Below are positions 1 through 64,000 of a DNA stretch of 64,000 nt, in pieces. Location: positions 96,001 through 160,000 of the forward strand of contig CAWIAD010000002.1 of the NCBI GenBank assembly GCA_963833985.1, written 5' to 3'. The notes under the pieces were generated by a model. The model saw nothing but the letters and a program-made list of their open reading frames with translations. It had not been told where the DNA came from and did no database searches. Position 1 is the stretch's first letter. Every line of letters begins with the position of its first letter. Source of the DNA: an uncultured Planctomycetaceae bacterium. GTDB lineage: Bacteria; Planctomycetota; Planctomycetia; Isosphaerales; Isosphaeraceae. A program made the position numbers and the translations under genes.

Positions 1-1
1 T

Positions 2-370
2 CGGATCGACGATACGGTCCAGTACCTCATGGTCGATGCCCTGGGTCTCGACTTCCTGACCAACGCGTTCACGGCCCAATACCGCGACGGCGAAGCCGAG
101 TTCACCGCCTTCGTCGCGCGTTGCAAGTCAGCGACCAACGCCACAGAAGTCCTGGCCAGGTACAGGGCCCACCTCGAAGAATTCGGCAAGATGGCCGAAC
201 CGGCCAGAATCGAAGGGGCGTCGGTCATGTTCGCCGACATGGGCGATGGCGAGTTCGACGGCGCCTGCCAGGTCGGCGACGTCATCGCCGGCGTCACGGC
301 GGTCAAGGGCCGCGACGCGGCCGTCAAGGCCATGACCTTCCTGCTCAAAGGACTGAGGATCCCGAAATGA
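2..370 (+). CDS. 3' part of a hypothetical protein (possibly DUF6599-like), truncated by window start
   Basis: Frame is open from the window edge (RIDDTVQYLMVDALGLDFLTNAFTAQY...); host-like codon usage; TGA at 368-370. Confidence 0.6.
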   Translation, partial: RIDDTVQYLMVDALGLDFLTNAFTAQYRDGEAEFTAFVARCKSATNATEVLARYRAHLEEFGKMAEPARIEGASVMFADMGDGEFDGACQVGDVIAGVTAVKGRDAAVKAMTFLLKGLRIPK

Positions 371-440
371 CCTGGCGCGGCGTCTGCTGATAGGCCAGGA
401 GGTTGGCCATTCCCTGTACCAGTGGGCAAGGTAAATGACG

Positions 441-1058
441 CACCGTGGTGCAAGCTAATCGACGGGTCGAAGGCTTTCTGGACGCCCTCCATCAAGCTGC
501 TCAAGAATCGCCGATTTCGGAGCAACTTTCTTGAACACGCACAGGCGTGAGTAGCAAGGGAACAGGAAACTGGAATAAGCCCGCTGCATGAACTTGCTCA
601 GTCGCTGCACAACGACGTCAAGCGAGGTGCGCTATTGCCCCCGACATTACCAAGAGGAGGAGAAGCAATGTGACCTCTACGACAGCCAGAGCGAAGGCAC
701 CCAGAGCCAGAGGACATCTGCGATGCCTACGCCACATGACCAACGAGAAGGCGAAGACGCCCGGAATACCGAGAAGCAGCAGGCTCGGACCGAGCCAGGC
801 CAGGGGGTGACCTCAGCAGTAAGCCTTCGCAAGCCAATTGCCCGTGACCGGCAGGACTGCGGTATAGGCCAGGGCCAAGCTCCCGTCTCGAGTGCATCCA
901 TCCTTAATCGAGGCCATCATGTTCCCCTCGCTCGTGGTGTGAGTGGTCATAGTACATTGCCACACCGTGGTGCAAGATAATCGATGGGACTGGGCTTTCA
1001 CGACGCCGTCAGTTAAGCTGCTCAAGAATCGCCGGTTTCGCAGCAGTTATCTTGATCA
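441..1058. repeat. Two ~97-bp imperfect direct repeats (441-537, 963-1058), each with an internal imperfect palindrome
   Basis: caccgtggtgcaag..taatcga...aagctgctcaagaatcgccg.tttcg.agca...tcttga present twice; ~80% identity by manual alignment. Confidence 0.8.
618..920 (-). pseudogene. Small membrane protein with an in-frame TGA at 813-815
   Basis: MMASIKDG...AKAYC*GHPLAWLGPSLLLLGIPGVFAFSLVMWRR...LALGAFALAVVEVTLLLLLLVMSGAIAHLA*; two hydrophobic helices; GAGGGG RBS-like sequence upstream. Confidence 0.45.
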
Positions 1059-1192
1059 TAGACACGTGCATATCTGGTCCAACCTCCAACTCCTCCCGCA
1101 TCATCGACAGACCGGTCGCCCGCATCGAGGGCATATTGGCCCAGCGAATGGTGCGACCAGTGCCGCCGAAGGATACCCTCGAACGGCGTCGA

Positions 1193-2263
1193 TCAAACCT
1201 TAACGAAGAACTCCGCCGAGCGCTGAACAGCTGCGAGGTTCTCTTTGAAATGGGCGAAATTCTGCATGTCGGAATTGACCACGTCGACGCCGTGGGCGAG
1301 GACGAATGCGTAGGACCGTTGCCAGGGCGAAAGCCCCGATTGCATCAACTGGTCGTTGTAGTGCCCGTCGAAGGCCTTCTCCAGCTGCTTACCGCCGCGG
1401 GACGACAGGTAGCGGGCCGCCTTCATGCCGACGAGACCGATGCCGGCGTCCCGGGCGCGCTGGAGCGTGGGCTGAAGCTCGACCATGGCCGGAGTGCCGG
1501 CAAGGAGACTCTTCGAATCCCAGTCGTACCACCCGGCAGGTGTGATGGCGATCATGGCGAGGTCGTACCAGCCCGTTCCAATCATGGCCTCGAGGACCTG
1601 CTGCGCGCTCTTGTGGGTACTCACGCCCCAGTGGCCCACCTTCCCGGCCTGTTTCGCCTTCAGGAAGGCCTCATGCAGTTGCTCGCAGCGGACGACCTCC
1701 GGGTCGCCGACGCCCATGAGGTAGTAGGCGTCCACATAGTCGGTACCCAGATCGGTGAGGCTCGCATTGAGCAGACCCGTCCAGTAATCGGCCAGAAACC
1801 TGCCTTGCTCGACGGTCAAGGGCTTGCCCGGCTCGTGGCCGTCAATGGGACGCAACGGTGCCTTGGACGTGACCCAGATCTTGCCGCGGTGCGCCGCGAG
1901 GAAGGGGGCGAAGGCGCGCTCGCTCCCCTTGTAATAGGCGTTGGAGCCGAGATCGTAGAAGTTCACGCCCGCGTCGAACGCCGCATTGAGCAGCCGGACG
2001 GCTTTCCCGCCCATCAGCGCCGCACCGCCGCCGAAGACGAGGCGGCTGCACAGGAAATTCGTCCGGCCGAGCTTGCGGTAAGGCATGCCGCTCCGCTCGT
2101 TGCGGTGGATCAGGCCGTCGGCCGGCGCGTCCTGGGCCCGCGCCGACGGCGCGGGGGCCGGCGCGTCCTGGGCCCGTGCCGACGTTGCGACGGCCGCCGT
2201 GGCAGTGGCGGCGGTGGTGGTCTTGATGAATGCCCGGCGGTTCATCTCATTCGGCGTGGTCAT
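1193..2263 (-). CDS. Aldo/keto reductase with Tat signal peptide
   Basis: NRRAFIK twin-arginine motif; YRKLGRT..CSRLVFGG, GVNFYD, SLTDLGTDYVDAYY, GKVGHWGVSTH motifs of AKRs. Confidence 0.85.
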   Translation of the reverse strand: MTTPNEMNRRAFIKTTTAATATAAVATSARAQDAPAPAPSARAQDAPADGLIHRNERSGMPYRKLGRTNFLCSRLVFGGGAALMGGKAVRLLNAAFDAGVNFYDLGSNAYYKGSERAFAPFLAAHRGKIWVTSKAPLRPIDGHEPGKPLTVEQGRFLADYWTGLLNASLTDLGTDYVDAYYLMGVGDPEVVRCEQLHEAFLKAKQAGKVGHWGVSTHKSAQQVLEAMIGTGWYDLAMIAITPAGWYDWDSKSLLAGTPAMVELQPTLQRARDAGIGLVGMKAARYLSSRGGKQLEKAFDGHYNDQLMQSGLSPWQRSYAFVLAHGVDVVNSDMQNFAHFKENLAAVQRSAEFFVKV

Positions 2264-2534
2264 AACGCTACCCCTGGAGCTGGACGATTCCCACCTTGTT
2301 GCCACTCACCACGCTAGCTGGACGGACGCATTGCGTCAATCTTCGCCGCCATTCGCCCAGGATTGGTGATCAGGGCGGGCGTCCGTGGGATCCACCACTC
2401 CCGGGAGGTGCGGCATGGAGCTCCGCGTGATCTCTTCACCCCAGGCAGCCTGCTCAACGAGACGGGAGAGATGGTTCTTGCCTCGAAAGAGTCGACGGTG
2501 CTCGTGGGCCTCAGGTTCCAACCACGCCTGGCTC

Positions 2535-2662
2535 AGGGTGCAACAGGGACAGGGGTGCAGCAGGGACACAGGGTGCAGCAGTGACAGGTGCAGCAGGGAC
2601 AGACAGGTGCAGCAGGGAGGTGCAGCAGGGACAGGTGCAGCAGGGGTGCAGCAGGGACAGGC
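2535..2662. repeat. Degenerate tandem array of GGTGCAGCAGGGACA units (about 8)
   Basis: Directly visible; unit length about 11-19 bp, no unique spacers. Confidence 0.85.
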
Positions 2663-2710
2663 GATGCATTCTTGCGTCGCTGGTCCGCCGGTCCCGGCGC
2701 TCGGCGCGTA

Positions 2711-2750
2711 CGGCACATGGCCACGTGCGTCAGCACGTGGCCATGTGCCG
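2711..2750. repeat. Perfect 18-bp hairpin, with a partial second copy at ~3034-3070
   Basis: cggcacatggccacgtgc-gtca-gcacgtggccatgtgccg. Confidence 0.85.
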
Positions 2751-2790
2751 CAGAGTGGCATCGTCCCAGGATGGCCTTGGCGCGCCGACC

Positions 2791-2882
2791 GTAAGGTGGG
2801 TCAGCGTAGCGCAACCCACCGGCTGGCAGGGCCTTGCGTGCGCCGAACCGCACACGCCGTACGACGTCCTGGGACGATGCCC
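2791..2882 (+). repeat. GTAG-type REP-like palindrome starting a ~90-bp inverted repeat (left copy)
   Basis: gtaaggtgggtcagcgtagcgcaacccacc...; matches the reverse complement of 4553-4644 (46/52 in the first part). Confidence 0.75.
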
Positions 2883-3439
2883 GCAGAGTCCATCACGCCC
2901 GCGCACGGTGGCGTGCGTCGCGGGCTCCAGGTGTGTCGGGTGTGTCCAGCGCAGCGACGACGCACCGTTTTGCGTTCCTGGCTTCCTCACTGGTCGGGCT
3001 CACGCCCGAGGTTGGGGGCTGCGCCCGTGAAAACCACGTGCTCACGCACGTGGCCATGTGCCGCAGAGTCCATGGCGCTGGCGCACCTGGCCATGCGCCC
3101 GGGCTCCAGGCGGAGAAGTCATGGTGCGCGCCCCGGCAGGCAAGGATTGCGTGCCCTGCGGCGACGCAGATGCGGACGCAGACGCCCCGGCACGCAAGCA
3201 TCGCCTGCCGTACGAATACACCTGCCCGACGGCTGAGGGGGAAACCAAAAATTTCTCCGGATTCCTCCGGTTTTTGGCAGTTTCGGTCGGATCCTCATAG
3301 ATAGACGGCAGATCCCGGCGCATCGGCCGCGGCTCGCCGAGGGAGGTCGCTCCCCGCGCCGCTCCTCGGTGAACCAGCAGCCAGGGCCGCTCTGCGCACC
3401 GCATACACGACCTGCACTACAAGCAAAGAGAGCAACTCC

Positions 3440-4897
3440 GTGGCCACCACAGCCCAGATCGCGGCCAATCGCCGCAACGCCGCAAAAAGCACGGGGCCGA
3501 AGAGCGACCAAGGCAAGGCCCGCGCCCGGCTCAACGCGCTGAGGCATGGCGCCAACGCCCGCATCGCCATACCGGTCCTTCCCCAGGAAGATCCGAAGGA
3601 GCTCGCCGAACGGGTCCTCCAGTGGACGTTCGAACTCGTGCCGCGCAACGACGTCGAACGCACTCTGGTCGGCCACGCAGCACGCATCGACTGGCAGATC
3701 GACCGCGCCGAGCGGGCCGAGACGGCTTACCTCGCGGCTCGCGTGCACCGCCAGCGCGACCGCGACGAGGCCACGCGGCTGAAGCAGGCCCACATCCTGG
3801 GCCGCGAGCTGCTGGATACCCTCGACCCGCGCGAGCGGTTCGGCAAAGCCGAGTACTACGAGGACATGCCCGCCGTCTTCCTCGCCCGGCTCGAGCAGCT
3901 CCCCGAGGGCTGCCGCTGGCTGCTGGCGCGGTGGTCCGAGTTCCGCAACCTCATCGACGTGCGGGCCGCCTGGAGCGAGACCGACCACTACCGGTTCCTG
4001 CGGCTCATGGGCAAGAGCTTCCTGGAAGGCATGATCGACCCGGCCGCCAACCGCGTATTCCAGGCCGTCGATGCGATCAAGCCGGATCAGGGCCGCGAGC
4101 TCTGGGAATTGTTCCGCAACATGAAAGCCAGCTCCGGCCCCTATTTCAGCGGCGCGATGCCGTGGCGGCGCCTGTCTCGCCCGCCGGCGAACGCGAAAGA
4201 GGGCTGGGAGGTCCTCAGCTCGATCGTGGACGAGGCGATCCACCGGCTGGAAGCGCGGCTCGGCGAGCACGAGGACCTGGAGCAGATCGAAGCCGACGCC
4301 GAGCCCGACCGCGCGGTCTTCGCCGCCAGCAAGGCCGTCGCGGTCCTGCGCCGGCACCAGGGTGCGCTGACCCGTGAGCTGCTGCGTACGCTGACCACGC
4401 TGTCGAAGCTGCAAAAAGCCGAGCTCGGCGCCGACAACAATAATGAAGCCGACCGCCCCCCCATGCCGGTTGTCCATGAGCCGCAGATCGGCCCCGCGCC
4501 GGAGCCAGTCGCACGTCAACCACACGATGAATCGCGCAACGGCCGGAATGAAGGGGATGGTCCCGGGATGGCGTCGAGCGGGGGCATCTCGCCGCACGCA
4601 AAGGTCTGCAAGCCGGTGGGTTGCGCTGCGCTGACCCACCCTACGGGGGGTTCTTCAAGAGTTATTGCGAGTATCCTGAACGAAGCCAATGATCTGGCGA
4701 CGCAAGTGGAGAGTGGCAGAGAGGATACAGCCATTGCAGAGCGCAAAGGGACGCCAGAACGGAGCCAATCGAGCGCAGACGTCGGGAGGTGTGCCAGCGG
4801 AGCCGGCAATGGCCAGGGAGGAAAAGGAAGCGGAAAGGAGGAAGAGGGAGGCAGAAGACAGAGGAACGGTCATGGATGCACACCGATGAACAACTAG
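3440..4897 (+). CDS. Conserved hypothetical protein with QIAANRRNAxxSTGP..GK...NALxHG N-terminal motif
   Basis: N-terminal motif recognised from a widespread uncharacterised family; helical body; low-complexity tail containing a REP copy; GTG start. Confidence 0.75.
   Translation: MATTAQIAANRRNAAKSTGPKSDQGKARARLNALRHGANARIAIPVLPQEDPKELAERVLQWTFELVPRNDVERTLVGHAARIDWQIDRAERAETAYLAARVHRQRDRDEATRLKQAHILGRELLDTLDPRERFGKAEYYEDMPAVFLARLEQLPEGCRWLLARWSEFRNLIDVRAAWSETDHYRFLRLMGKSFLEGMIDPAANRVFQAVDAIKPDQGRELWELFRNMKASSGPYFSGAMPWRRLSRPPANAKEGWEVLSSIVDEAIHRLEARLGEHEDLEQIEADAEPDRAVFAASKAVAVLRRHQGALTRELLRTLTTLSKLQKAELGADNNNEADRPPMPVVHEPQIGPAPEPVARQPHDESRNGRNEGDGPGMASSGGISPHAKVCKPVGCAALTHPTGGSSRVIASILNEANDLATQVESGREDTAIAERKGTPERSQSSADVGRCASGAGNGQGGKGSGKEEEGGRRQRNGHGCTPMNN
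4553..4644 (-). repeat. GTAG-type REP-like palindrome / inverted repeat (right copy)
   Basis: Minus strand reads gtagggtgggtcagcgcagcgcaacccaccggcttgcag... Confidence 0.75.
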
Positions 4898-5330
4898 GGG
4901 CATCAGGGAAGGGAAGATGGGGAAAAGAAAAAGGGCCAAGGGCTGCGCGGACCCGGACAGGCGCTTGCCCGGAGCAGGTGACGCTGGATGGGGCGGTGCG
5001 GATGGAGGCTCCAGGCGGCACGCGGCAAGAAGTGAACAGCCGAAGGTAGACAATCAGGGAGCCGTCCTGGCCGATTTCCCGATTTCGCCGGTAATCTTGC
5101 TCGTTTCCCCGTTTGCGACCGGTGATCGGCTTGAACGTCGTCCTGGTTCCTGGCATGATTGATGCTTTAGCTTTCTGGAAGACATCGATGAGTGACCGGA
5201 CCAGCCCCCCCGCCTGGGGATGAAGCCGTGACGGGCCGGTTCAAGGACGAGATCGAGACAACGGCGGGCACCCAGGCGACACAACCCGGTATCGGGCTTG
5301 AAGATCGTCGGCTCGCCGGGAGGGTGTGGG

Positions 5331-6716
5331 TTGCGAATCACGTTCCATGGTGCCACCCGGCAAATTACCGGGAGCGCCCATCTTTTGGAGATTGGCTCAT
5401 ACCGTCTGCTGCTGGATTGCGGATTGTTCGACTCCGACCGGATCGATCCGAATAGCCCGAACCGTCAGCTTGGCTTCGACCCCCGGCTGCTCGACGCGGT
5501 CATTGTCTCGCATGCTCATAACGACCACATCGGCCGGCTGCCGTACCTGGTGAAGGCGGGATACAACGGCCCGATTTATGTCACCCCCGCGACGGGCGAC
5601 ATCACCAGCGTGATGCTCCGCGACAGTGCCCGGATCCAGCGCGAGGAGGTACGTAACGCCCATCTACGCTATCCCCACATCGAGACGCCCGACCCGCTCT
5701 TCGACCTGCTGGACGTGGAGTGGGTGATCGAGCGGCTCGACCGGGTTCCCTACGAAGAGCCGCGTGAGCTCGTGCCGGGCGTGACGCTGACCTACAAGGA
5801 CGCCGGGCACATCCTGGGCTCGGCCATCGTCCAGATCGACTTCTCCGAGAACGGCCGCAGCCGCCGGTTCGTGTTCACGGGCGACCTGGGCCGGAGGAAC
5901 ACCAGCTTGCTGCCAGACCCGGCCCTGGTGCGCGACATCGACATCCTGGTCTCCGAGAGCACCTACGGCAGTCGCGAGCTCGACCCTTACGATCGCCTGA
6001 TGAAGCAGCTTCACGCCATCGTGGCCCGCGCAGCCCGGCTGCAAAGCAAGATCGTCATTCCGGCATTCAGCCTGGGCCGCACCCAGCGCATGGTTTACTG
6101 CCTGCAAGAGCTATTCGCCGTCCACAAGGTCCGGCCGATCCCGATCTATGTGGACAGTCCGCTCGCCAGCCGGCTGACCGAGATCCACCGCGACCATCCC
6201 GAGGCCTACACGCCGCATGCACGCAGCCTCATGGATCGTGATCCGGTCTACTTCGGCTCCAGGTTCGTGGAGTTTTGCCAGTCCTGGAACGATTCGCGCC
6301 GGCTCAATTATCTGAGCGGTCCCATGATCATCATCTCATCCTCGGGCATGTGCGAGGCGGGGCGTATCCGGCATCATCTGCGGCACGTCGTCTCCGACCC
6401 GGACTGCGCGATTGTGATCGTCAGCTTCCAGGCAGAGGGAACGCTGGGACGGAAGCTCTCCGAGGGCGTGGAGCGGGTGCAGATTCTCGACCAGTGGTAC
6501 GACCTGAACGCGGCCGTGTACGTGCTCGACGGCTTCTCGGGCCACGGTGACCGCAACGACCTGGGCTGGTGGTACGAGCAGACCGGCGGCAACATCGAGC
6601 ACGCCTTCCTGGTGCACGGCGAGCCCGAGTCCATGGCGTCGCTATCGGAACTGCTCCAGCCGCACGTCAAGAGCCCCGTGGTGCTGCCCGAGCTGCACTC
6701 CAGCTATGAGGTCTGA
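5331..6716 (+). CDS. MBL-fold beta-CASP ribonuclease
   Basis: LLDCG, SHAHNDHIG, AGHILGS, FTGDLG, ESTYG, IPAFSLGRTQ, SGMCEAG, FSGHGD, LVHGE motifs; TTG start after GGAGGG. Confidence 0.9.
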   Translation: MRITFHGATRQITGSAHLLEIGSYRLLLDCGLFDSDRIDPNSPNRQLGFDPRLLDAVIVSHAHNDHIGRLPYLVKAGYNGPIYVTPATGDITSVMLRDSARIQREEVRNAHLRYPHIETPDPLFDLLDVEWVIERLDRVPYEEPRELVPGVTLTYKDAGHILGSAIVQIDFSENGRSRRFVFTGDLGRRNTSLLPDPALVRDIDILVSESTYGSRELDPYDRLMKQLHAIVARAARLQSKIVIPAFSLGRTQRMVYCLQELFAVHKVRPIPIYVDSPLASRLTEIHRDHPEAYTPHARSLMDRDPVYFGSRFVEFCQSWNDSRRLNYLSGPMIIISSSGMCEAGRIRHHLRHVVSDPDCAIVIVSFQAEGTLGRKLSEGVERVQILDQWYDLNAAVYVLDGFSGHGDRNDLGWWYEQTGGNIEHAFLVHGEPESMASLSELLQPHVKSPVVLPELHSSYEV

Positions 6717-6748
6717 GTGAGGTGTGACCGGTCAACATGAAGCGGGCG

Positions 6749-7444
6749 TCAACGACGATGGGCCTGGTTCGGCTCGTGCTCCCGAGCGGCATTCTCCGGC
6801 CCGCCATGCTGGCACGAGCGCAGGATGGCCAGCGCCCGGCGCACCGCGGCCAGATTCTCGCGTTCGTTGAGCCAGCGGCTGACTCCGGAGGGGTGGGGCA
6901 GGGGGATGTAGCAGACGCCGTCGCGGACGGTCGCCGTCCCCACCACGGCGGTGAGCGAGGCGACGCGCCCCAGAAACGTGCGGATGGCCAGCAAGCCCAC
7001 CAGCAGCACAATCCGCGGCTCGAGCATCTGGATCAGTTCGTCAAGCCAGGGCCGGCAGAGCGCTTGCTCCCGCGGCGAGGGGACGCGATCGCCTCTGGCG
7101 CCTGCGAGCCGTCCGGGGTAGCACCGCGTGACGGCCGCGAAGTGCACCCTGCGGTAGAAGTCTTCGCGTGGGATGCCCGCCTGCTCCAGCCAGTCGCGCA
7201 GCTTCTCGCCCGCTGCGCCGGCGAAGGGGCGGTCGTGCAGGGTTGCCCGCAGGCCGGGGGCCTGGCCGATCAGCAGGATGCGCGGGAGGGGCGCATCGGG
7301 CTCTGGGTCACGGGCGATCGGCACGGATGCGCGGTCGTCCAGGAAGCCGGCTTCATGGCACTTGCGGCAGGCACGAAGCCGCGCGTTGAGCACGACAAGG
7401 CGGTTGCGGGCAAGAGCAGCACCTGCGGCGTTCGACTTCATCAC
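6749..7444 (-). CDS. Uracil-DNA glycosylase family protein
   Basis: CRKC, LIGQAPG, PFAGAAG, RCYPG, LPHPS motifs. Confidence 0.85.
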   Translation of the reverse strand: MMKSNAAGAALARNRLVVLNARLRACRKCHEAGFLDDRASVPIARDPEPDAPLPRILLIGQAPGLRATLHDRPFAGAAGEKLRDWLEQAGIPREDFYRRVHFAAVTRCYPGRLAGARGDRVPSPREQALCRPWLDELIQMLEPRIVLLVGLLAIRTFLGRVASLTAVVGTATVRDGVCYIPLPHPSGVSRWLNERENLAAVRRALAILRSCQHGGPENAAREHEPNQAHRR

Positions 7445-7629
7445 GGTAAGCTCGGCTCTGGGAGGCCACCGGGGGACCTGGCCTTGACCCTGACCGGTCA
7501 GGCGACGTCATCGGCATGCCCTCGGTCAAGTCCGAGCCCGCCTCGAGTCAGGCGGGCCGGGCGTTGACTGCGAAAGTACGGCACGCAGGCTCTTGACTCG
7601 ATCATCTCCGGACGTGGCAGACATCAGGA

Positions 7630-8259
7630 TCATTCCGCAGGGGAGGGGACTTCGTCATACTCATCTTCAACAACATCGAACAGTTCGGGCAATGGGATCG
7701 CCAGGCGCGGCAGCAGGGTGCTGCTTGCCTCCTCTGCACCGCGGTAAACTTGCTCGATCCAGGAATCTCCATCCCGCACCAGAACCGTGACGGTCTGCGT
7801 CACCGGATCGACAATCCAGTACTCGCGAATGCCGAAGGCCAGGTACTCCTCTCGCTTGATCACGTAGTCGCGTTCTCGAGCCTCGTTCCCCTGCGATACG
7901 ACTTCCATGACAAGTGCGGGAGGTCTGCGGCGCCTTTTGTCCCTGGGGGTATTTCGGAGTGTCACCGCGACATCCGGGTTACGTCCGGAGACCATGCGGG
8001 GTAGCCAGAGCCTGTATTCGCCAGCTCCTCCGGCTCGGTGGATGATTCCGGGGTGCTTTTGCTGATTGATCGCCAGCGCAGAAACAAGCTTCCAGACGAT
8101 CTCCCCATGCGGGTCGTTCGGGACTTCGGTCACTTCAAGAATTCCTCGGGCCAGCTCGTAGCGGTATCCTTCTTCGGCCTCGGCCTCGAGGAATTCCTCG
8201 AGAGTCATCTTTCGGCCCTGGTCGGCCGGGCTGATGCGGATGGCGTTCACGGTGGCCAT
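7630..8259 (-). CDS. Uma2 family (DUF820) PD-(D/E)XK endonuclease
   Basis: YELARG, RNPDVAV, EVVS, RDY..KREEYLAFGIREYWIVDP. Confidence 0.9.
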   Translation of the reverse strand: MATVNAIRISPADQGRKMTLEEFLEAEAEEGYRYELARGILEVTEVPNDPHGEIVWKLVSALAINQQKHPGIIHRAGGAGEYRLWLPRMVSGRNPDVAVTLRNTPRDKRRRRPPALVMEVVSQGNEARERDYVIKREEYLAFGIREYWIVDPVTQTVTVLVRDGDSWIEQVYRGAEEASSTLLPRLAIPLPELFDVVEDEYDEVPSPAE

Positions 8260-8420
8260 GGAAGTTGCGACCTCCGGCGGTTTGTTTTCTCGGTTTCCAT
8301 TGTACCAGAGGCTGCTTGCGATCCTGGTTCAGCCAGGGGCCTGAAGGAGAGCGGCCCGCCAGTTCATGGGGTGAACTGGCGGGCCGCCCTTGGATCACGC
8401 TTGGTGGAAGCCGGTCGAGC

Positions 8421-12680
<4,260 letters not shown>

Positions 12681-13095
12681 GAGACACTCTCCTCCGCGGG
12701 CCGTCGGCTGCGCCGATGCGGGGTGGTTGGTGGGTGAAAGCAACGGTCCGGCCCGTCGTGCTTGCGCCCGAGCGAGCGACCGCCCAACTCTCCAGGTACG
12801 GCAAGTACTGCGATCACCATGTCAGATCGCGGACCACCGTCGCGGGTTCATCGCCATGGCTCCCCGCAGGTTGGTCCGTGAAAACAAAAAAATTCCGCGA
12901 GCCGGCCATCCTGCCTTGCCAGGAAGGCGGCTGCGGTGAGTCGGGTCGCTCTCAGACCCAGGGGAACAAGCCGGTTTCCTCCTTGACCGGTGGAGCGGTC
13001 AAACCCCAGCATGATGCCTCGATTCCTCGACCGTAGCGGCACGCCTGCAGCCCCAGAATCGTCGGACCGGGCACTCGGTGGAGTCGCAAATTTCG

Positions 13096-13156
13096 ATAGT
13101 AAGCAATCTCAGGACCAAATCCAAGTGAAAAAGTTGTAATTTTGGAATTTTTTTCT
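13096..13156 (-). promoter_or_regulatory. Putative sigma70 promoter for rpoC with AT-rich UP-like element
   Basis: Minus strand TTGGAT-N17-TACTAT preceded by A/T tracts, conspicuous in GC-rich DNA. Confidence 0.5.
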
Positions 13157-13333
13157 CAAGCAGAACAGGGAATCCAACGACTCGAGCAAGTCGAGCGACC
13201 GTCCGGCACCGCAGTCCATCCACCAAACCCATCTCAAAAGAGGAGAGCGAATGGGCAGCGAGGATGTCAACCCGTCGCTCGGGCATCGCATGCCTGGATC
13301 GCTTGCGTCAGACTTGATCCTCGATCTCCTGCG

Positions 13334-13951
13334 TCAGGCTTGATTTTCCTCCGTATCGACCCACAACTGTGCCACGGCCATTGCGAAACCGGGAGGCAGG
13401 CCGCTCTCGATGGGATCGTCGCCGCTGAACCGGCGCTCGGACCAGCATGGCCGGCCTGCTTCCTCGGTGCGGGAAAGCACCACGACATGGCGCTCCTGGG
13501 GATCGACGATCCAGTACTCCCGGAGGCCGAGCGCGAGGTATTCCTCGGCTTTCTCCTCATAATCACGCTCGCGGGCGCGCCGGCCGCTCGAGACAATCTC
13601 CACGGCGAGGTCGGGACGCTGGCGGTTGCGGTACATCCGTGCGAAGTCGCGAAAGATCACTGCGAGGTCGGGATGACGATCGGACTCCAGCTCGACGAGG
13701 ATGAACCGCACGTCGCTGCCGTGGGCGAAGCGTTGGATCAGGCCGGGATGCTCGGCTCGATACTTGCTGAGCGCCTCGTGCAGGTTGTCAAGGATCTGTC
13801 CATGATCATCGCCGGGCACCTCGGTCACTTCGAGCAGTCCTCGCGACAGCTCGTAAAGATACCCGGGTTGCTCGTCGGCCTCGTGGAAGTCCTCGAGGGT
13901 CATGCGTCGGCCGTCGTCGGCCGGGCCGATACGCAGCTTGACGGTCGGCAT
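13334..13951 (-). CDS. Uma2 family endonuclease
   Basis: IGPADDGRRMTLE, YELSRG, RHPDLAV, EIVS, GLREYWIVDP. Confidence 0.9.
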   Translation of the reverse strand: MPTVKLRIGPADDGRRMTLEDFHEADEQPGYLYELSRGLLEVTEVPGDDHGQILDNLHEALSKYRAEHPGLIQRFAHGSDVRFILVELESDRHPDLAVIFRDFARMYRNRQRPDLAVEIVSSGRRARERDYEEKAEEYLALGLREYWIVDPQERHVVVLSRTEEAGRPCWSERRFSGDDPIESGLPPGFAMAVAQLWVDTEENQA

Positions 13952-14079
13952 GGCGGCTCCTGATCTCCCCGGTTCATGGTCCTCGCGAGTACCCGCTTGT
14001 ATCCTAGCCGGGCACGGCCTTAGAATCCAGCGAGGGCAAGCACCGGGCATGTCCGAACATGCTTGCAGGAACGATTTCG

Positions 14080-14421
14080 ATGGCGAAACCCGATGGATCC
14101 ACGAATGCCGGTACCAGCGTGCAGGGAGCGCCTCGGTTCGGCAGCTATATTGGACTTTTTTTTGTGGCCGTGATCCTGGGCATCCTGTTCTTTGCCCTGC
14201 TCCATGACCCGGGAACCAACCATGCATTCGACGGGCTCAGGCCGGGCATGAGCTCGACCGAAGTCGCCGCGGTGCTCGGAGTGGCTCAGGCCGAGAACAA
14301 GGAGGGAACGCTGCTGGTACAGACCTGGCGCATCCCTGACGGCACGCTTTTCGAGGTCCGCTTCCAGGACGGGAAGCTCGTCGCGAAGCAACGCAAGGCG
14401 GCTGGCCGCGCGACTCCTTGA
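14080..14421 (+). CDS. Small single-pass membrane protein with BamE/SmpA-like GMS..EV..VLG motif
   Basis: TM helix YIGLFFVAVILGILFFALL then LRPGMSSTEVAAVLG...VRFQDGKLVAK. Confidence 0.65.
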   Translation: MAKPDGSTNAGTSVQGAPRFGSYIGLFFVAVILGILFFALLHDPGTNHAFDGLRPGMSSTEVAAVLGVAQAENKEGTLLVQTWRIPDGTLFEVRFQDGKLVAKQRKAAGRATP

Positions 14422-14621
14422 AGCAGCTTGCGCGGGCCGCCCGGTTTCACAGGACCTGCGCCAGGCGGCGGATCTGTTCCCGCCCTTGTGGCCGCCGGAA
14501 ATCGAGGAACCGGCGCAGGGAGCCGGCGAGACGGCCCGCCGGCGGCTGCGCTCTGACCTCGCTTCCCGGCCTCCTGCCCTGCTTCGGTCCGCGTCGTGCG
14601 TGCAGGTTCCCGGGCGCTGGC

Positions 14622-17600
14622 TCACACCCGTTTCTTCTCGAGCTGCATGTTCAGGCCCAGGCCGCGGATCTCGTTGGTGAGAACGTCGAAGCTGGCCGGA
14701 GTGCCGGCCTCGAGGGTGTTCTCACCTTTGACCATGCTCTCGTAGATCTTGGTGCGGCCCTCGACGTCATCGGACTTGACGGTGAGCAGCTCTTGCAAGA
14801 TGTAAGCGGCACCGTAGGCTTCCAGGGCCCAGACTTCCATCTCGCCGAACCGCTGGCCGCCGAAGCGTGCCTTGCCGCCGAGGGGCTGCTGGGTGATCAG
14901 CGAGTAGGGGCCGGTGGCGCGGGCGTGGATCTTGTCGTCCACCAGGTGGTGGAGCTTGAGCATGTAGATGTAGCCCACGGTGACCCGCTGGTCGAACTTC
15001 TGGCCCGTACGGCCGTCGTAAAGTTCGGCCTTGCCGTTCTCGGGCAAGCCGGCGTCCTTCAGGCACTGGCGGATGGTGTCCTCGCTGGCACCGTCGAAGA
15101 CGGGGCAAACGGCCTGGAAGCCCAGCTTGGCCGCGGCCCATCCCAGGTGGGTCTCGAGGATCTGGCCCACGTTCATACGGCTCGGGACGCCCAGGGGGTT
15201 GAGCAGGATCTCCACTCCGGTGCCGTCCTCCAGGAACGGCATGTCCTCCTCGGGAAGGATCTTGGCGATGACGCCCTTGTTGCCGTGGCGGCCGGCCATC
15301 TTATCGCCCACGGAGATGACCCGCTTGGTGGCGATGTAGACCTTCACCATCTGGAGCACGCCGGAGGGAAGCTCGTCGCCCCGCTTCAGGCTGTTGAGCC
15401 TGCGCTCCTTCTCGTCCTTGAGGGCCTCGATGCGCGGGGCGTACTGGCGAACGACGTTCCTGGCCTTCGCGGAGGCGTCGGGACTGCGAATGTCGAGCGC
15501 CTCCAGCTTGAATCGCTCGCTCTCGTCGACCAGGTCCTTGGAGTCCTTGGCGCGGCCCAGGGGCTTGCCGCTGGTCGGGTCGGCAACCGGCCCGCCGACG
15601 GCCTCCTCGAGCGCCTTGACCATCTGCTTGTACTCATCGGCGATGCGGGCGTTCTCGCTGGTCTCGGTGTCCTTGAGCTCCTTCTCGAAGGCCTTGCGCT
15701 CGTCCTCGCTGAGGCTCATCCGGCGGGAGAACCGCTGGGTGTTGATGACGATGCCCTCGACTCCGGAAGGAACCTCCAGCGAGTCGTTCTTGACGTCCTC
15801 GCCAGCCCGCCCGAAGATCGCGTGCAGCAGTTTCTCTTCGGGCGTGAGCTCGCTCTTGCTCTTGGGCGCCACCTTGCCGACGAGGATATCCCCCGGCTTG
15901 ACGTAGGTGCCAATCCGCACCACGCCATTGTCGTCCAGGTTGCGGAGGGCCTTCTCCGAGACGTTGGGGATGTCGCGGGTGAACTCCTCGCGGCCCAGCT
16001 TGGTCTCGCGGATCTCGATCTCGAACTCCTCGATGTGGATCGAGGTGTAGACGTCGTCGCGCACCAGCTTCTCGCTGATGATGATGGCGTCCTCGAAGTT
16101 GTAGCCGTCCCAGGCCATGAAGGCCACCAGGACGTTGCGGCCCAGCGCCAGCTCACCCCGGAAGGTGGAGGCGCCGTCGGCCAAAATCTCGCCCTTCTTG
16201 ACCTTCTGGCCCACCTGCACGATCGGCTTCTGGTTCAGGCAGGTCCGCTCGTTCAGCCCCACGTACTTGCGCAGCTTATAGATATGGTTATGGTCTATAA
16301 TCACGCGGGTCGAATCGACATAAGTGATTGTACCTTCCTGCTGCGCCTTCACGACCATGCCGGAGTTGCCGGCGACGGAGCGTTCCAGCCCCGTGGCGAC
16401 GATGGGCGGCTCGGCCACCAGGAGGGGCACCGCCTGGCGCTGCATGTTGGAGCCCATGAGCGCGCGGTTGGCGTCGTCATGCTCGAGGAACGGGATCAAC
16501 CCGGCCGAGACTCCCACCATCTGCTTGGGTGAGATGTCCATGAACTCGATCTGGTCGACGGCCACGGTGACGAAGTCGGTCTGGTAGCGTGCCGTCAGGG
16601 TAGGCCCCTTGAGCTTCGCGTGCTCGTCCATGACGGCGTCGGCGGGCGCCAGGTAGGCCTCGCTCTCCTCGTCGGCCCGCATCCAGACGACCTCTTCGCT
16701 CTTCTTGCCGTGCTTGATCTTGCGGTACGGCGTGATCAGGAAGCCGTACTCGTCGACACCGCCGTAGATGCCCAGCGAGCTGATCAGCCCGATGTTCGTT
16801 CCCTCGGGGGTCTCGATGGGGCAGATGCGGCCGTAGTGCGAGATGTGCACGTCGCGCACCTCGAAGCCGGCCCGCTTGCGGTTCAGGCCGCCGGGGCCAA
16901 GCGCCGAGAGCCTGCGCTCGTGGGTGAGCTGCGCCAGCGGGTTGGTCTGGTCGACCACCTGCGAGAGCTCGCCGCGGCCGAAGAAGTACTCGATCGCCGC
17001 GCTGATGCTCTTGGGGTTGATGAGCGACCGCGGCGTCATGTCGTCCACTTCCTTCAGGCTCATCCGCTCCTGCACGGTGCGGCGCAGCTTCAGGAACCCC
17101 TTGCGGAGCTCGTCGGCGGCCAGCTCGTCGATGGTCCGCAGCCGGCGGTTGCCCAGGTGGTCGATGTCGTCGATATGCACGCGCGGGTCGTTGCCCTTGC
17201 GCAACCGCAGGATGTAGCGGATGGCGTTGACATAATCCTGCGGGTCGAGGGTCATGCGATCTTCGGGCACGGTCTGGTTGAACTTGCGGTTGATCCGGAA
17301 CCGGCCCACCTTGCCCAGGCGATAGCGGTTGGTGTCGAAGAACTTCTCGTGGAACAGCTCGCGGGCCTTCTCTAGCTGGGGCGGGTTGCCCGGCCGCAGC
17401 CGCTGGTAGATGCGCAGCAGGGCGCTCTCGTGGTCGGTGGTCGGGTCGTCCTGGAGCGACTGGAGGATGAGCTGGTCGCGCGCTTCCTTGAGGACGTTGA
17501 TCGGCCCGATGTTGCCGGCGTCGGCCAGCACCTGGGCGAGCGTCTTGGAGATGGTCGCGCCGCTCTCGATGAGCACCTCGCCACTGGTCGGGTCCACGAC

Positions 17601-18341
17601 GTCTCCGCAAGCGATGCGCCCCTCCAGCCGGGCCGCTGCCTTGGAATCGGCCGAATCGATCACCTCCGGCTCGTAGAAAGCACTCAGAATGGCCTCATCC
17701 GAGGAGTACTGCGGGCTCATGGCGCGGAGCAGGGTCATGGACGAGAACTTGCCGGACTGGTCGATGCGTACCCCCAGCGTCTCCTTCTTGGTGACTTGCA
17801 GCTCAATCCAGCTTCCCCGCTCGGGGATGACGCGGCAGGCGTGCAGCTTCTTGTCGCCGGACTCGACTTCCACCACGAAATCGACGCCCGGCGAGCGGTG
17901 CAGCTGGCTGACAACCACGCGCTCGGCGCCGTTGATGATGAACTCGCCGCCGCCGATCATGATCGGCATGTCGCCCAGGTAGACCGACTCCTCGAGCACC
18001 GTCTCGCCCTTGTTCAGGCGCAGCCAGACGTGCAAGGGCCGGCCGAAGGTGAGCCGGAGCTGCCGGCACTCATCCGGATCGTAACGGGGCTTGCCGAGGT
18101 CGTAGCGCAGGTATTCCAGCTTGAGCGTCTTGTCGTAGCTCTCGATCGGGAAGATTTCCCGGAAAACACCTTCAAGCCCCGTGTCGGTGCGCACTTCGGG
18201 GAGATCGTCGGCTTGCAGGAACCGCTCGTAGCTCCGGGTCTGGATCTGCGTCAGGTCGGGAACCGGGAACTCGTCGTGGATCCGGCCGAAATTCCGTTTC
18301 ACAGACGGGATGATGCGCCGCACGGTGGTCGGAGTGGGCAT
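14622..18341 (-). CDS. rpoB: DNA-directed RNA polymerase subunit beta
   Basis: [40 protein letters not shown]; start MPTPTTVRR. Confidence 0.99.
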
Positions 18342-18804
18342 CTCTTCGCGCTCCTCAAGGGGAGTAGGGGGGTACCGGGGCGGTTCTCCATCAAGTTCCG
18401 AGCACGCCCCGCAGCCGCGTTCCGCATCGCCAGGGTCGCTCAAGGCTGAGGCACAAGCAGGACCAGCGCCCGCCGGCGAGGTCCCAGGCCGGATCGGCTC
18501 GGAACAGGAAGACGACATTGATCGGTCGTCCGGGACGTCCACCGCGCGCTCCAATACCCCGAGGACGGCGAGCCAGGGGTCGCCGGCATCGGGGTTCAGC
18601 GCGGGTGGGCAGGTCCCGATTGGGTTCAGCAACAGTGGCGCAGGGTGGCTCGAGCGTGAAGGCACAGAGCCCATGTCCCGTCCGGGGAGAGCCGGTTGCG
18701 CCCCGGCGGAGCCGGACCGCGCCTTCCCGCCAGGGAAACGCCTGACCGGCACTCGAGCAAGGCGCATGGCCCGGAGAATACACGGGTCCGGTGTGCGATC
18801 CCGA

Positions 18805-19215
<411 letters not shown>

Positions 19216-19373
19216 GAGGGTCGGGTCCTTTCTTGCGCTCTCGATCAGATCATGATCATTCTAGCGGCGTTCGTCAAACGCCTGGGGTCGGGAAAGTTGT
19301 GACAGGGCCAGGGTACGTATCCGACGCACCCAGCCGGGAGTGAGACCAACGCAGGCAGGGGCAAAACCGGACC

Positions 19374-19916
19374 TCAGGCCCCGCCTTCCGCCGCCGGCTC
19401 GTCGGCGGCAGGTTCGGACATCGTTTTCAACTGGCCCATCAGGCTGCTCGCGGGCGCGTTCGCCAGTGAGACAATCCGCTGCACCGGCGCCAGCGCCAGG
19501 GAGACCACGCGGCCGATCAACTGCTCGCGGCTGGGGAGCTTGGTGATGTCCTCGACCTGCGACGGAGCAATCACCAGCCCGTCGACGGCCCCCCCCTTGA
19601 TCTCCGGCTTTTTCAGGTGCTTCACCTGGCTCGAGACTTCCTTGGCCAGCTCGGCAACCCCGTCTCCCCCCCAGACCAGCACCGACGGCCCCTCGAGATA
19701 CTTCGAGAGCCCGTCCATGCCCATCTCCGAGAACACGCGGCGCGCGAGCGTATTCTTGAGGGCCCGCACCCGGATCGACTTCTTCCGCAGGTCGCGGCGG
19801 AGCTGGTGCTCGGCGATGGCGTCGAGCCCCTTCAGATCCAGGATCAGGACCGACCGGCTGCCGTTCAGGTCCGACCGCAGCTGGTCCATCATCAATTCTT
19901 TGACGTATTTGCTCAT
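19374..19916 (-). CDS. rplJ: 50S ribosomal protein L10
   Basis: KNTLARR, LEGPS, KLPSREQL; synteny. Confidence 0.96.
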   Translation of the reverse strand: MSKYVKELMMDQLRSDLNGSRSVLILDLKGLDAIAEHQLRRDLRKKSIRVRALKNTLARRVFSEMGMDGLSKYLEGPSVLVWGGDGVAELAKEVSSQVKHLKKPEIKGGAVDGLVIAPSQVEDITKLPSREQLIGRVVSLALAPVQRIVSLANAPASSLMGQLKTMSEPAADEPAAEGGA

Positions 19917-19976
19917 TGGTTATTCCGTGATCCTCTCATGCAGGCGGCCCGGGCCACCGGGTGAAGCCGGACCGGC

Positions 19977-20657
19977 TCAGGCCGTGACCCGGATTCCGGG
20001 GCTCATCGTGGCCGAGACCGTGACCGACTGGAGGTACGTTCCCTTCGCCGCCGCCGGCTTGAGCGACCGCAGGTAGTTGAGGAAGGCGTTGATGTTCTCG
20101 ATGAGCTGCTCGTCGCTGAAGTTGATCTTGCCGACGGGCACGGCCACGTTCCCTCCCTTGTCATTGCGAAACTCGATCTTGCCGGCCTTGAACTCGCGCA
20201 CCGCCGACGAGATGTCCACGGCGACGGTCCCTGACCGGGGCGAGGGCATCAGCCCGCGGGGGCCGAGCACGCGCCCCAGGGGACCGACGATGCCCATCAT
20301 GTCGGGCGTGGCCAGCGCGACATCAAAATCCATCGTCCCGCCCTTGATCTGCTGTGCCAGGTCGTCGGCGCCCACGATATCGGCGCCGGCGGCGCGGGCT
20401 TTCTCGGCATTCTCGCCCTGGGCGAAGACCGCCACGCGCACGCTCTTGCCAATGCCATGGGGCAGGGCGACCGAACCGCGCACATTCTGGTCGCTCTGGC
20501 GCGGGTCGATGCCCAGGTGCGTCGAGACCTCGACGGTCTGGTTGAACTTGGTGGTGCCGAACGTCTTCAAGAGCTTGACCGCGTCGGCCAGCGAGACCGG
20601 ACCGGGTGCCTTGATCTTGTCGCTCAGTGCGCGAAATCGCTTCGAGTGCTGGGGCAA
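19977..20657 (-). CDS. rplA: 50S ribosomal protein L1
   Basis: LPHGIGK, LGPRGLMP, SATMSPG; TTG start after AGGAGG. Confidence 0.98.
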   Translation of the reverse strand: MPQHSKRFRALSDKIKAPGPVSLADAVKLLKTFGTTKFNQTVEVSTHLGIDPRQSDQNVRGSVALPHGIGKSVRVAVFAQGENAEKARAAGADIVGADDLAQQIKGGTMDFDVALATPDMMGIVGPLGRVLGPRGLMPSPRSGTVAVDISSAVREFKAGKIEFRNDKGGNVAVPVGKINFSDEQLIENINAFLNYLRSLKPAAAKGTYLQSVTVSATMSPGIRVTA

Positions 20658-20798
20658 GTTTGCCCTCCTTTCGCCCTTCCGGGCTGCCGCCTTTTCGGAT
20701 CATTCCCGTTGCCCGCGGGCGGTCGCGTCAGGCAGGAACCGTACTCAGTTAGCCTGTCATCCGGATCGGATCGGTCTGACCTCAGGTCTCCTTCGAGG

Positions 20799-21164
20799 TT
20801 AGAGCGGCTCACACTCGGAATCGATCACATAACCAATGGCTCGAATCATGTCACGCATGGACGATGCATCGAGCGTGGCGATCGGGCCGCGATCGAGGTC
20901 GAGTCGGGCCTTCTCCAGACTGGCGATACTCTCACATTGAGCCACGGAGTCTTTCGTGAAACCGAAACGACCGGCTCGGAAGGGCACACAATTCCGCATC
21001 CCGCTCCGCGCCGCGAACTTCCTCGATGTACAGCTCACAACAACGACATATTCGCCGCGATTCAGTTTTTCCCTCGAAACGACGACCACGCGATGCTGAT
21101 CCTCCTCGGAAAGAGGCTGATCCTCCTCGGAAAGATGGATCTTATAGATTTCGCCGGGTCGCAT
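20799..21164 (-). CDS. PemK/MazF family type II toxin
   Basis: MRPGEIY, HRVVVVS...N, VVVVSCTS, DSVAQCESIASLEKARL, IATLD...M; ATG overlaps upstream TGA (TGATG). Confidence 0.8.
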   Translation of the reverse strand: MRPGEIYKIHLSEEDQPLSEEDQHRVVVVSREKLNRGEYVVVVSCTSRKFAARSGMRNCVPFRAGRFGFTKDSVAQCESIASLEKARLDLDRGPIATLDASSMRDMIRAIGYVIDSECEPL

Positions 21165-21637
21165 CACAGGTCTTCCTTGATGCGTCGGCTGAAAGCAGCG
21201 AAAGCGGCCTTGTGAAACGCCTTCTGCTCCCTCTCGTCCGCTTCGTACTCTTCTCTTTCCTCGACGCTGGCGAATCGATCGTTCGGATTGCCCAGATGCG
21301 TCTCCTCGGTGATCGACCAGACCGACACGGAACAGATCCCGTTCCGGTCGCGGCCTGAGGGCCCGGTGATCCGCCTGGCGGACTGCCGTGCGCCGACCTT
21401 CTTCTGGCCAAAAGCGTAAAGAAATCTCCCAAGCTGCTGATCGGCGGTCATTTCCGGATCGGCGCAATCGCCATAAAGCTCATAGATCGCGTACAGCTCG
21501 TCATTGCGGTGTTCACTGAGCCAGTTGATAAGGTCGTGGCCATCGTAATCGCCGCGCTCCGAGAACGTCTCGCGCACGGCACGAACGCCCTCGCGAATCG
21601 CCGCAACCAGAGCCGAATCCTCCTCGAAGCGTGCCAT
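21164..21637 (-). CDS. Hypothetical protein, putative antitoxin
   Basis: 157 aa; translationally coupled upstream of the MazF-like gene; acidic helical C-terminus. Confidence 0.65.
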   Translation of the reverse strand: MARFEEDSALVAAIREGVRAVRETFSERGDYDGHDLINWLSEHRNDELYAIYELYGDCADPEMTADQQLGRFLYAFGQKKVGARQSARRITGPSGRDRNGICSVSVWSITEETHLGNPNDRFASVEEREEYEADEREQKAFHKAAFAAFSRRIKEDL

Positions 21638-21643
21638 GAAGCC

Positions 21644-22069
21644 TCATCCCTTGACTTCCACCCCCATGCTGCGGGCCGTGCCGGCGATGACCCGGCAGGC
21701 GTGCTCGATGTCGCGGGCATTCAGGTCGGCGAACTTCGTCTCGGCGATCTTCCGGACCTGCTCGGCGGTGACGGTGCCGACCTTCGTCTTGTTTGGCACC
21801 GCCGAACCGGCAGCAATACCGGCGGCCTGCTTGAGCAGCACCGCGGCCGGCGGGCTCTTGGTGATGAACTCGAACGAGCGATCCGAGTACACCGTGATCT
21901 CGACGGGGATGGTTGTCCCCTTCATGTCCTTGGTGCGCTCGTTGAACTGCATCACGAACTGACCGATATTCACCCCGTGCTGGCCGAGGGCCGGCCCCAC
22001 CGGCGGCGCGGGCGTCGCTTGCCCGCCGGTGCACTGTAGCTTCACCTTCGCCGTCATTACCTTGGCCAT
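21644..22069 (-). CDS. rplK: 50S ribosomal protein L11
   Basis: [25 protein letters not shown]. Confidence 0.98.
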
Positions 22070-22160
22070 GTGTCTCTTCTCGCTCTCTCACCCCAGGAAC
22101 GGACGTCTTCCAATCTCGTATTCGACCGCGACGCGGGCCCGGCCGCCGGCCGCACCCCGC

Positions 22161-23021
22161 TCAGATTCGCTCCAGTTGCCAGTACTCGAGGTCCACCGGC
22201 GTGGGACGGTTGAAGATGATGAGCATCACCTTCACCAGGCCGCGCCCCTCGATCACTTCCTCGACGGTCCCCTCGAAGTTCTCGAACGGCCCATCCTTGA
22301 TCTTCACGCGGTCGCCGCGTTCCACGTCGATGCGGAACTTGGGGGTCTCCGCGGTCGTCTTCTCTTCTTCCTGGTGCAGCATCTGGTTGACCTCGGCGTC
22401 GGTCATCTTCGTGGGCGTGCCGTGCGCCCCGACGAAGTCGCCAACGCCCGGCGTCTCACGCACCAGGAACCAGGTCTTCTCGTTCAGCTCCATCTGCACC
22501 ATGATGTAGCCGGGGTACGTCTTGCGCTCCACGATCCGCTTCTTGTTGTTGCGGATCTCGGTGATCTTCTCAGTGGGCACCACGATCTTGTCGAAGTACC
22601 TTTGCAGCCCCTTGATCTTGACGTTGCGCTGCAAGGCGTCGCGGATCGTGTCCTCGCGCGAGCTTTGAACCTTGAGCACGTACCAGACGAGTTCCGGTTT
22701 GGGCTCGTCGTCGTCATCGGCGGGCGCGGCCGCGGCCGCGACCGGCTCAGGTGCTGAGGCCGGGACATCGGCCTGCGGCTCCGGGATCTCTGGTGCGGAC
22801 TCCGGCTCCGCTGCTGACTCGCCGGCGGCCGGCTTGACTCGCGCCCGGCGCTTTCGTGCGGGGGCCCTGGCGTCGGCCGCACCGCCGGCGGGGAGTTCCT
22901 CGCCGGCCGCGGCCTCGAGGTCCGGATCCGCGTCCGATGTGCTGCCTGGCGCCGGGGTCTCGCTCGGCGCTGCCGCCGGCTCGGCGGTCGGGTCCATGGG
23001 GTCGTCGCTCGGGTCGCTCAT
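22161..23021 (-). CDS. nusG: Transcription termination/antitermination factor NusG with long N-terminal extension
   Basis: WYVLKV, YPGYI, RETPGV..FVG, KOW domain GDRVKIKDGPF. Confidence 0.96.
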   Translation of the reverse strand: MSDPSDDPMDPTAEPAAAPSETPAPGSTSDADPDLEAAAGEELPAGGAADARAPARKRRARVKPAAGESAAEPESAPEIPEPQADVPASAPEPVAAAAAPADDDDEPKPELVWYVLKVQSSREDTIRDALQRNVKIKGLQRYFDKIVVPTEKITEIRNNKKRIVERKTYPGYIMVQMELNEKTWFLVRETPGVGDFVGAHGTPTKMTDAEVNQMLHQEEEKTTAETPKFRIDVERGDRVKIKDGPFENFEGTVEEVIEGRGLVKVMLIIFNRPTPVDLEYWQLERI

Positions 23022-23119
23022 GATCGATTCAACAAAAATAAACTGGATCTCGGCCCGGCGCACCGTGCGGGCAGGGTGCCTCCCGAGCCTGGGGTGTACG
23101 AGTCAGACGTCGAGTCCCG

Positions 23120-23644
23120 TCAGGCGGTCGAGCCGAAGCCTCCTCCGCCTGTGAACTTGAGAACGCCGATGTTGCGCAGGATGAACAGCCAGAGCCAGTC
23201 CACGACGAACAGAAAAACGGCCATGACCACGACGGTCGCGAGCACCACGATCGTGGCCCGGTAGAGCTCGTCCTTGCTCGTCCATGAGACCTTGTTCATC
23301 TCGGCTTCGGTGGCGATGAGGAACTCGGCGAAGGGCTGGAAGTGAACGATCCGGAAGATGAGCCAGCCAAAGATGAGGGCGATCCCCGCCGGAATACCCA
23401 GCCGCCAGTATGGGTTGTAGTCGATGCACGATTCGTAGACCCGCCAGACTCCGGCAGCCGCGATCACCCCGAGTCCGAGGGCCGTGTAGATCCGGGCGTA
23501 CCAGCCCTGCATGGGCTTGAACAGTCCGGCCTGCCCCAGGTTCAGGAAGAACTGGACGAAGGTATTCGGCGGGCTCCCGCCCGGTTTCCCCTTGGAGGGT
23601 TTTGCCGGCTTCGATGCCGATTCGACGTCTTTGAGTTTACCCAT
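23120..23644 (-). CDS. secE: Preprotein translocase subunit SecE (3 TM type)
   Basis: EFLIATEAEMNKVSWTS; position between tRNA-Trp and nusG. Confidence 0.92.
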   Translation of the reverse strand: MGKLKDVESASKPAKPSKGKPGGSPPNTFVQFFLNLGQAGLFKPMQGWYARIYTALGLGVIAAAGVWRVYESCIDYNPYWRLGIPAGIALIFGWLIFRIVHFQPFAEFLIATEAEMNKVSWTSKDELYRATIVVLATVVVMAVFLFVVDWLWLFILRNIGVLKFTGGGGFGSTA

Positions 23645-23734
23645 GGCACCGGTCCCGCTTGTCTTGCCGGGGAAACCACCCCGATCGACGCGTTGAAAAT
23701 CTGTGAATCGAACGGCACGTTGGCCTTGCCGCAG

Positions 23735-23807
23735 CACGAGCGGAGGGAATCGAACCCCCAACCGCCGGTTTTGGAGACCGGTGCTCTACCAATTGAGCTA
23801 CGCTCGT
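23735..23807 (-). tRNA. tRNA-Trp(CCA)
   Basis: ACGAGCGTAGCTCAATTGGTAGAGCACCGGTCTCCAAAACCGG...GGTTCGATTCC; cloverleaf; 3' CCA not encoded. Confidence 0.97.
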
Positions 23808-23967
23808 AACGTTCCAGGGCCAGGAACCGGTCCGCCGGCCAGGCGGCCGCATCTTGACTGGACGGGCCGCACGAGCGATCTCGCGACGGGCGGCAGCCAG
23901 CGGGCATCCACGGCGGGCCGCGGCACGCGACCACACCGGCACACCGCACAGCCCGCTCGACGCGCGA

Positions 23968-24120
23968 TCACTTCTTGCGCGACTCCTTGTGAGCCGTGTG
24001 CTTGCGTTCCCGGCGACAGTATTTCTTGAGCTCCAGCCGACCGGCACCACGGGTTTCTTTCTGCACCCGGTAGTTCCGGTCGCCACAGGCGGTGCATTCG
24101 AGCCAAACATACTCACGCAT
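23968..24120 (-). CDS. rpmG: 50S ribosomal protein L33 (not in the ORF track)
   Basis: MREYVWLECTACGDRNYRVQKETRGAGRLELKKYCRRERKHTAHKESRKK, 50 aa. Confidence 0.95.
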   Translation of the reverse strand: MREYVWLECTACGDRNYRVQKETRGAGRLELKKYCRRERKHTAHKESRKK

Positions 24121-24382
24121 GACCAAGCCGCTCCTGCCTTACGCAGCGCTCGTAGATCACGGCTTGAAACCTTTGGATGCCGTGAAATCCGGGGGAAAAA
24201 ACGCGAGATCCTGAATGTTCACGGTGCGGCCAGGCTGGGTCCCCGACGGACCGGGCAGCCAGCCGCACCCCAAGAAAACGGAACCGGAACCAGGGCCCGC
24301 CCCAGTCCCGGGATCAACCGGGGACCCGTGCCGGCGAGGTCGCCCGCCCGGATGACTGACGTGGCTCGCGGCGAGGCGCGGG

Positions 24383-25594
<1,212 letters not shown>

Positions 25595-25763
25595 TTGCGA
25601 TTGCGCCTTTACGGCATTCCTGAGGTCGAAGTCAAAATGGCGGGAACCCTTCAGGCAGCCCCACCCGCCAGCACGATCCGGTTCGGACGGCCATCCCGGC
25701 GGCCGGGGCCTGCCGCCAGGCACGTCACATGTCACGCCCGAAGTTTGGGCAACCGACCCAAAG

Positions 25764-25836
<73 letters not shown>

Positions 25837-25894
25837 AGTGTTCTGGTTCTACGTGCTCTCTCCTGGTCACGCTCCGTTCTGGTCCCGATCGAAA

Positions 25895-25965
25895 AGCGGG
25901 TGATGGGAATCGAACCCACGCAGCCTGCTTGGAAGGCAGGGGCTCTACCACTGAGCTACACCCGC
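25895..25965 (-). tRNA. tRNA-Gly(TCC)
   Basis: GCGGGTGTAGCTCAGTGGTAGAGCCCCTGCCTTCCAAGCAGG... Confidence 0.97.
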
Positions 25966-26134
25966 GTCAATGGAAACACCGGTCATCTTGCCGGGCATCC
26001 GCAGACGCCCCTCGGCAGATCACCGGCCCGTCCAAAACGAAACGAATCCGCGGTCGCACCGCGCGCTGTCGTTGTTCCTCCAATCCGTCCAGATCCGGCA
26101 AGGCCCTCGGTGGTGCAAGTGCAAGGAATCGTGA

Positions 26135-26216
26135 TGGGTGGAGCAGGATTCGAACCTGCGAAGGCAGTGCCACCAGATTTACAGTCTGGCCCCTTTGGCC
26201 GCTTGGGTATCCACCC
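26135..26216 (-). tRNA. tRNA-Tyr(GTA)
   Basis: GGGTGGATACCCAAGCGGCCAAAGGGGCCAGACTGTAAATCTGG...; long variable arm. Confidence 0.97.
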
Positions 26217-26302
26217 GCTCGGAGGCTCGCCGTCCCGGCGGTCGGCCTCGTCTGAGGCAGGGGCCGGATCGGGCGGCGATCGGCTCCTGACTCGCTGGAC
26301 AG

Positions 26303-26375
26303 AGCTGGCGGTGAGACTCGAACTCACAACCTACGGTTTACAAAACCGTTGCTCTGCCGGTTGAGCTACGCCAGC
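26303..26375 (-). tRNA. tRNA-Thr(TGT)
   Basis: GCTGGCGTAGCTCAACCGGCAGAGCAACGGTTTTGTAAACCGT... Confidence 0.97.
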
Positions 26376-26397
26376 AACCTGGGCCGTGAAATCACCT

Positions 26398-26425
26398 ACT
26401 ATATCGTCGGTTTGAGCGATTGCAA
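26398..26425 (-). promoter_or_regulatory. Putative sigma70 promoter of the tRNA-tuf operon
   Basis: TTGCAA-N16-TATAGT, 22 nt upstream of tRNA-Thr(TGT). Confidence 0.65.
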
Positions 26426-26684
26426 GAGATTTCATGGACCGACACGGCGGACGCCGATCGGGGCGATGACCTATGATATCGCGTCGGCCCCGTGGCCGGC
26501 AAGGGACCAGAGCACGAAAAACCAGTGGCATACCCGAGCCTCGCAGCGCCTGCGCAAGCAGCCCCCGGATTCTCACCAGATCGGACGACTGAACAGGGTC
26601 GGGGCCCCGGGGAGCCTGGGGCGCCCGGGGCCTCGAAAAGCGATCGCGGAGAGGCTGGAACGGGGCGAGCCCCGGTCCGACCGC

Positions 26685-28363
26685 TCAGAGCATGGGAAGC
26701 TCAAGCTTCTGCTCGCCGGCGATCTTGCGCAGCTTGTCGACTCCCCGCGATTCAATCTGGCGGACGCGCTCCTTGGTGATGCCCAGCTCGCGGCCGAGCT
26801 GCTCGAGCGTCCGTTCCGCGGCACCGCCCAGGCCGAACCGGCTGGTGATGATGAGCCGCTCGCGGTCGTCCAGGCGGTCGAGCATGCCCTTGATGGCTTC
26901 CTGCATCCGCTTCAGGGCACTCTCGTATTCATGCTCGTCGGTGCGGTTGTCGGCCGCGGCCTCGAACATCTCCTCGTGGCCGGTGACGAAGCGGTCGCGG
27001 CGATAGTTCTCCTCGGGGATGGTTCGCGCGAAGTTTTTCATGATCGCCCACGAGGCATACGTGCTGAACTTGTTGCCACGTGCGTAATCGAACTTCTCGA
27101 CCGCGCGGATCAGGCTCATGTTGCCGTCGGAGACCAGCTCGAAGAAGTTGTTCGAGGGTCCCACGTGCCGCTTGGCGATGGACACCACCAGCCGCAGGTT
27201 GGACCGGATCACCTGGTTCTTGACGCCCAGCGCGGCTTCCTGCAATTCCTCGATGCGGTCGAGGTCCGAGGTGCGGGCACGGGTCGGGTCAATCGTTTCG
27301 CGCAGCTTCTGGGCCTGGTACTTGAGGAAGTTCATCTGCCGGAACAGGTGGGCTTCCTGACCGCGATCAAGCAGTGGCACCTCGTAAAGGCTTGCCAGAT
27401 AGGGCGGCAGACCCTTGGGGGCGCGGGCCGGCGCGGGGCTTTGCCGTCCGCCGGCTGGGGCAAAGGCGCCATGATCTCGGCCTCCGCCGCGGGGTCCTCG
27501 AAGCTGGGGTTGGCGATGTACTCGAGCTTGGTCTCGAGGATGCGCCGGGCGCGGAATTCATTGATCAGGCGGTAGATGCTTGACCGGGTGCGGCCGAACT
27601 GCGTGGCCAGCACATCCACCGAGACGCCCATGCGGTGACGGCGGTAGATCTGGGTCTTGGCATCGTCGTCCAGGGGTGCCGTCGCGGGCGCGAAGATGGC
27701 CCGCTCCGGATGCTCCCGGTCATAGCTCTTCAGGGTCAATCGTATGGTTTCCGTAGAACGTGTCATCTTGCGTGCGATCCTCCGCGCGACCTCGACCAGA
27801 CCAACCTGGCCCGGGCGGAAAAGAGCCATCCGACGAGCGCGGCGAATGATTTCGTCCCGCTCCGCGTCGGTCAATTGCCGGAACCTGGATCCGCGTTCGA
27901 CCTGTGCCTGATGGGCCGTGACGAACCGCGCGAGGCTCGATTCCAGGAACCCCACCTTGGTACGGCCGTCCATCACGAACCGGCGTGCGACGAGTCCCTG
28001 GCGGCGCCAGCGGGTCACGGTCCGGGTGGAGACGTTGTACCGCCGGCCCACCTCGGCCACGGTGAGCACCGGCTCACTGGCCTGCTCTACGGCCTGCCGG
28101 ACCGTGTCCGAAAGGTCCTCCACGAACAGCCGCAGATCGTGCTGGACGTCACCGCCGTCGAGCACCAGCGCCGGCCATGCGTCGGGCCGGTAACCGGTGA
28201 TCCGGAAGCACAGGTAATCGTAAGGGTATTGCTTTCCCGGCTCGATCTCACCAAGCAGTTGCTCGGCGCGCTCCACCTGCTGGAGCCGGCGATCCTTGGG
28301 GGCGTACCGGGTCTGCTGGTCCTTGAGTTGTTTCATCCCGGGATGACGATACGTCTTCGACAT
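26685..28363 (-). CDS. Sigma-70 family factor with N-terminal HTH domains; apparent 1-bp frameshift near 27420
   Basis: NLRLVVSIAK, AVEKFDY.RGNKFSTYASWAI, TLEQLGRELGITKERVRQIE; one extra C restores RPRAPKGLPPYLASLYEVPLL. Confidence 0.85.
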
Positions 28364-29184
28364 CCTCAAACTCCCATCACATGGGCACCGGCCCCACCCT
28401 GCCATCGCCGCAATCACGACTGAGCTGGCAACCGCCCCGGCCTTCAATCATCCGGTCAGCGCTCCTGTCATTCGCCCGCAGACCCCGCGGACTCCAGGCT
28501 GGTATGACCGAACGTATTCGTTGGCCCAAATGATTTATTTCCTGACGATTCAGTCGAGAAAGTCCTCCGACCGGCGACGCCGTCTCCCGCTTCCTTGCCC
28601 GTGAATGTCCTGCACTCTCCGGCCGGCCCGACACTCCCCCACAATAGAGTACGACAGCGGGGAGGCCCTGGCTCACACGCGTTCCAGCGAACTGGACCAG
28701 TTCACCTTTCTTGAGACGCCGCCCGGGCCTCGAAGGTTCTCCTGAGACCGCAAGACACACCACAATCCCAGTGGTGTCCGAAATCGGACATTGCTTCGTT
28801 ATCGTTCCAGTATCCTCACTGTCTTGACGTCCTTTCTTCTCACTACCAAAAAGCATGCCAGCTGTTCAGCAATCCCGTCTCACCCGCACGGCAAGGCTCC
28901 CGAGCGACTCTTTTGTGGCCTCGATTCCATACCGGCCGTTGCTGCGTATCTCTCGGTTCAAACACCTGTTTCAAACAGACGTTTCAGATGCGGAAGTTGT
29001 TCGCGCTGGATTTTCATATTTTTTGGACGGGGCGATTTTTTCGAACGAGAGCGGATCGCCGCAGACGGCCACTCTGGCTGGATTCCAGGCAACAATGCCA
29101 AATTGACAGTTTCCCCGCTCTATGTTACTGCCGCCAGGAATGCCGAAGGTGCTGCGAAACCAAACATCGGCGCGAGGAGCGATC

Positions 29185-30645
29185 ATGGATTTGATCGTGG
29201 GTCGACGATTGCAAGCACTTATTGTATTTCTTGCGAGCCTTTCCTTCTACTGTCCCTCCACTGACGGGGCTGAGGCGGAAGAGCCAGTCACCCTGCGTGA
29301 GACGACGCCGACGGGAATGTGCACGCAGGTGCGCATCGAACTGAAGGCGGACGGGCTGTTTCAACCCAGCCTGGTACCCGGGTCATCAGCGGCCGACGCC
29401 GCGTTGCCCAGGCCTCTGGTGCTGGATGTCTCGACCAGGCTGGTCTTCGTTGAACGGCTGGTCAGCGTGCCGAGTGCCGCCGGATCCGCGGCAGGTACGC
29501 GGGTGAACCATTCCAGCTCCAGCGACCGCGGCGCCAAAGCGGCTGGTGTCAAGGCGGTACGCCATGTGATCCAGGCCGCTTCCGCAATCAACGGAGACGT
29601 GCGACCCACGGCCAGCGCCTTGAGGCCCGAACTCTCGTTGCTGGTGGCCGAGCGCGCGGAGACGGACGCGGGGGTGGTTGTGGTCAGCCCGGCTGGACCG
29701 ATGACCCGCTCTGAACTGGAACTGGTGGAGGGCCCCGGCGACCCCTTGCTGCTGGCCGAGTTCCTTCCCGACACGCCGGTGGCTCGGGGTGCAAGCTGGA
29801 AGCTGTCGCGGGCTGCCGCGCTGGCGCTTTCCGGCTATGATACCGTGAAATCAAGCACACTCGAAGCCACCCTGGAGCAGTTTGACGACGCGGAGGCGCG
29901 GGTCAGGGTCAAGGGCGAGGTGGAGGGTGCCGTGCTTGGCGGCGCCGGGACGATCTCGTGCGAGGGTTACCTGAGCTTCGATCGCAAGGCAGAGCTGGTG
30001 GACCGGCTCGAGGTCAACCGCGCCGAGAAGCGTCAGCCGGGGCCGGTGGAGGCCGGTCTCGACGTCAAGAGCACACTGCGTGTGATGAGGCGACGCGTCC
30101 GGCTGGTGCCGGAGCTGAACGATCCATCGCTGGCCCAGATTTCGCTGGAGACCGGGCCCGAGCGGCGCCTGCTCCAGCTTCTTGCGCCCGACGGAACTTA
30201 CAACCTGCTGCACGACCGCCACTGGCACACCTACTGGGATGATCGCAAGCTAGTGGTTATGAAGCGCCTGGAGCAGGGAAAGGTGATCGCGCAGTGCAAC
30301 CTGGCGGCCGGACCGAACGCTGGCGCGGGAAAGCATCAGGACCTGGCCCAGTTCCGTGACGACCTGAAGCGATCGCTGAGAGACCGATTCGTGCAGTTCC
30401 TGGGTGCCGGTGAAGTGGACGGCGACCCCGCCGGTGGCTTTCGCTACAAGGTCAGCGTACAGGGCCGGGAGGGCGAGGTCGGGGTGCTCTGGCATTACTA
30501 CCTGGTGGCCAGTCCGGGCGGTGACCAGTTGCTGGCCACGTTCACCCTCGCCGCGGAGGATGCCGCGGTCTTTGGTGGTCAGGATCTGGAGCTCATCGGC
30601 TCACTCCAGTGGAACCGTCCGGTGGCAGGCCGCGGCCAGCCGTGA
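29185..30645 (+). CDS. Exported hypothetical protein
   Basis: Signal-like N-terminus; GAGGAG RBS; LPDTPVARGASWKL motif shared with the next gene. Confidence 0.8.
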   Translation: MDLIVGRRLQALIVFLASLSFYCPSTDGAEAEEPVTLRETTPTGMCTQVRIELKADGLFQPSLVPGSSAADAALPRPLVLDVSTRLVFVERLVSVPSAAGSAAGTRVNHSSSSDRGAKAAGVKAVRHVIQAASAINGDVRPTASALRPELSLLVAERAETDAGVVVVSPAGPMTRSELELVEGPGDPLLLAEFLPDTPVARGASWKLSRAAALALSGYDTVKSSTLEATLEQFDDAEARVRVKGEVEGAVLGGAGTISCEGYLSFDRKAELVDRLEVNRAEKRQPGPVEAGLDVKSTLRVMRRRVRLVPELNDPSLAQISLETGPERRLLQLLAPDGTYNLLHDRHWHTYWDDRKLVVMKRLEQGKVIAQCNLAAGPNAGAGKHQDLAQFRDDLKRSLRDRFVQFLGAGEVDGDPAGGFRYKVSVQGREGEVGVLWHYYLVASPGGDQLLATFTLAAEDAAVFGGQDLELIGSLQWNRPVAGRGQP

Positions 30646-30851
30646 AGCCTTCCCGGTTTGTCGAAACCCGGGACGCACCGGCTTGCCCGACTGCTTCTCC
30701 GCGTACTGTCCCCGAAAAAAGTCAAGCCAGCGCCTTGCCGGATCGCATGGCCCGTCTGCTATGGTGAATACAGAGAGAGCCGGACGGGTGTGTCCGCTTG
30801 CCGCCACCAGGTTTCCCAGCGTCCAGTCGCCCGCACTGGAGACAGCCAGCC

Positions 30852-32595
30852 ATGATGACCAGCGATAAGTTCCGGCTCAATGCTGCCGGTGGTCGCGATC
30901 GATGGGCCCGGGATCCGGACCTGGATTGCTTCGCCCGGTTCCCGATCGGTTCACGGCACAGGCTGGCGCCCGCCCTGGCCGGCGTACTGGGCGTTCTGGC
31001 CGTGATGTCGTGGCAGGGCTTCAGCCCGCCGCTGGCGCGGGCTCAGCAGCCCGAACCTGGCCGCCCCGATCCGGCCGCGTCGAAGCTGGACGTGAGCCGG
31101 CATTACCGCTTCATCGAACGCTACAGTTCCACCGAAGACCCGACCCGCACGGATTTGCTCGTCCAGTACCAGGTCGGCTTCAAAGAGAAGATCCTTGTCA
31201 CTCAGGAGAAGGCACAGGGGGCCCCTGGTCAGGACCAGGTGGTCTCGCAGTGCATTTACACCGAGCGCGTGACCAAACCCGACAAGGGCCCGACCTCGGT
31301 GGTCAACGAGGTCGTGAGGCGTTACGACAAGGTCAGCTCCCGGACGTCGCTCCAGATACCCAACTTCCAGACCAAACCGCTGGAGGGACTGAAGCTCATC
31401 TACCGGCATCCGCCCCGCGGGCTGCCTCTGGTAATGTGCTTGAACTCGGGCCGGCAGCTGCGCGAGCAAGAGTATCTGGGCGTGGTGCAGGAGCCGTTCC
31501 TGCCGGCACTGGCGACGATCCTGCCGCACAAGCCCACGCGGGTGGGCGACTCGTGGCCAGTGCCGCGCGAGGCAGCCGCCACGATGCTGGGCGAGATGCC
31601 GGCGAATGAGGGCTACGACCTGACCGCGGAGCTCGAGGAGGTCCGTGCCAGCAGCACGGCTCCGTTCCTGACCGCGGTCATGGCCGTCAAGGGCCAGGCC
31701 ACGGTCACTCAGGGTCCCGCCGGCATCAATGCCCGGCTGTACTTCACCTTTGCCCCACCCCCGGAGCCGGCAGCCACGAGACCACCGGCGGAGCCCGGCA
31801 TCGCGGACGCCAGGGCCAAGGAGAAGGCCGCTGGCCCCCGCGGCGCGAGCGATTCCGCAGTCGAGGCGAAGGGGTTTCTCAGCAAGCTCTCCCTCGCTGA
31901 AGAGATCGTTCCGCCCCTGCCCGACGACAGCGATAACCGGCTGCGGCGGACGATTCGCCGCGAGCTGCTGCTGGAACGGCATACCGGCGACCAGCTCGGC
32001 GAACTGCTCGAGGCGCCCGAGGCCGGACCGGCCAGCGTCGAGAACTCCTGGGTGGTCTTCGATGATACCCGGGGCCGCTTCCACTTCCTGCACCCCCAGG
32101 AGCTGCGCCTATCCCTATCCCGATGGCGGCATCGACCTGCTGGACCGGCGGCCCGCCGGCCAGGACATCGTCAAGCTTGCCCTCAGTCGCAAATCGCAGG
32201 ATCCCCAGAAAGATCGTCTCGCGGCCGATCCGATCGAGTTGAAACGACAGCTTGAAGACCAGTGGAAGCAGCAGGGCGAGAAGGTTGTGCCCGGGCCGTC
32301 GGGATGGCTGCCCGCCACCGAATGGTCGCCCCAGAAATGGAAGGTCTACCGGATCGAGGCCGCACTCATCCCCAACAGCGAACGACCCGTCCCGAACGGC
32401 CGAATCTACCTCGACCAGTACGTGGTGCAGTTCACACGCAATGAGGTACTCATGGTGCAGGCCATGACCACGCGCGACCCGCACATCCAGTTCCGCACGG
32501 TCGTCGAGGCCATCATCAAGTCGTTCGAGTTTGGACCGTCCGAAGGCACGCTCCCCGCGACTCCCAAACCCGCCACCGCGACATCGCCGCGCTGA
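30852..32595 (+). CDS. Exported hypothetical protein, distant paralog of the previous gene; apparent frameshift near 32110
   Basis: ORFs 30798-32255 and 31729-32595 join at ...LHPQELR / YPYPDGGIDLL; LPHKPTRVGDSWPV motif. Confidence 0.7.
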
Positions 32596-32645
32596 GCAAC
32601 CATCGGATCGGTCATCCGGTTCCGCTTCCGGTACCTGAACACCTG

Positions 32646-34624
32646 ATGACCCGATCGCGGAAGACATCTCCGGGCCGGCCTGGTAGAATCCGCCGCGTGA
32701 GTGAGTCAGTGCCGAGCGCAGGAAGCGCGTCGAGCGCGAGGAGTGCAGGGATGGACTCGATGTGGAACTTCGGGCGTTGTGTTGCGGTTGTGGCGCGGAG
32801 CGACTCGGCACGATGGCTGCCGGCACCGCTGTTGCTTCTGCTGGCGATGCTGGGATCGCTGGCTGGCAATGCGGGTGGTGCGGCGCGGGCGCAGACCCTC
32901 GAACCCCCTGCCGGACAGAGCCCGGCAACAGGCTCACCCGCCAGCGCTGAGCCGGGGGTGGAGGTCTTGACCCGTGGGCCGGTGCACGAGGCCTTTGCCG
33001 CACCGGTGGCTCACGATCCGAGGCCCGGCCTGGTGGTCGCCAAGGAACCGCCGGCCGCGATCGAGGAATTGCCCCCTGCGCAGCAGCCGGCCGGCCAGAA
33101 TGTGCAGTGGATTCCGGGCTACTGGAGCTGGGACCCCGCGCGGAGCGATTACCTCTGGGTCAGTGGTGTCTGGCGCGAGCCGCCGCCCGGGCGCCAGTGG
33201 GTGCCCGGCTACTGGCACCAGGTTGAGCGCGGCTTCCAGTGGGTTCCCGGAGCCTGGGTCCCGGTGAACCAGCCGTCGGGCGCGGCCGCGCGCAGGGCTC
33301 GTCGTCGGCTCAGTCGTCCTATCTGCCACCTCCGCCCGCCAGCCTGGAAACCGGGCCGAACGGGCCTGCACCCGGGCCGAACGTCTTCTGGTCGCCGGGA
33401 AGCTGGTACTGGCAGGAGAACCGCTACGTCTGGCGGCCGGGCTTCTGGGCGGCCGTGCAGCCGGAATGGGTCTGGATTCCTCCGCACTACGCCTGGACAC
33501 CGGGCGGCTGCCTGTTCGTGGAAGGCTACTGGGACATGCCACTGGGCAGCCGCGGGCTCATGTTCGCACCCGTTTACTATCCCCGGCCGATCTACCTTCA
33601 GCCGGCCTACTCCTTCACCCCGTCGATCGTCATCGCCGCGCCCGGCTTGACGGCCAGCCTGTTCGTCCAACCTGTCTATTCCCATTACTACTTTGGAGAT
33701 TACTACGACCGCGGGTTCGTCAGCGTGGGCATCGTGCCCTGGTTCTCGTTCACTTTCGTTTCCGGAGGCGGACCGCCCATTTACCGGGATCCGCTCTTCT
33801 CGTTCTACGCGAGCGTGAACGTGGTGCGTGATCCCGGCTGGGTAACCCGCGTGCGGCAGGAGTACGTCGCCCGCCGCGAGAACATCGCCTTGCGGCCCCC
33901 ACGCACCTATGTGGAGCAGATGCGGCGCATCGAGCGGAACGCCAACCTGGCGGCCGGCGTGCGCGGTCGGGAGCTCGTCATGGCCCGCCCCTTGAGCCAG
34001 CTCCCTGGAGTGGCCGGACGGGCCGGTGGCATGAGGCTCGAAAGCGTCAGCCCCGAGGCGCGAAGGCAATGGCAGGAGCGGAGCCTCGCCTTGCGGCAGT
34101 ACCGCAACGAGCGGTCGATCCAGGAGCGGCGGGCCGAGAGCCAGCACCTTGCGGAGCTGGGACCAGGCCGTGCCGCGAGCCATGCCTCCGCCAGGCCCCG
34201 ACCGCTGGCGCTTCCCACCTCGCCCGTGGCCGCGCCAATCCATCATCATGCCGCCACGGGCGCGGCGGTCGGACCGGTGGGGCATGCCGACCAGCAGCTT
34301 GCGGCCTCAACTTTCGGAGAGCACCGCGGCCCGAGCTACGAGCACTCCGGCAGCCAAGCCCCGCGGGTGGAACAGTCCGCGGCCCAGCGCGCGCCGCTCA
34401 TCGAGCATCGTTCCTCGGGCGCGGCCGCCGGGCTCGAGCATCTCGACGGGCCTGGCCGCCCGGCTCCTCATGACGTGACGGCCGCCGGGACCGAGCCCGC
34501 CGCGGGCCGGCCAGGCGCGAATCCATCGGCGGGAAGGCTTCCGCTGCATGCACCTGCCCAGTCCACTCACCGCCAGCCGCCTCCCGCGCCTCGGCCCGCT
34601 GCCCGGCGCGGGCGCCAGGAATGA
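32646..34624 (+). CDS. YXWGXW/WXXGXW-repeat exported protein; apparent frameshift near 33290; start uncertain
   Basis: RGPVHEAFA, WIPGYW, WVSGVW, WVPGYW, WSPGSW, WRPGFW, FVEGYW repeats; low-complexity tail. Confidence 0.8.
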
Positions 34625-34791
34625 AGCCACAGCCCATGAACGAAAGCCGGGCGGGGAAATGTTTCGGAAGGGACCGGGTAGTGGGGGAAGTACCGACGGC
34701 TGGGCGGGCGCTCGCTGCACGACTACCATGTAAAGACTGTGCATGAGAATGCACGGACCATCCGACGGCCCGACTCTCTGGAGCCTTTCTC

Positions 34792-36156
34792 ATGCCCGCA
34801 AGCCTGGCTGAATCCACCACCGGCACGATCGGCGATCCGGGGCTTGACATCAGCAACCTCCGCCTCGACCGCGCGGCCTTGTGGACCTGCTACGAGCAGG
34901 TCCGGCACACCACCGAAGCGCTCTGCGCTCCGCTGGAGATCGAGGATTACGTCGTCCAGTCCATGCCCGACGCGAGCCCGGCCAGGTGGCACCTGGCGCA
35001 CACTTCCTGGTTCTTCGAGACCTTTGTCCTCGCTCCGGCAGCCCAGGGCGGCTACGATCCCGTCGATTCTTCGTACTCTTATCTCTTCAACTCATACTAC
35101 AATGCCGTGGGAGAACGGATCGCACGGGACCGCCGGGGCCTGCTCTCGCGGCCGACTGTCGCCGAGGTTCTGGGGTATCGCAGGGCCGTAGACCGGCAGG
35201 TCCAGATCTTTCTCGAGCGAACCGGCGACGCGGCGCTGGAGCGGCACCGAGGCACCGTAATTCTCGGGCTGCATCACGAGCAGCAGCATCAGGAACTGAT
35301 CCTCACCGACATCAAGCACGCCCTGGCCGGGAACCCCCTGCGGCCGGCTTATCGTGAGCCCGTCTCCCGGGCCACTACGCCTGGCGGGCGACCGGCGCTG
35401 GGATGGGTTTCGTACGAGGGCGGGATGCGAGCGATCGGCCACGCTTCCGCGGGTTTTGCGTTCGACAACGAAGGGCCGCGGCATGAGCAGTACATCGCCG
35501 CGTTCGCGCTTGCCGACCGGCTGGTGACCAGCGGCGAGTTCGAGGAGTTCATTGCCGATGGCGGCTACGACCGTCCTGAACTCTGGCTCTCCGACGGCTG
35601 GTACGCCAGGATCCAGGGGGGCTGGACCAGCCCTCTCTACTGGGAGCGTACACCGAGGGGCGGGGAGACGTTCACGTACGAAGGCATGAGTCCGCTGGAT
35701 CCCGACGAGCCGGTTTGCCACGTCAGCTTCTACGAGGCCGATGCCTACGCGCGCTGGGCCGGCGCGCGGCTGCCGACCGAGGTCGAATGGGAGACCGCAG
35801 CCGTCGCCGCAAGCATGGGAGCGGTGGCCGCGCCTGACGGCAACTTTCTCGAATCGGGGCGGTTTCATCCGCGCCGGCTGGAGCACGGACGGGCCACCGC
35901 GGGCGCCGCGGCGCCCGCACAACTCTTCGGCGACGTCTGGGAATGGACGCAAAGCCCGTACACCCCCTATCGCGGATTCCGGCCGGCCGCCGGTGCGCTC
36001 GGCGAATACAACGGCAAGTTCATGTGCAACCAGCTCGTGCTGCGCGGGGGATCGTGCGCCACGCCGCGATCGCACATCCGGCCCACTTACCGCAACTTCT
36101 TCCCACCGCACGCGCGCTGGCAGTTCTCAGGCATCCGCCTGGCGATGGATGTATGA
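34792..36156 (+). CDS. egtB: Ergothioneine biosynthesis sulfoxide synthase EgtB
   Basis: QSMPDASPARWHLAHTSWFFETF, HHEQQHQE, FDNEGP, RLPTE.EWE, EYNGKFM, YRNFF...RWQFSG. Confidence 0.92.
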   Translation: MPASLAESTTGTIGDPGLDISNLRLDRAALWTCYEQVRHTTEALCAPLEIEDYVVQSMPDASPARWHLAHTSWFFETFVLAPAAQGGYDPVDSSYSYLFNSYYNAVGERIARDRRGLLSRPTVAEVLGYRRAVDRQVQIFLERTGDAALERHRGTVILGLHHEQQHQELILTDIKHALAGNPLRPAYREPVSRATTPGGRPALGWVSYEGGMRAIGHASAGFAFDNEGPRHEQYIAAFALADRLVTSGEFEEFIADGGYDRPELWLSDGWYARIQGGWTSPLYWERTPRGGETFTYEGMSPLDPDEPVCHVSFYEADAYARWAGARLPTEVEWETAAVAASMGAVAAPDGNFLESGRFHPRRLEHGRATAGAAAPAQLFGDVWEWTQSPYTPYRGFRPAAGALGEYNGKFMCNQLVLRGGSCATPRSHIRPTYRNFFPPHARWQFSGIRLAMDV

Positions 36157-36210
36157 AGTGATATCTTATGCTGATGAACAGAACAGGCATGAGAAAGAGG
36201 TGAACAGTCC

Positions 36211-38702
<2,492 letters not shown>

Positions 38703-38718
<16 letters not shown>

Positions 38719-39318
38719 CCGGCCTCCTTGGACCACAGGGCCCGGATCAATTGCAGCTTCCGGTCCACCGTCCGCGCCGAGATCTCCAGGGAACGCGCAA
38801 TCTCTTCCGACCCCATGCCATGGAGTTTCTGCACCGCGATCACGCGCAGGGTCTCGTCGTCCAGCCGGGCGAACAGGGAATCGAGCTGGTCGGCAAACTC
38901 CGCGGCATCATCCGGAGTGGGCTCGCGGCTCAGGAACCGGGCCAGGCTGGCAGCTCCCATCTCCTCGTCATGACCCAGTGCCGATTCGCCCAGCACGTGC
39001 CCGCCTCCCCGCTTCTTGCGGGTCTGGTGGCGCACCACGCCCACCGCCTTGCGGACCGTGATCGCGAACAGGACCCGCCACAGGTCGTCGCGATTGTTCA
39101 GCTCCGCGAACTGGCCATTCCGGGCGCGATCGCAGAAGCTGTGGAAAGCACTCAAGGCCACGTCTTCCTCGTCGATGGCCCGCCGCGCATGTCCGGGCAG
39201 CCGCGCTGGCCAGCCGCACCAGCCGCTGGAAATAGCGGTCCCAGAGGCGCTGGATCGGATCGTCCTCGCCTGCCTTCAGCCCGTCCAGCCAGTAGGTCAC
39301 CGAATCCGAGTGCGACAT
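38703..39318 (-). CDS. ECF-type sigma factor (planctomycete kinase-associated type); apparent frameshift near 39200
   Basis: SVTYWLDGLKAG...LWDRYFQRLVRLA, DEEDVALSAF, RDDLWR.L, EEIARSLEISARTVDRKL. Confidence 0.85.
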
Positions 39319-39525
39319 GGAGAAACCCCGGTGCGATCCAGGCAAGCTATGACGTCCACGCATTCTATCCGTTCTCAACGGCGGCCGCGTGCCCTGGCCG
39401 CCTCCTATTCTGGTATCGCCAGACGAAAAAAAAATCGCCAGAGTTGGAGCTCGTCTGGCGATTGAATGGATAGAACAAGCATTCGAGTACCTCGCTATCC
39501 TGCGATCCTTCGGAGCCATGCACTC

Positions 39526-40548
39526 ATGACGCCGCGATGTCGCGGATTCACCCTGATCGAGCTTCTGGTCGTGATCGCGATCATCGCGATCCTGATCAGC
39601 CTGCTCTTGCCGGCCGTCCAGTCCGCGCGGGAGGCGGCGCGGCGTGCCCAGTGCACCAACCAGCTCAAGCAGATCGGCCTGGCGATTCATCAGTACATGA
39701 CCGACAACGACGTCCTGCCGCCGACCGGCGGGATCGACCTTCAAGGCGTGACCATCGGCACCGGCAGGGTCCCGCAGAATTCTTCGATCCACCTGCGGCT
39801 GACCAATTACCTCGAGCATCGCGATGTTTACGACGCCTACAACTTCCAGCTTGGCGACGTGGTTAGCGGCAGCGCCGTGGCGGCGAATACCACGGTGATG
39901 AGCACCTCCATCAACGGCTATTTCTGCCCATCCGACGGCAACCCCGGCAGCCAGGAGAATCTCGATATCGGCTACAGTGTACCGGTGACCTGCGTGAACT
40001 ACGCACTGAACGCGGGAACCAACCGGCAGTACAACGGCGGGGTGGTCAACGGCATGTCGTGGTGGCTGGGGGGCAATCCGCTCTTCGGCTCGCGGGTCGG
40101 CTTCACCGCGATCCGCGACGGCACCAGCAACACCGCGGCCATGAGCGAGTGGATCAAGGGAAAAACAGGCGCGAACACGCCGGGCCTGAACCTGGTCTAC
40201 CAGGTCAACCAGCTCTCGTTCGGCGGCCCGCAGCAGGACGTCACCGCGTGCCAGTCCGCCAGCACGCCCCTGTGGGACTTCAAGGGCGAGTACTGGACCC
40301 TCCAGGACACCGGCCGGGGCGGTCCTTACTATCACATCATGCCGCCCAACAAACCGTCGTGTAACACGACCTCGAACTACGGGGTCCTTGATTCGTTCAT
40401 CGGTGCCAGCTCGTTCCATCCCGGCGGCGTGAATGTTCTGCTCATGGACGGTTCCGTGCGGTTCGTCAAGGACAGCATCAGCCTGTCCATCTGGAACGCA
40501 CTGGGCACGCGCGCCGGCGGCGAGGTCGTGAGCGCGGATGCGTTCTGA
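39526..40548 (+). CDS. DUF1559 protein with prepilin-type N-terminal methylation motif
   Basis: [15 protein letters not shown]...[23 protein letters not shown]-terminal [18 protein letters not shown] (H-X9-DG). Confidence 0.95.
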
Positions 40549-41028
40549 TCGTTGCCACCGTCACCAGGGACCGCTGCGTTTTCAGATGGTCCACGGCAGG
40601 CGCGGGTGCCTGGGCGCTGTCATTTTCCTGTGTTTTTATCTTGTCGTCCCTCCTGCCGCCGAACGCTCAAGACGCTCATGTCGCTCTTGAGTTGCACCCG
40701 GAGACGCGTCAGGCCATCGCAGCATCGGGCGCACTGTCGGTCAGCGAGGAAGGGCGCCGGGACACGGTCGAGCCGTTCGCGAGAGTAGCCGCCTCCGAGA
40801 CCATAGCCCCAGCATCTCAGAACCAGGCTCAATGCACCCGGCCAAAGATCGGCAGCCGTAGCGCTCCCTATGAATCACTGCACGACGGCCGGGCGGATCG
40901 CGTCGCTCATGCCCGAGATGGCTCCACGCGATCCAGACAAAGCAAGCAGTGCGCGGACCGTCCCTCATGGATGAACTGTTCACCCATCGTACCGTGTGAC
41001 GCGGGTCGCGATCCGCTGAAGCTCCGAG

Positions 41029-41246
41029 TCAGGCCGGCGGCTGACTTTGCATGAGTGAGCGCACGCGCCTGATTGACCGACTCGTCCGTCGGGAACGCGG
41101 CTCGAACGTCGGGAGCCAGCAACACCAGGTTCGTCCCGGTGCGGTAACTCTGCAAGTACTTACCGCGGACACCGCTCTTGAGCACCGAGGCGTCGTACTC
41201 GGGACGGAGTTCTTCATCGTCCGAGCCTCAGATCATCCTTCCTCAT
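41029..41246 (-). pseudogene. Frameshifted antitoxin partner of BrnT
   Basis: DEELRPEYDASVLKSGVRGKY..YRTGTNLVLLAPDV..AFP.DESVNQA; two indels; start overlaps the toxin end. Confidence 0.7.
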
Positions 41247-41386
41247 AGAATTTCCTCTCCTTGCGCGTGGCGCAGCGGGCACTCATGATGCGGGTGAATT
41301 CGCCCCGGTCGGTGTGCGACACGACAAGCAAGCGTCCCTCGCTGGAATGACGCGCGGCCTTCTCCAGATCCCATTTCGAACTCCAT
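41233..41386 (-). pseudogene. BrnT family toxin remnant with internal deletion
   Basis: MEFE/WDLEKA N-terminus joined directly to GRLLVVSHTDRGE.TRIMSARCATRKERKFYEEG; central KHG..F segment missing. Confidence 0.75.
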
Positions 41387-41572
41387 AAGATCACCGTAGC
41401 CCGCCCAGACTCGCCAGGCAAGGAGCCGGCCATTCCTCATGACCTGTCGAACCGGGATTCCAGGGGCGAGTGCTGGACCCTTCTGAATATCTGGAACGCG
41501 CTGGGCACGCGCGCCGGCGGCGAGGTCGTGAGCGCGGACGCGTTCTGAGAGCGACCGGGGCGAGCCCGTGTT

Positions 41573-42025
41573 TCACTGGGTACGCACGGCAATCCAGTTG
41601 CCAGGCAGATCGCCTTTCGCGTAAGTGCGGCCCGAGCGGTCGCGGATCACGACCACCAGGTAAGCCTGACTGATCTGAAGGCTCTCCATGAAGTTCCCCG
41701 GCAGATCCAGACCGACCACGAAGTGCCGACCTGTCTGGTCGAACCTGAGGTCACCGGTGGTCCAGGCGATGTGGGAACGCGGGCGCTCGGAGGTGAGTTC
41801 CAGGTAGGCTGACGTGATCTGGTGGTACGGGTTGCCGCCATCGTCCAGCAGCCCTTCGATCCGGTACGACTGCCCGCTGCGCACGATGTGCTCGGGACCG
41901 AGGGCCCGCTCCCAGTCGACCTCGATGCGGATTGGCGCAAAGCTTGTGAGGTGAAGCGTCAGTCCCGCGAGGGCCAGCACCGTCGGCGCCATGGGCAGGG
42001 CCGTGGATCGATAGGTCCAGATCAA
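41573..42025 (-). CDS. Hypothetical exported protein
   Basis: TTG start after GGGAGG; hydrophobic N-terminus, beta-rich body. Confidence 0.5.
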   Translation of the reverse strand: MIWTYRSTALPMAPTVLALAGLTLHLTSFAPIRIEVDWERALGPEHIVRSGQSYRIEGLLDDGGNPYHQITSAYLELTSERPRSHIAWTTGDLRFDQTGRHFVVGLDLPGNFMESLQISQAYLVVVIRDRSGRTYAKGDLPGNWIAVRTQ

Positions 42026-42071
42026 TGAGCGGCCTCCCTGGGGCCCGGGCACGGTCTTCCTCCGGACGATC

Positions 42072-42674
42072 TCAGATGTGCAGCAGGAAATACCAGCGAA
42101 AGATCCAGAGCACCACCCAGACGCCTCCGCAGACACAGCCTGCCCGGTCCAGCCAGCTTGCTTCCGGCCGCCAGCGGCCGCTCAGGGCCAGGGCCGTCCA
42201 GGCGGCAACCACGGCGGCCGGGACACGCGATTCGACGATGGCCCAGTCCGGAAAGTTGAAGGAGCCGAGCAACAGGGCCTGGGAAACGCGCCGCGATAAC
42301 ACAATCAGCCCGCCGGCCGCGATGGCCGCGGTTGCCGCGGCGCAGGCCACGACTCCGGGCTGCCGCGACAATCGCCGCAAGCCGGGGCGCGGCCGGCGCA
42401 GCCGGATCAGGAGCAGGGCCGGCATCACCAGCGCCAGCAGGCGCGGCAGGAGCCCAAAGCACAGCACCGGAACCCAGTCCAGCAACTCCAGCAAGGAAAA
42501 GCGTTCGGGACGCGATCGCAGGAACCTCGCCAGGTCATACTGCCAGAACGACCGCGCCACCACCAGCGACGCCGTCAGCGGCACCAGCAGGATCATCTCG
42601 TCGGCGACGGTGAACCGCCGCAGGGCTGCCGCCGTGGCGCCACCGTGAGTCCTTGGCCGGCTGCGAGGCTCCAT
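42072..42674 (-). CDS. Integral membrane protein (RLRRPRP..RRL.RQPG / GRWRPE.SW.DR family)
   Basis: Several TM helices and those motifs. Confidence 0.7.
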   Translation of the reverse strand: MEPRSRPRTHGGATAAALRRFTVADEMILLVPLTASLVVARSFWQYDLARFLRSRPERFSLLELLDWVPVLCFGLLPRLLALVMPALLLIRLRRPRPGLRRLSRQPGVVACAAATAAIAAGGLIVLSRRVSQALLLGSFNFPDWAIVESRVPAAVVAAWTALALSGRWRPEASWLDRAGCVCGGVWVVLWIFRWYFLLHI

Positions 42675-42678
42675 TGCA

Positions 42679-43326
42679 TCATCTCCAGATGACGGGTGCA
42701 AAAACCTGAAATCCCAGCTCCAGCATCCAGCACCAGGCGAGCCATCGGCCCAGCCAGTCGCGCCAGGTGTTTTGGGCTCTCCACGCCCGCGCCAGGAACA
42801 GGTACGCCCAGACACCCAGGACCGCACCGCTGGCGCCGGCCTCGATCTGGTAGGGCGAAAGGCCCAGCCCGCAGTCCAGCGTTGACCAGGCCTGGGGCCA
42901 CTCCAGCGACCAGACGAGGCCGAGCGTCGCATCGGTAATCTCTCCGAACCAGGCAAGCGCAATGCGCTCGGCAACCTGGCAGAGAATTACCAGGGCCGCC
43001 ACACTCGACGCCGCCACTCCTGGTCCCGGCAGCCCGCCCCCGCAACGCCGCCGGCCGCGGCGGGCAGTTGCCGTGAGAGGCCCGATGCCCAGGGTGAACA
43101 CGGCAAGAAACGCCAGGAAATCCCAGTGCACCCGGCGTGCTGGGAGCTCCAGGTCGTCGAGCCAGGCGGCCCGGATGCCAGGCCGCTTCCCGCCCGTCTG
43201 GAAGAGTTGCAAGTGATCGAGGAACTGGCGGTCGGTACGAACCGCCGCCATGATCGCTGCCGCGAGTGCCAGCACAAGCACGAGGCCACGCGCGGCCGTC
43301 CATACGAGTGACGTCGTGCGTTTCAT
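42679..43326 (-). CDS. Integral membrane protein, distant paralog of the neighbour
   Basis: PGPGVAAS, GAVLGVW..L...RAWR...WRDWLGR pattern. Confidence 0.7.
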   Translation of the reverse strand: MKRTTSLVWTAARGLVLVLALAAAIMAAVRTDRQFLDHLQLFQTGGKRPGIRAAWLDDLELPARRVHWDFLAFLAVFTLGIGPLTATARRGRRRCGGGLPGPGVAASSVAALVILCQVAERIALAWFGEITDATLGLVWSLEWPQAWSTLDCGLGLSPYQIEAGASGAVLGVWAYLFLARAWRAQNTWRDWLGRWLAWCWMLELGFQVFAPVIWR

Positions 43327-43440
43327 AGATCCGCCGGAATACTCGTCAGCTTGTGTGCCTCCCGGCCGCAGCGGTCAAGGCTGTCATCTTCACGCACTGG
43401 CACGCCTACCGCAAGCGTTCGTCCTGGAACCCGCCGCGCA

Positions 43441-43475
43441 CAAGAACAAGCCGCCGGGAGTTGGGTCCCGGCGGC
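43441..43475 (-). terminator. Putative intrinsic terminator
   Basis: 10-bp stem gccgccggga/tcccggcggc followed by TTGTTCTTG on the minus strand, downstream of the Cys-rich gene. Confidence 0.55.
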
Positions 43476-43600
43476 CTGGGTGATTTCTTTTTTGTTCTGC
43501 GACCTGGCGGTGCCGAATCGCATGCGGAGGCGGTCGAGCCTCGAGCGGCGCCCGAGTTCCTGACGATCCGCCGTCGCGCACGGAGGTCAGGCGAAAGAGA

Positions 43601-44383
43601 TCAGGTGCTGGGCTTGGGCGCGATCCCGGCTCCTGCCGGAGTACCGGTTCCCGGGAGGTTCGGTGCCGGAGTTGGCGGCACGGGCGTGGACGGGGGAGTG
43701 GGGGCCAGCGAGCCGCCGGTCGCGGGAGTGGGCGCTGGCGGTGTGGGTGCCGTGGTGTCGCTGGCCGCACCGGCCGCTGGTGCGGGCGGGGTGGCAGGCT
43801 CACCGACCGCAGGGGCGGGCGTGGCAGGCACCTCGTTCATGGGCTGGATGAGCGGGTAGCCGGGGGAGGCCTGGCTGCCGCCGGTGGGGGCCTCGTAAAC
43901 GGGCATGCCCGCTCCGTAAACTCCCGTGCCGTAGCCGCCGTAACCGTAGCCCGTGCCGTAGAAACCGTAATCCGGCCCGTACCAGCCGCCATCCCAGCCG
44001 TAAGGGCCAACTCCGCCGTAGCCTCCTCCGTGGTGCCAGCCGCCGCCACCACCACGGCCGCAGTGGAACAACCCGCTCAGGAAGCAGCCGTGCCGCCGCC
44101 CGCCGCCGCAATCGTTGTACCCGCCGCCGTAACAGCCGTAGGCAGCGCTGTAGCAGCCGTCATAGCAACCGCCGTAGCAGCCCCCTCCGTAACAGCCGTA
44201 GCCCATGGAGTAGCAGCCGCTGTAGCAGGATGGCTCGACGATGGAGCCGTAGCACCCGCCGTAGCAACTGCCGCTGTAGCAGGCCCCAGTGCCGTAGTAC
44301 GACGTGTCCATGACAACGTCGCACGACTTGTGATGACAGCCCAGCCCGCTCAGGGCCATCAGCATCACGATCGTACCTTGCAT
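43601..44383 (-). CDS. Cys/Tyr/Gly-rich putative lipoprotein with Pro/Ala/Thr tail
   Basis: GGAGG RBS; MQGTIVMLMALSGLGC; repeated CYGG/CYSG; GY-rich segment; PAT-rich C-terminus. Confidence 0.8.
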   Translation of the reverse strand: MQGTIVMLMALSGLGCHHKSCDVVMDTSYYGTGACYSGSCYGGCYGSIVEPSCYSGCYSMGYGCYGGGCYGGCYDGCYSAAYGCYGGGYNDCGGGRRHGCFLSGLFHCGRGGGGGWHHGGGYGGVGPYGWDGGWYGPDYGFYGTGYGYGGYGTGVYGAGMPVYEAPTGGSQASPGYPLIQPMNEVPATPAPAVGEPATPPAPAAGAASDTTAPTPPAPTPATGGSLAPTPPSTPVPPTPAPNLPGTGTPAGAGIAPKPST

Positions 44384-44750
44384 TTCAAACCTCCAGGTTG
44401 CGAGACATGACGAAAGCTGATCCGCGACCGGCACCCAACCCCGCCCTGGTGCACCGCAATGATCGGGCGGGCCTCCCGGCGTGCAGCATGCCACCCGGCC
44501 TTGCGCACGCTCTGCTACCCACCAGGTCGCCCTGACCCATATTCTCTACTCAGACCGGTCAAATTCTAGTGTCCACCGCATCGGCACGCAACTGGACCTC
44601 GTAAAATGGCTGAAAGAGATGGAATGGATAATCTGGTTGCGACCTTTGTACTGGTTGGGATGCAACATCGGCGCCGCGTTTCTGGTCCGCGGGGAGATAA
44701 GCGGTTATGATGGATGATAATGCCTGGTCGTCAGTCGGAGGCCGCAGCAC

Positions 44751-45485
44751 ATGAGGAAAAAGCCGCCGGGGCACGGAACGGAGCAGCGGTCGGCGCAGTC
44801 CGGCGGGCTGGTGGCTCCTGAAAGCAGGCCCGGCACACCTGGCCTGCAACGGCCGAGTGCAACTTCCGGGGGCCGCGCTCCGGTCATTCCGGTGCCGGGT
44901 TCCGATTCATGGCCGGGATGGGCACGCGTCGTGGTGACGCTGGCACTGCTGTACCACATGGCCGCCGTGGTCGCCGGAGCGATGGGGGTTCCTCCCTCGT
45001 CCGAGCTGGAGCGGCGCATCGCCGACTTCTTCACGCCGTATCATGACCTGGTCGACCAGGGCTACGCTTACCGGTATTATGCCGAGCCCCCGCCCACGCC
45101 CGTGATCACGGCGCGGCTGCGATTTGGCGACGGTCGTCCTGATGAGCTGGTCCGCCTGCCCGAGCGAAACCTCCCCGGTCCGTTGATGCGCCATCAGCGG
45201 CAGCTTGCACTGGCCAACGCCTTGACGGCTGACTTTGAGGAGTTGAAACAGATGCATGGCGAAAACGGCCGCAGCCGGCTTGCGGCCGCCTACGCCCGCC
45301 ACCTTTGCGCCACGCACCCCGGCTGCAAGACCGTGACGCTGCATTCGCAGCAGCACATGATCCCGGATCCGCAGCATGTGCGCGAGCATCTGGCGACGCC
45401 CGGCGCGGCCGTTTTCGACCTTTTCGACGAAGAGCTCTTCACCACCCCGCAATGGATTGGAGACTTCGAGTGCGACGGCTCCTGA
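44751..45485 (+). CDS. Membrane-anchored hypothetical protein (SdpA/DUF5819-like HTTM partner)
   Basis: TM helix then FTPY....DQGYAYRYYAEPP; overlaps the HTTM gene start. Confidence 0.65.
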   Translation: MRKKPPGHGTEQRSAQSGGLVAPESRPGTPGLQRPSATSGGRAPVIPVPGSDSWPGWARVVVTLALLYHMAAVVAGAMGVPPSSELERRIADFFTPYHDLVDQGYAYRYYAEPPPTPVITARLRFGDGRPDELVRLPERNLPGPLMRHQRQLALANALTADFEELKQMHGENGRSRLAAAYARHLCATHPGCKTVTLHSQQHMIPDPQHVREHLATPGAAVFDLFDEELFTTPQWIGDFECDGS

Positions 45486-46918
45486 GCGACCTGGGACTCT
45501 ATTGCGGCGATCTGGCGGAGTCCACGCGCCAGGGCTGGCGAAGGTTCTTCTTCACGCCGGCCGATCCCACTTGCCTGGGGCTGATCCGTGTGGCCGTGGG
45601 CCTGCTGGCCATCTGGAGCCTCTTCGTCCTGGGCCTCGACCTGCATGATTACTTCGGCTCAGCCGGCTGGGCGGATCCGTCGCTGATCCGGCAAACCCAG
45701 CACCTGCGGCAGCCTTACGCCTGGTCGTTCTGGTTCCTCGTCCCCGACAGCTTGCTGTCGCCCGTCTGGCTCGGCTGCCTGGCGATCCTCGTGCTCAACA
45801 CGCTGGGGCTGTTCAGCCGCGTGACAGCCGTCCTGGCCTGGGTCATCATCGTCTCCACGGTGCGCCGAGTGCCCATCGCCCTCTTCGGCTTCGACCAGGT
45901 GCTCTCGACCCTGGCCCTGTACCTGGCCGCAACGTTCGCCAGCGGCCAGGCCGTCTCGCTGGACCGGTTCTTGAAGCGATGGCGCGAGGCCCGCGCGGCC
46001 GCTCGGAGCCTGCGGCCGGCGGGTGCCAGCGGCGGGCGAAAAGTCGCCCCCGGCGAACCAGGCACTCCCCGGCCCACCATCGCCGCCAACCTCGCTCTCC
46101 GCCTGATTCAGCTTCACCTCGCCTTCATCTATGCCATGGCCGGGCTGGCGAAGGTGCAAGGGCTCTCGTGGTGGACCGGCATGGCCCTCTGGGGAACCAT
46201 GACGGCCGGCGAGTTCGTGACCCGGAACTTCACCGCGCTGGCCGGCTGGCCGATGCTCATCAATTTTCTCACGCATGCGAGCCTGGCCTTCGAGCTGCTC
46301 TACCCGGTGCTGATCTGGAACCGGCTGCTGCGGCCGATGATGATCGCCTGGGCCGTGGCGCTGCACCTGGGAATCGCCTTTGTGGCACCCGGGCTCTCGG
46401 AATTCGGGCTCATCATGATTGCGGCCAACATCGCTTTCGTCTCCGGCGCGTGGCTGCGCAGCCTGGCGAGCGGCCGCGAACAGCCCGCATTCCGGGTCCT
46501 CTTCGACGGGGCATGCCCGCGCTGCCGGGCGTCGATGGCACTGGTAACCGCGGCCGACCCGGACCGCGTCCTGGAGCCCATCGACCTGACGGCGGTGGAC
46601 GTCACGACCTTGCATCGTTCCCTCACGAAGAAGGCATGCATGGATTCAATGCATGTATTGTCGAAGCAGGGCCGCGTGCTTGCGGGTTTCGATGCGGTGC
46701 GGGCCATCAGCGGCTGGCTGCCGGGGGCCTGGCCTTTCGCCTGGATCGCCTGGTTTCCGGGGGTCGCGTGGGTGGGTCGGCGTGTGTATAATTATTTGGC
46801 GTCAACCCGGCCGAGAGACGTCCCCTGCACGGATGATGTCTGCGGACTGCCTCCTCTCACCCGCTCCGCCCGCACAGGCGAAGTCCATCACGCCTCGGAC
46901 CGGTCTGCCTCCAGTTGA
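45470..46918 (+). CDS. HTTM-domain membrane protein fused to a DCC1-like thiol-disulfide oxidoreductase domain
   Basis: LGLIR, FG.DQ, LRLIQLHL..IY..AG.AK....WW.G.A, HLGI; C-terminal VLFDGACPRC...YNYLA. Confidence 0.82.
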   Translation: MRRLLSDLGLYCGDLAESTRQGWRRFFFTPADPTCLGLIRVAVGLLAIWSLFVLGLDLHDYFGSAGWADPSLIRQTQHLRQPYAWSFWFLVPDSLLSPVWLGCLAILVLNTLGLFSRVTAVLAWVIIVSTVRRVPIALFGFDQVLSTLALYLAATFASGQAVSLDRFLKRWREARAAARSLRPAGASGGRKVAPGEPGTPRPTIAANLALRLIQLHLAFIYAMAGLAKVQGLSWWTGMALWGTMTAGEFVTRNFTALAGWPMLINFLTHASLAFELLYPVLIWNRLLRPMMIAWAVALHLGIAFVAPGLSEFGLIMIAANIAFVSGAWLRSLASGREQPAFRVLFDGACPRCRASMALVTAADPDRVLEPIDLTAVDVTTLHRSLTKKACMDSMHVLSKQGRVLAGFDAVRAISGWLPGAWPFAWIAWFPGVAWVGRRVYNYLASTRPRDVPCTDDVCGLPPLTRSARTGEVHHASDRSASS

Positions 46919-46947
46919 AATCTCCGCCTCCAGGAGCCGAAACAACC

Positions 46948-47292
46948 ATGAGCAGCAACAACGGCGTGCCGTCCGCTCTACCGTCAGCGGAGAACGTGGA
47001 GTCTCGCCAGTCGCCCCCGCGACTCTACATTTTCGAGCCCGGCTGGCGCGTGAAGATCAAGCGCGATAGCCATCGCGAGTTTTGCTACATGATGGCGCCC
47101 GGCCAGGACTATTATCACCGGCTCCTGGACGGTGAGCTCTTTCTCTATCACGGCGATGAGCGCCTCTGCCTCAACTGCGCCGGTCGGCGCGGGATCATCG
47201 CCTTCGAGCCCCGGCGGCTGCGCAACCCCATCGACCCCGCCTTGGCCGAAGCCAGCGACCTCACCTTCGATCCGCAACGCGACGATCTTTGA
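46948..47292 (+). CDS. Hypothetical protein with CxxC
   Basis: AGGAG RBS; EFCY...YYHR...CLNC. Confidence 0.7.
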   Translation: MSSNNGVPSALPSAENVESRQSPPRLYIFEPGWRVKIKRDSHREFCYMMAPGQDYYHRLLDGELFLYHGDERLCLNCAGRRGIIAFEPRRLRNPIDPALAEASDLTFDPQRDDL

Positions 47293-47343
47293 GCGAAGCA
47301 TTCCGCACGCATGCGGCCCGGCCGCTGGGAGGAACCTGGGATC

Positions 47344-47973
47344 ATGGCGACGGTCACAACGAGCCTGCAAATCGGCCCGGCCGACCATGGCCGCACGATG
47401 ACGCTCGATGAGTTCCGCGACGCCGAGGAACTCGATGGCTATCGCTACGAGCTTGCCCGGGGAGTGCTCGAGGTGACTGAAGTACCGAACGATCGACACG
47501 GTGTGGTCGTCTGCAACCTGTATCGTGCCGTCAGTCTTTTTGACCAGCAACATCCGGGCGTGATTCTTCGTTACGGTGGAGGCAGTGAATTCCGCTTCTG
47601 GCTGCCGGGGATGGTCTCCGGCCGCAATCCCGACCTGGGCGTCGTCCTCAGAAATGCACCCAGAGATTGGCGTCGACGCAGAATCGCCGCTCTCGCCGCC
47701 GAGGTCGTCTCGCGCGGCAGCGTCGAGCGCGACTACCACACCAAGCGCGAAGAGTACCTGGCCTACGGGCTGCTTGAATACTGGATCGTCGACCCATTGC
47801 AGCGCCAGGTCACCGTCCTCTGCCGGCGCGGAGATACCTGGAACGAGACTGTCTTCCGCGGCGATCAGGCGATTGTCAGCCTGGTCTTGCCCGGCCTGGC
47901 GGCGACCGTCGCTCAGCTCTGGCTCGACGCCGATGCCGAGGGAGAGGAACCGGCCGACGTCGATGTTTCCTGA
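47344..47973 (+). CDS. Uma2 family endonuclease
   Basis: IGPADHGRTMTL, YELARG, GRNPDL, EYLAYGLLEYWIVDP. Confidence 0.9.
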   Translation: MATVTTSLQIGPADHGRTMTLDEFRDAEELDGYRYELARGVLEVTEVPNDRHGVVVCNLYRAVSLFDQQHPGVILRYGGGSEFRFWLPGMVSGRNPDLGVVLRNAPRDWRRRRIAALAAEVVSRGSVERDYHTKREEYLAYGLLEYWIVDPLQRQVTVLCRRGDTWNETVFRGDQAIVSLVLPGLAATVAQLWLDADAEGEEPADVDVS

Positions 47974-48032
47974 CGCCGCCGATCACGGGCTCATCGAGGT
48001 GCTCCGAACTTCGGGAAACAACTTCCGGCAGT

Positions 48033-49634
48033 TCAATCTCTGGCCGCGGTGGGCTCGGACTTCGCCTTCTGCTCCGGTTCAATCTTCCTGGGCGCTTCCT
48101 TCGCCTGGGCCATCTGCCAGCCCAGGCGGTAGGCCACGCGGGCCACGCGGGCGGCTTTCTCCAGGTCGGCCTTGTCAACGTCGTCGGTCGGCCTGTGGTA
48201 GTCGGCGTGGATGCCGGCGAAGAAGAAGATGACGGGAATTCCCTTGTTCGCGAAGCTCGAGCTATCCGTCCGGAAGAAGAACTGGTCGGCGTTGAAGACG
48301 GCTTCCATCCCTTCGGACTTGCACGAGGCTTGAGCGGCAGGGACAAGCGTGTTGTACCGGTTGTGTTTCGGCGAAGGCGTGATGCCGATCTGCTTCGGGT
48401 CGTTGCGGCTGACCATGTCCAGATTGATGTCGGCCACGATCTTGTACCCCTCGGGGAGCGTCTGGTGGTCAGCGAAGTAGCGGCTGCCCCAGAGGCCGTG
48501 CTCCTCACCCGAAACCCACAGGAACGCGACGCTTCGCGCCGGCCTGGGGCTCTGCCCGAACGCTTCGGCAATCTCCAGCAGCGAGCTCGTGCCCGAGGCG
48601 TTGTCGTCCGAGCCGTTGAAGATTTCTCCCCTGTCGTTGACCCCGACGTGATCGTAATGGGCGCTGAAGATGATCACTTCCTTCTTCTTTTCCGCGTCCG
48701 AGCCGGGGAAGACGCCGAGCACGTTGCGCTCGCTTTTCGGCTCCTTGCGGGCGGCGTAGCGGAACCTCGCCCGCAGGCTGTCGCCGCCGATCACGTGCGG
48801 CCGGCTGTCCGCCGTGAGTCCCAGGGCGCTGGTGAGCTGGTCGCGAACCGGGTCCCCGAGGTACACCACCGGGAACGGCTCGCGGGCCGGGTTCACCAGG
48901 GCCAGGTTGGAGCGGCCGAATCCGAGGTTCGCGGCCGAGTAGGGGACCTGCGGAGCGGGCATGTTGCGTCCGGGCGGGTGAATCACGATCAGGCCAAGCG
49001 CCCCGCGCCGCTGGGCGGCAGATTGCTTCCAGCCCGAATTGAGGACCGGCCTCTGCCCGGGCGCGGCGGGTTTGGGCTGAGGGTCATCGGGCCGGCCGTC
49101 GAAGATCAGCACGAACTGGTCGTGTACATCGAGGTTTTCGTAATCGTTGATCTTCTTCTCGGCGTCAACCATGCCGTACCGCGCGAAGGCGACGGGCGCC
49201 TCGATCTCTCCAGGTACAAGGTTGTTCGGAGAAACGATGAGGTCGCTGCCCACCTTGCAAGGGATCTCCTTGCGCACGCCGCGGAGGTCCACCATCAGGG
49301 TGAGCCCGGTCCCTTCCTCGAGCGGGGTGACCCGCTCCAGGGGAAACGTCTGGAAGTAGGTGGCGGCCTGGCCGTCGCGGTCGCCCATCGGCTCGGCGCC
49401 GGCCGCGAACAGGTGGGCAGCCAGGTACTCGCTGGCCAGTCTTGTCTCGGGCGAGGCCGTGTTCCGGCCCTTCATCAGGTCCGACGCCAGGAAGCGGAGG
49501 TGGCCGCCGATCTCCCGGCCGGTGATGGATTTGACGGCGTCCGGAACCGGTTCCCCGGTGGAGTCCGGGCCGTCGCCACGTGCCACGACCGGTAATGCCA
49601 GGGCGCAGGCCAGCAAGAGCAGCAGCCGTTTCAT
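48033..49634 (-). CDS. M28 family metallopeptidase with PA domain, exported
   Basis: Signal peptide; SAHYDH, GSDDNASG, GEE.GL.GS, NLDM, RTD, YHRPTD. Confidence 0.92.
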   Translation of the reverse strand: MKRLLLLLACALALPVVARGDGPDSTGEPVPDAVKSITGREIGGHLRFLASDLMKGRNTASPETRLASEYLAAHLFAAGAEPMGDRDGQAATYFQTFPLERVTPLEEGTGLTLMVDLRGVRKEIPCKVGSDLIVSPNNLVPGEIEAPVAFARYGMVDAEKKINDYENLDVHDQFVLIFDGRPDDPQPKPAAPGQRPVLNSGWKQSAAQRRGALGLIVIHPPGRNMPAPQVPYSAANLGFGRSNLALVNPAREPFPVVYLGDPVRDQLTSALGLTADSRPHVIGGDSLRARFRYAARKEPKSERNVLGVFPGSDAEKKKEVIIFSAHYDHVGVNDRGEIFNGSDDNASGTSSLLEIAEAFGQSPRPARSVAFLWVSGEEHGLWGSRYFADHQTLPEGYKIVADINLDMVSRNDPKQIGITPSPKHNRYNTLVPAAQASCKSEGMEAVFNADQFFFRTDSSSFANKGIPVIFFFAGIHADYHRPTDDVDKADLEKAARVARVAYRLGWQMAQAKEAPRKIEPEQKAKSEPTAARD

Positions 49635-49959
49635 GTGAGACACCCGAACTTGCAGGAGTGGAATCGTACCGACAGGTCCCCAAGCGTGCCGCCCGCCTGG
49701 CCACCGGCGCCCGCGGGGCGGATTGCTAGCGCTGCGATTCGGCGCACTTCTTGCACCGGAGCGATCGTTTACGCACCTGGCCGCCACAGCGCGGACAGCG
49801 GTGATACTTGCTCTGGCGGAACTTGTTCTTGCGGGGACGTAGGGCCACGACGCACCTCACTGGCTGACACCAACCGACTCAGAAACCACAACAATCGAGT
49901 TTCGTGAGAATGAGTGTACTCGATGGCGGTCGGCGCCGGCCAGAGCAGCCCGCGGCCAA

Positions 49960-50469
49960 TCAGCCCCAGATCGTCCGGGCCCAGGTGAACGCTTGCCAGT
50001 GCATGCAGAAGACCGCCGCGACCATGGCCCCGAAGGCGATCCACATGGAAAGCGGGCCGCCATACTCGAGAGCCGAAGGCAAGGTCAACAGCCAGGCCAC
50101 CGGAAACGAGGCGCAGTAGGGAACCCATGGGGGAAACTCCCTGCGCTGCTCCACCATCAGGATCATCACGCTGATGATGAGCAAGAAAGCCGTGCCCGCG
50201 AGCGCCTCGGCCAGGACACTGTCAAACATGGTTGGCAACAGCAGTGGTCCCAGCCCTCCGCCCGCATCCAGATACTCGGCCAGGATGGGAAAGATGGTCC
50301 AGCTTGATGTGGCCAGCACGACGAAGGTGATCAGCCCCGTCGCGATGAGCGCCAGGATCGGCAAACCCTCGGGGCGAACCTCCAGCCTGCGCACGGCTGT
50401 ATCGGATCTGAGGCGCGGTTCGCCGACGGGGGAAGTTCCTGAGGCGGCCCGATTCCAGCGTGTGCTCAT
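49960..50469 (-). CDS. Hypothetical integral membrane protein
   Basis: Four hydrophobic helices; PEGLPILAL...TFVVLATSSWTIFP. Confidence 0.72.
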   Translation of the reverse strand: MSTRWNRAASGTSPVGEPRLRSDTAVRRLEVRPEGLPILALIATGLITFVVLATSSWTIFPILAEYLDAGGGLGPLLLPTMFDSVLAEALAGTAFLLIISVMILMVEQRREFPPWVPYCASFPVAWLLTLPSALEYGGPLSMWIAFGAMVAAVFCMHWQAFTWARTIWG

Positions 50470-50784
50470 GACCGGCCCTCGACAGTTGTCACACGTCCTG
50501 CGATCAGTATAAGTCCATCGGCCGGCGGCCGCCAGGGCCAACGCGCTGACCCTGATGTGAACGGTGTAGACGGTGTAGACGAGAGCACCCCAGCTCCGAC
50601 CAGGTCCGCGGCTGGCCCCAGGTGGTCAGCCGAACCGAGCCAGGATATCCCGCAGCGACTGAGCGACCGGAACAACCATAGAGGATGACTGACATGGCCA
50701 CCGCATCCAACGATCCGGCGTGACTCGTTTTGGGAGCTGGCGGAAATGAGTTCTCGCCTCGGACAATTCGATTGTTTTCATGAA

Positions 50785-51123
50785 TCAGTCACTGCCCTCC
50801 TCCGCGATACCGAATTCATGGGAGATGATGGAATGAAGATCACGAGCACCATGCAGCACGCGGATGATTTCAATTCCGCCGGGCATCGGCCGGTAGAAAA
50901 CCAGATACTTCTTGAATCGTGTCATGGGCAGAAACGGAAGCTGGGCCAAAGCCCGATGATCGGGGTTATAGGCTGTCCTTATGCCCGGCATATTGGCCGG
51001 CTGGCGGAATAACTCTCCCGCTTGGGTTCGGAACCGCTGTACCGTCGCCGGGCTGCCCTGCCGGATGTCGTCGTAGGCGATGTCCACCAAATCGGTCGCA
51101 AGACGGCGAACGATACGGCTCAT
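50785..51123 (-). CDS. RelE/ParE family toxin (possibly degenerate)
   Basis: DLVDI, MPGI, FKKYLVFYRP...IEIIRVLHGARD; ATGA overlap with the antitoxin. Confidence 0.8.
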   Translation of the reverse strand: MSRIVRRLATDLVDIAYDDIRQGSPATVQRFRTQAGELFRQPANMPGIRTAYNPDHRALAQLPFLPMTRFKKYLVFYRPMPGGIEIIRVLHGARDLHSIISHEFGIAEEGSD

Positions 51124-51380
51124 GTCTGGGCTTGCTCGCGGGCATGCCGGCCGGCGGCTTCCTGCATCATGGAGTCCCAGTCTTCGCCGGTCATCTCGAC
51201 GGCGGGTCCTTGCAATCCTTCGAGCAGCATGGCTTCCAGCGCCTGCTTGGCCCGCCGCTTCTGATCCTCGCGGATCAAGGCCCGTAGGTACTCGCTGGCC
51301 GATGCGTAACCGTCGGCCGCCATCTGGGCTTCGACGAACGCCTTCATCTCGTCGGACAATGAGATATTCATAATTGTCAT
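51120..51380 (-). CDS. ParD family ribbon-helix-helix antitoxin
   Basis: MNISLSDEMKAFVEAQ...GYASASEYLRALIREDQ...LEAMLLEGL. Confidence 0.9.
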   Translation of the reverse strand: MTIMNISLSDEMKAFVEAQMAADGYASASEYLRALIREDQKRRAKQALEAMLLEGLQGPAVEMTGEDWDSMMQEAAGRHAREQAQT

Positions 51381-51402
51381 ATATGATCTCATCTCGGTTC
51401 TT

Positions 51403-51431
51403 ACCGTAGCATGAATGGCATCTTTTGCCAA
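51403..51431 (-). promoter_or_regulatory. Putative parDE promoter with overlapping operator palindrome
   Basis: TTGGCA-N17-TACGGT; TGGCA-N5-TGCCA inverted repeat at 51416-51430. Confidence 0.5.
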
Positions 51432-51489
51432 GTTCTGCGATGCGAGCGCGGCTTGCGACGGCGCGGGCCGGATCTCGGGGAAATACCAG

Positions 51490-51690
51490 CCCCTGCCAGG
51501 ATTGAGGATTTCGGCCAGGAGTGGAAAGATGGTCCAGCTCGAGGTGGCCAGCATCACGAAGGTGACGAGCATCGTCGCGGAGATGGCCAGCAGAGGCACA
51601 CCCTCGGGGTGGCGAATCCGCCGCTCCGCGTTCGCGTCCGTCGAGATCGGCTTGCAGTGGGAGCGGAGCAACGCTCCAGGGAGGGCTCAT
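51490..51690 (-). pseudogene. Truncated paralog (first TM helix only) of the 49960-50469 membrane gene
   Basis: 51511-51609 matches 50276-50374 at 81/99 nt; PEGVPLLAI...TFVMLATSSWTIFP. Confidence 0.75.
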
Positions 51691-51850
51691 GAGCTGCCAT
51701 CGACAACTGTTGCATTGTCTCGCAGCAGGTGACGCGCCCACGCGGCCAGCCGCCAGAATCCTTTTCGGCCGCCGATTGCCAGGCAGGCCGGCAATGCCGA
51801 CAATCGATGCCCGCCGGGGACACCACCACCGCGTCCGCGAGGAGAGCCAG

Positions 51851-53123
51851 ATGCGCCGGAGTTTCAACGTGCTGCTGTCTTGTTGCGTGACGCTCGCGGT
51901 GGCCTCCACAGCCGTGCGGAGCCCGGCCAGGGGCGACGAGCCGCCCGCGGTTTCCGTCTCCGAGCGCGCCGCCCGGGTGCACGCCGCGGGAATGCTCTGG
52001 GACGGCCACAACGATCTCCCCTGGCGGCTGCGCACCGAGGGCGACATGGCCCTGAGGAAGTTCGACCTCTCCAGGCGGCTCGATTCCGGTCAGACCGACA
52101 TCCCTCGCCTCCGCGCGGGGGGCGTGAAGGTCCAGTTCTGGTCGGTCTACATCCCCAGCGAGCACCCCAACCCCGCGCCACGGTCACCGAGCAGATCGAC
52201 CTGGTCCACAGGCTCGTCGAGAAGTACCCCGCCGACCTGGAACTGGCGCTCTCGGCCGATGACGTCGAGCGCATCGTCAAGTCGGGGAAAATTGCCTCGC
52301 TCATCGGCATCGAGGGAGGTGTGGCCATCGAGAACAGCCTCGCCCAGTTGCGTGCGTTCTCCCAGCTCGGCACCGCTACATGACGCTCACGCACAACGCG
52401 ACGCTCGAATGGGCCGATGCGGCGAACGATGCCCAGAAGCACGACGGACTGACCGCGTTCGGCGAGCGCGTGGTCCGGGAGATGAACCGGCTGGGGATGC
52501 TCGTCGATATTTCGCACGTCTCGCCCGCGACCATGGCCGACGCCCTGCGCGTCACTCAGGCTCCCGTCATTGCCAGCCACTCCAGCGCCTACGCTCTGTG
52601 CCCGTCGCCGCGCAACGTCCCGGACGACATCCTGGTCAAGGTGAAGCAAAACGGCGGCGTGATCATGGTCAACTTCTTCTCGGGCTTCATCGTCGCCGAT
52701 GCGGCGCGCGCGGCGAAGGCGATGATGGACGAGGCACGGGCGAAGTACACCGATCCCGCGGAGCGCAAAGGTGCGATGGAAAAATGGTACCGGACCGAGG
52801 GCAAGAAGCAGCCGCGCGGTACCGTCGCCGACGTGGCCAACCACATCGACCACATCGTGCAGGTTGCCGGCATCGACCACGTGGGCATCGGCTCGGACTT
52901 CGACGGCATCTCCCGCTGGCCGGTGGGCCTGGAAGACGTTTCCTGCTACCCCCGTCTCACCGAGGCGCTGCTGAATCGAGGATACTCCGAGCCCGACATC
53001 CACAAGATTCTCGGCGGCAACATCCTCCGCGTCTTCCGCGAGGCCGGCAATGTGGGCCGCCGGCTACGGCAGACGACCGCGCCCGAGGTGGATGAGATCA
53101 AGGCGGAGAAAAAAGAAGACTGA
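51851..53123 (+). CDS. Membrane dipeptidase (M19), exported; apparent frameshifts near 52175 and 52372
   Basis: [55 protein letters not shown] across three frames. Confidence 0.88.
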
Positions 53124-53390
53124 TTTGAAATCGGCCCGCACCTGGGTCAAGGTGAGGCCGAGATTTCGCCCGAAGACTTGATGAAATCCTAAAGCCATAC
53201 GCACCGGGTAGGTCGCGCGCTCTGTCCATCCGGGCTCCAGCAGTCGCTCACGCCCATGGCTTTGCACCCCTGCCCTGTTCGAAGATAGAGACATTCCCGC
53301 AGAACGCAGGTGCTTCGCAGGTTCGCAATCGTTCTTTGACAGGCATTCAGTCGGATGATGCGATCCTGGATGACCGGGAGGCCGCCCTTT

Positions 53391-53514
53391 GTGGGCCAAG
53401 ATACCCAATCGTGTCACTTCGTCGATCTCCTCGTGGGGTACGATTCCAATCGTGTCACTTCGTCGATCTGATGAACCTGGAATGGCACGATTGGAATCGT
53501 ACCCCACGAGGAGA
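53391..53514. repeat. REP/REPIN-like element with a perfect 29-bp inverted repeat and an upstream partial direct copy
   Basis: tctcctcgtggggtacgattccaatcgtg (53426-53454) and cacgattggaatcgtaccccacgaggaga (53486-53514). Confidence 0.85.
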
Positions 53515-53589
53515 GCGGCCAGGCAGGGCTCTCAGCCCCGGGCAAGCGTACGGCAATCCTGTCCAAAGACTTCTGCGGATCTGCTTAGC

Positions 53590-54978
53590 TTAGAGACCCT
53601 TGAGATACTCGATCAGGTCCATGCGCTCGTCTTCCTTCAGCTTGTCGCCGAAGGTATGGCCCTGATTGCCCAGGCCGAACCGCGCGGTGTCGTAGACGTA
53701 GTGCGCGTCGTGGATCGATTTCTTCGACGCCAGCTCCGCGTCGCTCGGCTCACGGTACTTCCAGCCGACGCCGCGGGTGTCGTAATGCTCGAAGCTGGTC
53801 GAAGCCGGTCGCGTGAAGCGCCGGGGCGCGTCGCTGACTTCAGCAAGGCGTGAAGCGTGGGTACGGAGCCGTTGTGGAGATACGGAGCGCTCGCCCAGAT
53901 GCCGTCCAGGGGCGGGGCCTGGTAGCCGACGCGGACCGGATCCACGGGATGCTTCTCCCCGAACCATGTCGAGTTGTAGTGTTCGATGACCCGGTCGGAT
54001 ATTCCCAGCGAGCGGGCCGGGTCGGTACCAACGACGTCCAGCGGCACGATCTTGCTGGGATAAGACCGGCTCTCACCATAGCTGCCGTGGCACCGCGCAG
54101 TTCTGCTTGAAGACGGACTTGCCGCGCTCGGCCGCGGCGGTTTCGATGGAGAAGGGGTACTTCGGCGGCTCAAGACTCAGCAGGTAGGCCTGGATATCGC
54201 GGAAGGTTGGCTCCAGCTCCTTGAATTGCTCGAGCGTCTTCTCGCCCAGCAGGAACTGCATGTTCGAGCGCACGGAGGCGGCCGGGGTGCGGCCGTCGTA
54301 GTACATCGTCTTCTTGTGTTTGAGGTTCCACCAGGGAGGCGCATCAAGCTCTGGCAGGTTGGCCCCCAGAAGCAGGGGGAACCTGCGACGCGAGAGGTCC
54401 GCGTTGCGCAGGCTCAGCAGCACAGCGGCCATCATGCCAGCGTTCGTCGTCCCGCGCACGGTGTTGATGATGAACGGCACCAGGGGAACTCGCTTGCCGC
54501 TGGCACGGAACATGTCGTTGAAGAGCAGGTCGTAGTCGACCTGGGTGTTGCCCATGCCCACGTAGCTGCGGCCGCCGATCGAACCGCCGTGGCAGGCCAG
54601 GCAGTCAACCTGGATGCCGGTCTTCGTGCCGTCCGGCCTGCGCGACCAGCGCAGGCCCATGGGCAGGCCGCCGTTGGGGTAGGGAGCCGAATGCAGCCCG
54701 TAGTGGCGCTCGAAGGCGAGGGCATAACCGTCCGGGTCCTGATCCGGATCGGGTGCCGGCGTTCCCCAGAACCTGGCGACGCCGCGATAGGCATCGACCG
54801 ACCACTCGGCCCGGAGATAACTGTGCTCCAGGAGCGCGGAGCGGCCGCGCTCGGCTGCGGAGCGGTCCGCGGGCGACGAACCTGCCCACGCCGGAAGTGT
54901 CAGGCTCGCCAGTACCAGGGCCGGCAGCAAGGCAACCGGCCTTATGAACCAGGATGGCAAATTCAAGAGCACACGCAT
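53590..54978 (-). CDS. Exported di-heme cytochrome c of RoxA-like type; apparent frameshifts near 54090 and 53850
   Basis: CLACH; second CA.CH split by an indel; YQAPPLDGIWASAPYLHNGSVPTL; GNQGHTFG; LIEYLK. Confidence 0.8.
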
Positions 54979-55129
54979 GATGGCAGGACTTTCGCTCTGA
55001 TGCCCGCTTGGCGGAGAATTCAACTCCAGGGACCGCGGGGCGAGACGCCCCATATTGATTTATAGACACCGGCGGTGTCGGCGGGAATAAGTGGCATGCA
55101 AGTGCCCGCCGCGCCGGACAGTTTCTTGA

Positions 55130-55335
55130 TGCGGATCGTGAACCTGCCTCCCGAATCGATCTGCCTCGACTCCGACCCGATACGCATCGACCAGGTCTTC
55201 TCGAACCTGCTGAACAACGGTGCTGGCCGCCGTCACCGGTTCCGGCCAGACGGAGGACAGGCGGCAGGCCCAGGGGGCAGGATTCCGCCACCGCCTGGTC
55301 AAACCCGTCCGCCCCGGCGAGATGCTCCGCGTCAC
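55130..55335 (+). pseudogene. Hybrid histidine kinase remnant (HATPase N-box fused to receiver C-terminus)
   Basis: DPIRIDQVFSNLLNN abutting LAAVTGSGQTEDRRQAQGAGFRHRLVKPV. Confidence 0.7.
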
Positions 55336-55516
55336 TGCCGACGTCCCGCGCCGCGGGCGAGCCGCAAGCCGCTCCGGACACGGACTGCGGCACTGCCGGA
55401 AAAAGATGCTTCCGTCAACGGATGTGCATCGACATTGCGATTTCAGGTGGCTAGAATTGGCCAATCGTCGCCACTCTGCCGCCACGACTTCCAATAGATA
55501 AAGAACCGGGCAGGGC

Positions 55517-56033
55517 ATGGAGGCCACTGCCCGTGACTTGCTGGAAGCGGCTTTCCTGTCAGGGGACACCGCCATGGGACCTGCCGAAATCGTCGCCAGC
55601 CTCAAGGAACTTTGCCGCCGAGAAGGGCCCCCGGCTGACCACCGAGGACATCGTGGCCTGGATCGACCGGCTGGAGGGCTTTGAAAGCTCCGCGGAGCTG
55701 ATCCAGTACGCCAAGAAGATGAAGGCGCGCCAGTACGCTCGCATGCTCGAGTTCGAGGACGAGAAATCGGGCCTGAGCATCAAGCGGCTCTGGAGCTTTT
55801 ACGACTCCCGGCGCGCGCGGCGGTTCTACATGGACATCCTGGAGATGCCCGACGAGCAGCGGACGCGGCTCATCCGCCAGTACGCGAAGTTCCTCAAGCA
55901 GCTTCGCTCCGTCCGCAAGGCCATGGCCGACTACTTCGCCGGCCAGCGCTTCTTCGATTTCTACCCTGGTGAGAACGAAGAGGAGAGCGAAGAGGCAGCC
56001 CCCCGCGCGAGAGCCTCTTCCAGGCAGCGCTAG
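55517..56033 (+). CDS. Hypothetical protein; apparent frameshift near 55610
   Basis: MEATARDLLEAAF...SLKE then FAAEKGPRLTTEDIVAWID...; host-like codon usage. Confidence 0.6.
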
Positions 56034-56234
56034 CGACAGGAGCGGCCAAGCCGATCGCGAAGTGCTGGCGTGCGTTTCACAGATGCGCGGATCTCTCGGG
56101 CGCGGCCACAACGCACAGCCACTTACTCGCTCCAGGCGTGTGCCCCACGGCGGACCTGCTTACCCCTGAACAGACTGCCCGCGTCTCGCCAGTTGCTCTC
56201 CGGAGCTTCTCGTGAGGTCACGCTCCGTCCCACC

Positions 56235-56537
56235 TCACCGACGAGGTTTCTCGATCAGGATCTCGGCCAGCTCAAGCGTCTCACCGGGCTTGACGCTGAA
56301 TTCTTTGCGGACTGCGAAGCTATAGGAATGGCCTGGGTCGCGGGGAAGCGTCGAGTCGCGGACCTGATAGGTTGCCCCGGGGATCAGGTCGGGGAAAACC
56401 ACCCGCCCTTGCGCATCCGAGGTGGGATAGGTCGCGTAGTGAGCGGGGTCGATGCCCGCCGGGTAGAGCACCTCGGCAGGCAGGCCATTTGCCTTCTCCG
56501 GCCCGGATTCAACCTCTGATGCAGGAGTCGCCATCAT
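56235..56537 (-). pseudogene. C-terminal fragment of a large beta-sandwich repeat protein
   Basis: SDAQGRVVFPDLIPGATY...KEFSVKPGETLEL resembles carboxypeptidase-regulatory-like C-termini; upstream frame broken. Confidence 0.5.
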
Positions 56538-56789
56538 CCCGATACTGGCCCGGGACGTATAGCGTTTATCCCGGGTTGAGGCTCAAGAAGAATCACCAGC
56601 AAGCATGGAGCTTCAGCCGCAACGTCATGGTCAGCCGGGCGCAGCAAGATGAGCCCCAGGCCACCCGAAGCCGAGAGGACGCTCGGCTGTCCCCCTTCGA
56701 TTCGTTTTGCGGTAAACTATGGCAGCAAGAGTCCGACTGAAAGCAAGTGGCAGAAAGGTGTGTCGGAATTCGGAAGGGACCGTGGAATC

Positions 56790-57107
56790 ATGGCGCGTCG
56801 GCGCAACTTCACTGTGCTGACGCCTCTGGGACACCAGGTTTTCCTCACGCGCGGCCGGTGACGACAAATCATTCGGTTCAAGCACCCGGCCCTTGCGGGC
56901 CACGAACACGAGGCCCGCGACTGCCTGGCAACACCTTCGCTGATCCGAGAAAGTGCCAAAGAGCCCGATGTTCACCTTTATTACGCTCCCGCGGCAGATC
57001 GGCATCTCTGCGTCGTCACAGCGCCCGCTGACGAGAAAGAACGCTTCGTCGTCACAGTCTATTTCACCAGGAACATCAAGTCGGGGAACGAACTATGGAA
57101 AAGCTGA
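56790..57107 (+). pseudogene. Putative toxin partner of DUF2283 with in-frame TGA at 56859-56861
   Basis: TPLGHQVFLTRGR*RQIIRFKHP...P..IRES..EPDV.LYY...LCVV...FVVTVYFT..IK.G.ELW; overlaps the DUF2283 start. Confidence 0.7.
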
Positions 57108-57313
57108 GGGTCTACTATGATCGTGAAGGGAACACCTTGAGTGTCTGGTTCGACGATCCAAAAAAGGAGTTTGTCTGCGAGGAAACCGACGACGACATCG
57201 TGCTGGTCAAGGACCGCGAGGGGCGAGTGATCGGCTTCGAGCGGCTCAATTATCTCTCAGCCAGGCAGAGAAAGTCTGGAGCCAACGTTCCCGTGGAAGT
57301 CCACATGGTTTGA
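57095..57313 (+). CDS. DUF2283 domain protein (putative antitoxin)
   Basis: VYYDREGNTL.VWF...DDIVLVKD.EGRVIGFE.L. Confidence 0.82.
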   Translation: MEKLRVYYDREGNTLSVWFDDPKKEFVCEETDDDIVLVKDREGRVIGFERLNYLSARQRKSGANVPVEVHMV

Positions 57314-57515
57314 GCACGGAGTGTTGAAAAAGGACCATCCAGCTTTCAATATGCGAACCCAATTGTCCTCCCATGCAACGGACGACTTTCTTGTATTCCC
57401 AGACGATGTGACGGTCTCCGGTGAACCGCACGATCGAGCCGGAGCCCTCAACTTCAGGTGCGCACTGTCTCAGCACCCGTCCACTTCTCTTGTCAGCGGA
57501 GAGGAGAGTTCGACC

Positions 57516-58778
57516 ATGGGCAAGCACCGCCGCCGGTTTCTCCAGACAGCGCTCGGCACGGCGTTTTTCGCAGCGGTAAGACCACGCGAGACAACCGCGC
57601 GCGAGCCGCACGCGCGCCTGACGATGAGCGAGCTCGAGCGCATTGCCGCGGCGCCGGTGCTTCAGGTGAGCGAGCTGACGGCGCCGGTGCTGATCAGCGA
57701 CATGGAGCTGCTGCGCAACGGGCACCAGTTCCTGGTCCGGGTGCGCTCGAAGGACGGCGCGGAGGGTCTGGCCGTTCCAAACTCCATGCACATCATCCAC
57801 ACCTACCCGATCTTTCTGAACCGGGTGGCGCCGTTCTTCCGGGGCAAGGATGCCCGCCAGCTTGAGCCCCTGCTCTGGGAGCTCTACCGGCACAACGACA
57901 ACTACAAGTACCAGGGGCTGGCGCTCTGGGTGTGCGTGGCGGCCGCCGAGTTCGCCGTCCTCGACCTCCTGGGGAAGCTCGCCGGCAAGTCCATCGGCAA
58001 CCTGCTGGGCGGCGTGAAGCGGACGGAAATTCCGGTCTATCGTGCCAGCGAACGACGGGGCAATACGCCCGAGGAGGAAATCGCGTTTCTTCAGCAGATC
58101 GTCGCCGAGAGCGGGGCCAAGGCGCTCAAGTTCCGCGTCGGCGGCAGGATGAGCCGCAATGCCGACTTGCTTCCCGGCCGTACGGAACGGCTCATCCCGC
58201 TGGTGCGCGAGACATTCGGGCCCGGCATGACGATCTATGCCGATTCGAACAGCTCGTACGACGTCCCCGAGGCCATCCGTGTGGGCCGGATCATGGAAGC
58301 GTATGATTATGGCTTCTATGAAGAACCGTGCCGGTTCGACCACCTGGAGGATACGAAGGCCGTCGCCGATGCCCTGCGGATTCCGGTCGCGGCCGGCGAG
58401 CAGGAGTTCAGCGAATACGGCTTCCGCTGGGTGATCGGCAACCACGGCGTCGACATCGTGCAGCCCGACTTGCACTATCACGGCGGCTTCATCCGCTCGC
58501 TGCGCATGGCGCGGATGGCTCACGCCGCTGGTCTGTTGTGCACGCCGCACATGTCCGGCTCGGGACTCGGCTACCTCGATGCGGTTCATTTCGTCTCGTG
58601 CATCGACAACCCCGTCCCGTTCACCGAGTTCAAGGGCAACGCCGACATCCCGGTGAGCAGTTCCGCGTCCTCGCTGAAGTGCGAGCACGGCACGGTCCGC
58701 GTGCCCACCGGACCGGGGTTCGGGATCGAGATCGATCCGAGCTTCGTCAAGGCATCCCGGAAAGTGACGACGTTCTGA
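57516..58778 (+). CDS. Mandelate racemase/muconate lactonizing enzyme family protein with Tat signal
   Basis: HRRRFL; DLLGK...LLGG, KxR, ADSN, YEEP, AAGEQ, DIVQPD, PTGPGFG. Confidence 0.88.
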   Translation: MGKHRRRFLQTALGTAFFAAVRPRETTAREPHARLTMSELERIAAAPVLQVSELTAPVLISDMELLRNGHQFLVRVRSKDGAEGLAVPNSMHIIHTYPIFLNRVAPFFRGKDARQLEPLLWELYRHNDNYKYQGLALWVCVAAAEFAVLDLLGKLAGKSIGNLLGGVKRTEIPVYRASERRGNTPEEEIAFLQQIVAESGAKALKFRVGGRMSRNADLLPGRTERLIPLVRETFGPGMTIYADSNSSYDVPEAIRVGRIMEAYDYGFYEEPCRFDHLEDTKAVADALRIPVAAGEQEFSEYGFRWVIGNHGVDIVQPDLHYHGGFIRSLRMARMAHAAGLLCTPHMSGSGLGYLDAVHFVSCIDNPVPFTEFKGNADIPVSSSASSLKCEHGTVRVPTGPGFGIEIDPSFVKASRKVTTF

Positions 58779-58919
58779 GTCGGCTGCAAGCGATTCCGAG
58801 GCGATCCTCATCCGCGCCGGGAGCGCTGTCGTCTTGACCGATCACCTTGCGGCTCGGGACAATGCACATTCTTTACCCGCGCCCGACCAATTTCCAGCAA
58901 GATGCGAGACGGCTCCGCT

Positions 58920-60162
58920 ATGCCCCCGACACGCGACGAGGAAACGGCTACTCTTCCCATACGCTCGCTGCACCAGGTGCCCGATCACCTGGGCCGGTTC
59001 GGCGCCTTCGGCGGCCGGTTCGTGCCCGAGACACTCATGGATGCGCTCAACCGGCTGTCCAAGGAGTATGAGGAAACGAAGGTCGATGCGGACTTTCAGA
59101 ACACCCTCAACGACTACCTGAAGCACTACGTCGGCCGGCCCTCGCCGCTTTACCTGGCCCAGCGACTCACCGAGTTTGCCGGCGGCGCCGAGATCTTTCT
59201 CAAGCGTGAAGACCTGAACCACACTGGTGCCCACAAGATCAACAACGCGATCGGCCAGGTGATGCTGGCGCGGCGCATGGGCAAGAAACGCGTGATCGCC
59301 GAGACGGGGGCGGGACAGCACGGCGTGGCCACAGCCACGGCCTGTGCACTTTTCGGCTTGGAATGCACGGTCTACATGGGCGAGGAAGACATCCGCCGCC
59401 AGAAGCTGAACGTCTTCAACATGCGGACCATGGGCGCGAAGGTCGTGCCGGTGACGACCGGTTCGCGCACCCTGCGCGACGCCACCAACGAGGCGATGCG
59501 CGACTGGATGGGGTCGTCCGCGGAAACGCACTACACCATCGGCAGCGTGGTCGGCCCGCATCCGTTCCCGATGATCGTCCGCGACTTCCAGTCTGTCATC
59601 GGCCAGGAGGCCCGCCAGCAGTTCCAGGATCGCTTTCATCGGCTGCCCGACGCCATCGTCGCCTGCGTGGGCGGGGGATCGAACGCGGCGGGCATCTTCT
59701 ACCCGTTCATCGAGGACGCCGCGGTCGAGCTCGATTGGCGCCGAGGCGGGCGGACGGGGGATGACCTCCGGCGATCATGCCTCGAGCCTGACCCAGGGCA
59801 CGCCGGGCGTGCTGCACGGCAGCTTCAGCTACGTGCTCCAGAACGAGGACGGCCAGACCGAGAACGTGCACTCGATCTCGGCCGGGCTCGATTACCCGGG
59901 CGTCGGACCGGAGCACAGCTACTGGAAAGATCAGGGGCGCGTCCGCTACGAGAACATCAGCGACGCCGAGGCGCTCGACGCCTATCACACGACGGCCCGC
60001 CGCGAAGGCATCCTGCCCGCGCTCGAATCGAGCCACGCACTGGCCCAGGCGTTCAAGGAAGCCCGCCGCCTCGGCTCCGGCAAGACCCTGATCGTCTGCC
60101 TGTCGGGCCGCGGCGACAAGGACGCGTACGAGGTGGCCCGGCTGCGCGGAGAGCCGATTTGA
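58920..60162 (+). CDS. trpB: Tryptophan synthase beta chain; apparent 1-bp insertion near 59732
   Basis: [31 protein letters not shown]; then second frame [32 protein letters not shown]. Confidence 0.93.
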
Positions 60163-60343
60163 GCAGTGGGCAGTCGGCAGTTTGTAGGGTGGGTCGAGCC
60201 GCAGGCGAGGCCCACCAGGGCGGCAGTGGGCAGTGGGCAGTCTTTGTAGGGCGGCAGTCGGCAGTGGGCAGTAGGCAGCGGGCAGTCTTTGTAGGGTGGG
60301 TCGAGCCGCAGGCGAGGCCCACCAGGGCGGCAGTGGGCAGTGG
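60163..60343. repeat. trpB-trpA spacer with two identical GTAG-type REPs and GGCAGTN heptamer arrays
   Basis: gtagggtgggtcgagccgcaggcgaggcccacc at 60184-60216 and 60291-60323; tandem ggcagtg/ggcagtc units. Confidence 0.88.
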
Positions 60344-60362
60344 ACGCGATGGCGGTTTTTGC

Positions 60363-61193
60363 ATGAACCGAATTGACATTCTCTTTGGTCGACTCAGGAA
60401 CTCTCGCCGGCGGGCGCTGATGCCGTTTGTGACCGCGGGTGATCCTGACCTTGCGACGACGGCACTCCTGATCAGGGAGATCGTGGAGCGCGGGGCGGAC
60501 CTGATCGAGGTCGGCATTCCCTATTCCGACCCGATCGCGGATGGGCCGGTGATCGCCGCGAGCTACCACCGTGCTCTGGAGCGCGGGGTGCGCGTGCAGC
60601 ACATCTTCCAGACCCTGAGGACGCTCCGCGCCGAGGAATCCGAACTGCTGCATGCCACGCCGCTGGTTTCGATGGTTTCGTATTCCATCATCCACAAGCT
60701 CGGCGTGGAGCGCTACCTGAACGAGGCCGCCACCGCGGGGCTGGACGGCCTGATCGTGCCCGACCTCCCGGTCGAGGAGTCCGAGTCGCTCATGAACAGG
60801 GCCACGGTCCGCGGGCTGAAACTGATCCAGCTCATCACGCCGACCACCCCCCGTGACCGTGCCGTCCAGATCGCCCGGCTGACCACCGGATTCATCTACT
60901 ACGTCTCGGTGGCCGGCATCACCGGTGAGCGCAGGAGCTTGCCGCCGGACCTGGTCGAGAACGTGGCCTGGCTGCGAACCCAGACCGATCTGCCGATCTG
61001 CATCGGCTTCGGCATCAGCGGGCCCGAGCAGGTGCGGCAGCTTGCGCCGGTGGCCGACGGCCTGATCGTCGGCAGCGCCTCGGTGCGCCGGCTCGCCGAG
61101 GCGGTCAACCGCCCACGTGGCGAAGTGGTCAAGGAGATTGGCCAGTTCATCGGCGAGCTGGCCGGAGCGCTCGATGACGCATCCGCCTCATAA
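60363..61193 (+). CDS. trpA: Tryptophan synthase alpha chain
   Basis: [47 protein letters not shown]. Confidence 0.96.
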
Positions 61194-61713
61194 TTCTCGA
61201 AAGACCTCTTCGTACATCGCGATGCCGCAACCGGAATGAAACCGCCAGATGCCCATCCAGCGCCGCTCTGGCTGGTTCACCGCATCGACAGGGTCGAGAC
61301 AGCCAAGCGCCAGGATGGTCGCCGACGAAAGCTCGCAGTGCTCTCCGCGCAACGGCTGGCTGCGGATGAACGCCCACACCGGCTCGAAGAGTGTCGCCGC
61401 CACGGACCGATCGTAGCGCGACAGCACGGCCTGGGCGATGGGTATCTCGGATGCCCCACCCTCGAAATCCATGCGGGGGTCTTCACCGCCCCGGTCCTGG
61501 GCGACGGAGTCGCCAGAACACCTCGGCGACCCGCTCCGGGTCGATGCGCTCGACCATCGGCAAGATCGTCTCACCACACCCCGAAGCCGTAGCCGTGTAA
61601 GCTGAGAGCTCAGAGCGGGGCGCGCCGTCGATCTCCTGGATGGCTCGATCGAGCACGGCGCGGGCCGCGCCAGGAATTTGGATCCATACTCCGAAATAAT
61701 TCAAGGTACTCAT
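61188..61713 (-). CDS. Hypothetical protein; apparent frameshift near 61510
   Basis: ORFs 61483-61725 and 61188-61577 plausibly join into one globular protein. Confidence 0.45.
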
Positions 61714-61825
61714 CTCGGTTTGCAATCGTCACTCGATTCATCCTGGACGCCTTCACGGTTATAATCGGTCTCGCCCGCGTGGAAATATCGGGCACCGGAC
61801 AAGCACTTCAGTACGAGCCCTCTCG

Positions 61826-64000
61826 ATGTTCGATCCCTGGATCGATGAGGCGACCGAGGACCAGGCGCAGACGCCGGGCGGTCCGCAGTTTGTCCGCGAA
61901 CCGGAGCAAAAGACGCCGCCGGAGCCGGCAGCTCCCGCACGGATCGGGCGCGTACAGGATCGAACGGAAGCTCGGCGAGGGAGGTTTCGGTCTCGTTTAC
62001 CTGTCGTTTGACGAGCAGCTCGAGCGGCTCGTGGCCGTCAAGGTGCCCCACTCGGGTCTGGTTTCGCAGCCAGAGGACGCCGAACCGTACCTGCACGAGG
62101 CCCGTGCGGTCGCCAGCCTGGACCATCCCAACATCGTGCCAGTCTACGACGTGGGTGGCAGCGAGGGGTTCCCGTGCTACGTGGTCTCCAAGTTCATCGA
62201 CGGCCAGACGCTCTCGAGCAGGATCCGGGGCGAACCCTTCAACTGCCGGCAGGCGGCTGCGCTGGTGGCCACGGTGGCCGAGGCGCTGCATCACGCCCAC
62301 AACCTGGGGATCGTCCACCGCGACGTCAAGCCAGGGAACATCCTGATCGATCAGGCCGGCAAACCCTACGTGGTCGACTTCGGGCTTGCCCTGCGCGAGG
62401 CGGACATCGGCAAGGGCCCGCGCTATGCCGGAACTCCCACCTTCATGAGCCCGGAGCAAGCCTGGGGCGAAGGGCATCGGGTCGACGGGCGATCCGACGT
62501 GTTCAGTCTGGGGATCGTCTTCTACCTGCTCCTCTCGGGGCGGGTCCCGTTCTCCGGCTGCACTCGAGAGGAGCTGCTGGAGCAGATCACCTGTCACGAG
62601 CCGAAACCTCCCCGCCAGATTGACGACCAGGTCCCCCGGGAGCTTGACCGGATCTGCCTGAAGGCGCTCGCCAAGCGGGCATGGGAACGGTACTCGACGG
62701 CCGCCGACATGGCCGAGGATCTCCGGTTCTTCCTGGGTGGCTCGCGCGACAGTGGATCACGGCCCGAAGACAGCCCGCGCGGGGTCGAACCCGCGACCGT
62801 TCAGCCGGCTGCCTCTTCGCGCTCGTCGACCACTTCCAACCCCACGCTTTCCCTGGGCACCAAGGTCCAGATCGTGCCCCGGGGACTACGGTCGTTCGAC
62901 GAGCAGGATGCCGATTTCTTCCTCGAGCTCCTGCCCGGCGCACGCGACCGCCACGGCATGCCCGAGATCCTGCGGTTCTGGAAGCACTGGGTGGAACAGA
63001 CCGACGCCGACCGTTCCTCCCCGGTTGGGCTCATCTACGGCCCGTCGGGCTGCGGCAAGTCGTCGCTGGTGAAGGCCGGATTGCTGCCGCGGCTGCCGGC
63101 GAACGTCCTTGCGGTTTATGTCGAAGCCACTCCTCAGGACACGGAGACGCGGCTCCTGGTCGGACTGCGACAGCGCTGTCCCGGCCTGCCGGAAGACTCT
63201 GGCCTGCGCGAGATCGTGGCGGCCCTCCGCCAGGGGAACTCCTTGCCGGAAGGCCGAAAGGTTCTTGTCGTTCTCGACCAGTTCGAGCAGTGGCTGCACG
63301 CGCGCCGGGAGGACGAGAACACGCTCTTGGTCCAGGCCCTGCGCCAGTGCGACGGCACGCACGTTCAGTGCCTGGTGATGGTTCGCGACGATTTCTGGAT
63401 GGCATCCACGCGCTTCATGAAGGCGCTGGAGATCCGCCTTGTTGACGGCCAGAACTCCGCCGCCGTCGACCTCTTCGATCCGGCCCACGCCCGCAAGGTG
63501 CTCGCCTCGTTCGGCCGGGCCTTTGGCAACCTGCCCAGATCCGACGACCAGGGAGTCCACGGCAGGGAGTCCACATACAGGGACCAAGAGAGCTTCCTCA
63601 AGGAGGCCGTGGCGGGATTGACCCAGGACGGCAAGGTGGTCTGCGTCCGGCTGGCCCTCTTCGCCGAGATGATGAAAGGCAAGTCCTGGAACCGCGGTAC
63701 GCTCGCCGAGGTCGGCGGCACGCGGGGGGTGGGGCTGACCTTCCTCGAAGAGAACTTCAGCGCATCGACCGCGCCGCCGGCTCATCGGTTGCACCAGCAG
63801 GCGGCGCGCGGCGTGCTGAAGGCGCTGCTGCCAGAATTGGGCACCGACATCAAGGGACACATGCGTTCCTGCGCCGAGCTGCTGGAAGCGTCCGGCTACC
63901 AGGGACGCCGCGCAGAGTTCGACGAGCTGATGCATATCCTGGACGCCGAGCTGCGGCTGATCACACCGACAGACCCGGACGGCCTCGCGAGCACCGGCGA
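61826..64000 (+). CDS. Ser/Thr kinase fused to a STAND-like P-loop NTPase; frameshift near 61953; runs off the window
   Basis: LGEGGFG, VAVK, HRDVKP.N, DFGLA, GTP.FMSPEQ; GLRSFD..DADFF, GPSGCGKSSLVKAGL, LVVLDQFEQW. Confidence 0.88.

Follow-up and report, generated by a model that had tools for sequence, protein, structure and literature searches.

A toxin-antitoxin-type cassette between rplK and rplA in a soil planctomycete, probably an accessory passenger of the ribosomal protein operon

Why does a toxin-antitoxin (TA) gene pair lie between rplK and rplA, two genes for ribosomal proteins, and does it work there as a regulator of growth or travel as a passenger? The question arises in a 64,000-nt stretch of DNA from an uncultured Planctomycetaceae bacterium (contig CAWIAD010000002.1, positions 96,001 to 160,000), here called the window. 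TA modules normally carry an autoregulated promoter. The original prediction proposed instead that this module is driven by ribosomal protein operon transcription, either as a growth-rate-coupled switch or as a selfish element in a protected site. We conclude that it is probably an accessory type II TA cassette, expressed by read-through and horizontally acquired, which occupies a permissive non-coding slot. The features on which the argument turns are the following.

22069 to 21644, minus strand: rplK (uL11), 141 aa, single copy (Pfam PF03946 and PF00298)
21637 to 21164, minus strand: ORF157, 157 aa, beginning after a 6-nt gap behind the rplK stop
21637 to 21308, minus strand: ORF157 residues 1-110, unclassified winged-helix-like domain (model and structural matches)
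21307 to 21164, minus strand: ORF157 residues 111-157, acidic helical tail, putative toxin-neutralising part (partner-family homology)
21164 to 20799, minus strand: PemK/MazF-fold toxin gene, 121 aa (Pfam PF02452, Foldseek)
21133 to 21092, minus strand: 21-nt tandem duplication (repeat D6) within the toxin gene (repeat search)
20729 to 20662, minus strand: rplA leader, candidate L1-binding site (alignment and consensus fold)
20657 to 19977, minus strand: rplA (uL1), 226 aa, TTG start (Pfam PF00687)

The minus strand thus reads rplK, ORF157, toxin gene, rplA, each present once in the genome of the window (G000). These coordinates bear out the predicted anatomy, in which a 157-aa reading frame 6 nt past the rplK stop is coupled to a PemK/MazF-like gene, its stop and the toxin start overlapping as TGATG. 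The expected distance of about 140 nt to rplA also holds (141 nt), although this spacer is not empty and contains a conserved rplA leader. Across the 114 of 121 family genomes that yielded both rplK and rplA, the basis of all our gap counts, the two genes are separated by a median of 180 nt (minimum 82), against 986 nt in the window, so that the insert is not a matter of chance. The same gene arrangement recurs in four other genomes (G008, G009, G011 and G006) and on three metagenome contigs (L035, L036 and L037, the last with its toxin cut off by the contig end). The inserted genes are foreign-looking in composition, with GC3 values of 0.72 and 0.63 compared with 0.89 for rplK and rplA. Consensus scans found neither a sigma-70-like promoter nor a terminator in the interval, and we infer read-through expression from these negative scans together with the 6-nt gap. 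To that extent, resting on anatomy, the predicted dependence on operon transcription stands. The sole sigma-70-like site between 19000 and 24000 lies at 19249-19277, between rplJ and rplL (one found, 0.6 expected by chance). Further up the operon, nusG (22161-23063) encodes a long extension at the N terminus, acidic and rich in Pro and Ala (some 105-120 residues), similar to that in G111.

What the insert leaves undisturbed is as informative as what it contains. Just before the rplA Shine-Dalgarno sequence (20669-20664) sits the motif CCGCC...GGCGG(C/G)AG, in which, in the window, CCGCC at 20722-20718 pairs with GGCGG at 20691-20687. The strict pattern precedes rplA in 102 of 114 family genomes and a relaxed one in 113; before rplK both patterns score 0/114, a count that covers this motif shape only. 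The leader resembles the two strands of the L1 site in the same genome's 23S rRNA, with their order reversed; that site was located by a sequence motif. Its consensus fold is a bulged stem in which none of nine predicted pairs displays compensatory change, because the pairs are nearly invariant, and it has no Rfam match at gathering score. These features suggest a candidate L1-binding site. The original prediction had pointed to the L1-autoregulated rplK-rplA unit of E. coli, a comparison that the median separation of the genes and the position of the motif, before rplA and never before rplK, do not support. In Proteobacteria the published L1 site precedes rplK; in Cyanobacteria, Actinobacteria and Chloroflexi it is found in front of rplA, according to a part of Fu et al. 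2013 (PMC3616713), the main text of which mentions Planctomycetes nowhere. The cassette sits upstream of the leader, which remains intact, and the predicted anti-Shine-Dalgarno duplex is far stronger at rplA (-11.4 kcal/mol) than at ORF157 (-5.6) or the toxin (-4.9). Because the leader is untouched and rplA has a strong Shine-Dalgarno sequence of its own, the stretch behind the rplK stop can be regarded as a free slot.

The MazF fold that was predicted for the second gene is confirmed. The toxin scores 43.4 bits against PF02452 (curated cut-off 23.1, E 4.5e-11), and its model (pLDDT 88) matches the MazF structures of B. subtilis, S. aureus and M. tuberculosis (Foldseek E 1.9e-8, TM 0.72-0.76, probability 1.0). 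Against PDB sequences phmmer found no match, while a profile search returned 18. Arg25 and Thr48 are described as essential in B. subtilis-type MazF in a section of PMC10893535. The toxin's Thr46 aligns with the catalytic Thr and is invariant in 19 of 19 sequences (alignment A3); His24, however, takes the place of Arg25, and Arg replaces the Pro that follows. Among the 66 clade rows long enough to use, one of them unread, this position is His in 51 and part of an Arg-Pro pair in 14. Since His stands at the catalytic Arg position, we class the product as a MazF-fold protein rather than a canonical Arg/Thr MazF, and judging from these residues RNase activity cannot be assumed. The 76 genome loci of the clade (L058-L133) span several phyla, among them Planctomycetota, Acidobacteriota and Binatota. 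Only two loci, L066 and L068, are close to rplK-rplA; the remaining 74 have no rplK, rplA, nusG, tuf, rplJ, rplL or rpoB match nearby. A His-Arg pair occurs in five rows, four of them site copies and the fifth apparently the distant L099, and the site copy L035 has His-Pro; for both reasons we rejected His-Arg as a private mark of this site. On the clade tree the window toxin has a branch length of 0.75 compared with a median of 0.17, and this long branch, together with the divergent antitoxin tail described below, suggests that the window copy may be attenuated. The duplication at 21092-21133 adds seven residues to the toxin's beta1-beta2 loop. It is missing from the 18 homologues in A3, with P0020 carrying a different insertion there. 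It is also missing from one otherwise identical environmental contig (depth 2), and we therefore read it as either an allele of the strain or a slip in assembly.

Searches of Pfam (E<=1) and NCBIfam (E<=0.1) returned nothing for ORF157; the protein may work like MazE, yet matches no described MazE/PemI family profile. Its origin becomes clearer from the gene that usually accompanies this toxin. In 57 of the 76 clade loci an unnamed partner family, typically of 72 aa and without a Pfam or NCBIfam model, lies upstream of the toxin; six further loci match the partner tail only and 13 give no match. The last 37 alignment columns of ORF157 match the C-terminal half of this partner (hhalign probability 96, E 2.5e-9). 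ORF157 is thus a chimera, a winged-helix-like domain joined to the partner's C-terminal tail. A partner-tail HMM detects the window protein weakly (E 0.001), and seven relatives and the G011 protein at 2e-4 to 6e-8. Seven proteins with other tails, N-domains fused to VapB-like tails included, received no score. The tail is acidic (pI 4.9), is modelled as a helix over residues 125-156, and has just 41% identity to its counterpart in L035. A portion of PMC11394972 reports that MazE-mt3 and -mt9 bind their toxins through an acidic C-terminal helix-type element. The shared tail makes ORF157 a plausible cognate antitoxin.

Residues 1-110 make up a separate domain, and the two halves of the protein are modular. 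The ORF157 model is confident (pLDDT 96), and the best structural matches of this domain are largely winged-helix/forkhead proteins, with middling Z scores of 5.0-6.2 and rmsd of 2.3-3.7 for most; on the model it looks like a nucleic-acid-binding fold. Foldseek gave no match to the ORF157 model at E<=0.001, and in the ESM Atlas the domain (0.91-0.92) and the 72-aa partner (0.96-0.97) match unnamed clusters only. Among 121 family genomes five contain the domain, as do five among 401 class genomes, two sets that overlap, and it has no copies in the viral contigs or plasmids searched. Away from this site it is found by itself, as a fusion to DUF433 upstream of a DUF5615-like gene, downstream of a Phd-type gene, and, on a different tail, before PIN-like genes between nusG and rplK (L040, L041 and G111). 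Inserts of this last kind are as follows.

L040:248-1217: N-domain and PIN-like genes between nusG and rplK
L041:365-1338: N-domain and PIN-like genes between nusG and rplK
L051:1501-2498: N-domain and PIN-like genes between nusG and rplK

In G011 and G006 the tail shared with ORF157 instead follows an unrelated 75-aa domain, and in every copy at the rplK-rplA site the usual N-terminal domain of the partner has been replaced. No operator or promoter-like site for autorepression by ORF157 was identified in the interval, where the gap to rplK is 6 nt; the Z scores of the domain are 5-6.2 only.

Comparison of relatives shows how the cassette has fared. Intact or broken, it occupies the site in five of 14 genomes of the genus and in none of 100 other family genomes. 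Both the ORF157 and the toxin frames are open in G000 and G011; G008 has one stop in each cassette gene, and G006 has kept the antitoxin with its toxin reduced to seven codons. The metagenome contigs differ likewise, L035 being intact and L036 frameshifted in the toxin. The antitoxin of G009 is also frameshifted, in an error-prone assembly; we did not count this as decay, because rplA, rplJ and rpoB are split there too. A host tree of 20 genomes rejects the five carriers as a clade (AU p 1.5e-5) and places the toxin-less G006 as sister to the insert-free G003. The six site toxins do not group in a free tree, a split that follows from the long branch of the window copy, and their single origin is not rejected (AU p 0.73; 59 rows, seven long rows dropped). 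Either an early single gain followed by multiple losses or exchange by recombination via the flanking genes would fit. A single origin allows residence since the base of the genus, which counts against a passenger. Between cassette and relatives dN is 0.25-0.36 and dS runs from 1.4 to saturation, compared with a dS of 0.55-0.76 for rplK and rplA; these rates point to purifying selection on a cassette that changes faster than its neighbours. Codon bias lowers dS in ribosomal protein genes, and for that reason we did not accept the high dS of the module as proof of repeated transfer.

Since relatives gain, remodel and lose the cassette at this position, it appears to ride on a strong operon as a passenger and not to be a growth switch built into it, and it is probably not a growth regulator evolved by the host. 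The alternative of a selfish element in a protected site, offered in the original prediction, gains support from the patchy, partly decayed occurrence and the intact leader. The abundance of TA genes in the genus (five PemK genes in G000; up to eight partner-family matches per genome) also favours this reading, as does the use of the same gap by HicAB-like genes and tRNA-Ile(UAU) in other genera, detailed below. We propose that a cassette without its own promoter would be expressed by read-through of the tRNA-tuf-secE-nusG-rplK transcript. Ribosomes would re-initiate behind rplK to translate ORF157 and would reach the toxin gene through coupling at TGATG. The acidic tail would bind the toxin dimer, as the C-terminal helices of MazE do, and keep it silent. 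The insert would be tolerated because rplA initiates independently, at its own Shine-Dalgarno sequence under L1 control. The module would persist as an accessory, addiction-type passenger and be lost once its toxin is inactivated. Against this reading count the His at the catalytic Arg position, the combination of long toxin branch and divergent tail, and the absence of convincing terminal or target-site repeats around the cassette and of any mobility gene beside it.

Several of these points would also suit a detoxified or decaying remnant, a former TA module whose toxin has little or no RNase activity here and which is carried as a near-neutral passenger. Both substitutions at the active site favour that explanation, as do the long branch, the divergent tail and the broken copies in relatives, and an Arg-to-Ala change abolishes the activity of MazF-sth in the portion of PMC10893535 that deals with it. 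Nevertheless, His is the norm of the clade and Thr46 is invariant, both frames are open in the window with dN far below dS, and in G006 the antitoxin has outlived the toxin, the sequence of loss that a harmful toxin would predict. We consider a remnant unlikely.

A further reading gives the position itself a use, and here the other contents of the operon gaps have to be weighed. The rplK-rplA gap exceeds 400 nt in 10 of 114 genomes, through this module in five, HicB-like genes in two, small ORFs in two and no clear ORF in one. More than 400 nt separate nusG from rplK in two of 114, and in none of the 109 genomes measured do rplA and rplJ lie more than 250 nt apart. The cargo identified in the rplK-rplA gap, in addition to the module, is as follows.

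L168:2436-2764 (G086): HicB-like gene followed by a broken HicA-like gene, below Pfam cut-off
L155:1655-1807 (G088): lone HicB-like gene behind tRNA-Ile(UAU), below Pfam cut-off
L216:1629-1868 (G068) and L210:2369-2569 (G067): ORFs of 67-80 aa, 6 nt past the rplK stop, no Pfam match
L012:1360-1431, L025:1369-1440, L028:2070-2141 and nine more loci: tRNA-Ile(UAU)

On the useful-position reading the nusG-rplK-rplA junctions repeatedly capture RNase-type TA pairs (MazF-, HicA- and VapC-like) that lack their own promoter and usual N-terminal domain. Such pairs would report the output of the ribosomal protein transcript, starvation or phage shut-off would free a His-type MazF RNase, and the winged-helix-like domain on MazF- and VapC-type antitoxins would act as an adaptor. 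The HicA, HicB and PIN matches behind this argument for a landing site all fall below Pfam cut-offs, which weakens it for the preferred passenger reading as well, and we are doubtful that the position is useful in this sense.

Of 114 family genomes, 12 have the tRNA gene in the gap, and in G011 the toxin is followed by a decayed copy (nhmmer E 4.9e-7). We detected no remnant in G000 or in any of the three remaining carriers, and with G011 alone of five carriers showing one, tRNA-targeted integration was rejected as the insertion mechanism. A decayed copy is present in L005. G000 itself lacks tRNA-Ile(UAU) and has one PF01171 (TilS-family) gene; ARAGORN lists 53 tRNAs there, with one tRNA-Ile(GAT) and only two with a CAT anticodon. 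Three CAT-anticodon tRNAs are usual where TilS is used. Other additions to the region were also seen. In two carriers the gap holds, behind the toxin, a third gene of 185 aa with an N-terminal hydrophobic stretch and without a Pfam match (L035:1092-1646 and the corresponding part of L031), and between nusG and rplK of G067 lies an ORF of 209 aa that resembles a membrane protein (L210:1248-1874). In the window, two Uma2-family genes (7633-8259 and 13334-14227) flank a 1440-aa rpoC-like ORF, the one immediately behind it and the other in the gap that follows rpoB, as more accessory cargo in the core cluster. Further TA-like remnants in the window are a BrnT-like fragment (below cut-off) with a downstream ORF at 40910-41433 and a DUF2283 gene at 57095-57310.

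The growth-rate switch of the original prediction would couple dormancy to ribosome synthesis: as ribosomal protein transcription falls the antitoxin decays, and the freed toxin cuts RNA. Such a switch would be consistent with an interval that has no room for a promoter and in which no terminator was found, with the recurrence of TA-like pairs of three families in this operon, and with the replacement of the usual N-terminal domain in every site copy, as expected if autorepression of an own promoter had been lost. E. coli RNase toxins, moreover, cut ribosomal protein transcripts and so block ribosome biogenesis (PMC8546651, in part). The distribution speaks against it, with the site empty of the module in nine of the 14 genus genomes and in all 100 others of the family, the carriers not forming a clade and several copies broken. 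In addition, the L1-like leader lies downstream of the cassette, so that L1 feedback would not act on it, and the parts of PMC8546651 and PMC9712102 that discuss release note that toxins are often not set free by stress induction and that protein antitoxins may turn over too slowly. We regard the switch as improbable.

An anti-phage module is comparably hard to sustain. Here constitutively high operon expression would hold the toxin in check until it was released by phage transcription shut-off or through a swappable N-domain sensor. Fast turnover, N-domain swapping and high divergence at a single site would suit such a function, and there are precedents, cited here from part of PMC9712102, in ToxIN, activated by transcription shut-off, and CapRel, activated by direct binding to its antitoxin domain. 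Against defence stand the lack of a notable PADLOC match (best E 0.008) and of a defence-island context, and an N-domain that looks like a nucleic-acid-binding fold and also occurs alone. An assembly artefact, by which TA genes from elsewhere were spliced between rplK and rplA, is hardly credible: the assembly of G000 is of metagenome type (completeness 96%, contamination 3.9%), and among the environmental pieces listed its rplK/ORF157 and toxin/rplA junctions go unbridged, but the same order recurs in the four other genomes and three contigs named above, and three soil DNA runs of one study contain near-identical pieces of rplK, ORF157, toxin and rplA, one of them spanning the ORF157/toxin junction.

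The accessory passenger that we favour is of interest beyond this genome. We found no report of a TA module inside rplK-rplA or a ribosomal operon in the literature searched, which consisted of titles and the starts of abstracts with subscription papers mostly outside, nor, in titles and abstract starts, of antitoxin domain swapping of this kind or of planctomycete tRNA-Ile(UAU). Close relatives here provide natural, seemingly promoter-less TA copies in an essential operon that are intact, remodelled, broken or absent, and thereby make addiction and host benefit testable against each other. Within the libraries and literature searched, three further elements are apparently undescribed: a broadly distributed MazF clade in which His stands for the catalytic Arg, an unnamed partner family able to join its tail to different N-terminal domains, and, ahead of rplA in this family, a candidate L1-binding leader. 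Were the switch or the defence explanation true, toxin release would be tied directly to ribosome synthesis; the distribution of the module makes this the less likely outcome.

Finally, the cassette can be placed among known systems. It shares its toxin fold, at 22-29% identity, with MazEF/EndoA of B. subtilis (PDB 4mdx, 4me7, 1ne8) and MazEF-mt1, -mt3 and -mt9 of M. tuberculosis (6kyt, 5hk0, 6a6x). It also shares the catalytic Thr, an upstream, overlapping antitoxin gene and a partner with an acidic C-terminal helix. Unlike those systems, it has His for Arg25 and a naturally short beta1-beta2 loop in the toxin, a partner with a winged-helix-like domain and no MazE-family match, and a location in a ribosomal protein operon with no promoter of its own found. 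Its closest likeness is to the unnamed PemK clade with its 72-aa partner (A3, A6), with which it has in common 50-60% toxin identity, the His motif, the partner tail and overlapping genes. It departs from that clade in that a 110-aa domain, or in G011 and G006 the other, 75-aa domain, stands in place of the first ~40 residues of the partner. The candidate leader resembles the L1-binding mRNA element of the L11 operon, as outlined in part of PMC3616713, in being a predicted, internally bulged stem directly before rplA, and differs from the 23S L1 site in the reversed order of its strands. In the E. coli L11 operon, by contrast, the L1 site precedes rplK and the translation of rplK and rplA is coupled (PMC3616713, same part), whereas in the window the motif precedes rplA, which has a Shine-Dalgarno sequence of its own.
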